Shown here: one piece after another, positions 1 to 36,633 of the stretch | Layout of the letters: the number at the start of each line of letters is the position of its first letter | Position numbering within the stretch: position 1 is the stretch's first letter | NCBI GenBank assembly: GCA_013824215.1 | Contig: PNNM01000003.1 | Span: 1 to 36,633 of the forward strand | Source of the DNA: Coriobacteriaceae bacterium | Lineage (GTDB): Bacteria > Actinomycetota > Coriobacteriia > Anaerosomatales > D1FN1-002 | Direction of reading: 5' to 3' | Length of the DNA: 36,633 nt | The notes under the pieces: model-generated | The model's database searches: none | Told to the model about the DNA's origin: nothing | The model's input: only the letters and a program-made list of their open reading frames with translations | Program-made: the position numbers and the translations under genes

Positions 1-42
1 CCACGGTGCCACACAGCCCGGCCCCGATCGTCCGCTATCCGC

Positions 43-59
43 GCGTCGGGACCCGACGC
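43..59 (-). terminator. Short GC-rich hairpin just after the stop of the truncated GXGXG gene copy
   Basis: GCGTCGGG-A-CCCGACGC inverted repeat; no clear U-tract. Confidence 0.35.
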
Positions 60-60
60 T

Positions 61-449
61 TCAGTACGCGTACAGCTTGCCGTAGGGGCGGTGGCTCACC
101 GGGACGAGCTTGGTGAACGGCTTCGACAGCACCTCGGCGCAGTCCATGCCGAGAGCCGCGCAGTACTCCTCGAGCACCGGCTTCAGCTCGGCCAGGTCCT
201 CGGCGGAGGCCTCGAACACGCCGACCTCCTTGCCGGTCTGCCAGGGCTCCACCTCGCCGCGCACGTAGATGACGCCGCCGTGCATGCCGGTGCCGAGGTA
301 GCCGCCCACCAGCAGCCCCTCGAACTGGCTGTTCATGCCGAGCAGCACGAGCATCCCTCCGGCCATGTACTCGCCGAAGAAGTCGCGCGCCTTGCCGCCG
401 CAGACCATGGCGGGCACGAGGCCCTCGTACGCCTTCATGTGGATGCCGA
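61..449 (-). pseudogene. 5'-truncated copy (C-terminal ~128 codons) of the glutamate synthase GXGXG-domain subunit gene
   Basis: Translation GIHMKAYEG...YGKLYAY is nearly identical to the C-terminus of 7451..8272; homology stops at 449 and the upstream part of ORF 61..717 is unrelated. Confidence 0.8.
64..449. repeat. Left copy of ~386-bp imperfect direct repeat (partner 7457..7842)
   Basis: Manual alignment at offset 7393: about 32 mismatches (~92% identity), no indels. Confidence 0.95.
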
Positions 450-653
450 TGTTGCCGATACCTCCCTTGAAGTCCTCGCCGCGAGCGCGTGCCTCCGGTC
501 GCGCCTCGGTCTCGACGGATCCCTCGGCGACGAGGCGGACACGAACCGAGATTCGCCGGCAGGCGCCTTGCGATCCCCATGGACATGTTCCGGCGCAACA
601 GCGCTTGGGCATAAGTTCCAGCAGGGCGGCCAGGATGCGAAAGGCGGCCGAAG

Positions 654-3065
654 GTGGTTCCAACCGGTCAGACCTCCGCGGCGAGGTCACGTGGACCCGA
701 TTCGTCGGGAGTCGCACAACACCTCGGGATCGGCGCTGATCCGGCGACCCATGCGGGTCGAGCGCGCCGGGTCGCGGGCGCCGCTGCGATCCTGGTGGCG
801 TGTGTCGGCGTCGTCGTCATGGCCGGTTGGGCCGCGGACGTCCCCGCGCTCACGGCCGTGCTGCCGGACGCCGCTCCCATGAAGCCGATCACGGCGCTCG
901 GGTTCGTTCTCGCGGGTGTCGCCCTGGGCATGCTGGTCCTGCCACGACCCAACCGCTTCACGCGGCTCACCGCCGCGGTCTGCGCGTCGGTCGTGATAAC
1001 GATAGGCGGCATGGTGGTCGTGGAGTACGTTCTCGACCGCGAGTTCGGGATCTGCACAGCCCTCGTCAGGCTGCTCGCATCCGGCGCGGCTTCCGACCTC
1101 GGACAGATGGCGCCCACGACGGCCGTCTGCTTCGTGCTGCTCGGAGTCGCGCTGCTATTACTCGCGTTCGAGCGGCGCCCGCACCTCGCACAGTCCTTGG
1201 CACTGACCGCGTGGCTGGTCGCGGCCACTGCTGCGCTCGGCTACCTATACGTCCAGGAGACGCTGTATCGCGTCGGGCTCTACACCCCGATGGCGGTGCA
1301 TACCGCAGTCGCATTCTTCGTGCTCGCTTCCGGCATCCTGACAGCGCGAGCGGACGTCGGATGGATGGCGTTCCTCACAGGCGACCGTGCAGGAAGTGAC
1401 ATAGCGCGCCGGATCCTTCCGATCATCATCGTCTTCCCCGTGGTCGTCGGCTGGCTCAGGTTGCTGACCGAGCGTGCCGGCCACATCGACACCGCATTCG
1501 GCGTCGCGCTGACGGCCACTGCGAGCGCGACTTCGATGTCCGTCTTCGTTCTTGTCATAGCTAGTCGGCTGAACGCCGCAGACAGCGTGAGACTCGCAGC
1601 CGAGCAGTCCAGCGCCCGGCTGGCAAACATCGTCGAGGCCTCCGACGACGCCATCATCAGTGTGGCGCGCGATCACACGATCGCGAGCTGGAACCCTGGA
1701 GGCGAACGCATCTACGGCTACGCCGCGAACGAGGTGATCGGGCGACCGTTCTCGATGCTGGTCTCCCCGGAGTTGCGAGAGGACGCTGCGTCCGTTCTGG
1801 ATCGCACCCTGGCCGAGGATCAAGTGCAGCACCTTCGAAGGACGCACATGGCCAAGGATGGCCGGCTCTTCACCGCTGACGTCACGTTGTCGCCGATCCG
1901 TGACGCTTCGGGCGCGATCATCGGCCTGTCCGACGTCGTTCGCGACGTCACCCGGGAGGTGCAGTCGCAAGAGGATCTGCGCCGGCGCGAGGAAGCGCTG
2001 GACGCCTTCTTCACGACAAGCCTCGACCTCCTGTGCATCGCGGACACCGGCGGCCGCTTCCTCAGAGTGAATCCCGAGTGGGAGCGCGTCCTCGGATACC
2101 CCGTAGCGGAACTGGAAGGTGGTGTGTTCCTCGACTACGTCCACCCCGACGACATCGCCGCAACCCTCGAGGCCATAGGCAGGCTTTCCGACCAGCAGAA
2201 TGTGGCCGAGTTCGTGAACCGCTACCGGGCCAAGGACGGGTCCTATCGCTACATCGAATGGAGATCGCATCCGGTCGGCGACTTCATCTATGCGGCCGCG
2301 CGTGACATCACCGAACGCAAGGCCGCCGAGTCGGCGCTCAACGAAGCCAACAAGGAGCTGGAGTCCTTCTCGTACTCGGTGTCCCACGACCTCCGCGCCC
2401 CGCTGCGCCACATCTCCGGGTTCGTGGACCTGCTCGAGCAGAGCTCGGCCGGCTGCCTCGACGAGCGCAGCCAGCACTACCTGACCACGATCGCCGAGTC
2501 CGCGCACGACATGGGCGACCTCATCGACGGCCTGCTGACGCTCTCCCGCATGGGCCGCGCAGCACTGAGCATGGAACGGCTGGACCTCGATGGCATGGTC
2601 CGGGAGTACATCGAGAACGTGGACGATGACACGAAGCGACGCGGCATCGAGTGGGTCGTCGGGGAGTTGCCCGCGGTGCGTGCGGACCGGGCCATGATGC
2701 GTCAGGTGCTCTCGAACCTGCTCGGGAACGCCGTCAAGTACACCGGCCCACGCAAGAGGCCGCGCATCGAAGTGGGAACGTATCCGGAGGAAGGCGGGGT
2801 CGCGGTCTTCGTGCGGGACAACGGTGTCGGATTCGACATGGCGTACGCGGACAAACTGTTCGGCGTCTTCCAGCGGCTGCATGACGCCACGGAGTTCGAA
2901 GGCACCGGGATCGGTCTTGCCAACGTGCGGCGCGTGATCAGCCGTCACGGTGGACGAACGTGGGCGGAAGGGGCCGTCGATCAGGGGGCGACGTTCTTCT
3001 TCTCGTTGCCGAACAGGGTCGCGGATCCAGGCCCCGAGGACCATGATGAGGTGGGGAAGTCATGA
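654..3065 (+). CDS. Membrane-bound sensor histidine kinase with two PAS domains (Cph1-like kinase core)
   Basis: Multiple N-terminal TM segments, two PAS domains (SWNPGGERIYGY; VNPEWERVLGY), H-box FSYSVSHDLRAPLRHI, N/G boxes NAVKY, DNGVGF, GTGIGL; start codon uncertain. Confidence 0.9.
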   Translation: MVPTGQTSAARSRGPDSSGVAQHLGIGADPATHAGRARRVAGAAAILVACVGVVVMAGWAADVPALTAVLPDAAPMKPITALGFVLAGVALGMLVLPRPNRFTRLTAAVCASVVITIGGMVVVEYVLDREFGICTALVRLLASGAASDLGQMAPTTAVCFVLLGVALLLLAFERRPHLAQSLALTAWLVAATAALGYLYVQETLYRVGLYTPMAVHTAVAFFVLASGILTARADVGWMAFLTGDRAGSDIARRILPIIIVFPVVVGWLRLLTERAGHIDTAFGVALTATASATSMSVFVLVIASRLNAADSVRLAAEQSSARLANIVEASDDAIISVARDHTIASWNPGGERIYGYAANEVIGRPFSMLVSPELREDAASVLDRTLAEDQVQHLRRTHMAKDGRLFTADVTLSPIRDASGAIIGLSDVVRDVTREVQSQEDLRRREEALDAFFTTSLDLLCIADTGGRFLRVNPEWERVLGYPVAELEGGVFLDYVHPDDIAATLEAIGRLSDQQNVAEFVNRYRAKDGSYRYIEWRSHPVGDFIYAAARDITERKAAESALNEANKELESFSYSVSHDLRAPLRHISGFVDLLEQSSAGCLDERSQHYLTTIAESAHDMGDLIDGLLTLSRMGRAALSMERLDLDGMVREYIENVDDDTKRRGIEWVVGELPAVRADRAMMRQVLSNLLGNAVKYTGPRKRPRIEVGTYPEEGGVAVFVRDNGVGFDMAYADKLFGVFQRLHDATEFEGTGIGLANVRRVISRHGGRTWAEGAVDQGATFFFSLPNRVADPGPEDHDEVGKS

Positions 3066-3511
3066 TGAGAGAGATTGGAACGCTCCTCCTCGCGGAGGAC
3101 AACCCCAAGGATGCGGAACTCACGCTGATGGCGCTGGAGAAACACAACCTCGCCAACAAGGTGCTGTGGGTACACGACGGCGAAGCGGTCCTCGACTACA
3201 TGTGCCGGCGTGGCGAGTTCGCGGATCGCCCGAACGGCAACCCAGCCGTCATCCTGCTGGATCTCAAGATGGCGAAGGTCGATGGCATGGAAGTCCTGCG
3301 CGCGATAAGGAGCGACCCGAGCCTCCGTACGACGCCGGTCGTCATCCTCACATCCTCCCGCGAGGAGCGCGACCTGGTCGAGAGCTACTCACTCGGCGTG
3401 AACGCGTATGTCGTCAAACCGGTGAAGTTCGACGAGTTCTTCGAGGCGGTCGGCCAACTCGGAGTGTTCTGGGCGATAACAAACGAGCCGCCGCCCGACA
3501 CCGCGCGATGA
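3062..3511 (+). CDS. Single-domain response regulator (Rcp1-like)
   Basis: LLAEDNPKD, ILLDLKM, ILTSS, YVVKP; 4-nt overlap with the kinase. Confidence 0.92.
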   Translation: MMREIGTLLLAEDNPKDAELTLMALEKHNLANKVLWVHDGEAVLDYMCRRGEFADRPNGNPAVILLDLKMAKVDGMEVLRAIRSDPSLRTTPVVILTSSREERDLVESYSLGVNAYVVKPVKFDEFFEAVGQLGVFWAITNEPPPDTAR

Positions 3512-3527
3512 TCGCGAGGAGCGTTCG

Positions 3528-5954
3528 ATGGCGCGACTGAGGATCCTGCATCTCGATGACGACCTGAAGGACCTGGAGTTGATCGGGGCGGCCCTCGCGG
3601 CCGAGATCGACTGCGAGATCGAAGCCGTCAGTACCCGCGAAGCCTTCTCGGCGGCACTGGCGCGAGGCCCTTTCGAGGTCATCCTCCTCGACTACAAGGT
3701 GCCGGGATTCGATGCCCTGGCTGCGCTCGAGCTTGCACGCGAACGGTTCCCCGACACCGCGGCGATCATCGTTTCCGGCACCATCGGCGAAGAGCTCGCA
3801 GTGGAGACCGTCAAGCACGGGGCCTACGACTACATCTTGAAGGACCACCTCGCCCGCCTGCCCTCCGCCGTCCTTCATGCCGTCGAGGACAGCCGCATGC
3901 GGACAGCCCACCTGGATGCTCTGGAGCGACTGCGCGTCAGCGAGGAGCGATTCCGGAATCTGATCGAACACCTGCCTGCTGTGACGTACACGGCGCCCAT
4001 CGCCGACCCCGAGGAACCGGGCGCACTCCCTCCGACTGTGGCCACGTACGTCAGCCCGCAATTCCTCGATCTCGTCGGGATACCGGCCGAGGAGTACCTT
4101 GCAGATCCCCGCCCCATCACCCAGTACGTACACCCGGATGACCGCGATCGGGTGATGCGTGAGATCACGCAAGCCTGGGAGGGACGGCAGCGGAGAGTCG
4201 TTGTCGAGTATCGCCTGTCCCACCGCGACGGGAGGAGCATCTGGGTGCGCAATCAGGCGAGCGTCTTCACCGACCCCGCCGACGGCTCGATGCAGATCCA
4301 AGGGTTCATCGTCGACATCACCGAGACCAAGAACGCCCAGGAGGAGCTGCGCCAGGCTTATGACGAAATGGAGTTCCGGGTGCTGTCGCGGACAGCCGAA
4401 CTCGCCACGGTCAACGAATCGCTCTCAAACGAGGTGACGGAACGCCGCTTCGCCGAGGCTCGACTGGATCGAGCACTGATGTACGCGCCGCTCCCGATGA
4501 TGTTGCATGCCGAGGATGGCTGCGTCCTGCTGCTCAACAAGCGCTGGACGAAGATCACGGGGTATTCGCCCGCCGACATCCCGACGATCGCGGACTGGAC
4601 CGAGAAAGCCTACGGCCAGCGCAAGGATCTGGTCCGCTCCTACATCGATCATGTCTACGACATCCGCGACGCCACCGACGAGGGAGAGGACACGATCACG
4701 ACGCACGACGGCGTCTCCAGGATATGGGACTTCAGCTCCGCACCGCTCGGTCGGGACTCGAGCGGGCGGAAGCTCGTGATCACCATGGCGATGGATGTCA
4801 CCGAACGCGCGCAGGCCGAGCGAGATCTCGCCTCGGCAAGAGAAGCGGCCGAATCCGCCAGTGTGGCCAAGACGCACTTCCTCGCGAACATGAGCCACGA
4901 GTTGCGCACGCCGCTGGGTACCATCATCGGGTTCTCGCAACTGCTCCAGGAGAAGCTCTTCGGGGACCTGAATCCGAAACAGGAGGAGCAGGTCAACCAC
5001 GTCCTGGAAGCCGCGCGGCACCTGTTGTCTTTGATCAACGACATCCTCGATCTGTCCAAGATCGAAGCCGGCAAGATGGAACTGAAGCTCTCGGAGTTGC
5101 CGCTTGCGAATCTGCTCGCGGGCAGTCTCAGCATGCTCAAGGGACAGTGTCTCAAGAAGGGCGTAACGCTGGATCTCGTGCTCGAGCCGGAGGCGCAGGC
5201 GATCATGCTCACGGCCGACGAGCGGATGCTGAAACAGGTGATGTACAACCTCCTTTCCAACGCGACGAAGTTCACTCCGCGCGATGGGACCATCACGGTC
5301 AGCGCGAGAACCGACGGCGACCAGGTCGTGGTCTCCGTCGCCGACACCGGGATCGGGATCGCACCCGAGAAGCAACAGACCGTCTTCGAGGAGTTCTACC
5401 AAGTCCAGAGCGGGTATTCGGAGAAGACGCCCGGAACGGGACTCGGCCTGACGCTCGTCGCACAGATGGTGGACATCCACGGAGGCCGCGTGTGGGTGGA
5501 GAGCGAGGGCATCGGGAAGGGCAGCACGTTCTCCTTCGCCCTCCCGCTGACAGGGCCAGTCGAACCCGGGAGTTGGCCGCCGGCGGAACCGTCGTCTCCC
5601 GAAGAGCTGCAGGGTCTCATCGACACATTGCTGTCCCGCCGGGAGCAGGCGTGCCTGTGCTGGATCGAGCCCAACGTCGAGTTATCCGGGCCGACGAACC
5701 ACGAGGCCGTGTTGCAGTCGCTGCACTCCGCCAAGCGTGAGGACGACGTCGTCTTGCTGGACGACGACAACAGGTACGTGCTGGTCTTCACCAACGCCGA
5801 TCGAGAGCGCGCCAAGGCGGGATGCCGCAGGATCGCCGAGCTTCTGGAATCGAGTCTGGCCGTGTCTTGGCGCTGGGCGGCGGCGGTGTTCCCGGACGAC
5901 GGACAGGATTCCGGCACGTTGCTCGACGTCCTGAAGAGCAGGATCGGCGGCTAG
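3528..5954 (+). CDS. Hybrid kinase REC-PAS-PAS-HisKA-HATPase with C-terminal degenerate GGDEF-like domain
   Basis: LHLDDD/ILLDY receiver, FLANMSHELRTPL, NATKF, DTGIGI, GTGLGL; tail REDDVVLLDDDNRY...AVFPDDG; AGGAG RBS. Confidence 0.9.
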   Translation: MARLRILHLDDDLKDLELIGAALAAEIDCEIEAVSTREAFSAALARGPFEVILLDYKVPGFDALAALELARERFPDTAAIIVSGTIGEELAVETVKHGAYDYILKDHLARLPSAVLHAVEDSRMRTAHLDALERLRVSEERFRNLIEHLPAVTYTAPIADPEEPGALPPTVATYVSPQFLDLVGIPAEEYLADPRPITQYVHPDDRDRVMREITQAWEGRQRRVVVEYRLSHRDGRSIWVRNQASVFTDPADGSMQIQGFIVDITETKNAQEELRQAYDEMEFRVLSRTAELATVNESLSNEVTERRFAEARLDRALMYAPLPMMLHAEDGCVLLLNKRWTKITGYSPADIPTIADWTEKAYGQRKDLVRSYIDHVYDIRDATDEGEDTITTHDGVSRIWDFSSAPLGRDSSGRKLVITMAMDVTERAQAERDLASAREAAESASVAKTHFLANMSHELRTPLGTIIGFSQLLQEKLFGDLNPKQEEQVNHVLEAARHLLSLINDILDLSKIEAGKMELKLSELPLANLLAGSLSMLKGQCLKKGVTLDLVLEPEAQAIMLTADERMLKQVMYNLLSNATKFTPRDGTITVSARTDGDQVVVSVADTGIGIAPEKQQTVFEEFYQVQSGYSEKTPGTGLGLTLVAQMVDIHGGRVWVESEGIGKGSTFSFALPLTGPVEPGSWPPAEPSSPEELQGLIDTLLSRREQACLCWIEPNVELSGPTNHEAVLQSLHSAKREDDVVLLDDDNRYVLVFTNADRERAKAGCRRIAELLESSLAVSWRWAAAVFPDDGQDSGTLLDVLKSRIGG

Positions 5955-5956
5955 CC

Positions 5957-6346
5957 GTGGGCACCATACTGATCGTTGATGACGACCCGACCTACCGCGA
6001 GCTGTTCCGCGACATCCTTCAGAGCGAGGGCCACACGGCCGTGACCGCGGAGAACGGCGCACGCGCGATCGAACTGGCCTCTTCCGCGACGCCCGACCTC
6101 ATCTTGATGGACGTCCAGATGGCACAGATGGGCGGGATCGAAGCGCTGGTCGCTCTGAGACAGAACCCTGTCACTTCCGCCATTCGCGTCATCGCGGTCA
6201 CCGCCCTGGCGATGGAAGGCGATGAGGAACGGCTCCTCGCGGCCGGATTCGATGACTACATATCCAAACCAGTCGACCTCGACGCCATTCGCGCAGTGGT
6301 GCGCTGTCATGCCCCTCTCGCTCGAGACGGGAAGACCAGCCCGTGA
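5957..6346 (+). CDS. Single-domain response regulator (DivK/CheY-like)
   Basis: GTG start 2 nt after upstream stop; ILIVDDD, ILMDVQM, AVTALAM, YISKP. Confidence 0.9.
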   Translation: MGTILIVDDDPTYRELFRDILQSEGHTAVTAENGARAIELASSATPDLILMDVQMAQMGGIEALVALRQNPVTSAIRVIAVTALAMEGDEERLLAAGFDDYISKPVDLDAIRAVVRCHAPLARDGKTSP

Positions 6347-7416
6347 CGACAGACCGCTCCAGGATCCTCGTCGTCGATGATGACGAGCGCCTGCGCGCGA
6401 ATCTCGAGGCGAGACTGGGCGCGATGGGTCACGAAGTCCTCGTCGCGGCCGACGGGGAGGAGGCGATAGCCGCCGCCCGACGGGAGATGCCGGATCTCAT
6501 CCTGCTCGACGTGATGATGCCGAAGCTCGACGGGTTCTCGGCCGCTCGCGCGCTCAAGATCTCGCCGGAAACGAATCACATCCCGATCGTCATGGTGACG
6601 GCGTTGGGCGAGGTCGAAGACCGCGTGCGGGCGCTGGAGGCCGGCGCCGACGACTTCCTCACCAAGCCCGTGGACCCCACGGAGCTGCGGGCGCGGGTGC
6701 AGTCGCTCCTCAAGGTGAAGGCGTACAACGACCACATTCGCCACCACCAGAAGGAACTCGAGGCGGCGGTCGCCGAGAAGACCAAGAATCTCCAGTTGGC
6801 GCTCGACCACCTCGAGGCGGCATCTCTCGACACCATCTACCGCCTCTCCCGTGCGGCCGAGTACAGGGACGACGATACCGGGGCGCACGTCGAGCGAGTG
6901 AGCCACTACGCCGCAGCCGTTGCGCGTCGGATGGGACAGCCCGCCACGTTCAACGACATGCTCCTGTGGGCGACGCCCATGCACGACGTCGGCAAGATCG
7001 GCATCCCGGACAACATACTGCTGAAGCCGGGAAAGCTGGACCCGGATGAGTGGCGCACCATGCAGACGCACGCCGAGATAGGCGCCAGTATGCTCTCGGG
7101 CTCCGATTCAGCACTTCTGCGGCTGGCCGAGACCGTGGCGAGGACCCACCATGAGCGGTGGGACGGCGCCGGCTATCCTGACGGTCTCGCAGGAGAAGCG
7201 ATACCTCTGGCCGGGCGCATCGCCGCGGTGGCGGACGTCTTCGACGCGATATGCTCGAAGCGGCCGTACAAGGAAGCGATCCCGCCTGAAGACGCATTCG
7301 ACATCATCGCGTCCGAGAGCGGCAACCACTTCGACCCGCAGGTGGCCGACACCTTCGCCGCCGCTCGAGACGAGATCATGGACATACTGCGCCGATTCGG
7401 CGCGCAGACCGCCTGA
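6343..7416 (+). CDS. Response regulator with HD-GYP phosphodiesterase domain (RpfG-like)
   Basis: REC domain, then TGAHVERV, HDVGKIG, HHERWDGAGYP, ADVFDA, RPYK. Confidence 0.93.
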   Translation: MTTDRSRILVVDDDERLRANLEARLGAMGHEVLVAADGEEAIAAARREMPDLILLDVMMPKLDGFSAARALKISPETNHIPIVMVTALGEVEDRVRALEAGADDFLTKPVDPTELRARVQSLLKVKAYNDHIRHHQKELEAAVAEKTKNLQLALDHLEAASLDTIYRLSRAAEYRDDDTGAHVERVSHYAAAVARRMGQPATFNDMLLWATPMHDVGKIGIPDNILLKPGKLDPDEWRTMQTHAEIGASMLSGSDSALLRLAETVARTHHERWDGAGYPDGLAGEAIPLAGRIAAVADVFDAICSKRPYKEAIPPEDAFDIIASESGNHFDPQVADTFAAARDEIMDILRRFGAQTA

Positions 7417-7450
7417 GACGCTCCCGCGCAGCCACTCTCCGAAGTCCCGC

Positions 7451-8272
7451 CTACGTATACGCGTAGAGCTTCCCGTAGGGCCGGTGGCTGACCGGCACCA
7501 GCTTCGTGAACGGCACCGAGAGCACCTCGGCCAGGTCCATCCCCTGCGCCGCGCAGTACTCCTCGAGAACCGGCTTCAGCTCGGCCATGTCCTCGGCGGA
7601 GGCCTCGAAGACGCCGACCTCCTTGCCGGTCTGCCATGGCTCCACCTCGCCGCGGACGTAGATCACGCCGCCGTGCATGCCGGTGCCGAGGTAGCCGCCC
7701 ACCAGCGGCCCCTCGAACTGGCTGTTCATGCCGAGTAGCACGAGCATGCCGCCGGCCATGTACTCGCCGAAGAAGTCGCGCGCTTTGCCGCCGCACACCA
7801 TGGCGGGCACGAGACCCTCGTAAGCCTTCATGTGGATGCCGACGCGGTAGCCCACGTCGCCTTTGATGAAGACCCGGCCGCCGCGCATGCCGTAGCCGAG
7901 CACGTCGCCGGCGTCGCCGTGCACGATGACGGTGCCGGCGTTCATCGTGTTGCTCACACCGTCCTGCGCGTTGCCGAAGACCTCGACGGTGGGCCCGTTC
8001 ATGAACATCGCCATGTCGTTGCCGGCGGTGCCGCGGACCTCGATCTTGAGGTCCTTGCCGGTGATCCCGTTGCCGATGTAGCGCTGGCCGTTGACGTTCT
8101 CGAGCACCACCTTCTTGGCGCCGTCGGCGTACGCGCGGCGGACGGCCTCGTTCAGTTGCCGGTAGTAGATGTTCTTGGCATCGATGGTCGCCGTGTCCCC
8201 CTCGCGGGCGACCGGCGGCTCGATCTTGAGGTAGCCGACCTGCGGAACCGTGGGATCCATGACCTGCTTCAT
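7451..8272 (-). CDS. Glutamate synthase GXGXG beta-helix subunit (GltB domain 3 / GlxC-like)
   Basis: Repeated G-x-x-G-x-x-x-G-x-x-M-x-x-G turns (GQRYIG, GDAGDVLGYGMRGG, GEYMAGG); GGAGG RBS. Confidence 0.9.
   Translation of the reverse strand: MKQVMDPTVPQVGYLKIEPPVAREGDTATIDAKNIYYRQLNEAVRRAYADGAKKVVLENVNGQRYIGNGITGKDLKIEVRGTAGNDMAMFMNGPTVEVFGNAQDGVSNTMNAGTVIVHGDAGDVLGYGMRGGRVFIKGDVGYRVGIHMKAYEGLVPAMVCGGKARDFFGEYMAGGMLVLLGMNSQFEGPLVGGYLGTGMHGGVIYVRGEVEPWQTGKEVGVFEASAEDMAELKPVLEEYCAAQGMDLAEVLSVPFTKLVPVSHRPYGKLYAYT
7457..7842. repeat. Right copy of ~386-bp direct repeat (inside the intact GXGXG gene)
   Basis: Matches 64..449. Confidence 0.95.
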
Positions 8273-8289
8273 CTCGCCCTCCCCCTCCC

Positions 8290-9801
8290 CTACATACCCG
8301 CGGGCTTGACGCCCAGGATCCGGCAGGTCTGCTCATCGAGGCCGATGGCCCGCAGGCGCTCGCGCGAGCCGCGCAGAGACTCGACCGCGTTGACGCCGAG
8401 CGCGCCCAGGATCTCCTGCACCTCGTGGCTCCACGCGGAGACGAGGTTGACCAGCCGCTCGGCGCCCCACTCGGGATCGACGCGGCGGGTCAGTTCCGGC
8501 TTCTGCGTGGTGAGCCCCCACGAGCAGCAGCCGGTGTGACAGCCCTGGCACATGTGACAGCCGAGCGCCATCAGAGTCGCGCTGCCGATCGCCACCACGT
8601 CGGCGCCGAGCGCGATGGCCTTGGCCACGTCCGCCGAGGAGCGGATGGAGCCGGCCGCGATGATCGAGGCCTGGTTCCGGATGCCCTCGTCGCGGAGGCG
8701 CTGGTCCACCACGGCCACGGCGATCTCCACCGGGATGCCGATGTTGTCGCGGATGACCTGGGGCGCAGCGCCCGTGCCGCCTCGGAATCCGTCGAGGTAG
8801 ACGTAGTCTGCGCCCGCGCGCACGATGCCGCTCGCGATGGCGGCCACGTTGTGCACGGCCGCGATCTTCACGCCCACCGGCTTGTAGCCGGAGGCCTCTT
8901 TCAGCGAGTAGATGAGCTGGCGCAGGTCCTCGATGGAGTAGATGTCGTGGTGCGGCGCCGGCGAGATGGCGTCGGTGCCCTGCGGGATCATGCGCGTGGA
9001 GGAGACCTGCCGGTCGATCTTCTCGCCGGGCAGGTGCCCGCCGATGCCGGGCTTCGCGCCCTGGCCGACCTTGATCTCGATCGCGGCACCGCGGTTCAGG
9101 TACTCGGGATCCACTCCGAAGCGGCCCGAGGCGACCTGCACGATGACGTTGCCGGCATACGGGTAGAGGTCGGCGTGCAGCCCGCCCTCGCCGGTGTTCA
9201 TCAGAGTGCCGAGGCGCGTGGCCGCCATCGCCAGCGACTTGTGGACGTTCAGCGACACCGAACCGTAGCTCATCGGCGAGAAGATGATCGGCGTCGCCAG
9301 CTCGACGTTGTTGGTCATGCCGGCACCCTCGGCGAGCCGATAGCCTCCGTCGCCGTCGGACTCCACCGACACCGAGTCGGGCTTGCGGCCGAGGTAGGTC
9401 CGCAGCTCCATCGGCTCGCGCAGCGGGTCGATCGACGGGTTCGTGACCTGGCAGGCGTCGAGCACGAGGTGGTCGAAGATGCTCTGGTACGGCTTGTCGT
9501 TGCCCATGCCGGTCAGGAGCACGCCGCCGGTCTCGGCCTGCTTCCAGATCGACTTGCGCGCCGCATCGGACCAGTTGTCGTTGGTCTTCATGGCCAGGTC
9601 GTTCTTCTTGATGGTGATGCAGTGCGCCGGGCAGTACGTCACGCAGCGGTGGCACGCGCGGCACTTCGCGTCATCGGGCAGCGGGCGCTCGTTGAAGGCG
9701 TAGACGCCCCACCCGCACTGCTGAACACAGCGCCCGCACTTGTGGCACTTGTCGTAGTCGATGTCGACCTTGAACTCGGGCTGTATCAGTGTCTGCGGCA
9801 T
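8290..9801 (-). CDS. Glutamate synthase FMN-binding subunit with N-terminal 2[4Fe-4S] ferredoxin (archaeal-type GltB2 / GlxD-like)
   Basis: CHKCGRCVQQC and CRACHRCVTYC; MSYGS, NTGEGG, QVASGRFG, EIKVGQGAKPGIGGHLPGEK, PHHDIYSIEDL; C-terminal Cys cluster; start at MPQTLIQ. Confidence 0.93.
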   Translation of the reverse strand: MPQTLIQPEFKVDIDYDKCHKCGRCVQQCGWGVYAFNERPLPDDAKCRACHRCVTYCPAHCITIKKNDLAMKTNDNWSDAARKSIWKQAETGGVLLTGMGNDKPYQSIFDHLVLDACQVTNPSIDPLREPMELRTYLGRKPDSVSVESDGDGGYRLAEGAGMTNNVELATPIIFSPMSYGSVSLNVHKSLAMAATRLGTLMNTGEGGLHADLYPYAGNVIVQVASGRFGVDPEYLNRGAAIEIKVGQGAKPGIGGHLPGEKIDRQVSSTRMIPQGTDAISPAPHHDIYSIEDLRQLIYSLKEASGYKPVGVKIAAVHNVAAIASGIVRAGADYVYLDGFRGGTGAAPQVIRDNIGIPVEIAVAVVDQRLRDEGIRNQASIIAAGSIRSSADVAKAIALGADVVAIGSATLMALGCHMCQGCHTGCCSWGLTTQKPELTRRVDPEWGAERLVNLVSAWSHEVQEILGALGVNAVESLRGSRERLRAIGLDEQTCRILGVKPAGM

Positions 9802-9803
9802 GG

Positions 9804-11036
9804 CTAGCTCACCTCGACGGTCTCTTCGGCGCACGAGAACTCGGTGCCGGTGACGGCGCACGATAGCGCGGACGGTGACAGGTGCAGGTCGCCGTGGATC
9901 GGCCAGTCCATGCCGGAGACGCGAGCGATGGTGGGCTCGCCGGCCTTCGGCATCCAGACGCGGTCGGGCTCCGGCATGACTGCGCGGATGGCGCTCTCCT
10001 CGGAGGCGACCATCAGCACGCTGCCGGTGCGCGCGGCCACGAGCGGGCGCAGCTTGATGCGGTCGTTCAGCGCCACCATGCCGCCGTTGAAGCCGAGCAC
10101 GATGGCGAAGGGGCCGTTCAGCATGCCCGGGCCGTAGACGGCGCGCAGCGAGCGCAGAAGAGCCTGCTCGTCTTCCGGCATCCGGTCGATCTCGGTCCAC
10201 AGCGGGCTCGCGAGCGCCTTGCAGGCCAGCTCGAGCGGGAGCTTGTGGCGGCGCAGCATCAGGTCGAACAGGTAGGCGGCCACCTCGGTGTCCGTGCCCA
10301 GCGTGCACTTGTAGCCGAACGCCTCGAGATAGCGGCTGTTGATGCCGTAGCTCGAGATCTCGCCGTTGTGCACGATCGACCAGTCGAGCAGCGTGAAGGG
10401 GTGCGCGCCGCCCCACCAGCCCGGCGTGTTGGTCGGGAAGCGGTTGTGGCCGACCCAGGTGTGCGCCGAGTACTCCTCGAGGCGGTAGTAGTGCGCGATC
10501 TCCTCGGGATAGCCCACGCCCTTGAAGGCACCCATGTTCTTGCCCGACGAGGCCACGAACGCGCCGTCGACGGTGCCGTTGATGAGCATGACGGCGTGCA
10601 CGACGAAGTCCTCGGCGCTCTCGTCTCCTGCGTGGAGCTTGTCGGCGTCGGGGCGCAGGAAGTAGCGCCACAACAGCGGGGCGTCGTCGATGCCCTTGAC
10701 CGCGCGCGTCGGCATCGGCTCGGCGAGGTCCACGGCGAAGAAGCGCCCGAGGACCTCCTCGGCGTTCTGCCGCGCTGCGGTGTCGGCGTACATCATGTGG
10801 AAGCAGAAGTGGTCCGCGAACTCGGGGTAGATGCCGTAGCCGGCGAATCCGCCACCGAGCCCGTTGCCGCGGTCGTGCTGTATGGCCAGCGCGCGGATCG
10901 CGATCTCGCCGCCCATGAGCGAACCGGACTCGTCGCAGATGCCCATCAGGCCGCAGCCCCCGTGGATCTTGAACGGCGACTCCTCGCGGAAGCGGCGGGG
11001 GTCGAAGTCCCTGACTGCGTCGATGTCGTACGGCAC
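9804..11036 (-). CDS. Class II (Ntn) glutamine amidotransferase subunit (GltB1 / GlxB-like)
   Basis: CGLMGI after a short propeptide, HDRGNGLGGG, GHNRFPTN, HPF, HNGEI, TDTEV, DRIKLRP, ASEE; GTG start with GAGGAG RBS. Confidence 0.92.
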   Translation of the reverse strand: MPYDIDAVRDFDPRRFREESPFKIHGGCGLMGICDESGSLMGGEIAIRALAIQHDRGNGLGGGFAGYGIYPEFADHFCFHMMYADTAARQNAEEVLGRFFAVDLAEPMPTRAVKGIDDAPLLWRYFLRPDADKLHAGDESAEDFVVHAVMLINGTVDGAFVASSGKNMGAFKGVGYPEEIAHYYRLEEYSAHTWVGHNRFPTNTPGWWGGAHPFTLLDWSIVHNGEISSYGINSRYLEAFGYKCTLGTDTEVAAYLFDLMLRRHKLPLELACKALASPLWTEIDRMPEDEQALLRSLRAVYGPGMLNGPFAIVLGFNGGMVALNDRIKLRPLVAARTGSVLMVASEESAIRAVMPEPDRVWMPKAGEPTIARVSGMDWPIHGDLHLSPSALSCAVTGTEFSCAEETVEVS

Positions 11037-11041
11037 TGCGA

Positions 11042-12361
11042 TCACTCCTCGTCCATCAGGCGGGCGATGACGTCGCCGCCGGACACGGGCAAAGGCGAAA
11101 GGCCGAGCTTGGCGCGGGCGCCCTCCTTGGGCTTGCCGAGCGCTCCGGTCTCGAGGAAGGTGCGGTACGCCGAGGCCACGGACTCGGGTCCGGCCTCGGC
11201 GGCCATGGCGATCTCCTTCAGCTTCCGGAACGCCTCCGCCATGCCGATGTGGCTGTGGCACAGCTCCTGGCACGTGTAGCACTCGAGGCACTTCCACAGC
11301 TGCCCAGCGGCGACCACCTCGTCGATCTCGCCGCGCAGGAGCTGGCCGATGACCTCGGTGGGCTGGAACTCGCCGTCGACGGTACACACCGGGCAGTCGT
11401 CCTTGCACGCCTGGCAGGCGTAGCACTTGCCGAGGAGCGCGACGTCGAAGTCCTTCGCGATGCGCTCCTTGTCCGAGGCGCGCGCTCCCCACTTGGCCAG
11501 GAACGGCTCGACGGAGACGCGGTGCATGTCCAGGCCGATCTCCTCGGGTGTGTGGCCCATGCCGAGCGCGATGAGCTCGGAGAGGAAGAAGACGGGGACG
11601 TGGATGTCCTCGTTGGCGCGCTGGAGCGCGGCCTGGTTCAGGTCGAACTGCTGGAAGCAGCTCGGGCAGACCACCACGAGGGCGTCGACCTCCTCGCGTT
11701 TGAGGTCCTCGAGCTTGCGGCGGCAGAACGCCAGCGCGCCCTCACGCTCGCCCACACGGTCGAGCGCGCCGCCGCAGCACTGCATCTTGGTGGGGTAGTC
11801 GACGACCTTGGCGCCCAGCGCGGTCACGAACTGCTCGACCTTGACCGGGTGCAGCGGGTCGTCCCAGCGCACCGCCGGTTGCGGGCGCAGCAGATGGCAG
11901 CCGTAGTGGACGGCCACGCGCATCCCCCAGAACGGCTTCGTGATCCTGGACGCCACGAGCGCGCTGCCGAGCTCGTCGGTCAGCCACTCGGCGAAGTGCG
12001 TGATCTTGAGGTCGCCGGCGTAGTGCAGGCCCTCGGCGGCGAGCCGCTCGTTGATGCGCTCGCGCGAGCGCCAGTCGGTGGCCAAGTGGCTCGCCGCCTC
12101 GCGGAAGGTCGAGTAGCAGCCGTTGCAGGGAGTGACCACGTCGAGGCCGGCGCGCTCCACGAGCGCCAGGTTGCGGGCGGCGGTGGTGTAGAACGTCTCC
12201 TCGTCAGACGACTTCACGAGCACGCCCTCAGGGCAGCACGTGTGGCCGTCGAGCTCGTGGACGGTGGCGCCGAGGTCGGCGAACGCCAAGCGCGTCGCCT
12301 TCTCGATGAACGGGAAGCGCGCCGGGATGGTGCATCCCCAGAAGACCGCGAAGTCGTTCAT
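11042..12361 (-). CDS. Heterodisulfide reductase-like protein: HdrB (CCG domains) fused to a C-terminal HdrC-like 2[4Fe-4S] domain
   Basis: FWGC, TCCP, TPCNGC, HYGCHLLRP, QCCGG, CPSCFQQFD; then CYACQACKDDCP and LWKCLECYTCQELC. Confidence 0.88.
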   Translation of the reverse strand: MNDFAVFWGCTIPARFPFIEKATRLAFADLGATVHELDGHTCCPEGVLVKSSDEETFYTTAARNLALVERAGLDVVTPCNGCYSTFREAASHLATDWRSRERINERLAAEGLHYAGDLKITHFAEWLTDELGSALVASRITKPFWGMRVAVHYGCHLLRPQPAVRWDDPLHPVKVEQFVTALGAKVVDYPTKMQCCGGALDRVGEREGALAFCRRKLEDLKREEVDALVVVCPSCFQQFDLNQAALQRANEDIHVPVFFLSELIALGMGHTPEEIGLDMHRVSVEPFLAKWGARASDKERIAKDFDVALLGKCYACQACKDDCPVCTVDGEFQPTEVIGQLLRGEIDEVVAAGQLWKCLECYTCQELCHSHIGMAEAFRKLKEIAMAAEAGPESVASAYRTFLETGALGKPKEGARAKLGLSPLPVSGGDVIARLMDEE

Positions 12362-12399
12362 ACAGCTCTGCTCTCGCCTCCGTTGCGCGTACCCGAGAC

Positions 12400-12445
12400 G
12401 AACGAAAACGCCCGCCTCGGCCACGTCGATCGGGCCGGGCGAGCG
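12400..12445 (-). terminator. Intrinsic terminator (attenuator) in the operon leader
   Basis: CGCUCGCCCGGCC (12445-12433) pairs with GGCCG-A-GGCGGGCG (12422-12409): 13 bp, one bulge, one GU, followed by UUUUCGUU. Confidence 0.8.
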
Positions 12446-12486
12446 CCATTGCTCGCTTGATGCATGGGCGGCACGCCTTCGTGCCG
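12439..12486 (-). promoter_or_regulatory. ANTAR target RNA: two hexaloop hairpins
   Basis: CGGCAC-GAAGGC-GUGCCG (12486-12469), 12-nt linker, GCGAGC-AAUGGC-GCUCGC (12456-12439); G4 in both loops, A1 in the second; hairpin 2 overlaps the terminator. Confidence 0.82.
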
Positions 12487-12495
12487 GTAACCGAG

Positions 12496-12524
12496 AGTCT
12501 AGCAGGCGCCGTGCCGAGTTGGAA
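12496..12524 (-). promoter_or_regulatory. Putative sigma70-type promoter of the glutamate synthase operon
   Basis: TTCCAA-17 nt-TAGACT with extended -10 TG; start would fall just before ANTAR hairpin 1. Confidence 0.55.
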
Positions 12525-12596
12525 GGGGCGCGAAACGCATACGAAACGTCCGGGTGCTCGGTGCGTGGGCCCTGCCGGGCGTCGCGGGTCCGCGAG

Positions 12597-13880
12597 CTAC
12601 CGCCCCGAAGGGCTCCGTGCGCCGTAGTGCGCCGCGACGGTGGCGCCGAACGCCTCGGCACGGCGCAGCTCGGTGAAACCCATCGTGGCAGTGCACATGA
12701 CTTCGTGGGGAGGCTCCGGATTGCACACGATCCCGTACTCCTCGGCGCGCTCCCACAAAGGAGTGCCGGGCAGCACGTTGAGCGAGGAGAGCTGCACCTT
12801 GCCCGGATCGAGCGAGAGCAGGTAGTCAAGGCCGGCCGCGAGGTCGTCGGCCGTGTCGCCCGGCAGTCCGACGATGAGATCGCACTCGACGGCGATGCCC
12901 GCCTGCTTGCACGCCTCCACGCCAGCGGAGAAGCGCTCGCGATCGAACCTGCGGTTGCATCGCTCGAGCGTGGTCGCGCTCACGGTCTGGGGCCCGGTCT
13001 CGACCGAGACCACGCCGGCGCGGCGCAGGAGCGCGGCCTCCTCGGTGCCGATCCGCTCGATGTCCACCTCGATCGTGTGGAGCCGCACGCCCTGCCTCGC
13101 CCACGGCTCGAGGACGTCGCCGAGCCATTCCAGCCGCTCGCGGGTGAGATTGAAGACGGGGTCGATGAAGGACAGGCTGCGCGCTCGCCCGGAGCCGGCG
13201 ATCGCCTCGATCTCCGCCGCGACACGCTCCTGCGAGAAGTAGCGGATGCGATCGTAGCCCTTACCCTCGTAGCAGTACGCGCAACTCCTCGGACACCCGC
13301 GATACGTCTCGATGTAGGTGAGATCGCCGTGTGCTCCGAGCAGACCGCTCGCATACGGGGAGGGGATCGAGTCGAGATCCGCGATGAGCGGACGCGCGGG
13401 AGCGGAGACGACCCCGTCGTCCCGGCGGGTCGTCACGCCGTCCACGTACCACAAGCGTCCGCCATGGAGCATCGCGCCGAGCAGCTCCGCGAATGTCTCC
13501 TCGCCCTCGCCGCGCACGATCGTGTCGACGTACGGATGCGTCTCGAGTATCTGCTCGGCCATGGGACTGACCTCCGGCCCGCCCAGCACGATGTGGATCC
13601 CGGGAGACGTGCGCTTCACGATGGAGCACACCTGGTAGATATGCTGGGCGTTCCAGCACTTGACGGACATCCCGAGGACATCGGGCTCGAGCCGCAGTAT
13701 CCGATACGCCACCCACCACGGGTCCATGTCGCTGTCGAGATCCAGCGTCATGAAGCCGACGCGCCCCGCGAGCCGGGGCGCCTGCTCGGCGTACGCACGC
13801 ACGTACCCGAGGGCGAGCGACTGATGCCCGGGGGCGTTGAGGGCGACGAGCGCCACCTTCAGGTCCGGCGTCGCGCTCAT
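12597..13880 (-). CDS. Cobalamin-binding radical SAM protein
   Basis: N-terminal B12-binding-like domain (SLALGYV, LGGPEV, RGEGE), YRGCPRSCAYC, LIVGLPGDT, PGTPL. Confidence 0.9.
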   Translation of the reverse strand: MSATPDLKVALVALNAPGHQSLALGYVRAYAEQAPRLAGRVGFMTLDLDSDMDPWWVAYRILRLEPDVLGMSVKCWNAQHIYQVCSIVKRTSPGIHIVLGGPEVSPMAEQILETHPYVDTIVRGEGEETFAELLGAMLHGGRLWYVDGVTTRRDDGVVSAPARPLIADLDSIPSPYASGLLGAHGDLTYIETYRGCPRSCAYCYEGKGYDRIRYFSQERVAAEIEAIAGSGRARSLSFIDPVFNLTRERLEWLGDVLEPWARQGVRLHTIEVDIERIGTEEAALLRRAGVVSVETGPQTVSATTLERCNRRFDRERFSAGVEACKQAGIAVECDLIVGLPGDTADDLAAGLDYLLSLDPGKVQLSSLNVLPGTPLWERAEEYGIVCNPEPPHEVMCTATMGFTELRRAEAFGATVAAHYGARSPSGR

Positions 13881-14596
13881 CTCGCCGCTCCCGCGCCGAG
13901 CAATTCCACCGGAGGCCTCGCGTAGAGCCCCTCGGCACACTCGCCGGTCCCGACCGTGCACACCCACGCGCCGGACACCATCCCCGTGTCGACGGCGGCC
14001 TCGACCCAGGGGAGCGCCTGCGATCCGAGGGATGCGCGGGACAGATCGAGCGCGATGCTGCGGACGCCGTTCTGCGCGAGGGCGAGTACGGCCCCCGGAA
14101 GCGCCTGCAGGTTGTGCGCGCAGACGGGGACGCGCCCGCAGAGGATGTGCGGTGCCGACAGCGCGTCGAACGCCTCGCCGAGCGCACGCATGCCGGCCAG
14201 CGCCCTCTCGAACGAACCGGGACGGCCGGACAGGGAGTCGTGCGTCATCGCGTCCCCAGCCAGGACCGTGACCCGGACGTGTGTCACACCCTCGTCGGCG
14301 ACCATGCTCGCGATCCCCGGCCTCGACAGCGCCTCTCCCGCGGTCACCACACACAGGCGCTCGACCCCGAGCTCCATCACCGCGTGGATCAGCCGGCCTG
14401 CTTCCGGATGCTCGAGGGGGTCCGGCCCGACAAGCGTCAGATTCGGCCCCGGGCCCGCGGACCACGCGTCGACGATACAGCGCGCCCGCTCGACGATCCG
14501 CTCGACGGGATCGTAACTGACGTCCTCTTCGGCCGAGCACCGCAGACAGGACACGGCATCGCCTGCGCCGACCGGCACGGCGCCGAACTTGATCAC
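13877..14596 (-). CDS. Radical SAM-fold protein with degenerate cluster motif
   Basis: GDAVSCLRC in place of CxxxCxxC, GPDPLEHP (GGEP-like), VTAG (TNG-like), HDSLSGRPGSFERALAG; GTG start with GGGAG; ATGA overlap with next gene. Confidence 0.7.
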   Translation of the reverse strand: MIKFGAVPVGAGDAVSCLRCSAEEDVSYDPVERIVERARCIVDAWSAGPGPNLTLVGPDPLEHPEAGRLIHAVMELGVERLCVVTAGEALSRPGIASMVADEGVTHVRVTVLAGDAMTHDSLSGRPGSFERALAGMRALGEAFDALSAPHILCGRVPVCAHNLQALPGAVLALAQNGVRSIALDLSRASLGSQALPWVEAAVDTGMVSGAWVCTVGTGECAEGLYARPPVELLGAGAAR

Positions 14597-14783
14597 TCGA
14601 AAGACTCCCAGCCTCGGAGGGAACACGTCACGAGAGGCCGAAGATGGGCGAACGACCCCTATGTTACACGGGCGGCCGGCTGCCTGCGCCAGCTTTGGAA
14701 GCGACGCGGCCGGTCCGTGTCCCCGTTCGCTGCAGCGGGTAAGAGCCGTCATGGACACGGGCGCCCGTGACAGGGAGGCGGCC

Positions 14784-15614
14784 ATGGGAAGCGACACGCT
14801 CGTCATCGCGCAGTTCTCGGACTTCCACTGCGGGGACGCGAGGTTCGACCCCCGCCTCATGCGGGCGGTTGTCGACGAGATCGTCGAGCTGTTACCGGAC
14901 CTGGTCGTGGTACCGGGGGACCTCACCGAGCAGGGCTATCTCGACCAGTTCGTCGACGCGCGCAGCTGGCTGGAGCAGCTCGAGTGTCCGAACGTGGTCA
15001 TCGTCCCGGGCAACCACGACGCCCGCAACGTCGGCTTCATGCACTTCGAGACGCTGTTCGGCCAGCGGTTCTCGAGCACGCTCCTGCCGTACGGCGAGGG
15101 AGGCGCGCGCGCGGCGCGCGTCGTGGCCGTCGACTCCAGCCGGCCCGATCTGAACCAAGGCGAGATCGGGCGGGACCGCTACCGGTGGCTGTTCGACCAG
15201 CTGACCGAGGAGGACGACGCGGTCCGGATGCTCGTGATGCACCATCACCTCGTCAGTGTCCCGGGCACGGGGCGAGAGCGGAACATCCTCTGGGACGCCG
15301 GCGACGTGCTGCAGATACTCTCCGAGTGCCGCACCGACCTCGTGCTCGCCGGACACAAGCACGTGCCGTACGTGTGGCAGGTCAACGGCATCGTCATCGC
15401 CACGAGCGGGACCGCCGCCACGCGACGGACGCGCGGCCGCACGCCGCCGTCGTTCAACATCGTGCGAGTCACGCCGGAGGAGATACGCGTGACCATGCGC
15501 AACACCGGTCAGTCCACGGGGCGCGAGACGGTGTTCCCACGGCGACCTGAGATCGCGGTCGGCGGCACCGCTCGACGGGGCGCGACCGAACCGGGCGTGG
15601 CGATGAAACTGTAG
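14784..15614 (+). CDS. Metallophosphoesterase (Icc/CpdA-like)
   Basis: SDFH, GDL, GNHD, HHH, GHKH motifs; GGAGG RBS. Confidence 0.9.
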   Translation: MGSDTLVIAQFSDFHCGDARFDPRLMRAVVDEIVELLPDLVVVPGDLTEQGYLDQFVDARSWLEQLECPNVVIVPGNHDARNVGFMHFETLFGQRFSSTLLPYGEGGARAARVVAVDSSRPDLNQGEIGRDRYRWLFDQLTEEDDAVRMLVMHHHLVSVPGTGRERNILWDAGDVLQILSECRTDLVLAGHKHVPYVWQVNGIVIATSGTAATRRTRGRTPPSFNIVRVTPEEIRVTMRNTGQSTGRETVFPRRPEIAVGGTARRGATEPGVAMKL

Positions 15615-15661
15615 CGCGCCCCGACATGACGGCGCGTCTTCCGACGACTCGCGCGTCGCCC

Positions 15662-15724
15662 TTGACGAACGCGCGCCGTGGTAATACCTTCGATACCACT
15701 TCCGATACTACCCGAGGTGATACC
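15662..15724 (+). promoter_or_regulatory. vapBC promoter with short direct repeats (likely operator)
   Basis: TTGACG-17 nt-TACCTT; (G/A)ATAC(C/T) at 15683, 15692, 15704, 15719. Confidence 0.55.
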
Positions 15725-16021
15725 GTGGCCAAGACCACGATCTCCGTGCCGGACGCCTTGCTCGCCGACATCGATCGTCGGGCGGCTGACAGCGGCATGA
15801 CTCGCAGCGGCTTCGTCCAGGAGGCCGCCGCTCGCTACATCACCACCCTCGACGAGGAGCAGACACGGCTCGAGCGCGAGAAGCGCATCAGCAAGGCGAT
15901 CGAGGGTATGCGCGAGATCGCCGAGCACATGCCGCCCGGCACCGACGGCACCGCGATCATCCGGCACTTCCGTGACCTGCCCGAGCCGTGGCTCACGCCA
16001 CACAAGGACGCCGACGAATGA
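15725..16021 (+). CDS. vapB: Ribbon-helix-helix (CopG-like) antitoxin
   Basis: KTTISVPDALLADID...TRSGFVQEA RHH pattern; GAGGTG RBS; overlaps PIN gene. Confidence 0.8.
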   Translation: MAKTTISVPDALLADIDRRAADSGMTRSGFVQEAAARYITTLDEEQTRLEREKRISKAIEGMREIAEHMPPGTDGTAIIRHFRDLPEPWLTPHKDADE

Positions 16022-16437
16022 GCGACCAGCTTCCCGTCTTCGTCGTCGATAGCTCGGTCGCCTACAAGTGGTTCAACGCGAAGGGCGAAACGCACGTCGA
16101 GGCGGCACTGCAGCTGCTGTCCGGGCACGCCACACGCGCGCTCCTCTTGGCTGCGCCGGCGCACATGCCGTCGGAAGTGATGAACGGACTGCGATTCGCG
16201 GGGCTTGACGTCGAGTACCTGCGTCGCGCGCCCGAGAAGCTGATGGGCGCCGAGATCGCCACCTTCCCCCTCGACGCCGAGTTGCTCGCTTCCGCGCTCG
16301 ACTTGGCGCTCGCCCACGATCTGACGATCCACGACGCGCTCTTCCCGGCCCTCGCGATCCGGCTCGACTGCGAACTCGTGACCGCCGACCGTGCGCAGGC
16401 TCGCGTCCGCGAATGCCCGGTGCGCCTGCTGTCCTGA
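16018..16437 (+). CDS. vapC: PIN-domain toxin
   Basis: VVDSSV, SEVMN, HDALF, LVTAD acidic motifs. Confidence 0.88.
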   Translation: MSDQLPVFVVDSSVAYKWFNAKGETHVEAALQLLSGHATRALLLAAPAHMPSEVMNGLRFAGLDVEYLRRAPEKLMGAEIATFPLDAELLASALDLALAHDLTIHDALFPALAIRLDCELVTADRAQARVRECPVRLLS

Positions 16438-16469
16438 GCGGGTCGCCCGCAAGAGCGGCACCACGCCGG

Positions 16470-17045
16470 CTACGGCTCGGCCCCGGCCTCGGCGGCGAGC
16501 ACGACGGCCTCGGCGATCTCCCGCAGCGTCTTGCGCTTGTCCATCGCGAGCTTCTGCAAACGCCGGAACGCGTCGGGCTCGCTCAGTCCCCCGGCCATGA
16601 GCACGCCCTTGGCGCGGTCGACGGCCTTGCGCGTCTCGAGCCGCTCGTTCAGGTCCGAGATCTCCTCGGCGAGTGCTCGGGCCTCGGCGAAGCGGGCCGT
16701 GGCGATCTCCATGGCCGGGAGCACGTCGGCCTTGGTGAACGGCTTGACGACGTAGCCCATCGCACCGGCCTCCGTGGCCTGCCTGACCACGTCGGCTTGC
16801 GAGAACGCCGTCACCATCACCACCGGCGCCAGCTGCTCCTCGCCGATGACGCGCGCGGCCTCCAGCCCGTCCATGCCGGGCATCTTCACGTCCATGAACA
16901 CGATGTCGGGTCGCTTGTCGCGCGCGGCCGAGACAGCTTCGGCGCCATCGCGTGCCTCACCCACGACCTCGTGGCCCTCCTCCTCCAGCATCTCGCGCAG
17001 GTCCATGCGGATGAGGCCCTCGTCCTCGGCGATGATCACGCGCAT
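16470..17045 (-). CDS. pdtaR: REC-ANTAR response regulator (PdtaR/EutV-like antiterminator)
   Basis: IIAEDE, FMDVKMP, YVVKPF; ANTAR RKAVDRAKGVLM...SEPDAFRRLQKLAMDKR. Confidence 0.92.
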   Translation of the reverse strand: MRVIIAEDEGLIRMDLREMLEEEGHEVVGEARDGAEAVSAARDKRPDIVFMDVKMPGMDGLEAARVIGEEQLAPVVMVTAFSQADVVRQATEAGAMGYVVKPFTKADVLPAMEIATARFAEARALAEEISDLNERLETRKAVDRAKGVLMAGGLSEPDAFRRLQKLAMDKRKTLREIAEAVVLAAEAGAEP

Positions 17046-17046
17046 G

Positions 17047-18465
17047 TCAGCGACCCTCCTCCCCGTTGCCGAGCGGAACGCGCACCGTGACCGCGGTCCC
17101 GCGGCTACGGGAGAACGACAGCGTGCCGCGCAGGTCGTCCTGGACCAGAGTGCGGACGATGGCGAGCCCCAGGTGGCCGCCGGACTCCGGGTCGACGTCC
17201 GCGGGCATCCCGGGACCGTCGTCGTGGACCTGGAGCACGACCTCGTCGGGCTCCCGGCGCATGCTCACGGTGACGACACCCGCCGGACGGCCGGCCACGC
17301 CGTGCTCGATCGCGTTGTGGACGAGCTCGGCGGCCACCAGCGACAGCGACGTCGCGACCGCGGCGGAGACGTAGCCGGTGTCGCCCTCGGTCATCACCGT
17401 GACGCCCGGGCTCTCGCCGGCCATGCCACGACGCACCTGCTCGACCACTGTGCGGCAGACCTCGGCGAAGTCCACGCGCTCGTCGCTGGCGCCGGCGAGC
17501 ATCTCGTGCACGACCGCCATCGAGGTCACGCGCTCGACCGCCTCGGAGAGCGAGCGACGCTCGTTGTCGGACTGCGCGCGACGGGCCTGGAGCCGCAGGA
17601 GCGCGGCGATGGTCTGAAGGTTGTTCTTCACGCGATGGTGTACCTCGCGGATGGTCGTCTCCTTGACCTTGAGCTCCTGCTCGCGGCGCCTGGCCTCGGT
17701 GACATCCTCGACCAGCACAAAGGCACCCCGCTCGAGAGCGATCGTGCGGTAGAGCAGCGAGCGGCCCGCGAACTCCACCTCGGCAGCCGCGGCCGTTCCC
17801 GGCTCGGCCACTCGGGCTATGGCGAGGCCGCCGCCGGGCAGCTCGGCGGCGTGCGCGCCGCGGACGCTCTCCACACCGGCGAGCTTCATGATCGTCACCG
17901 CGTTCGGGCTCGCGTAGACCAGCGCGCCGTCCGGTCCGATGCGCATGACGCCGTCGCCCGCTGTGCGGGTCGTGGCGAACGGCGCTGCGGTCTCCACGTC
18001 ACGCAGTGGTGAGATCGACAGCACACCGAGCAGGTCGTCGGCCAAGCGCATGAACTCGGTCTCCATCGTGCCCGGCGCCTCGGCGACCTGACTCGCGAGA
18101 TTCTCGACGAACACGGCGTACGGCATCTCGCCGCCGATCGGGTAGGCCGAGGTCACGTAGCTGATCCCGCGCGTCGTGCGCCGGCGCTCCCCGCGGACGG
18201 TGCGCCCTGATCCGAGCGCCTCGTACGCCTCGGGCTCCTCGGAAGCGGCGAGCGTCTGCCCCAGGCGCGAGACTGCCAGCGCCGCGACCGCCGTGATGGG
18301 ACGGGCGTCGGCTATCACGCGCAGCGAGCCGTCGGCACCGGCCACGGCGAGCGCCACATCGCCGTAGGCCATGTCGGCGACGAGCTGCAGGTTGGCGGCG
18401 AAGTTGGCGAGGTGGTCGCGCGCGGGCGCGGCGAGGGTGCCCGGGATCTCGATGTCGGTGTCCAT
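17047..18465 (-). CDS. pdtaS: Cytoplasmic sensor kinase (PdtaS/EutW-like; H_kinase_N, PAS, HisKA_2)
   Basis: LQLVADMAYGD, GDGVMR/YASPNA, REVHHRVKNNLQ, ELVHNAIEHG, DDGPG, LGLAIV. Confidence 0.88.
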   Translation of the reverse strand: MDTDIEIPGTLAAPARDHLANFAANLQLVADMAYGDVALAVAGADGSLRVIADARPITAVAALAVSRLGQTLAASEEPEAYEALGSGRTVRGERRRTTRGISYVTSAYPIGGEMPYAVFVENLASQVAEAPGTMETEFMRLADDLLGVLSISPLRDVETAAPFATTRTAGDGVMRIGPDGALVYASPNAVTIMKLAGVESVRGAHAAELPGGGLAIARVAEPGTAAAAEVEFAGRSLLYRTIALERGAFVLVEDVTEARRREQELKVKETTIREVHHRVKNNLQTIAALLRLQARRAQSDNERRSLSEAVERVTSMAVVHEMLAGASDERVDFAEVCRTVVEQVRRGMAGESPGVTVMTEGDTGYVSAAVATSLSLVAAELVHNAIEHGVAGRPAGVVTVSMRREPDEVVLQVHDDGPGMPADVDPESGGHLGLAIVRTLVQDDLRGTLSFSRSRGTAVTVRVPLGNGEEGR

Positions 18466-18471
18466 GCGCCG

Positions 18472-18477
18472 ATTGTA
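18472..18477 (-). promoter_or_regulatory. -10 box of probable leaderless pdtaS transcript
   Basis: TACAAT 6 nt before ATG 18465; no Shine-Dalgarno. Confidence 0.55.
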
Positions 18478-18526
18478 CGACAGCACCCGGCCGCTGCTCG
18501 GCTGATATCATGGTGCGGCCGCGGAG

Positions 18527-18612
18527 GCCCGGGTGGCGGAACGGCAGACGCAGAGGTCTCAAAAACCTCCGGGGGAAACCCCGTGTGGGTTCGACTCCCA
18601 CCCCGGGCACCA
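18527..18612 (+). tRNA. tRNA-Leu (CAA)
   Basis: Acceptor GCCCGGG/CCCGGGC+ACCA, anticodon arm GAGGT-CTCAAAA-ACCTC, long variable arm, T-arm GTGGG-TTCGACT-CCCAC. Confidence 0.97.
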
Positions 18613-18733
18613 CTCACAACCCGCACGCGCAACCAGGGGATCCCGGTAAGGCGCGGTTCCGAACCGGTTCCGGGCCGACTAAGCGGCCACCTGTTCTCCT
18701 GTCGGCGACAACCGGCCGGGGACGGGGCGACGC

Positions 18734-19009
18734 GTGACGCGCATCGTGATCACGCAGCACGGCTACGAACGGCTGCGCCAGCGCGACCTCCGTGTGGCCG
18801 ATGTCCGGCATGTGGTTCTCACCGGCGAGGTCGTCGAATCCGATCCCAGCGCTCAACCGAACCCACGCCGGCTCCTCCTGGGTTGGTGTGCCGGATCGCC
18901 GCTCCACGTGGTCGTAGCCGAGGATCGCTCGCGGCGTATCATGTGGATCGTCACCGCATACCGTCCCGACGACCGGTTGTGGCATCCCGACTGCAGGAGG
19001 CGCCGATGA
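18734..19009 (+). CDS. DUF4258-like putative toxin
   Basis: TQHGYERLRQR, GEVVE, PLHVV, IVTAYRPD..W. Confidence 0.8.
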   Translation: MTRIVITQHGYERLRQRDLRVADVRHVVLTGEVVESDPSAQPNPRRLLLGWCAGSPLHVVVAEDRSRRIMWIVTAYRPDDRLWHPDCRRRR

Positions 19010-19236
19010 GGTGTATGGCATGCGCCGCGGGTGACACCGTGGCCGACACCACGACGCTGTCGCTGTCGAGCAAGAGCGCGCGTCTCTCGATCGAATGCGT
19101 CCCCGCGCACGTGTGCACGCAGTGCGGCGAGGTCTTCTTCGACGTCGAGGTGGCGGAGCGTGTCGATGAGATCGCGGAGGAGGCGTTCACCACGGATGCG
19201 GCCGACATCGTGCGCCGCTTCGGCGAGCCCTCCTAA
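19006..19236 (+). CDS. YgiT-type zinc finger protein (MqsA N-terminal-like), putative antitoxin
   Basis: MRCMAC...VPAHVCTQCGE; AGGAGG RBS; ATGA overlap. Confidence 0.82.
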   Translation: MRCMACAAGDTVADTTTLSLSSKSARLSIECVPAHVCTQCGEVFFDVEVAERVDEIAEEAFTTDAADIVRRFGEPS

Positions 19237-20531
19237 CCGACTTCACCCGGGCGGGTCGCCTCGGCGGTCCCCTCGCCCTTGCCGGCCGCCCGGTAGAGCG
19301 GGAAGCCCGCCAGGAGCAGCACCGAGCCGACCGCCCACGCCGCCGGGATCGACACCGCCTTCGACAGCCAGCCCAGGCCGGGCTGGCCGACGCAGGCGCC
19401 GGCATCGCCGAAGAACGCGTCGAGCGAGAGAACGGTGGCACGCTGCTCGGAGGGGATCTGCTCGTTGAGGTACGCCTGCCGGATCGGCCCCGCGAAGCCG
19501 AAGAGGACGCCCCAGGCCAACCACAGGACGCCGACGAGCGCGAACGGGACGATGCCGGGCTGCCGCGTGAGGAGCCCCACCGCCGCCATCACAGCGATGA
19601 GCACGGCGAGCACCAGCTGCGCCACCGCGAGAACGGGGGCGGCGCGGCGCCTGGCCTCGCCGGTCCCCATGACCCTCCCGGCGAGCAGGTTGCCCATGAT
19701 GCCCGCCAACGAGGCCGCTGCGGTGAGCACGCCGATCACCCACACGAGCTCGCGGCCGAGCAGGTCGAGCGCGTAGCGCTGCAGCGAGTAGAAGCTGTAC
19801 ATCATGAACACGCCGGAGACGCCGGAGACCAGCAGCAGCGGGCGCACGACCGGATGCCCCCATCCGTAGGTGACGCCGGTACGCAGGAGCTTCCGCGTCT
19901 CCTCGCCGAACGTCGAGACCTTCAGCGGCCTCGGCTCGAAGCCCATGTCCCGCATCATCACGGCGGTGACGACCATGCACACCGCCAGGATCGCGGAGCG
20001 CACGACGTAGGGCAGCGCGAGGTCGATCTGCCCGAGCGCCCCGCCCGCGAGCGTGCCCACCAGCATCGCCGTGCTGAAGGTCGCACCGCCCCAGCCGAAC
20101 ACCCGCTCTTTGGGCGGCTCGTAGCCGGTCGCATCGAGAGCGTCGACGAGCCACGCGTCCACCGCCCCGGTCTGGAACGTGTACCCGAGTCCCAGCAGCA
20201 CCGACGCGCCGGCGAACGCTCCGATGCCCCATCCGTAGCGCGCCGTCCCGACGTAGAGCAGGGTCGAGACGAACAGCGTCCCGATCCCGAACATGAAGGA
20301 GACCTTGCGGCCGACGGTGTCGGCGATCACCCCGGTCGGCACTTCGAAGACCAAGGAGCCGGCCGTGAACGCCGCGTTCACGAGCATCACCTGGAAGATG
20401 TCGAGCCCGGCGTCCATGAGGAACAGCGTGTTGATGCCCCAGATCATGGAGGCGGCGAGGGTGAAGAGGGCCTGGGTGACCAGGTACGTGCGGATGACGC
20501 GGCGTGACGCGCGGGGATCCGGGGTCACCAC
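19233..20531 (-). CDS. MFS transporter
   Basis: About 12 hydrophobic segments; FEVPTGVIADTVGRK motif A; QRATVLS. Confidence 0.9.
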   Translation of the reverse strand: MVTPDPRASRRVIRTYLVTQALFTLAASMIWGINTLFLMDAGLDIFQVMLVNAAFTAGSLVFEVPTGVIADTVGRKVSFMFGIGTLFVSTLLYVGTARYGWGIGAFAGASVLLGLGYTFQTGAVDAWLVDALDATGYEPPKERVFGWGGATFSTAMLVGTLAGGALGQIDLALPYVVRSAILAVCMVVTAVMMRDMGFEPRPLKVSTFGEETRKLLRTGVTYGWGHPVVRPLLLVSGVSGVFMMYSFYSLQRYALDLLGRELVWVIGVLTAAASLAGIMGNLLAGRVMGTGEARRRAAPVLAVAQLVLAVLIAVMAAVGLLTRQPGIVPFALVGVLWLAWGVLFGFAGPIRQAYLNEQIPSEQRATVLSLDAFFGDAGACVGQPGLGWLSKAVSIPAAWAVGSVLLLAGFPLYRAAGKGEGTAEATRPGEVG

Positions 20532-20581
20532 GTCTCCTGCTCACCGCCGCGATCACGGCGCACGGTCGCCCGGTACATGCG

Positions 20582-20881
20582 CTACTCCAGCCCCTCGCTC
20601 GACTTCTCGACGAGCTTGCCGTCCAGCAGGACGATCCCCGCAGAGGAGCCGTCTGCGTTCGTCCAGCCGAAACGCTCCTCGAGCTTCCCGTCGGAGCGCT
20701 GCGCCTTACCGGCCTCGACCGGGGCGGCCCCGACGACATCCTGTACCTGCTCGAGCGTCATCCCGGTCGTCAGCTTCGCGAACTCGTCCTGGGTGACGAC
20801 GGACGCAGCCACCCGGGCGCAGCCGCCCACGGAGAGCGTGAACACGACGCATGCGACTGATCGGACGACACGAGGGTCCAT
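20582..20881 (-). CDS. Small putative lipoprotein (DUF3862/SmpA-like)
   Basis: Signal ending VGGC; FAKLTTGMTLEQVQDVVG pattern. Confidence 0.6.
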   Translation of the reverse strand: MDPRVVRSVACVVFTLSVGGCARVAASVVTQDEFAKLTTGMTLEQVQDVVGAAPVEAGKAQRSDGKLEERFGWTNADGSSAGIVLLDGKLVEKSSEGLE

Positions 20882-20972
20882 AGAACCAACGCCCCTTTCG
20901 CAGGGAGATCCGTAGCGGGAGGATTCCCATCCGGGTGCGCAGCGCAGCATCCCGCGCGCACGTCGGGAAGCC

Positions 20973-22001
20973 CTACGGCTCGACGACCACCTTCACCGAC
21001 TCCTCCGCTCGGGCAACGAGCCCGAATCCCTCGGCGATCCGCTCGAGCGGAAGACGGTGTGTCACGAAGTCGTCGACGCGCACGCGGCGGGTCGCAATGA
21101 GGTCGAGTGCGGCGGCCAGGTCCGCCGGCGCAGCCCCGTAGGCGGTGCGCACCGTGATCTCCCGGCGCCACAGCTCCGCCATCGGCATCGGGTAGGGCTC
21201 GCCTGGAGGCGGCGGCGCGAAGAAGACGAAGGTCGCGCCGGAGTCGAGACAGGCGAGCCCCTGCGCGATCGCGGAGGGCGCGCCGGTGCACAGCATGACC
21301 AGGTCGACCAGACAGCCCCCGTTCGCTTCGCGCACGAGGCCGGGGAGCCGCTCCCCTGCCGCCGCGGCGTCGAACGCGGCGTCAGCGCCCGCGCGCCGCG
21401 CCCAGTCGAGGCGGTAGGGGTTGACGTCGGTGGCGAGCACGCGCCCGGCACCCAGCGCGACGGCGAGCCTGATGTGCAGCAGGCCCGAGATGCCGCTGCC
21501 GATCACCAGCACGGTGGAGCCGGCACGGACGCCCGCTCGCATCTGCGCCCGCACGACGCAGCCCAGGGGCTCGACGAAGGAGCCCTCCTCGTAGGTCACG
21601 TCGTCAGGGAGGCGCAAGACCCCCTTCGAAGTCTGCAGTGGGGGAACCCGCACGTACTCCGAGAACCCACCCGGGTCGAAATTCGTGGAGTGGAGCGTGT
21701 GGCACGCGGTGTGACTGCCGGTCGCGCAGTAGTGGCACTCGTCGCACGGCACGTGGTGCGAGACGACGACGCGGTCGCCGACACACCACTCGTCGACACC
21801 CTCGCCCACCTCGGCGATGTCCCCGGCCACCTCATGGCCGAGCACGATGGGCGCCTTCGGGACGCGGTACCACTCCATGACGTCGGACCCACAGATGCCC
21901 GAGGCGCGAACGCGCACGAGCACCTCGCCGAACCCGACCGCGGGGATGTCGCGCTCCTCGATGCGGATGTCGGAGTTATCGTGGTAGACGGCGACGCGCA
22001 C
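20973..22001 (-). CDS. Zinc-dependent dehydrogenase (sorbitol/iditol DH-like)
   Basis: GICGSD, GHE, CDECHYC...C, VEP, GSGISG. Confidence 0.9.
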   Translation of the reverse strand: MRVAVYHDNSDIRIEERDIPAVGFGEVLVRVRASGICGSDVMEWYRVPKAPIVLGHEVAGDIAEVGEGVDEWCVGDRVVVSHHVPCDECHYCATGSHTACHTLHSTNFDPGGFSEYVRVPPLQTSKGVLRLPDDVTYEEGSFVEPLGCVVRAQMRAGVRAGSTVLVIGSGISGLLHIRLAVALGAGRVLATDVNPYRLDWARRAGADAAFDAAAAGERLPGLVREANGGCLVDLVMLCTGAPSAIAQGLACLDSGATFVFFAPPPPGEPYPMPMAELWRREITVRTAYGAAPADLAAALDLIATRRVRVDDFVTHRLPLERIAEGFGLVARAEESVKVVVEP

Positions 22002-22014
22002 GGCGGGGCCGCCG

Positions 22015-22851
22015 TCAGATCTTGCGGTCGTCGGCGAGACCGGAGCCGCCTGCCACGGCCACCCCGCTCGCGGCCTTCTCGTCGGTGTAGACAGCGTAGG
22101 CATCGTCGACGGAGGCATTCCCGTGCACGATGGCGCGCACGGCCTTGATCATCCCGATCGGTGAGTCCGACTGGAAGATGTTGCGTCCCATGTCCACACC
22201 GACGGCGCCGGCGGCGATGCCGTCGTACGTCATCTGCAGCGCTTCGCGTTCGGGCAGCTTCTTGCCGCCGGCGATGACGACCGGCACGGGACACGTGCCG
22301 CTGACCTTCTCGAAGTCCTCGCAGAAGTACGTCTTGACGATGTGCGCCCCCATCTCGGCGGCGATGCGGCTGGCGAGTGCCAGGTAACGCGCGTCGCGCA
22401 CCATGTCCTTGCCCACCGCGGTGACGGCGACGACCGGGATGCCGTAGCGCTCGCCCGCGTCGACGAGCTTGGCGAGGTTCGCGATCGTCTGGTGCTGGTG
22501 CGGCGAACCCACGAAGATCGACAGCGCCATGCCGGACACGTTCAGACGGATGCACTCCTCCACCGAGGTGATGATCGTCTCGTTGGACAGGTCGTCGTCG
22601 AGCACGCTGTTGCCGCCCGAGACCCGCAGCACGATCGGAGCGTCGACATGGCTGTCGATGCAGTTGCGCAGCACGCCGCGCGTGAGCATGAGAGTGTCGG
22701 CGTACCCGGCGAGCGGCATCACGCACGCGCCCGGCTGCTCCAGCCCGCTCGTGGGGCCGAGGAAGTAGCCGTGGTCGACCGCGAGCATGACCGTGCGGCC
22801 TGTCTCCGGCCGGATGATCCTGGACAGACGGTTCCGAAGACCCCAAGACAT
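22015..22851 (-). CDS. lsrF: LsrF-like thiolase/aldolase (DhnA family)
   Basis: MSWGLRNRLSRII, MLAVDHGYFLGPTSGLE, IVKTY, IAGGKK, GVDMGRNIFQ. Confidence 0.85.
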   Translation of the reverse strand: MSWGLRNRLSRIIRPETGRTVMLAVDHGYFLGPTSGLEQPGACVMPLAGYADTLMLTRGVLRNCIDSHVDAPIVLRVSGGNSVLDDDLSNETIITSVEECIRLNVSGMALSIFVGSPHQHQTIANLAKLVDAGERYGIPVVAVTAVGKDMVRDARYLALASRIAAEMGAHIVKTYFCEDFEKVSGTCPVPVVIAGGKKLPEREALQMTYDGIAAGAVGVDMGRNIFQSDSPIGMIKAVRAIVHGNASVDDAYAVYTDEKAASGVAVAGGSGLADDRKI

Positions 22852-23029
22852 CGCGTTCGACCCCCTGAGAGGTTCTGTGAAGCCGCAGGCCACGAGGTGT
22901 GCGGCTGACGACGTATGCACGCGCCATCGTAGCAGATGCCGAAGGGCCGACATCACGCCGTGCCACCACACGGCTCGTCTTCCGAGGGACCACGCGCGGC
23001 GCGCTGAACGAGATCTCGGAGGTCTGTAT

Positions 23030-23305
23030 CTACTGAGCGGGCACGGCGCGCAGAAGAAGTGCCACGAGGGCGGCCACGATCGCGTCGTAGTTGGCGACGT
23101 ACCACCACAGCAGGCAGCCAAGCATCAGCAGGACGGCGCTCTGCGCGAGGTTCAGCGCGAGCTCGAAGCGCAGCTTGGCAGCAGCCCCCGGGTCCTCGGC
23201 ACGCAGACGCAGCCATGCCGGGAATGTGAACGGCACGAAGATGAGCAGGCGCCTGACCCGCCCGACACGGCGCGCCGACTCGCTCGGCTGCGGTACCTGC
23301 GTCAT
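23030..23305 (-). CDS. Small hypothetical membrane protein
   Basis: 91 aa with 2-3 hydrophobic segments; co-oriented between pfk and lsrF. Confidence 0.55.
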   Translation of the reverse strand: MTQVPQPSESARRVGRVRRLLIFVPFTFPAWLRLRAEDPGAAAKLRFELALNLAQSAVLLMLGCLLWWYVANYDAIVAALVALLLRAVPAQ

Positions 23306-23336
23306 CCCGCGGTCAGCGCGCCTTCTCGCCTCCGAC

Positions 23337-24572
23337 TCACCCGCACCCGGGGTCGGTGTGCTCGAGCTGCTGGTACTCGAGCATGCGTGCCAGGCGGTAG
23401 AAGTCCGAGTCGCAGTGGATGAAGCGGATGCGGGTCTTGAGTGTCTCTGGATCGATGAGTTCGCCGAACGGCACGTACTTCAGATCCAGCTGCCCCTCCA
23501 CGCTCACCATCACGCCGCTCAGCCCTTCCTCCACGAGCGCGCGGAACGCGCCCGCCCCCAGTTGGCTGCCGAGCATGATGTCGAACGCGCCGGGTTCGGC
23601 GCATCGCGTCTCGTAGCCGATCTGCTTGGAGCGGACCTTGACCTTGCGCCCGGTCCGCCGCTCGTGGATCCGCTCCATGGCCCGGGCGAGGTGTTCGCCG
23701 ATCTGTACGCTGCCGAGCAGCGAGTTGCCGTGTTCGTCGACCGCTTCGGGGCGCTGGCCGTCGGGCAGCAACTCGGCGAGGCCCTCGGCGACGCAGATCA
23801 CGCCGTACTGGCGGCCGTCGTCAGCCCGCGCGAACATCAGGTCGACGAACTCCTCGGCGACCGCATCGCAGTCGAACACGTCCTTGCAGTCCTCGACCGA
23901 CAGCAGGCGCGTCGCCTCGCCGGCCATCCCCGCGGCATACGTCAGCCACCCCGCCTTGCGGCCCATGATCTCGAGCACGTACCAGGCCTTCGTGGAACGC
24001 GCGTCCGCGCCGATGTTGCGGATCTCCTTGGCAGCGAAGTTGGCCGCCGACGTGAAGCCGAAGGTCCAGTCGATGCCGTAGTAGTCGTTGTCGATGGTCT
24101 TCGGCAGGTGCACCACGCTGAAACGGTGCAGCTCGGGCATGAGCTCCTGCATCTTGTAGAGGTAGTTCGCGGTCTTCAGGGTGTCGTCGCCGCCGATCGA
24201 GATGAGCGCATCGATGTTGTGCGCCCCGAGCGCCGCGTGGACCGCCCGGAGCTTGGCGTTCTTCTCGGGGTCCGCGAGGTCGGCCAGCGACCCGACCACC
24301 TTGCCGGGGTTGGCGCGGGACGTGCGGAGGATGATGTCCTTGCGGGAGCGGATGCCCGAGACGAGGTCGCGTGTGAGGCACAGCCAGTCCTCGCCCTCGC
24401 GCAGCGGGACCTCGGGCGCGTACCGCTCGAGATTCTCGTAGCCGTCGAGATAGCCGATCACGCAGATACCGGAGTTCAGGAACGAGAGTGCCGCGGCGGA
24501 GATCACAGCGTTGGCCGCCGGCGCCGGCCCTCCCGAGAAGAGCAGACCCACGCGCCGTATCTCACGAGCCAC
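23337..24572 (-). CDS. pfkA: 6-phosphofructokinase, probably PPi-dependent
   Basis: GGPAPAAN, GGDDT, PKTIDND, MGR, AEG, GYETR. Confidence 0.88.
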   Translation of the reverse strand: MAREIRRVGLLFSGGPAPAANAVISAAALSFLNSGICVIGYLDGYENLERYAPEVPLREGEDWLCLTRDLVSGIRSRKDIILRTSRANPGKVVGSLADLADPEKNAKLRAVHAALGAHNIDALISIGGDDTLKTANYLYKMQELMPELHRFSVVHLPKTIDNDYYGIDWTFGFTSAANFAAKEIRNIGADARSTKAWYVLEIMGRKAGWLTYAAGMAGEATRLLSVEDCKDVFDCDAVAEEFVDLMFARADDGRQYGVICVAEGLAELLPDGQRPEAVDEHGNSLLGSVQIGEHLARAMERIHERRTGRKVKVRSKQIGYETRCAEPGAFDIMLGSQLGAGAFRALVEEGLSGVMVSVEGQLDLKYVPFGELIDPETLKTRIRFIHCDSDFYRLARMLEYQQLEHTDPGCG

Positions 24573-24626
24573 GACCCTCACCCCCGGATGCATGCGATCG
24601 CGGACCGTCCGAGGTCCGCTTGATGG

Positions 24627-25613
24627 CTAGGTACCCGTCGTGCCGCTCTCGCCGACCACGTGGCCGATCCGTCGGAGCCTCGCATACCGCTCCGCCACGA
24701 GGCGGTCCGCGGGCGTTGTGGCCAGCGCGTCGAGCGCGCCGCCGACCGCGACCCCGACGGCCTCGATCACCTGCGCCGGGTCGCGGTGGGCCCCGCCGAC
24801 AGGTTCCGGCAGCACCTCGTCGGCCAGGTCGAGTCGCGCGAGGTCCGCCGCCGTCAGCGACAGGCATCCGGCCGCCTCGGCGGCCTTGGCCGCGTCCTTG
24901 TGCAGGATGACCGCGCACATCTCCGGCGAGATGACCGAGTAGTAGGCGTTCTCGAGCATGATGAGCCGATCGCCGAACCCGATGGCGAGCGCACCCCCGC
25001 TGCCGCCCTCCCCGATACCGACGACGACCACGGGCACGGGCAGATCCGACAGGGTGGCGAGGCACTCGGCGATGGCCCAAGCCTGCCCGCGCTCCTCGGC
25101 CTCGATACCGGGGAACGCTCCGGCTGTGTCGAGGAAGCTCACGACCGGCAGGCCGAACCTGCCGGCCAGCGCCATGGCACGGCGTGCCTTCCGGAACCCC
25201 TCCGGATGGACCTGACCGAAGTTGCGCCGGATGTTCTCCTTGATGTCCTTGCCCTTGCGATGGCCGAGCACGACGGCCTTGCGTCCCGCGATCGTCCCGA
25301 GGCCGGCGAACATCGCCTCGTCGTCGCCGAACGCGCGGTCGCCGTGCAGCTCGATCACGTCCTCGAACAGCGCGTCGACGTAGTCCTGCGTCTTGGGCCG
25401 GTCCGGGTGCCGGGCGATCTGCACCTTCTCCCACGGGCCGAGGTCGCGGTAGAGCGACGCGTGCAGACGGTCCACCTCGGCCGCGAGCGTGTCGATCTCC
25501 ATGGCCAGTTCCGGGGTGAGTGCCGCGGCGTCTATGCGCCGGAGTTCGAGGAGCTTCTCCTCCAGCTCGACGAGCGGCCGCTCGAATTCCATCACGAAGC
25601 GCCTCTTGCTCAT
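24627..25613 (-). CDS. accA: Acetyl-CoA carboxylase carboxyltransferase alpha
   Basis: ARHPDRP, ELHGDR, PEGFRKA, AEERGQ, GEGGSGGALA, YSVISPE. Confidence 0.95.
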   Translation of the reverse strand: MSKRRFVMEFERPLVELEEKLLELRRIDAAALTPELAMEIDTLAAEVDRLHASLYRDLGPWEKVQIARHPDRPKTQDYVDALFEDVIELHGDRAFGDDEAMFAGLGTIAGRKAVVLGHRKGKDIKENIRRNFGQVHPEGFRKARRAMALAGRFGLPVVSFLDTAGAFPGIEAEERGQAWAIAECLATLSDLPVPVVVVGIGEGGSGGALAIGFGDRLIMLENAYYSVISPEMCAVILHKDAAKAAEAAGCLSLTAADLARLDLADEVLPEPVGGAHRDPAQVIEAVGVAVGGALDALATTPADRLVAERYARLRRIGHVVGESGTTGT

Positions 25614-26485
25614 GAGGCGCCTCCGAGCGTGAGGTAGCCCAGCAGCGCCGTCAGCGTCTCCCGCAGCTCGGCGCGCGGGACGACCGCGTCGACCATGCCG
25701 TGCTCCACGAGCGACTCGGCGGTCTGGAAGCCCTTCGGCAGCGACAGCTTCGTGGCCTGCTCCACGAGGCGCGGACCGGCGAAGCCCACCATCGCCCCAG
25801 GCTCGGCGAGCACCACGTCGCCGAGCGTGGCGAACGAGGCGGTCACGCCGCCGTAGGTGTTGTTCGCCAGCACGACGATGTAGGGCAGAGCCGCCGACGC
25901 GAGACGCTCCGCGGCCGCGGCCGTCTTCGCCATCTGCATCAGCGAGAGCATGCCCTCCTGCATCCGGGCGCCCCCCGAGGCGGTCACCATGATCACCGCG
26001 CGCCGCTCGGCCAGCGCGACCTCGAAAGCGCGAGCCACCTTCTCGCCGACGACCGAGCCCATTGATGCGCCGATGAAGCGGAAGTCCATGACACCGAGCA
26101 CGACGGGGTGTCCCCCGAGCGTGGCGCGACCCGTGACGATGGCCTCGGAGAGACCGGAGCTCTCACGAGCGGTGGCCACAGAGACGGTGTACGGCTTCGC
26201 CGCCGTGAACGACAGCGGGTCGCCGGAGATCAGATCGGCGTCCATCTCGGCGAAGCTGTCCTCGTCGGCCAGGGTCCCGACGCGTTCCGGCGCTGTCAGC
26301 TCGAAATGGTGCCCGCAGTGCGGGCAGACACCGTCGGTGTGCTCGAGATCGCCGGCGTAGACGATGTGCTTGCACGAGGGGCACTTCTCCCACACGCCGT
26401 CGGGCACGTCCGTCTTGGGCGCGGACGGGTCGAGAGACGTGTAGCGCCGGTCCTCCCGGGCCTTGAACCATTCGGAGATGGGCAT
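25610..26485 (-). CDS. accD: Acetyl-CoA carboxylase carboxyltransferase beta
   Basis: WEKCPSC...CPHCGHH zinc finger, SMGSVVGEK, SGGARMQEG, GGVTASFA, GFAGPR. Confidence 0.95.
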   Translation of the reverse strand: MPISEWFKAREDRRYTSLDPSAPKTDVPDGVWEKCPSCKHIVYAGDLEHTDGVCPHCGHHFELTAPERVGTLADEDSFAEMDADLISGDPLSFTAAKPYTVSVATARESSGLSEAIVTGRATLGGHPVVLGVMDFRFIGASMGSVVGEKVARAFEVALAERRAVIMVTASGGARMQEGMLSLMQMAKTAAAAERLASAALPYIVVLANNTYGGVTASFATLGDVVLAEPGAMVGFAGPRLVEQATKLSLPKGFQTAESLVEHGMVDAVVPRAELRETLTALLGYLTLGGAS

Positions 26486-26607
26486 GGTGTACGGTTCGCG
26501 TCCGTTCCAATGATGAGATGGCCCGATGATGCGACGCGACACCGCCCGGGCGGCCCGGGCGATGCCGCGCGTGCCCGCCCATGGTACCCGTCGCGAGCGG
26601 CTTCGGA

Positions 26608-27546
26608 CTAGACGGCGAAGTCCTCCTCGCCCGCGAAGACCTTGAGGGCGCGCTCGGCGTCGTAGTCCGCGAGCGTGATCGCCGAGATGGCCTTCGTGAG
26701 ACGGACCGCCTCGCCCAGCTCGCGCTGATGGATGTTGCGGCCGGTGGCGTTGCCCATCGCTCCGCCCACGTGGATCTGCTCCCACAACTGGGTGAGGAAC
26801 GACTTGGCGTCCACCGTGGAGCCGCCGGCGCACACGAGCCCGGTACGTCCGGACGCCGCGCAGGCCTCCTTGAGCAGCTCGGCGGAGCTGGCCTCGTCGG
26901 TGCCCTTCGGCGGGTTGACCTTCACGAAGTCCGAGCCCAGGCAGCACGCGGTGCCGGCGGCGCCAGCGATGAGGTGCGCGTCCTTCTCGTTGGCCACGGC
27001 CTGGCCGCGCGGGTAGATCCACAGCACGACGAGCAGGCCCACCGAGTGCGCGTCGGCGATGAGCTGGCCGGCCTCGGACATCATCTGCGCCTCGTACTCG
27101 CTGCCCAAGTAGATCGTGTAGCCCACGCCCACGACGTTCACGCCGTTGTCCCGCAGGTCCAGCGCGGTCTGGATGTCGTAGAGCTGCGGGCTGTACGGGT
27201 CCTCCTGGGAGGTCTTGACGAGGTGCGTCTTGCTGTTGATCTTCACCAGGTAGTTGATGTCCGGGTAGTCCGCCGCGTAGTGCGCCACGAGGCCGCGCTG
27301 ACCGGCGAGCACTCCACAGACGCCCTGCGAGCCGATCCTGAAGAGGTGCTCGGGGTCCGCGTCGTCCGCGGAGATGCCCTCGCCGTAGAAGTCGTCGTTC
27401 AGGTGCTCGATCTTCTGGTCGCAGGCGAACAGCATGAGACGCCCGGTCCCCCGGGTCGCCTTCATGTAGTTGTCGACGTAGGTCTGCCGCGCTTCGGCCG
27501 GGACATCGGCCGGAACGCGAACCTGGTCGGGCATGATCTTCGGCAT
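26608..27546 (-). CDS. Class I fructose-bisphosphate aldolase (DhnA/FbaB family)
   Basis: FACDQKIEH, YTIYLGS, WIYPRG, DFVKVN, AGG, GRNIHQ; GGAGG RBS. Confidence 0.88.
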   Translation of the reverse strand: MPKIMPDQVRVPADVPAEARQTYVDNYMKATRGTGRLMLFACDQKIEHLNDDFYGEGISADDADPEHLFRIGSQGVCGVLAGQRGLVAHYAADYPDINYLVKINSKTHLVKTSQEDPYSPQLYDIQTALDLRDNGVNVVGVGYTIYLGSEYEAQMMSEAGQLIADAHSVGLLVVLWIYPRGQAVANEKDAHLIAGAAGTACCLGSDFVKVNPPKGTDEASSAELLKEACAASGRTGLVCAGGSTVDAKSFLTQLWEQIHVGGAMGNATGRNIHQRELGEAVRLTKAISAITLADYDAERALKVFAGEEDFAV

Positions 27547-27719
27547 CCTAAGAACCCTCCTCCAAGAAGACGTCGTATACGCTTGGACGTGTACCCCTCA
27601 CGGCCCGCGGGGCCGCACACGAACGGACGTTTCCTCCGCCTAACAAGGTTAGGGCAAGGGAGCGTCCGGCGCCACACGACACGGGCGACGCAGGCGACGC
27701 GACGCGGACGACCGGCCTG

Positions 27720-27751
27720 AGAAGACGAAGAGCGGCCCTCATCGGGGCCGC
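27720..27751 (-). terminator. Probable intrinsic terminator after the small gene
   Basis: GCGGCCCC-GAU-GAGGGCCGC then UCUUCGUCUUCU. Confidence 0.55.
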
Positions 27752-27776
27752 CGGCACAACGCGCGTCGAGTAGGGA

Positions 27777-27983
27777 TCAGACGTCGAGGCCCTGGCCGAG
27801 CACCTCGCGCGCGGCGCCCTTCAAGGCCTGGATCTTCTCCTCGTCGTCGGGCGAGTTGTCGAAGATGAGCGAGATGAAAAAGCCCGCCTTCAGACTGATC
27901 TCGCCCTTCGTCTTGAAGGGGTCGAGTCCCTTGTCATTGATGATGCGATCGATCTGCTGGACCGCGTCATACAACCGACCCAT
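27777..27983 (-). CDS. 68-aa hypothetical protein
   Basis: GGAGGAGG RBS, protein-like composition, downstream terminator. Confidence 0.75.
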   Translation of the reverse strand: MGRLYDAVQQIDRIINDKGLDPFKTKGEISLKAGFFISLIFDNSPDDEEKIQALKGAAREVLGQGLDV

Positions 27984-28082
27984 GCGCCCACCTCCCTCCG
28001 CCCAGAGTATCGCACAAGTTCCCACGAATGAAAGATTCGTTCACGACCGTTCGGGTGGCCGACGGCTCGGATGTGACGCGGA

Positions 28083-28196
28083 TCACCCACCACCCCGCAG
28101 GTTCCTCGCCATCCTCATATGCAGGATTCCCGAGCGGTGCACGAACTCCTCCCCCTCCCGGACGAAACCCAGGCGCTCGCAGAACCCGCTTGCGCA
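28083..28196 (-). pseudogene. C-terminal remnant of a GNAT acetyltransferase (YjcF/ElaA-like)
   Basis: ASGFCERLGFVREGEEFVHRSGILHMRMARNL resembles A..FYE.LGF...GE.F...GI.H..M; no start or N-terminus. Confidence 0.55.
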
Positions 28197-28266
28197 GCGT
28201 CGCCGCTTGGCCGATAGAGCGCATCGCCGTGGACCGCCCGGCGCAGTTCCGGACCGGACACGGGCG

Positions 28267-29868
28267 TCAGCCCCGGTACGCGTTCGTGACCGGCATCCGC
28301 CTGTCGCGCCCGAAGGCCTTCGGTGTGACACGGATCCCGAGCGGACCCTGCCTGCGCTTGTACTCGGCGGCGTCCACCATGCCGCAGATCCTTGAGACGA
28401 GGTCGGGAGCGAACCCCCGCGCCGCGACCTCGTCGCGCGAGGCGTCCTCTTCCACGTACGCTCGCAGGACCGGATCGAGTTGCTCGTAGGGCGGCAGGCT
28501 GTCGGCATCGGTCTGGTCGGGTCGCAGTTCGGCGCTCGGCGGTTTCGTCATCGTTGCCTCGGGCACCGCCGGACCGCGGCCGTTGCGCCAGCGCGCCAGG
28601 TCGTAGACGCGCGTCTTGAACACGTCCTTGATCGGGGCGAACCCGCCGACCATGTCGCCGTAGAGCGTGGAATACCCCACCGACAGCTCGCTCTTGTTGC
28701 CGGTGGCCAGGACCAGCCAGCCGAACTTGTTCGACAGCGCCATCAGCAGCGTCCCTCGTACGCGGGCCTGGAGGTTCTCCTCGGTGACATCCACGCCGGT
28801 TCCCGCGAACGCCGGGGCGAGGACCTCCTCGAACGCGGCGTGCGGACCCTCGATGGGGATCTCGAGCGCCTCGATGCCGAGGTTCGCCACGAGCTCCCGC
28901 GCGTCGGTCACGGCGCCCTCGGACGAGTGGCGCGACGGCATCAGCACGCCCGTCACGTTCTCCGGACCGAGCGCGTCGGCGGCCAGCGCGGCCGTCAGCG
29001 CCGAGTCGATGCCCCCGGACAGGCCGAGGACGACGCGCCGGAACCCGTTCTTGCGCACGTAGTCCCGCAGGCCGGTCACCAGAGCGGACCAGATCTCCTC
29101 CTCGCCCGTCGTCAGCGGCTCGATCCGCTCGCCGGCGCCGAGGCGCCCGTCCGCGGAGAAGTCGGCGAAGAGCGTCTCCTCGGCGAACCCGCTCGCACGC
29201 GCCACGACCTCGCCGTCGGGCGAGATGAGGCAGGAGCGCCCGTCGAAGACGAGCTCGTCCTGGCCGCCCACGAGGTTGCAGTAGGCGACCCAGACGCCGT
29301 TGTCGAGCGCCCGGCCGCACAGCATCGACTCGCGCTCCGCGCCCTTGCCCGCATGGAACGGCGACGCCGAGATGTTGAGGATGACGCGAGCGCCGAGCCC
29401 GGAAAGCTCGGCAGGGAGCTCAGGTGCCCACACGTCCTCGCACACCGTGAGCGCGTACATCTCGCCCCCGAACTCGACCAGCCCCGGATCGTCGCCCGGC
29501 TGGAACCAGCGCTCCTCGTCGAACACGCCGTAGTTCGGCAGACGGCGCTTGCGGTAGACACGCAGGACCCGGCCGTTGCCGCACAGCGCGGCCGCGTTGT
29601 AGAGCTTCTCCCCGTCGCGATCCACGAAACCGACCACCGTGCTGTGCCTGCTCGCGGCGGCGATGCGCTCGAGCGCGTCGAGGTTGTCCTTCACGAACCT
29701 TTCACGTAGCAGCAGGTCCTCGGGCGGGTACCCGGTGATCGCGAGCTCGGGGAAGAGGATGAAGGTCGCGCCGTCCTGCTCGGCGGCGGCCGCGGCGGCG
29801 GCGATGCGGGTCGCGTTGCCGTCGATGTCGCCGACGGTGGGGTTCGTCTGGACGAGCGCGAGACGCAA
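28267..29868 (-). CDS. nadE: Glutamine-dependent NAD+ synthetase
   Basis: Nitrilase triad FPEL, YRKRRLPNYGVFDE, VCEDVW; LSGGIDS, ENLQAR, TGNKSE, YSTLYGD, PSAEL; TTG start with GGAGG. Confidence 0.95.
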   Translation of the reverse strand: MRLALVQTNPTVGDIDGNATRIAAAAAAAEQDGATFILFPELAITGYPPEDLLLRERFVKDNLDALERIAAASRHSTVVGFVDRDGEKLYNAAALCGNGRVLRVYRKRRLPNYGVFDEERWFQPGDDPGLVEFGGEMYALTVCEDVWAPELPAELSGLGARVILNISASPFHAGKGAERESMLCGRALDNGVWVAYCNLVGGQDELVFDGRSCLISPDGEVVARASGFAEETLFADFSADGRLGAGERIEPLTTGEEEIWSALVTGLRDYVRKNGFRRVVLGLSGGIDSALTAALAADALGPENVTGVLMPSRHSSEGAVTDARELVANLGIEALEIPIEGPHAAFEEVLAPAFAGTGVDVTEENLQARVRGTLLMALSNKFGWLVLATGNKSELSVGYSTLYGDMVGGFAPIKDVFKTRVYDLARWRNGRGPAVPEATMTKPPSAELRPDQTDADSLPPYEQLDPVLRAYVEEDASRDEVAARGFAPDLVSRICGMVDAAEYKRRQGPLGIRVTPKAFGRDRRMPVTNAYRG

Positions 29869-30058
29869 TTGTCGGCCCTCCCTGCCGGGTGCCCGACGAG
29901 CGTAGCACTCGCTCTGCCTGTCGCGGAGTCCGACGGACACGCGACGGACGCGCGCGCGGCAATCCTGAGCGGGTATATAGGGATTGTACGCGAAAGGGGC
30001 CGCGCGGCGTGTGCCCGTGGCCCGGACCTTCACTTCCGAGGAGGTGAGAGAGGTGACG

Positions 30059-30541
30059 ATGTTGGCAAGATGGGAGCCCTTCCGCGACCTGCTGTCTCTG
30101 CAGCGCGATATGGACCGCCTGTTCGGCGCGATCGGCGTGCCGCTCTCGACACGACTCGAGGAGACCACGCCCGCGATGACGATGCCCTCCTGGGACGTCA
30201 TCCGCCGCGGCGACGATCTGCTCGTCCGCGCCGAGTTGCCGGGCGTCCGGCCCGAGCACGTGGACATCTCGGTGACCGACGACATCCTGCGCGTCCGTGG
30301 CGAGCGTCACGAGACGCACGAGACGACCGAGGAGGACTACCTGGTCAAGGAATCCTCGTACGGCCACTTCGAGCGCACGATGCGTCTGCCGGCCTGCGCG
30401 CCGGTCGACAAGATCCGGGCGGAGTACCACGACGGGATCCTCGAGATCGTGATCCCGAAGGCCGCCCCCGAGAGCGTCAAGACACGCAAGATCGAGGTAG
30501 AGGTCCCGGAGCACAAGGCAGCCGAGAAGACGCACCACTAG
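30059..30541 (+). CDS. Hsp20/alpha-crystallin small heat shock protein
   Basis: WEPFRDL, AELPGV, YGHFERTMRLP, AEYHDGILEI. Confidence 0.93.
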   Translation: MLARWEPFRDLLSLQRDMDRLFGAIGVPLSTRLEETTPAMTMPSWDVIRRGDDLLVRAELPGVRPEHVDISVTDDILRVRGERHETHETTEEDYLVKESSYGHFERTMRLPACAPVDKIRAEYHDGILEIVIPKAAPESVKTRKIEVEVPEHKAAEKTHH

Positions 30542-30571
30542 ATCCGGCGGACCGCTCTCGTCCACGGACGC

Positions 30572-30597
30572 GAAAGGCCCGGCGTGCCGGGCCTTTC
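30572..30597. terminator. Bidirectional terminator between convergent hsp20 and wecB
   Basis: GAAAGGCCCGGC-GT-GCCGGGCCTTTC perfect inverted repeat. Confidence 0.75.
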
Positions 30598-30630
30598 CCT
30601 ATGGGCTCGCGGGTCGCGCCCGGCGCGCCG

Positions 30631-31722
30631 TCAGGCCTGCCAGGCGAGTTCGGGCAACATCCGCCCTGCGGCCAGCATGTCGGCGATCCGCTCACCCGCG
30701 CGCCCGTCTCCATACAGGTCCCGGTCCGAGGTCTCGCCGAGCGCCAGCGCGTCCTCGGCCGCCCGCGCGAGCCCCTCGCGCGTGACACCGCCGATGAACG
30801 CCACCCCCGCGCTCACGCCTTCCGGACGCTCGGTCACCTCGCGAAGGACGACGAGCGGCTTTCCGAGAGAGACGGATTCCTCCTGGATCCCGCCCGAATC
30901 GGTGAGGACGACGTCCGCCGAGGCCAGGAGTTGCACGAAGGGCACGTACGTCATCGGCTCGAGCAGCCGGATCCGGTCGGCGTGGCCCAGAGTCTCGCGC
31001 GCGCGACTCTGCAGCGCCGGATTCGGATGCATCACGAAATCCACGTGCAGGTCCGGCTCGGCGTCGGCGAGGTCCGCCACGCCCAGGCACAGGTCCTCGA
31101 ACTCCCCGCCCCAGGACTCACGGCGGTGTATGGTCACGAGCGCCCGCCTCGTTCCCGGCTCGCGTCCGGACGCCGCGCCCCCCGCGAAGCGGCGCACCGC
31201 GTCGACGACGGTGTTGCCGACGACCACGATGCGCGCGGGGTCCACGTTCTCGGCCAGCAGCCGCCTCCGCGCGAGCTCCGTCGGCGCGAAGTGCATTCGC
31301 GCGATCCCGCCGACGAGGCGCCGGTTGCCCTCTTCCGGGAAGGGGCGCGTGAGGTCCCCCGTGCGCAAGCCGGCCTCGACGTGCGCCACTGGGAGTCGGC
31401 GGTAGAAGCCGGCAAGAGCGCCCGCGAGCACGCTCGTCGTGTCGCCCTGCACGACCACGGCCTCCGCCCCGATGCGGCGAAGCCACGCGTCCGCACCCTG
31501 CACGGCGCGGCCGAGCAGTTCGGACGGGTGATCGCACTGGATACCGAGGTCCTCGTCGACCGGGATGCCGAGCTCGGCGCACAGGTCGTGCGCGAACGTG
31601 CCGTGCTGTCCGGTGAGAAGGGTCCGCACCGACCGCGCCGGATGACGGTCCTGGAGCGCCCAGACGACCGGTGCGAGCTTGATGATCTCGGGCCTGGTGC
31701 CCATCACGACCGCGATGCTCAC
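30631..31722 (-). CDS. wecB: UDP-N-acetylglucosamine 2-epimerase (non-hydrolysing)
   Basis: GTRPEIIK, TGQH, QGDT, HVEAGLR, PFPEEGNR, HRRE, TDSGGIQEE, TERPE, YGDG. Confidence 0.93.
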   Translation of the reverse strand: MSIAVVMGTRPEIIKLAPVVWALQDRHPARSVRTLLTGQHGTFAHDLCAELGIPVDEDLGIQCDHPSELLGRAVQGADAWLRRIGAEAVVVQGDTTSVLAGALAGFYRRLPVAHVEAGLRTGDLTRPFPEEGNRRLVGGIARMHFAPTELARRRLLAENVDPARIVVVGNTVVDAVRRFAGGAASGREPGTRRALVTIHRRESWGGEFEDLCLGVADLADAEPDLHVDFVMHPNPALQSRARETLGHADRIRLLEPMTYVPFVQLLASADVVLTDSGGIQEESVSLGKPLVVLREVTERPEGVSAGVAFIGGVTREGLARAAEDALALGETSDRDLYGDGRAGERIADMLAAGRMLPELAWQA

Positions 31723-31824
31723 GAGAGACGTCCACCCTCCTGCCACGCAACACCGATCCGGCACGAGGATGGTACCTGAACTCGGGACCTCGGCACACCG
31801 CCCGCCCGCGGGGGGTAGGGCTTG

Positions 31825-31860
31825 GCGGGGGGTCCGGACCGTCCGGTCCGGACCCCCCGC
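31825..31860. repeat. Perfect 17-bp inverted repeat built from two GGTCCGGACC palindromes
   Basis: GCGGGGGGTCCGGACCG-TC-CGGTCCGGACCCCCCGC. Confidence 0.9.
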
Positions 31861-31894
31861 ATCGTGCCACCCCGGCTCCCTGCGGCAGGAGAGG

Positions 31895-32410
31895 TCAGTA
31901 CGTCGGGATGGGCACGAAGATGATGGTCGTCGACTGCACGAGCGTCGCGTCGATGCCGTAACTGCTGCCGGGGGCCATGGCCAGTGTGGTGGAACCTGTG
32001 ACGGGGACGCCGCCCACGTTCGCCGTGAGCGTCACCGTGTACGTGTCGGCGCCGTCCTTCCACCGGAATCTGAACGTGCCGTCGGCGGCGGTCGTACCCG
32101 ATTGGACCACCGCACCGGAGGAGTCGCGCACCTCGACCGCGGCCCCGCTCACCGGCTGCCCGGACTCGTCGACCAGCGAGCCGTAGCACACGATGAACTG
32201 CGGGTTGTCGGCGGGTTTCGCGGTGGCGGTGCGGACGACGATCTCGGAGCCCGCCGGCAGGAACACGCCGAGGGCGAGGACGAGGAGCACGATGCCCGAG
32301 AGCACCGTGACCGCCACGTCCTCGGCGAGCGGGAACGCCGTGAGATGCGGACGGCGGGACGGCCGAGGGGCGGCGGCGCGGCGGCGCGCTCCGGAGCGAC
32401 GGCTCTCCAT
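31895..32410 (-). CDS. Membrane-anchored protein with carboxypeptidase-regulatory-like beta-sandwich domain
   Basis: TM segment, then GSLVDESGQPVSGAAVEV...TTAADGTF; TGATG coupling to GT2. Confidence 0.75.
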   Translation of the reverse strand: MESRRSGARRRAAAPRPSRRPHLTAFPLAEDVAVTVLSGIVLLVLALGVFLPAGSEIVVRTATAKPADNPQFIVCYGSLVDESGQPVSGAAVEVRDSSGAVVQSGTTAADGTFRFRWKDGADTYTVTLTANVGGVPVTGSTTLAMAPGSSYGIDATLVQSTTIIFVPIPTY

Positions 32411-33708
32411 CACACGGCCGCTTCCGACTTCACGCGCCGGGTCTTGGACCACGAGCCGCGACGGAGCGCCATGCGCGTCCACGCCCAGACCGTGGCCACG
32501 AACCAGCAGTACGTGTAGCAGGCGAAGATGATCGAGTACGCGGGCAGCCACCGCGCCGGCAAGGGGACCTGCGCGCGCATCTGGTACGTGAGCAGGAACA
32601 CCCAGAGCGGCCCGAAGGAAAGCACCAGCGTGACGAGGTTGCGCACCACGCCGGGTGGCAGCCAGACGAGCAGCGAGGAGTGCAGCGTGGCCAGGCCGAC
32701 GAAGCTCAGGATGCTGAAGAACATCCCGATCGTGACGAGGACCACGAACACGACGAGCACGAGATAGAGCGACAGGTCGATACGCGTGCGCAGCGGGACC
32801 CGATGGCGGCGGTTCAGCACGGGCAGATGCCGCCAGCACTGGTAGTGGCCCTGGATCCAGCGTGTGCGCTGCCTGAACAGCGCCTTGAGGCCGGTGACCG
32901 CCTGCTGGGCGACGTACGCACGCGGGCAGAAACGGATCCGCCAGCCCTCGCCCACCAGGGACAGGCCGAGATCGAGATCCTCGGTGAGACACTCGGTCCA
33001 CGGCGCGTGCCCGAGGGACAGCAGCGCCGAGAGCCGGGTGAACTGGCCGTTGCCGCCCAACCCCACCGAGCCGAACGCGTCGCGGGCCTCCTGCACGAAC
33101 GCGGAGAAACCGACGAACTCGATGTCCTGCATGAGCGTGAGGATGTTCGTGTTGGCGTTGGCGATGCGCACACCGATCTGCACACCGCCGACGTCGGGCT
33201 CGGCGAAGTACGGGGAGACCGCTGAGAGCGTCTGGGCCTCGAGCTGCCCGTCGGCGTCCACGATGCAGATGAGCACGTCCTCGGGACCACGTCCCTCGAG
33301 GATCGGGTGCCGCTGCGCCACCATGTCCAGGATGACCTCGCAGGCGTGGTTGAGCACGGCGCCCTTGCCGCGGCCCGCCACGTCCGCCCCGCGGTCCACG
33401 ACGAGCACCTCGCTGTGGGCGTCGGCATACTCGTGGGCGATACGGCTCGTCGCGTCCTGAGAGCCGTCGTTCATGATGAGCACGGTGCGGTGCGGGTACT
33501 CCTGGCGCAGGAGGGACTCGATCGTGTGAGCGATCACGTCCTCCTCGTTGTGGGCGGGGACCACGACGAACACGAACGGCCGGTAGCCTGTGTCCCGCAC
33601 GTTCGGGCCGAACATGCGGCGCAGCACGAGGTGGACGAACAGGAACATGTAGTAGACCACCACCGTGGCCACCAGACCGTTCAGCCATGTCAGTTCGATG
33701 TGCCACAT
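32410..33708 (-). CDS. Processive GT2 glycosyltransferase (cellulose synthase/PgaC-like)
   Basis: PAHNE, NDGS, GKGAVLN, DADG, TED, QRTRW; N- and C-terminal TM segments. Confidence 0.92.
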   Translation of the reverse strand: MWHIELTWLNGLVATVVVYYMFLFVHLVLRRMFGPNVRDTGYRPFVFVVVPAHNEEDVIAHTIESLLRQEYPHRTVLIMNDGSQDATSRIAHEYADAHSEVLVVDRGADVAGRGKGAVLNHACEVILDMVAQRHPILEGRGPEDVLICIVDADGQLEAQTLSAVSPYFAEPDVGGVQIGVRIANANTNILTLMQDIEFVGFSAFVQEARDAFGSVGLGGNGQFTRLSALLSLGHAPWTECLTEDLDLGLSLVGEGWRIRFCPRAYVAQQAVTGLKALFRQRTRWIQGHYQCWRHLPVLNRRHRVPLRTRIDLSLYLVLVVFVVLVTIGMFFSILSFVGLATLHSSLLVWLPPGVVRNLVTLVLSFGPLWVFLLTYQMRAQVPLPARWLPAYSIIFACYTYCWFVATVWAWTRMALRRGSWSKTRRVKSEAAV

Positions 33709-33749
33709 GACGGCGCTTCAGACTCCCACGAGTCGACGGCTGCGCGGCC

Positions 33750-35510
33750 CTAGGGGGCCACGTTCAGCCACACTCCGTTGGATGCGATGCCCTGCTTGAC
33801 CACGCCGAGGTAGCCCGAGGGAGCTCCGGGCGGGATGCGGGCGAGGATCGAGTCATCGCTCCAGCTGACGACCTCGCACGGGTATGCGGCGGCGATGACG
33901 GCGACGCTGCCCGGACCCGCCGTGCCGAATCCGGTCCCGCTGACGGCCACCTGCTGCCCGGGCGCCACCTGTGTGGCGTCCACGCTCGAGATGCGGGCGG
34001 GGGTCTCCACCACGAAGTAGATGCCGTTCGACGAGGACCCGGGCGTCCCGACGCCGACGTAGCCGGACGTCGCGCCCGCGGGAACCTGCACGCGCACGAC
34101 CGAGCCCGACCAGCCGACGACCGGGGCGCTCACGCCGCTGAAGGTGACGCGCTTGTCACCCTGCGTCGCGCCGAAACCCTCGCCGGTCAGCACGAGTTCG
34201 CTGCCCGGCTCGCCCCACCAGGCAGACAGCCCGCTCAGACGGGGCGAAACGCTCACGAACACGCCGTTCGAGGTCAGTCCGCCGCGCACCACGCCCGCGT
34301 AACCGCTCCGCGCATCCGAAGGCACCACGAAGGCCACGCGGCCGCCCGACCAGGACTCGACCTCGACCGGTACACCGCCGAGCACGACCTGGCCGGGCTC
34401 GGATCCGAAGTCCCTGCCCGTGAGCACCACGCGTTCGCCCACGAGCACGTGGCGCGATGAGACCGAATCGACGACCGGGTGCCCGTATGGGGTGAAGAAG
34501 ACGCCGTTCGAGCTCATCCCACGCGCGACCACGCCCACGTACCCCGGCGTGACGCCCCGCGGGACTACGACCGCGATCCGGGTGTCCGACCAGGAGAGCA
34601 CCTGCCCGGCCAAGCCGCCGAACGAGACCCAGCCGTCCACCTGCGTGGCGCCGAATCCACTGCCCTCGAGCGTGGCGACGGTCCCGGCCCCACCCTCGCG
34701 AGGCGAGATGGACGTCACCGCCGGTGTCGCGTGCGGGACGAAATACAGACCGTTGGATGTGACCCCGCCCACGACCACGCCGACGTACCCGGGGCGGACA
34801 GCGCCGTCCGGCACGACGAAGGAGACCGCCGTATCCGACCAAGACACGACATCCGCGCGTGCGCCACACACGGCCACCCAGCTGTCACGCTGCTCAGCGC
34901 CGAAGCCCCGTCCATCGACCGTGACGTTCGCCCCGGGGGGCGCCGCATAGGTGGAGAGCGACTGTGCGACGGCACCGGTCAGAGAGGTCCGGGTGACCGG
35001 CAGGGCGCTGACCGTACCGCGCGCGACGACGCGGTCGACGGCCACGACCGCTGCGCCTCTCTTCGGCACCACGACCAGGCGCACCGACTCCTGCCCGCTG
35101 GCGCCGATCCGCTCGGCCGCGCCCTCGCTGACCGACGCGAGAACGCGCCTGCCGACGAGGCGGTTCGAGTTGTCGGTGTAGGGCCCGCCCCTCATGGCGC
35201 TCGGCGCGCCCGACGACGCGCTGACCGGATCGAGGAGTTCGGCGGAGGTGATCCGCGCGTCCAGCGTGCGCCGGGCCGAATCCCTCCAGCCCATGACGTC
35301 GATGACGGCCAGGTAGGTCTGGGGGACCTTCAGCCCGTCGAGGTCGATGTAGAGCGAGACCGAGTCCGCCGAGTCCCCGGGAGCGGATGGCCGCGCGGAG
35401 GAAACGCCCACGTCGAACGCGAGCGGGATGTAGGCGACGGTGATCACGGCCGCCGCGAACACGACCGCGAAGACGTGAAGTCCGAGCGGTCTGTCCGACC
35501 GCTTCGACAT
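33750..35510 (-). CDS. Exported protein with five IPT/TIG repeats
   Basis: Signal/TM, then five ~80-aa repeats G..FG...SWS...VP....GY.GV....SNG. Confidence 0.85.
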   Translation of the reverse strand: MSKRSDRPLGLHVFAVVFAAAVITVAYIPLAFDVGVSSARPSAPGDSADSVSLYIDLDGLKVPQTYLAVIDVMGWRDSARRTLDARITSAELLDPVSASSGAPSAMRGGPYTDNSNRLVGRRVLASVSEGAAERIGASGQESVRLVVVPKRGAAVVAVDRVVARGTVSALPVTRTSLTGAVAQSLSTYAAPPGANVTVDGRGFGAEQRDSWVAVCGARADVVSWSDTAVSFVVPDGAVRPGYVGVVVGGVTSNGLYFVPHATPAVTSISPREGGAGTVATLEGSGFGATQVDGWVSFGGLAGQVLSWSDTRIAVVVPRGVTPGYVGVVARGMSSNGVFFTPYGHPVVDSVSSRHVLVGERVVLTGRDFGSEPGQVVLGGVPVEVESWSGGRVAFVVPSDARSGYAGVVRGGLTSNGVFVSVSPRLSGLSAWWGEPGSELVLTGEGFGATQGDKRVTFSGVSAPVVGWSGSVVRVQVPAGATSGYVGVGTPGSSSNGIYFVVETPARISSVDATQVAPGQQVAVSGTGFGTAGPGSVAVIAAAYPCEVVSWSDDSILARIPPGAPSGYLGVVKQGIASNGVWLNVAP

Positions 35511-35678
35511 GGAGCCCCCTCCTGCCGCTACGCCAGGGGTACGTTGCCGTGTGTATCGGCAGACGGAGCTGCCGGCATGAGCCGTGATGTGCCGTCCGTC
35601 ACATACCGGCGACACCGCGTGGACGCCCGAGATGGCGCGCCGGGAAGGACCCGATCCGGGAACGCGACCGCGGAGACC

Positions 35679-36632
35679 CTACTCCCCCATAGCCGCCTTC
35701 ATCTGCGAGACCACGCCTTCGGACACCGCCCCCGTGCCGCCGACGATGTGGACGGTCGAGATGCCGCCCTTGTTCGCGGACAGCCGGGATGAGGTGGAAG
35801 GCGGCAAGGACGACGAACGGCACAACAGCATGACGCTGCCGAAGGAACCGCACATCGCGCCCCCGGACAGCGCGTCGGGGAAGTTCTGGCCGGTGGTGAC
35901 CGCCAGCGCATCCCACTGCAGCCCCGCCGAGACGCCGTACTCGGCCACGAGGGACGCCGTCTCGAAGCGGTCCGCGCCGCCCCGTCTGATGACGTTCGAC
36001 GCGCCGAGCCGCGACTTGAGCGTGCTCTCCACACGGGACGGCACCGCGGCCGTCCCGCCGAGGATGACGGCGCTTCGCGCGGATGAAGGCACGTACACGG
36101 CGCTCGACCCCGGGTTCGCGAGGATGACCGGGCGTCCCTTCGCCGCCGCGATCGGCGATGCGGCAAGCGCATCGGGGTAGTTGTCGCCCGTGGCGACGAG
36201 GATCACCCCGTCGAAAGCGCTGCCCTGCAGTGACAGCACCTTGTTGGCGACGAGCCGGGCTGTGACGTAGCGGTCGGGACCGCCGAGCCGCTCGACCGCC
36301 GCCGACCCCAGCGCGGCCTTGAGGCTGCTCTCCACCCCGGATCCCACAGCGCTCCTGCCGCCGAGGATGTAGGCCTTCTTCGCCCCGAGGCGGCGGATCT
36401 CCGCCAACACAGGCGCCGGCAGCGAACCAGTGTCCGTCAGCAACAGCGGGCCGTCCACCACGCCGGCGAGAGCGGAGCCCCCGAGCGCGTCGGGCCAGTT
36501 GCGCCCGGTGGCGATGACCACCGTGCCCGCCCCGCCGGAGAAGCCGCGCTTCGAAGCCTCGATCGCGGTGGCGAACCGGTTCTCTCCCTGCACGCGCACC
36601 CAGTTGCGTGCTCCGGTCGGAGGCGGTGGAGG
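35679..36632 (-). CDS. Cell-wall-binding repeat 2 (CWB2) protein, C-terminal part (5' end outside window)
   Basis: Three repeats R..G.DR..TA...ATG.N(W/Y/F)PDAL...ILGG..AV, preceded by a PPPPP linker. Confidence 0.9.
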   Translation of the reverse strand, partial: PPPPPTGARNWVRVQGENRFATAIEASKRGFSGGAGTVVIATGRNWPDALGGSALAGVVDGPLLLTDTGSLPAPVLAEIRRLGAKKAYILGGRSAVGSGVESSLKAALGSAAVERLGGPDRYVTARLVANKVLSLQGSAFDGVILVATGDNYPDALAASPIAAAKGRPVILANPGSSAVYVPSSARSAVILGGTAAVPSRVESTLKSRLGASNVIRRGGADRFETASLVAEYGVSAGLQWDALAVTTGQNFPDALSGGAMCGSFGSVMLLCRSSSLPPSTSSRLSANKGGISTVHIVGGTGAVSEGVVSQMKAAMGE

Positions 36633-36633
36633 T

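Follow-up and report, generated by a model that had tools for sequence, protein, structure and literature searches.

An HdrB-HdrC-like fusion protein strictly linked to a split glutamate synthase is a candidate electron-entry subunit in Coriobacteriia and distant relatives

On a contig of a Coriobacteriaceae bacterium (GCA_013824215.1, PNNM01000003.1:1-36633; the whole 36,633-nucleotide stretch is hereafter called the window), we identified a four-gene operon that we read, with a probability of roughly 0.7, as encoding one four-subunit, archaeal-type split glutamate synthase (GOGAT), in which an Hdr-like fusion protein is the electron-entry module. Gene content, cofactor-binding motifs, fold, strict synteny, mutual exclusion with GltD and nitrogen-assimilation neighbours were observed and are described below, whereas complex formation, the direction of electron flow and the donor are predicted from these data. 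A search of the full-text literature found no published description of a GOGAT with an Hdr-like fusion, and the arrangement suggests a route, so far undescribed, by which electrons enter nitrogen assimilation.

Operon structure and glutamate synthase subunits

The operon comprises four co-oriented ORFs on the minus strand (12361..7451):

11042..12361, minus strand: HdrB-HdrC-like fusion, 439 aa; two CCG domains, then a 2x[4Fe-4S] ferredoxin domain
9804..11045, minus strand: GltB1-like class-II (Ntn) glutamine amidotransferase, 413 aa from GTG 11045; alternative GTG 11036
8290..9801, minus strand: GltB2-like ferredoxin and FMN synthase subunit, 503 aa
7451..8272, minus strand: GltB3-like GXGXG (beta-helix) subunit, 273 aa; PF01493 110.3 bits

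The genes are packed as tightly as expected of one operon, with intergenic gaps of -4 or 5 nt, 2 nt and 17 nt in order, and GTG 11045 of the GltB1 gene overlaps the TGA of the fusion gene. An earlier note on this DNA had described four closely spaced, co-oriented genes in a window lacking gltD and hdrA. The ORFs and their domain matches bear this out, and the 27 further ORFs of the window include no Pyr_redox_2, Fer4_20, FlpD or HdrA-like ORF.

All parts of a glutamate synthase, i.e., the GATase_2, Glu_synthase and GXGXG domains, are present and intact. GltB1 matches PF00310 (GATase_2) with 34.1 bits against a cut-off of 19.9, and its nucleophile cysteine lies within the motif G-C-[GAS]-[LIV]-x-[GA] in all 25 orthologues inspected, two of which begin Met-Cys. 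GltB2 matches PF01645 (Glu_synthase) with 452.7 bits and aligns with solved GltB chains at an E-value of 4.6e-66. It is built of an N-terminal 2x[4Fe-4S] ferredoxin domain (Fer4 matches at residues 9-74), a remnant of the central domain, an FMN/2-oxoglutarate domain and a four-cysteine cluster motif. Its cysteines C19, C22, C25, C29, C47, C50, C53, C57, C415, C418, C421 and C426 are invariant across 25 sequences; C415, C421 and C426 correspond in the alignment to the three cluster cysteines found in the solved GltB 7mfm_G, whereas C418 is extra. GltB3 passes the PF01493 cut-off of 32.5, and wherever a locus extends far enough, its gene comes after gltB2.

An Ntn amidotransferase, an FMN/2-oxoglutarate domain with an FMN-adjacent cluster and a GXGXG domain are common to this enzyme and to GltBD. 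Here, however, the large subunit is split into three genes, GltD is lacking, GltB2 adds the N-terminal 2x[4Fe-4S] domain and the fourth invariant cysteine at the FMN-proximal cluster, and the Hdr-like fusion stands where the electron-donor subunit would be expected.

The HdrB-HdrC fusion protein

Over its full length, the fusion is closely related to authentic HdrB and HdrC. Profile scans detected two CCG domains (PF02754, 103.6 bits) and a 4Fe-4S dicluster domain (PF13183, 30 bits), and no flavin-binding or F420-binding domain. Against the HdrB profile TIGR03288, the protein scores 262.3 bits over positions 2-289 of 290, which is below the curated equivalog cut-off of 345.15; the canonical HdrB proteins of six hdrA2CB loci reach 307-369 bits. 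The match to the HdrC profile TIGR03290 reaches 47.3 bits. Among PDB sequences, the fusion is related to HdrB 8rvu_b (E 3.1e-64) and HdrC 9sfi_E (E 1.2e-10), and a Foldseek search with its AlphaFold2 model (pLDDT 91.1) matched HdrB 8rvy_B with a target TM of 0.93 and an rmsd of 1.7 A. All 10 CCG cysteines and all 8 ferredoxin cysteines are invariant in 26 sequences of 30-50% identity. The two CCG domains presumably bind two noncubane [4Fe-4S] clusters, and the invariance of all 10 CCG cysteines is suggestive of a functional substrate site.

The fusion thus retains the sequence, the fold and every cluster cysteine of HdrB and HdrC, but unlike in HdrABC the two are fused in the order B-C, the HdrB part falls short of the equivalog cut-off, and the operon is without HdrA. 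A ferredoxin dicluster and CCG domains are also joined in one polypeptide in HdrD, GlcF and GlpC, where the ferredoxin part comes first, whereas in the fusion the CCG part does. This reversal of the HdrD-type order, already proposed in the earlier note, is evident from the profile alignments: the ferredoxin part (residues 310-380) aligns to the N-terminus of the GlpC profile and the CCG part (residues 7-239) to the C-terminal part of the GlcF profile. In a quick FastTree analysis, the clade holding 49 fusions also contained 17 unfused HdrB-size representatives of unknown context, and all eight HdrB proteins encoded as separate genes beside hdrC fell outside this clade.

Conservation of the operon and distribution of GltD

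The neighbourhood survey called for in the earlier note revealed a conserved linkage of the fusion to gltB1-3. The order fusion-gltB1-gltB2-gltB3 was found in 79 of 80 close genome loci (59 of the 79 show all four genes, the rest being cut by contig ends, and the 80th locus ends at the fusion), in 14 of 14 distant Actinomycetota loci, and in 68 of 80 metagenome loci, which are all 68 true-fusion loci with DNA downstream. The other 12 metagenome loci comprise six truncated at contig ends and six ordinary hdrA2-hdrC-hdrB operons without a fusion. Since the linkage is kept in all informative related loci, it is far beyond chance; fusion identity across the order-keeping loci goes down to 35%. The arrangement is kept from Actinomycetota to methane-cycling archaea: some metagenome fusion loci lie on low-GC, archaeal-looking contigs and have glnA, amt and P-II genes as neighbours, and the relatives of one lineage are named ANME-2, Methanoperedens or Methanosarcinaceae. 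No hdrA-like gene was found inside the four-gene unit in any close genome, distant Actinomycetota or metagenome locus examined. Among the distant loci, the operon has glnA nearby in L113, L119, L123, L124 and L166, amt in L108, L123 and L124, and a P-II gene in L123 and L124; none of the three is among the ORFs of the window itself.

The operon holds the only strong PF01645 match in the window's genome, and nearly every genome of the same order with a PF01645 match has just one. In the GltB2 tree, a single branch with 100/99 support separates the fusion-linked proteins from five unlinked Coriobacteriia GltB2.

Among 201 Coriobacteriia genomes, GltD exceeded the TIGR01317 NCBIfam cut-off of 447.7 bits in 59, and among the matches listed all of these belong to families with a fused, ~1550-aa GltB, in agreement with the anticorrelation anticipated in the earlier note. 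None of the matches listed from the window's order passed the cut-off, the best reaching 274.6 bits. Among the matches listed for these Coriobacteriia genomes, true GltD and the fusion operon are mutually exclusive. The best GltD-like gene of the window's genome adjoins an NfnA-like gene and another is fused to MvhD in a Wood-Ljungdahl cluster, while the Fer4_20 genes lie in NfnAB-like and Wood-Ljungdahl contexts. Because the window's genome is a MAG of 73% completeness, a gltD gene might have been missed in this one genome, but complete relatives argue against such an explanation.

Proposed electron path and alternative explanations

In the proposed enzyme, GltB1 would hydrolyse glutamine, GltB2 would catalyse the FMN-dependent reductive amination of 2-oxoglutarate, and GltB3 would provide the GXGXG structural domain. 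The fusion would be the fourth subunit and fill the position that GltD (NAD(P)H) has in bacteria and that FrhB-like subunits (F420H2) are proposed to have in methanogens. Electrons would enter at its substrate site, pass from the two CCG-bound clusters of the HdrB part to the two [4Fe-4S] clusters of the HdrC part, continue through the two [4Fe-4S] clusters of the GltB2 ferredoxin domain, and finally reach 2-iminoglutarate via the Cys4 cluster and FMN. The conserved linkage and the GltD pattern support the suggestion of the earlier note that the Hdr-like protein is a dedicated electron-supply partner.

In other split GOGAT operons, different modules occupy the corresponding place, so the electron-input subunit looks exchangeable. 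The operons at L090 and L092, from the same class, share the gltB1-gltB2-gltB3 core, but their partner module consists of genes for 151-157-aa Fer4_11 and 454-459-aa Pyr_redox_2 proteins inserted between gltB2 and gltB3, and their GltB2 proteins fall into the separate, unlinked clade. For methanogens, FrhB-like GOGAT input subunits have been proposed (PMC3448663, PMC3087415). The F420-dependent glutamate synthases FGltS-I/II, still called putative in the papers concerned, are likewise split or archaeal-type GOGATs with a non-GltD input subunit encoded alongside, and provide a precedent for exchangeable input modules; the input is FrhB/FdhB-like (F420, FAD) there and HdrB-HdrC-like here (PMC3448663, PMC3087415, PMC9012536).

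Ferredoxin might instead be the actual donor and suffice on its own by way of the ferredoxin domain of GltB2, with the fusion as an accessory branch that passes surplus electrons to a disulfide or serves as a thiol/redox sensor gating the enzyme. The organism does have a ferredoxin-linked metabolism (the Wood-Ljungdahl cluster and NfnAB-like genes), the GltB2 domain retains its 8 invariant cysteines, and split gltB1-3 genes without an adjacent redox partner occur in other Coriobacteriia (L089, L091 and L093). Given this domain and these partnerless relatives, ferredoxin alone may suffice and the fusion may not be strictly required. We nevertheless regard the accessory role as unlikely, because such a gene would hardly have kept the first position of the operon in all informative loci of bacteria and archaea, its partners would not be expected to form a GltB2 lineage of their own, and the invariant CCG cysteines speak for a functional substrate site. 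It is still less probable that the fusion wires the synthase to an HdrA-like flavoprotein from another locus, with glutamate synthesis replacing heterodisulfide reduction as the high-potential, exergonic arm of a complex performing flavin-based electron bifurcation. HdrC is the link between HdrA and HdrB in canonical HdrABC (PMC9012536). In L119, the fusion directly follows an hdrC-hdrB-hdrA/mvhD cluster; hdrC and hdrB genes lie just downstream in L113 and L108, and the window's genome has NuoF-like genes and a gene for a GltD-like-Fer4-MvhD protein. The four-gene unit itself, however, lacks an hdrA-like gene wherever it was examined, FlpD and Pyr_redox_2 ORFs are missing from the window, and a simpler reading of the HdrC part is that it docks to the ferredoxin domain of GltB2.

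A triad of GltB domains also makes up N-methylglutamate synthase (MgsABC/GlxBCD-like), a redox-neutral enzyme without an Fe-S electron chain whose triad is encoded beside methylamine-pathway genes. The earlier note had offered this activity as an alternative, and the modest GATase_2 match of only 34 bits could be taken to favour it or some other member of the GltB family with another amine or oxo-acid as its substrate. We consider this very improbable, since glnA, amt and P-II genes adjoin the operon in distant relatives, the operon holds the only strong PF01645 gene in these genomes, the gene order amidotransferase-FMN-GXGXG repeats the domain order of GltB, and no methylamine-pathway genes occur among the 27 ORFs. 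Moreover, the 12 invariant Fe-S cysteines of GltB2 and the Hdr-like module would be superfluous for redox-neutral methyl transfer.

A possible thiol donor

Within the reading of the fusion as electron-entry subunit, the most specific and boldest proposal for the donor, which we judge possible but rather doubtful, is a thiol pair, giving a thiol-driven glutamate synthase. By analogy with TfrB, the HdrB-like site would run its chemistry in reverse and oxidise a thiol pair to a disulfide, and the two electrons would travel through five Fe-S clusters to FMN. In TfrAB, TfrB is an HdrB-type CCG module that oxidises CoM-SH and CoB-SH and feeds a flavoenzyme. It offers a working model for this idea, although its domain order and acceptor enzyme differ from those of the fusion, which matches NF004898 weakly (70.3 bits, far below the cut-off of 385 for TfrB). 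In Methanosarcinales and ANME, the donor pair would be CoM-SH and CoB-SH. Bacteria are not known to make these thiols, so the donor in Actinomycetota would have to be another one; in Actinomycetota and Clostridia, it would be some low-molecular-weight or protein dithiol. By our own estimate from standard values, the potentials are about -0.07 V for glutamine plus 2-oxoglutarate/2 glutamate and -0.14 V for CoM-S-S-CoB, and on those figures a thiol-driven reaction is feasible. If true, nitrogen assimilation would draw directly on the heterodisulfide/thiol pool, and the enzyme would represent a fourth GOGAT donor class after NAD(P)H, ferredoxin and the proposed F420H2, as well as the second natural case, after TfrAB, of HdrB chemistry in the oxidative direction.

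Candidate regulation by an ANTAR-type leader

Upstream of the operon, we identified a putative RNA switch and a two-component system:

12401..12504, minus strand: operon 5' leader with an extended -10-like element TGCTAGACT, hairpins P1 and P2, and a terminator
16470..17045, minus strand: ANTAR response regulator (PF00072 102.3 bits, PF03861 74 bits)
17047..18486, minus strand: PdtaS-type histidine kinase (GAF_PdtaS, HisKA_2, HATPase_c; synteny)

In the leader, P1 spans 12485-12470 (loop GAAGGC) and P2 spans 12455-12440 (loop AAUGGC), followed by the terminator (12444-12410 and a U-run to 12401), the 5' arm of which overlaps the 3' arm of P2. Of 172 loci, 89 carry the motif at a distance of 69-219 nt before the fusion start, and these 89 are all among the 108 loci with a fusion at least 56% identical to that of the window; the leader was not among the Rfam matches listed at the gathering threshold. 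Across 64 distinct sequences, P1 and P2 are 96.6% paired with 40 double-change cells, a level reached by none of 500 shuffles, and pairing at the base of the terminator is 100%, with 19 double-change cells. All 64 sequences carry A as the first and G as the fourth nucleotide of the P2 loop, whereas the P1 loop of the window begins with G. PMC3369931 describes the ANTAR substrate as two tandem hairpins whose hexaloops have A and G at these two positions, with an intrinsic terminator that the second hairpin overlaps, and the leader matches this description as an ANTAR-type antiterminator/terminator switch.

The ANTAR response regulator is the likely regulator of this leader, and the adjoining histidine kinase is its predicted partner. 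In Coriobacteriia, the operon is thus probably switched on by the regulator preventing termination within the leader. Of the 80 genome loci, 56 have an orthologue of the regulator on the fusion's strand and upstream of it, as do 14 of the 80 metagenome loci, and the two genes are often immediate neighbours.

The four-gene operon

Six-frame ORF listing with inspection of start codons, combined with Pfam and NCBIfam family assignments, resolved four co-oriented genes:

12361..11042, minus strand: HdrB-HdrC fusion, 439 aa; two CCG domains and a 4Fe-4S dicluster domain
11045 or 11036..9804, minus strand: GltB1, 413 aa; class-II amidotransferase
9801..8290, minus strand: GltB2, 503 aa; Glu_synthase FMN domain (452.7 bits), with a ferredoxin domain N-terminal to the FMN part
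8272..7451, minus strand: GltB3, 273 aa; GXGXG domain (110 bits)

The spacing from the fusion through gltB1 and gltB2 to gltB3 is -4 or 5 nt, 2 nt and 17 nt, respectively. Given these assignments, the earlier note's description of four tightly spaced genes with such domains is correct in every particular. Comparison of profiles also upheld its claim of a reversed domain order in the fusion, here relative to GlcF/GlpC/HdrD-type proteins, and a family scan of the 27 other ORFs of the window revealed no gltD- or hdrA-like ORF, as had been stated. At the contig start, a 218-aa ORF (61-717, minus strand) has a weak GXGXG match just under the cut-off (30.7 versus 32.5 bits) and no NCBIfam match; it may represent another protein of the GXGXG type, truncated by the contig end.

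The HdrB-HdrC fusion protein

Residues 1-290 of the fusion match solved HdrB chains with E about 1e-64, and residues 304-391 match HdrC with E about 1e-10. The NCBIfam score against HdrB is 262 bits across the whole profile (cut-off 345), and that against HdrC is 47 bits. The AlphaFold2 model (pLDDT 91.1, pTM 0.82) superposes on HdrB with a target TM-score of 0.93 (rmsd 1.7-1.9 A) and on HdrC with a target TM-score of about 0.6. The ten CCG and eight ferredoxin cysteines are invariant in 26 sequences of 30-50% identity.

A library-wide search returned 3,454 relatives at E<=0.001, among which about 35 full-length B-C fusion clusters (31-52% identity) outrank plain HdrB proteins. In a quick FastTree phylogeny of the HdrB part, from which C-terminal fragments were left out, 49 fusions fall into a clade of 66 (support 0.92), and all eight HdrB proteins that have a gene of their own next to hdrC lie outside it. 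Monophyly of the fusions is unsupported in this tree, as the same clade contains 17 unfused representatives. The source annotations read heterodisulfide reductase subunit B, '...-related iron-sulfur binding cluster' or hypothetical.

Conservation of the gene linkage

The gene neighbourhood was surveyed in three independent samples, drawn from genome contigs, phylum-wide genomes and metagenomes. Among 80 genome loci with fusions 69-79% identical to that of the window, where neighbours were identified by tblastn, gltB1 directly follows the fusion in 79, and the eightieth (L048) stops at the fusion; all four genes occur in order in 59 loci, the other 21 being interrupted by contig ends. A phylum-wide set of 401 genomes yielded full-length fusions in further families, and the order is retained in all 14 loci (fusion identity 43-62%), one of them truncated inside gltB1. 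A metagenome scan seeded with distant representatives (6-row alignment) gave another 80 loci; gltB1 follows the fusion in 68, and six stop no more than about 200 bp from it. Six metagenome loci first taken as exceptions are actually canonical hdrA2-hdrC-hdrB operons with no fusion. A genome of the same family without a fusion match (G039) is an apparent exception, its contig stopping about 230 bp upstream of gltB1. The linkage of the fusion to gltB1-gltB2-gltB3 pointed out in the earlier note is thus conserved, the remaining loci being contig ends or non-fusions.

Some contigs of the linked set have a G+C content of 33-48% and archaeal-looking flanks (TrmB, geranylgeranyl reductase). Close relatives of the fusion from one such low-GC locus, L119, are named ANME-2, Methanosarcinaceae, Candidatus Methanoperedens and Candidatus Argoarchaeum, plus a few Clostridia. 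The archaeal naming comes from the relatives of this one fusion, the taxonomy of the distant carriers consists of a few source names, and the Atlas taxa serve as a lead only. The carriers are a large, phylogenetically wide set of anaerobes without GltD, comprising most sampled genomes of the window's order and other Actinomycetota classes; judging by the names of related proteins, they would also take in ANME-2/Methanoperedens-type archaea. Three archaeal-looking contigs carry ordinary hdrC and hdrB genes right next to the fusion-gltB operon (L119 461-5802, L113 8933-10505, L108 11736-13288); L119 also has an HdrA/MvhD fusion, which is preceded by glnA.

Relation to GltD and other split glutamate synthases

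Across 201 Coriobacteriia genomes, the fusion was present in nearly every family of the window's order, Anaerosomatales, and in two further families, and was not found in families f22 (0/19), f24 (0/47) and f25 (0/2). The open frame carrying PF01645 is about 1,550-1,640 aa long in these three families, corresponding to a fused GltB, whereas it is about 503-530 aa long in the window's order. GltD exceeded the NCBIfam cut-off of 447.7 bits in 59 of the 201 genomes; among the matches listed, all above the cut-off are in fused-GltB families, about 2 kb from gltB, and those of the window's order reach at most 274.6 bits. The anticorrelation between the fusion and gltD anticipated in the earlier note is therefore borne out among these matches.

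In other Coriobacteriia, split gltB1-3 genes occur in two forms, either with a module between gltB2 and gltB3 or without a partner. The module consists of two genes:

L090 9370-11190 and L092 6503-8336: Fer4_11 gene (151-157 aa) and Pyr_redox_2 gene (454-459 aa), between gltB2 and gltB3

These two genes represent an alternative means of electron input at the same operon. The partnerless form adjoins a glutamine synthetase gene in two cases. Unlinked GltB2 proteins (n=5, all from one class) and fusion-linked ones (n=25) form separate clades divided by a single branch with 100/99 support.

Function of the encoded enzyme

Taken together, the data establish an intact glutamate synthase (GOGAT) core, an intact HdrBC-type cluster chain, their obligatory co-occurrence and the absence of GltD. 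The best overall reading, to which we assign a probability of roughly 0.7, is a split four-subunit glutamate synthase with the fusion as its electron-entry module. The nucleophile cysteine of GltB1 is present in 25/25 orthologues, two of which begin with Met-Cys and the others with short leader peptides. GltB2 has a mean column identity of 73%, with eight ferredoxin cysteines and C415, C418, C421 and C426 invariant. Of the latter four, three coincide in the alignment with the ligands of the [3Fe-4S] cluster in solved GltB. The fourth invariant cysteine of the FMN-proximal cluster motif, C418 (window about 8548-8550), occupies a position held by methionine in solved GltB, so this GltB2 family likely carries a [4Fe-4S] cluster there instead of a [3Fe-4S] one. 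Distant loci have glnA, amt and P-II genes on the flanks of the operon. These nitrogen-assimilation neighbours, the intact GltB1 and GltB2 cysteines and the Fe-S-rich make-up argue against an N-methylglutamate synthase-like activity, which the earlier note had offered as an alternative for the same genes.

Glutamate synthase is the chief entry of ammonium into biomass. The characterised enzymes run on NAD(P)H or ferredoxin, with F420 proposed for methanogens; for the split, archaeal-type enzyme, no donor has to our knowledge been firmly established. For the preferred glutamate synthase, we propose that the fusion would dock through its HdrC part on the ferredoxin domain of GltB2 and would supply electrons to this subunit. 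Complex prediction for GltB2 and the fusion (25-row alignment each) gave scores of 0.01 and 0.02, relative to a mark of 0.32, and speaks neither for nor against binding. A thiol pair, by analogy with TfrB of thiol:fumarate reductase, the precedent for such a pair as electron donor, would be the most specific, if tentative, hypothesis for the donor. From standard potentials, the overall GOGAT half-reaction is estimated at about -0.07 V, which would make thiol couples of -0.14 V or lower sufficiently reducing. The hdrC-hdrB(-hdrA/mvhD) genes next to the operon in L108, L113 and L119 would fit re-reduction of an enzyme-made heterodisulfide, and could equally be a coincidence. Putative F420-dependent glutamate synthases of methanogens, in the parts of the sources consulted, provide a precedent for an exchangeable input subunit (PMC3448663, PMC3087415, PMC9012536); the Fer4 and Pyr_redox_2 module of other Coriobacteriia provides a second one.

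The enzyme family is known and the electron-input subunit is new; perhaps the donor class is new as well. No account of an Hdr-like subunit, whether as part of a glutamate synthase or encoded next to split gltB genes, turned up in the searchable full-text literature, supplementary tables aside. A 2021 review, in the portion available, mentions the existence in Archaea of ORFs encoding single GltS domains and says nothing further (PMC8097209). The operon encodes a fourth subunit of the heterodisulfide-reductase type with a split GOGAT across a wide set of anaerobes lacking GltD, which suggests a possible physiological role for many bacterial HdrB/HdrC homologues in organisms without a known heterodisulfide. 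The annotation of the fusion as 'heterodisulfide reductase subunit B' or 'hypothetical' would be corrected accordingly.

Host genome

The window is contig 3 of a metagenome-assembled genome of 1.24 Mb (146 contigs, 73% complete), and the nearest relatives of its fusion bear names such as Coriobacteriia and Anaerosomatales. The one strong PF01645 match in this genome is gltB2 of the operon; two others score 28.6 and 19.5 bits. The best GltD-like gene (contig C2, locus L004 451-2735) adjoins a 279-aa oxidoreductase judged from its sequence to be NfnA/SudB-like; together they resemble NfnAB and not the small subunit of a GOGAT. Two further loci of this genome are as follows:

Contig C13 15-1334 (locus L194): second CCG protein, 439 aa, GlpC/TfrB/LdhH-like; at the contig start, adjoining a Crp-family regulator
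Contig C4 14112-24939 (locus L193): Wood-Ljungdahl cluster (CooC-like, FolD, CdhD-like, CooS, AcsB, CdhD/AcsC-like)

No ferredoxin domain was detected in the second CCG protein, which is unrelated to the fusion. After the Wood-Ljungdahl cluster come a 671-aa GltD-like-Fer4-MvhD fusion and a MetV-like gene.

Leader RNA and upstream ANTAR genes

A PdtaS-type kinase and a response regulator with the RNA-binding ANTAR domain lie upstream on the same strand in 56/80 genome loci and 14/80 metagenome loci. In the window, this pair (18486..16470) is separated from the operon by four genes, including:

12597-13895, minus strand: B12-binding radical-SAM gene
13877-14926, minus strand: second radical-SAM-like ORF, with a weak AhbD-like match

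By tblastn, none of the 80 related genome loci matches the B12-binding radical-SAM gene, which therefore looks like a lineage-specific insertion.

A conserved leader lies ahead of the fusion in 89 of the 172 loci; all 89 belong to the 108 with fusion identity of at least 56%, and it occurs in none of the 64 more distant loci. Its elements are an extended -10-like box, a pair of hairpins with hexaloops, and a terminator that has an arm in common with the second of these hairpins. The structure is based on covariation, which backs both alternative folds, rather than on the single-sequence fold, which is indistinguishable from shuffles (z -0.23). The leader terminator escaped a sigma-70/terminator consensus scan, and the leader is not among the Rfam families at the gathering threshold, where a tRNA gene (18527-18609, plus strand) is the sole match in the window. 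The motif fits the published ANTAR substrate, as far as described in the part of that report consulted, which had already noted such substrates next to genes for glutamate synthase in Desulfotomaculum reducens (PMC3369931).

What the first reader, a model, noticed from the sequence alone, without database searches (positions are those of the whole stretch)
12400..12524. ANTAR dual-hairpin antitermination switch in the Hdr/glutamate synthase leader, with an ANTAR two-component system 4 kb away
Seen (minus strand): promoter-like TTCCAA-17-TAGACT, then CGGCAC[GAAGGC]GUGCCG, a 12-nt linker and GCGAGC[AAUGGC]GCUCGC. The 3' strand of hairpin 2 is part of the 5' arm of a 13-bp terminator with a U-tract, about 40 nt before the first gene, so the two folds are mutually exclusive. 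Established: this is the architecture of EutV/NasR/AmiR targets (two hexaloops, A1/G4); reported actinobacterial ANTAR sites mostly overlap the RBS instead. Loop 1 has G rather than A at position 1. Inference: PdtaS/PdtaR (16470-18465) switch on nitrogen assimilation by antitermination, giving a PdtaR-type protein a concrete local target.
Basis: partly seen in the sequence, partly recalled or inferred. Interest (0 to 1): 0.85.

Follow-up and report, generated by a model that had tools for sequence, protein, structure and literature searches.

The report
ANTAR antiterminator leader of glutamate synthase
A short RNA switch in front of the glutamate synthase genes of a group of subsurface actinobacteria very probably lets the nearby PdtaS/PdtaR signalling pair turn on nitrogen assimilation by blocking premature transcription termination; the mechanism is known, but here it occurs in a new lineage with an unusually clear regulator-target pairing.

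Summary
On the minus strand, an extended -10 promoter (12504-12496) is followed by hairpin P1 (12486-12469), a 12-nt linker and hairpin P2 (12456-12439). A -27 kcal/mol terminator (12444-12409, then UUUUCGUU) uses P2's 3' strand as its 5' arm. The tail ends 39 nt before the first gene.

A generic dual-hexaloop pattern occurs at chance frequency in this 69% GC genome. The case therefore rests on comparison:
- All 30 orthologous leaders examined, and 79 of 80 further loci, keep the element.
- P1 covaries, loop position 4 is G in 30/30 for both loops, and all 30 form a terminator starting on P2's 3' strand.
- The model hits once per genome in 62 of 68 genomes of the order and in 0 of 150 other Actinomycetota.
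- Each genome has a single ANTAR gene, a PdtaR-like regulator. In 49 of 64 leader-bearing genomes it lies within 6.4 kb upstream on the same strand.

Binding and readthrough remain untested. ANTAR control of nitrogen genes, including glutamate synthase in a Firmicute, was already predicted in 2012, so this is a new member of a known kind.

The parts
12532..12547 (-). Direct repeat GTTTC-N6-GTTTC upstream of the promoter; a candidate binding site for an activator.
   Evidence: One of only 2 exact sites in the 1.24 Mb genome, with 0 for the reversed control pattern. Present with at most 1 mismatch in 23 of 30 orthologous leaders. In 21 of those the gap to the -10 hexamer is 19-21 or 30-32 nt; in the other 2 it is 42-43 nt.
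12519..12524 (-). -35-like hexamer TTCCAA (weak).
   Evidence: Sequence. It matches TTGACA in 3 of 6 positions by my count. No promoter was reported by the simple scan.
12496..12504 (-). Extended -10, TGCTAGACT.
   Evidence: TGnTAnnnT is present in 30 of 30 orthologous leaders, 42-56 nt upstream of P2.
12469..12486 (-). Hairpin P1: 6-bp stem with hexaloop GAAGGC.
   Evidence: Across 30 leaders 97.8% of cells are paired and 5 of 6 pairs change on both sides. In 79 further leaders 97.2% are paired. Loop position 4 is G in 30/30.
12457..12468 (-). 12-nt linker between the hairpins.
   Evidence: The linker is 6-19 nt in 30 relatives.
12439..12456 (-). Hairpin P2: 6-bp stem (5 bp in most relatives) with hexaloop AAUGGC. 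It is the antiterminator element.
   Evidence: Loop position 1 is A in 29/30, position 2 is A in 30/30 and position 4 is G in 30/30. The inner 4 pairs are invariant or nearly so.
12409..12444 (-). Intrinsic terminator hairpin. Its 5' arm begins with P2's 3' strand, GCUCGC.
   Evidence: -27.0 kcal/mol with 14 pairs. All 30 of 30 relatives form an 11-15 bp hairpin (-18.5 to -28.1 kcal/mol) starting at the first base of P2's 3' strand. The base helix is 94.8% paired and 3 pairs change on both sides.
12401..12408 (-). U-rich tail UUUUCGUU.
   Evidence: The consensus in relatives is GTTTTCGTTT.
11045..12361 (-). First gene of the operon: a fused HdrB/HdrC-like iron-sulfur protein.
   Evidence: Pfam CCG x2 plus Fer4. 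NCBIfam HdrB and HdrC models match below their cut-offs.
9804..11039 (-). Class-II glutamine amidotransferase domain protein (glutamate synthase domain 1). The start coordinate is approximate.
   Evidence: Pfam GATase_2/6/7. It matches positions 177-260 of the large-subunit model NF008730.
8290..9801 (-). Glutamate synthase FMN domain protein with an N-terminal 4Fe-4S ferredoxin part. The start coordinate is approximate.
   Evidence: Pfam Glu_synthase, E 2.7e-135. It matches NF008730 positions 865-1176.
7451..8272 (-). GXGXG domain protein (glutamate synthase domain 3).
   Evidence: Pfam PF01493, E 1.1e-31.
16470..17045 (-). PdtaR-like response regulator (receiver + ANTAR). It is the only ANTAR gene found in this genome.
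   Evidence: Pfam. Best solved relative is 1s8n at 1e-61. It is the single PF03861 match in the genome.
17047..18486 (-). PdtaS-like histidine kinase, 1 nt upstream of the regulator gene.
   Evidence: Pfam GAF_PdtaS, HisKA_2 and HATPase_c. Best solved relative is 2ykf, the PdtaS sensor, at 1.5e-20.

Best explanation
This is the 5' leader of the operon for a split, archaeal-type glutamate synthase preceded by an HdrB/C-like iron-sulfur protein. Transcription starts a few bases before P1, from a conserved extended -10 promoter. The default fate of the transcript is termination. The strong hairpin at 12444-12409 followed by UUUUCGUU forms because it is about 6 kcal/mol more stable than any fold that keeps P2. 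When the PdtaS kinase activates the PdtaR-like regulator, a dimer of its ANTAR domains binds the two hexaloops of P1 and P2. This holds P2 closed and withholds GCUCGC from the terminator, so RNA polymerase reads into the operon.

Shown here: the RNA architecture, its conservation and covariation, its mutual exclusivity with the terminator, one copy per genome, and co-occurrence and synteny with the only ANTAR gene. Inferred: binding by PdtaR, readthrough, dependence on phosphorylation, and the signal, which is probably nitrogen or redox status.

A second input is likely. A GTTTC-N6-GTTTC box upstream of the promoter recurs next to other nitrogen-related genes.
For: 1. Anatomy in the window.

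2. Conservation.
- 30 of 30 orthologous leaders from 30 genomes keep P1, P2 and the terminator.
- 79 of 80 loci from public genome contigs have one model match each, on the gene's strand just upstream of the gene. The 80th locus holds only 72 nt of upstream sequence.

3. Covariation.
- P1 is 97.8% paired with 5 of 6 pairs changed on both sides. In the second set it is 97.2% paired.
- The terminator base that includes P2's 3' strand is 94.8% paired, with 3 pairs changed on both sides. Slid controls give 38-55%.

4. ANTAR recognition code. G4 is found in 30/30 for both loops. A1 is found in 29/30 for loop 2. The linker is 6-19 nt. These fit the published definition of hexaloops with A1 and G4 and a linker of 2-25 nt (PMC8164766, passages read).

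5. Energetics. The terminator is -27.0 and P2 is -9.8 kcal/mol. The fold with P2 forced is -39.5, against an MFE of -45.6.

6. Regulator.
- There is exactly one ANTAR domain per genome in 37 of 41 relatives, and none was found in the other 4.
- All 64 of 64 leader-positive genomes in the class sample have an ANTAR gene. None of the 77 ANTAR-negative genomes has the leader.
- By my hand tally of the coordinates, the ANTAR gene lies on the same contig and strand, 76-6,384 nt upstream of the leader, in 49 of 64 genomes. It lies 11-15 kb upstream in 3 and on another contig in 12.
- From, 29 of 36 genomes have it 209-6,016 nt upstream of the first gene.

7. Specificity.
- There is one strong hit per genome (51-59 bits), and the next best scores at most 23.5 bits.
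- None of 150 other Actinomycetota genomes has a hit.
- Genomes of the order without the leader also lack the target genes: G131 and G053 had no FMN-subunit match and G035 had no Hdr-like gene match. G053 and G035 also have no ANTAR gene.

8. In a relative from another order with lower GC, the same leader has a clean UUUUUU tail and a compensatory A-U at the shared terminator base.
Against: - No experiment or transcript data exist. No RNA run holding this sequence was listed, so termination and readthrough are unobserved.
- Loop 1 has G, not A, at position 1 here and in 13 of 30 relatives. In E. faecalis EutV, mutating that A reduced induction (PMC3369931).
- In the window RNAfold closes G1-C6 of loop 1, which would leave a tetraloop.
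- No curated ANTAR model was available. The Rfam scan gave no family at gathering score and only a weak narK RNA match of 16.4 bits against a 43.2 cut-off.
- P2's core pairs never vary, so they give no covariation evidence either way.
- The U-tract is interrupted (UUUUCGUU), and a simple terminator scan did not flag the site.
- One genome (G131, 98% complete) keeps the ANTAR gene but showed no leader and no FMN-subunit gene with my queries. PdtaR may therefore have other targets.
- Reported mycobacterial PdtaR targets act on translation, not termination (PMC12591593, passages read).
- Related genomes are not independent, so the co-occurrence counts overstate the statistical weight.
Confidence: 0.8

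Rival explanations
1. The leader is a genuine conserved attenuator, but another factor reads it: a metabolite (riboswitch) or a different RNA-binding protein. The linkage to PdtaR would then reflect only shared physiology.
For: Binding is untested. Loop 1 departs from the canonical A1 in 13 of 30 leaders. P2's sequence is far more conserved than pairing alone requires, which could serve another ligand.
Against: - The element is two small hairpins with no evident pocket.
- The invariant G4 in both loops and A1/A2 in loop 2 match the ANTAR code.
- No Rfam riboswitch or leader family matched at gathering score.
- The only ANTAR gene lies next to the leader in most genomes, and leader and ANTAR gene co-occur in 64 of 64.
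Confidence: 0.1
2. PdtaR binds the dual hairpin but acts on translation or mRNA stability, as reported for mycobacterial ANTAR targets. The downstream hairpin would be only a structural or insulating element.
For: [quoted passage not shown]
Against: - By my subtraction, the dual hairpin ends 55-137 nt before the start codon in the 30 leaders. It therefore does not touch the ribosome-binding site.
- All 30 of 30 have a strong hairpin plus U-rich tail that overlaps P2 exactly, with compensatory changes at the overlap. That conservation is explained only by competition between terminator and antiterminator.
Confidence: 0.05
3. The hairpin plus U-tail is simply the terminator of the upstream genes (pdtaSR, or the radical SAM gene in this window). 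The two small hairpins would be incidental.
For: In 15 of 64 leader-bearing genomes the ANTAR gene ends within about 300 nt of the leader (my tally). The terminator could therefore also stop upstream transcription. Generic dual hexaloop hairpins occur by chance in this genome.
Against: - A conserved extended -10 lies between the upstream gene and P1 in 30 of 30 leaders, so the terminator sits inside a leader.
- The element stays with the glutamate synthase operon when the upstream gene differs, which is the radical SAM gene here.
- P1 covaries and the loop bases are invariant, which incidental hairpins would not show.
Confidence: 0.04

Closest known systems
EutV/EutW-controlled eut leaders of Enterococcus faecalis (ANTAR dual-hairpin antiterminators)
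   Same: Two small hairpins with hexaloops, G at loop position 4, the second hairpin sharing its 3' strand with an intrinsic terminator, and a receiver+ANTAR response regulator paired with a histidine kinase (PMC3369931, passages; here). The regulator's second-best solved relative is a response regulator, 6wsh, at 8.8e-41. That this chain is EutV is recalled, not checked.
   Different: Here there is a single leader per genome rather than several. The target is glutamate synthase rather than ethanolamine use. Loop 1 position 1 is A or G. The kinase is PdtaS-type.
Predicted ANTAR substrates upstream of glutamate synthase and other nitrogen genes in Firmicutes and Proteobacteria (Ramesh et al. 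2012; Desulfotomaculum reducens)
   Same: The same predicted logic: an ANTAR dual hairpin overlapping a terminator in front of glutamate synthase genes (PMC3369931, passage).
   Different: The phylum differs (Actinomycetota, class Coriobacteriia). Here there is one site per genome with a syntenic single regulator. Whether the target enzymes are orthologous was not examined. That paper's tables are supplements I could not open.
Mycobacterial PdtaS/PdtaR (Rv3220c/Rv1626) and its ANTAR RNA targets
   Same: The regulator's best solved relative is 1s8n, over its full length at 1e-61. The kinase's best solved relative is the PdtaS sensor domain. The domain architectures are the same. That 1s8n is Rv1626 is recalled.
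   Different: The mycobacterial targets described overlap ribosome-binding sites or start codons and repress translation, and a 2025 review table lists the operon as unknown (PMC12591593). Here the two genes are adjacent to each other and near the target, and the target is a terminator-type leader. That the mycobacterial kinase and regulator genes are unlinked is recalled, not tested.
NasR / nasF leader of Klebsiella
   Same: ANTAR protein, a hexaloop with A1/G4 upstream of a terminator, and a nitrogen assimilation target (PMC3369931).
   Different: That NasR senses through a NIT domain and not through a two-component receiver is recalled, not checked here. The target there is nitrate assimilation.
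Rfam narK RNA (RF03032)
   Same: A weak sub-threshold match of 16.4 bits over P1 and P2 at 12439-12515. In the printed alignment, a hexaloop-like hairpin aligns to P1 and a CAA-G-CG stretch aligns to P2.
   Different: The score is far below the gathering score of 43.2, so this is not a member. Whether narK RNA is itself an ANTAR target I could not verify (the search was uninformative).

Membership tests
ANTAR-target RNA (definition of Ramesh 2012 / Mehta & Ramesh 2021) | [quoted passage not shown] | tested here: met
   Stems are 6 and 6 bp with a 12-nt linker in the window. The linker is 6-19 nt in 30 relatives. Definition from PMC8164766.
ANTAR-target RNA (definition of Ramesh 2012 / Mehta & Ramesh 2021) | Hexanucleotide loops on both hairpins | tested here: met
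   Loop columns are gap-free and 6 nt long in 30 of 30 leaders. Caveat: in the window G1-C6 of loop 1 can pair, leaving a tetraloop.
ANTAR-target RNA (definition of Ramesh 2012 / Mehta & Ramesh 2021) | G at position 4 of both loops | tested here: met
   30/30 in loop 1 and 30/30 in loop 2.
ANTAR-target RNA (definition of Ramesh 2012 / Mehta & Ramesh 2021) | A at position 1 of both loops | tested here: inconclusive
   Loop 2 has A in the window and in 29/30 leaders. Loop 1 has G in the window, with 17 A and 13 G in 30. The 2021 criteria allow one point variation in the loops.
ANTAR-target RNA (definition of Ramesh 2012 / Mehta & Ramesh 2021) | Second hairpin overlaps an intrinsic terminator (the antitermination class) | tested here: met
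   30 of 30. Covariation at the shared base is shown.
ANTAR-target RNA (definition of Ramesh 2012 / Mehta & Ramesh 2021) | Genome encodes an ANTAR-domain protein | tested here: met
   There is one PF03861 match in the genome. 64 of 64 leader-bearing genomes have one.
ANTAR-target RNA (definition of Ramesh 2012 / Mehta & Ramesh 2021) | Score against a curated ANTAR covariance model | not testable with these tools
   The Rfam 15 scans returned no ANTAR-named family. The published seed alignments are in supplements, which are closed.
ANTAR-target RNA (definition of Ramesh 2012 / Mehta & Ramesh 2021) | Specific binding by the ANTAR protein and regulator-dependent readthrough | not testable with these tools
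   This needs EMSA and in vitro transcription. No RNA run was listed.
PdtaS/PdtaR-type two-component system | Regulator with a receiver domain plus a C-terminal ANTAR domain, closest to Rv1626 | tested here: met
   Pfam Response_reg 2.1e-29 and ANTAR 8.3e-21. The top solved relative is 1s8n at 1e-61 over residues 2-182. That 1s8n is Rv1626 is recalled.
PdtaS/PdtaR-type two-component system | Cytoplasmic kinase with a PdtaS-type GAF sensor, a HisKA_2 dimerisation domain and an ATPase domain | tested here: met
   Pfam GAF_PdtaS 1.3e-16, HisKA_2 6.3e-23 and HATPase_c 4e-16. The top solved relative is 2ykf, PdtaS, at 1.5e-20. Absence of transmembrane segments was not tested.
Intrinsic (Rho-independent) terminator | GC-rich hairpin immediately followed by a U-rich tract | tested here: met
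   -27.0 kcal/mol with 14 pairs, followed by UUUUCGUU. 30 of 30 relatives show the same. The simple scan did not flag it because of its bulges.
Actinobacterial GlnR box (considered for the upstream GTTTC repeat) | Match to the published GlnR operator consensus and presence of a GlnR orthologue | not tested
   Only a resemblance is recalled: 11-nt periodic direct repeats typical of OmpR-type regulators. The repeat's rarity and its neighbours were examined, but no regulator was identified.

The most novel reading that the evidence does not exclude
In Anaerosomatales, PdtaS/PdtaR is a dedicated one-regulator, one-RNA antitermination switch. Its only target would be the glutamate synthase leader, gated together with an OmpR-type nitrogen activator bound at the GTTTC repeat. 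This would suggest that the original job of the PdtaS/PdtaR pair in Actinomycetota was antitermination control of nitrogen assimilation, and that the translational repression of scattered mRNAs seen in mycobacteria came later. It would also offer the cleanest natural system for finding what PdtaS senses.
Probability: 0.3. Interest if true: 0.65.

Novelty: new member of a known kind. Interest (0 to 1): 0.5.

Why it matters
- PdtaS/PdtaR is widespread in Actinomycetota, yet a 2025 review table still lists the operon controlled by Rv1626 as unknown (PMC12591593). Here the pair sits next to a single, sharply defined RNA target conserved across a whole order. That gives a concrete, testable regulator-target pair and a physiological theme, glutamate synthesis.
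- It shows that terminator-type ANTAR control is the rule in at least one high-GC lineage. The 2021 survey found it in only a few actinobacterial cases (PMC8164766).
- It annotates the main control point of nitrogen assimilation in Anaerosomatales (OPB41), a cosmopolitan subsurface group with only two cultured species (PMC9686372).
- The covariance model built here could be used to annotate this leader in metagenomes.

Tried and rejected
- Rfam at gathering score found only a tRNA in the window. The permissive scan of the leader gave only chance-level hits, the best thematically being narK RNA at 16.4 bits. I do not treat this as membership.
- The simple promoter/terminator scan found neither element.
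- I searched for further targets in the window's own genome. The leader model gave nothing above 17.7 bits. A generic dual-hexaloop scan gave chance numbers, and I saw no U-rich tract in the sequence printed after any of the other listed hits. I therefore propose no further targets. The genome is only 73% complete and the model is tuned to this leader.
- In the window, the MFE fold of the whole leader pairs the terminator's 3' arm with downstream sequence, forming a 12-bp hairpin with a UUUU loop at 12420-12393 (-19.5 kcal/mol). By eye this pairing is poor in relatives, and it cannot form before the terminator is transcribed. I did not test it systematically.
- Expression evidence: no RNA holder was listed for window 11400-13400. 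I did not lay reads.
- The literature search was badly framed (prefix matches to 'Antarctic') and gave nothing usable.
- Supplementary tables of PMC8164766 and PMC3369931 may list Coriobacteriia or glutamate synthase targets. I could not open them. My statement that this leader is not described rests on three checks only. First, the searches. Second, zero occurrences of 'glutamate', 'gltB', 'GOGAT' and 'Coriobacter' in the main text of PMC8164766. Third, zero occurrences of 'PdtaR' in PMC12591593, where 'glutamate' occurs twice, both in passages on histidine degradation.
- I did not use complex prediction, because it takes no RNA chain. I did not use structure prediction either.
Full report
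**What is in the sequence.** I read the minus strand of 12200-12700 and located the elements by script.

- TTCCAA lies at 12524-12519. A 17-nt spacer follows, then TAGACT at 12501-12496. TGC precedes TAGACT, making an extended -10.
- Hairpin P1, CGGCAC[GAAGGC]GUGCCG, lies at 12486-12469.
- A 12-nt linker follows.
- Hairpin P2, GCGAGC[AAUGGC]GCUCGC, lies at 12456-12439.
- A long hairpin lies at 12444-12409, with 14 pairs, two bulges and -27.0 kcal/mol. Its first six bases are P2's 3' strand.
- The tail UUUUCGUU follows at 12408-12401.
- The ATG of the first gene is at 12361, 39 nt after the tail.

Taken alone, P2 is worth -9.8 kcal/mol. Forcing P2 in the transcript that exists when polymerase reaches the U-tract costs about 6 kcal/mol relative to the terminator fold (-39.5 against -45.6). 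The default state is therefore termination.

**Genes.** All coding genes below are on the minus strand (Pfam; NCBIfam).

- A radical SAM/B12-binding gene ends at 12597.
- After the 235-nt intergenic region comes a fused HdrB/HdrC-like protein (12361-11045).
- Then come a class-II amidotransferase domain protein, an FMN glutamate synthase domain protein with a ferredoxin part, and a GXGXG protein (8272-7451).
- The last three map onto successive parts of the large glutamate synthase subunit model, so this is a split, archaeal-type enzyme.
- Upstream, 17045-16470 encodes a receiver+ANTAR regulator. Its best solved relative is 1s8n (E 1e-61, full length), which I recall to be Rv1626.
- 18486-17047 encodes a kinase with a PdtaS-type GAF domain. 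Its best solved relative is the PdtaS sensor 2ykf.

**Is it more than chance?** Not on the pattern alone.

- In this 68.7% GC genome, two hexaloop hairpins with A1/G4 and stems of at least 5 bp occur 17 times, against 10-26 in five shuffles. With the relaxed loop 1 the count is 53 against 39-55.
- The simple promoter/terminator scan flagged neither element.
- No Rfam family matched at its curated threshold. The only thematically related sub-threshold hit was narK RNA at 16.4 bits.

**Comparative evidence.** Comparison with related genomes decides the matter.

- *Orthologues.* The first gene has close orthologues (70-78% identity) in 36 of the 40 related genomes searched.
- *Conservation.* In all 30 loci fetched, the upstream region keeps the same layout.
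- *P1.* On the 30-sequence alignment, P1 is paired in 97.8% of cells and 5 of its 6 pairs show changes on both sides. Sliding the partner by 1-3 columns drops pairing of the combined P1+P2 structure from 91.4% to 22-48%.
- *P2.* Its inner four pairs are invariant or nearly so, which is uninformative. Its outermost pair is unpaired in 23 of 30, so it is normally a 5-bp stem.
- *Loops.* Position 4 is G in 30/30 for both loops. In loop 2, position 1 is A in 29/30 and position 2 is A in 30/30. In loop 1, position 1 is A in 17 and G in 13.
- *Linker.* It is 6-19 nt.
- *Terminator.* Folding the segment from P2's 3' strand to the U-tract gave an 11-15 bp hairpin of -18.5 to -28.1 kcal/mol in 30 of 30. 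It always begins at the first base of P2's 3' strand and is followed by a U-rich tail.
- *Shared base.* The seven base pairs that join P2's 3' strand to the conserved GGCGGGC are paired in 94.8% of cells, with three pairs changed on both sides. Slid controls give 38-55%. This is direct support for mutual exclusivity.
- *Second set.* Among 80 loci from named public contigs, 79 gave one model match each, on the gene's strand just upstream of the gene. The remaining locus holds only 72 nt upstream. P1 is 97.2% paired in that set, and P2's outer pair shows 10 compensatory cells. That alignment was fitted to the model, which favours the structure.

**Distribution.** I built a covariance model of the dual hairpin (R1).

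- It hits once per genome. The window's own genome gives 59 bits with the next best at 17.7. Four relatives give 51.6-58.1 bits with the next best at or below 23.5.
- In a class-wide sample of 151 genomes it matched 62 of 68 genomes of the same order and 2 of 2 genomes of one family in another order. It matched 0 of 81 in the remaining families.
- Three of the six misses in the order have weaker matches in the right place (35.5, 26 and 19.7 bits). Two more, G131 and G053, had no match for the FMN subunit. The sixth, G035, had no match for the first gene.
- In a phylum-wide sample, 0 of 150 other genomes matched.
- Record titles of the relatives are mostly 'Coriobacteriia' or 'Anaerosomatales' MAGs. 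The lineage is therefore the OPB41/Anaerosomatales group, which has two cultured species (PMC9686372, passages).
- In the same-family genome G001 the Hdr-like gene was not found. There the leader directly precedes the amidotransferase gene. The leader belongs to glutamate synthase.
- In the lower-GC relative from the other order, the leader keeps both hairpins. It has a compensatory A-U at the shared terminator base and a clean UUUUUU tail.

**Link to the regulator.**

- The window's genome has a single ANTAR domain, the PdtaR-like gene. Of 41 related genomes, 37 have exactly one. None was found in the other four, which are 51%, 76%, 86% and 96% complete.
- In the class sample all 64 leader-positive genomes have an ANTAR gene, and none of the 77 ANTAR-negative genomes has the leader.
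- I tallied the coordinates by hand. The ANTAR domain lies on the same contig and strand, 76-6,384 nt upstream of the leader, in 49 of 64 genomes. In 15 of these it is within about 300 nt, that is, the adjacent gene. It lies 11-15 kb upstream in 3 and on another contig in 12, several of them at contig edges.
- The earlier sample gives 29 of 36. The two samples overlap, and related genomes are not independent.
- The window's 4 kb gap, filled by the radical SAM gene, a phosphoesterase and an unassigned ORF, looks like an insertion into an ancestral pdtaS-pdtaR-leader-operon arrangement.

**Mechanism.** The best reading is classical ANTAR antitermination. A dimer of activated regulator clamps P1 and P2, P2's 3' strand is withheld from the terminator, and polymerase reads through.

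- Shown: the architecture, covariation, exclusivity, uniqueness and synteny.
- Inferred: binding, phosphorylation dependence, readthrough and the signal.

Points against:
- There is no transcript evidence. No RNA holder was listed.
- Loop 1 is non-canonical at position 1.
- The U-tract is interrupted.
- P2's core does not vary.
- One well-assembled genome keeps the ANTAR gene without leader or operon being found by my queries.
- Reported mycobacterial PdtaR targets act on translation (PMC12591593).

**A second input.** A direct repeat GTTTC-N6-GTTTC lies upstream of the promoter at 12547-12532.

- It is one of only two exact sites in the genome, with 0 for the control pattern.
- The other site lies between glutamine synthetase and a divergent Cys-rich gene.
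- The repeat, with at most 1 mismatch, is present in 23 of 30 leaders. In 21 of those the gap to the -10 falls in two registers one helical turn apart; in the other 2 it is a further turn longer. TGnTAnnnT is present in 30 of 30.
- In four relatives the exact repeat occurs 2-7 times per genome, against 0 for the control.
- Of the ten downstream ORFs I scanned from 17 sites, two carry a glutamate synthase domain, one is an ADP-ribosylglycohydrolase and seven had no Pfam match.
- This suggests a nitrogen-related activator. I did not identify it, and the resemblance to GlnR boxes is only recalled.

**Comparison with what is known.**

- The published definition of ANTAR targets is dual stem-loops, hexaloops with A1 and G4, and a linker of 2-25 nt (PMC8164766). 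The antitermination class adds P2 overlapping a terminator (PMC3369931). The leader meets this definition except for A1 of loop 1.
- Ramesh et al. 2012 had already predicted such elements upstream of many nitrogen genes, including glutamate synthase genes in Desulfotomaculum reducens. The principle is therefore not new.
- The following appear not to be in print. The lineage is new: the main text of the 2021 actinobacterial survey does not mention Coriobacteriia, gltB or glutamate, and says only a few actinobacterial targets sit on terminators. The pairing of a PdtaS/PdtaR-type system with one syntenic terminator-type target across a whole order is also new. A 2025 review table lists the Rv1626 operon as unknown.
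- I read only passages of these papers, and their supplements were closed.

**Verdict.** It is a new member of a known kind. I put confidence in PdtaR-dependent antitermination at 0.8 and interest at 0.5.

Noticed in passing
window 12532-12547 (-); L154 1084-1099 (-): The direct repeat GTTTC-N6-GTTTC occurs only twice in the 1.24 Mb genome: upstream of this promoter, and between glutamine synthetase and a divergent Cys-rich gene. In four relatives it occurs 2-7 times per genome (0 for the control). Of 10 downstream ORFs scanned, two carry a glutamate synthase domain and one is an ADP-ribosylglycohydrolase. It is probably the operator of a nitrogen-related OmpR-type activator.
   Followed up: partly
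L154 1-1005 (-) (own genome, contig C98): The gene downstream of the second GTTTC box has a Cys-rich N-terminus and no Pfam or NCBIfam match in the 335 aa held, because the contig ends there. The longer ORFs downstream of the same box in two relatives carry a distant Glu_synthase domain from about residue 285. It is likely a glutamate synthase-related protein encoded next to glnA.
   Followed up: partly
window 12597-16464: Three genes lie between pdtaR and the leader: a radical SAM/B12-binding gene at 12597-14540 (-), a metallophosphoesterase at 14589-15614 (+), and an ORF at 15835-16464 (-) with no Pfam match. In many relatives pdtaR is directly adjacent to the leader, so this looks like an insertion.
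   Followed up: partly
L042 (G001 contig C22): In a relative of the same family the Hdr-like gene was not found with my query. There the leader directly precedes the amidotransferase domain gene of glutamate synthase.
   Followed up: yes
window 12393-12420 (-): A 12-bp hairpin with a UUUU loop (-19.5 kcal/mol) can form between the terminator's 3' arm and downstream sequence, and it appears in the MFE of the full leader. By eye it is weak in relatives. Its role, if any, after readthrough is unknown.
   Followed up: partly
window 18527-18609 (+): A tRNA gene (Rfam RF00005, 54.1 bits) lies about 40 nt beyond the start of pdtaS on the opposite strand. The anticodon was not determined.
   Followed up: no
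G131 (same order, 98% complete): This genome keeps an ANTAR gene, but my queries found neither the leader nor the glutamate synthase FMN subunit. Either the locus is unassembled or PdtaR has another target there.
   Followed up: partly
whole genome G000: Generic ANTAR-like dual hexaloop hairpins (A1/G4, stems of at least 5 bp) occur at the frequency expected by chance in this high-GC genome: 17 against 10-26 in shuffles. Pattern-only ANTAR predictions in such genomes need comparative support.
   Followed up: yes
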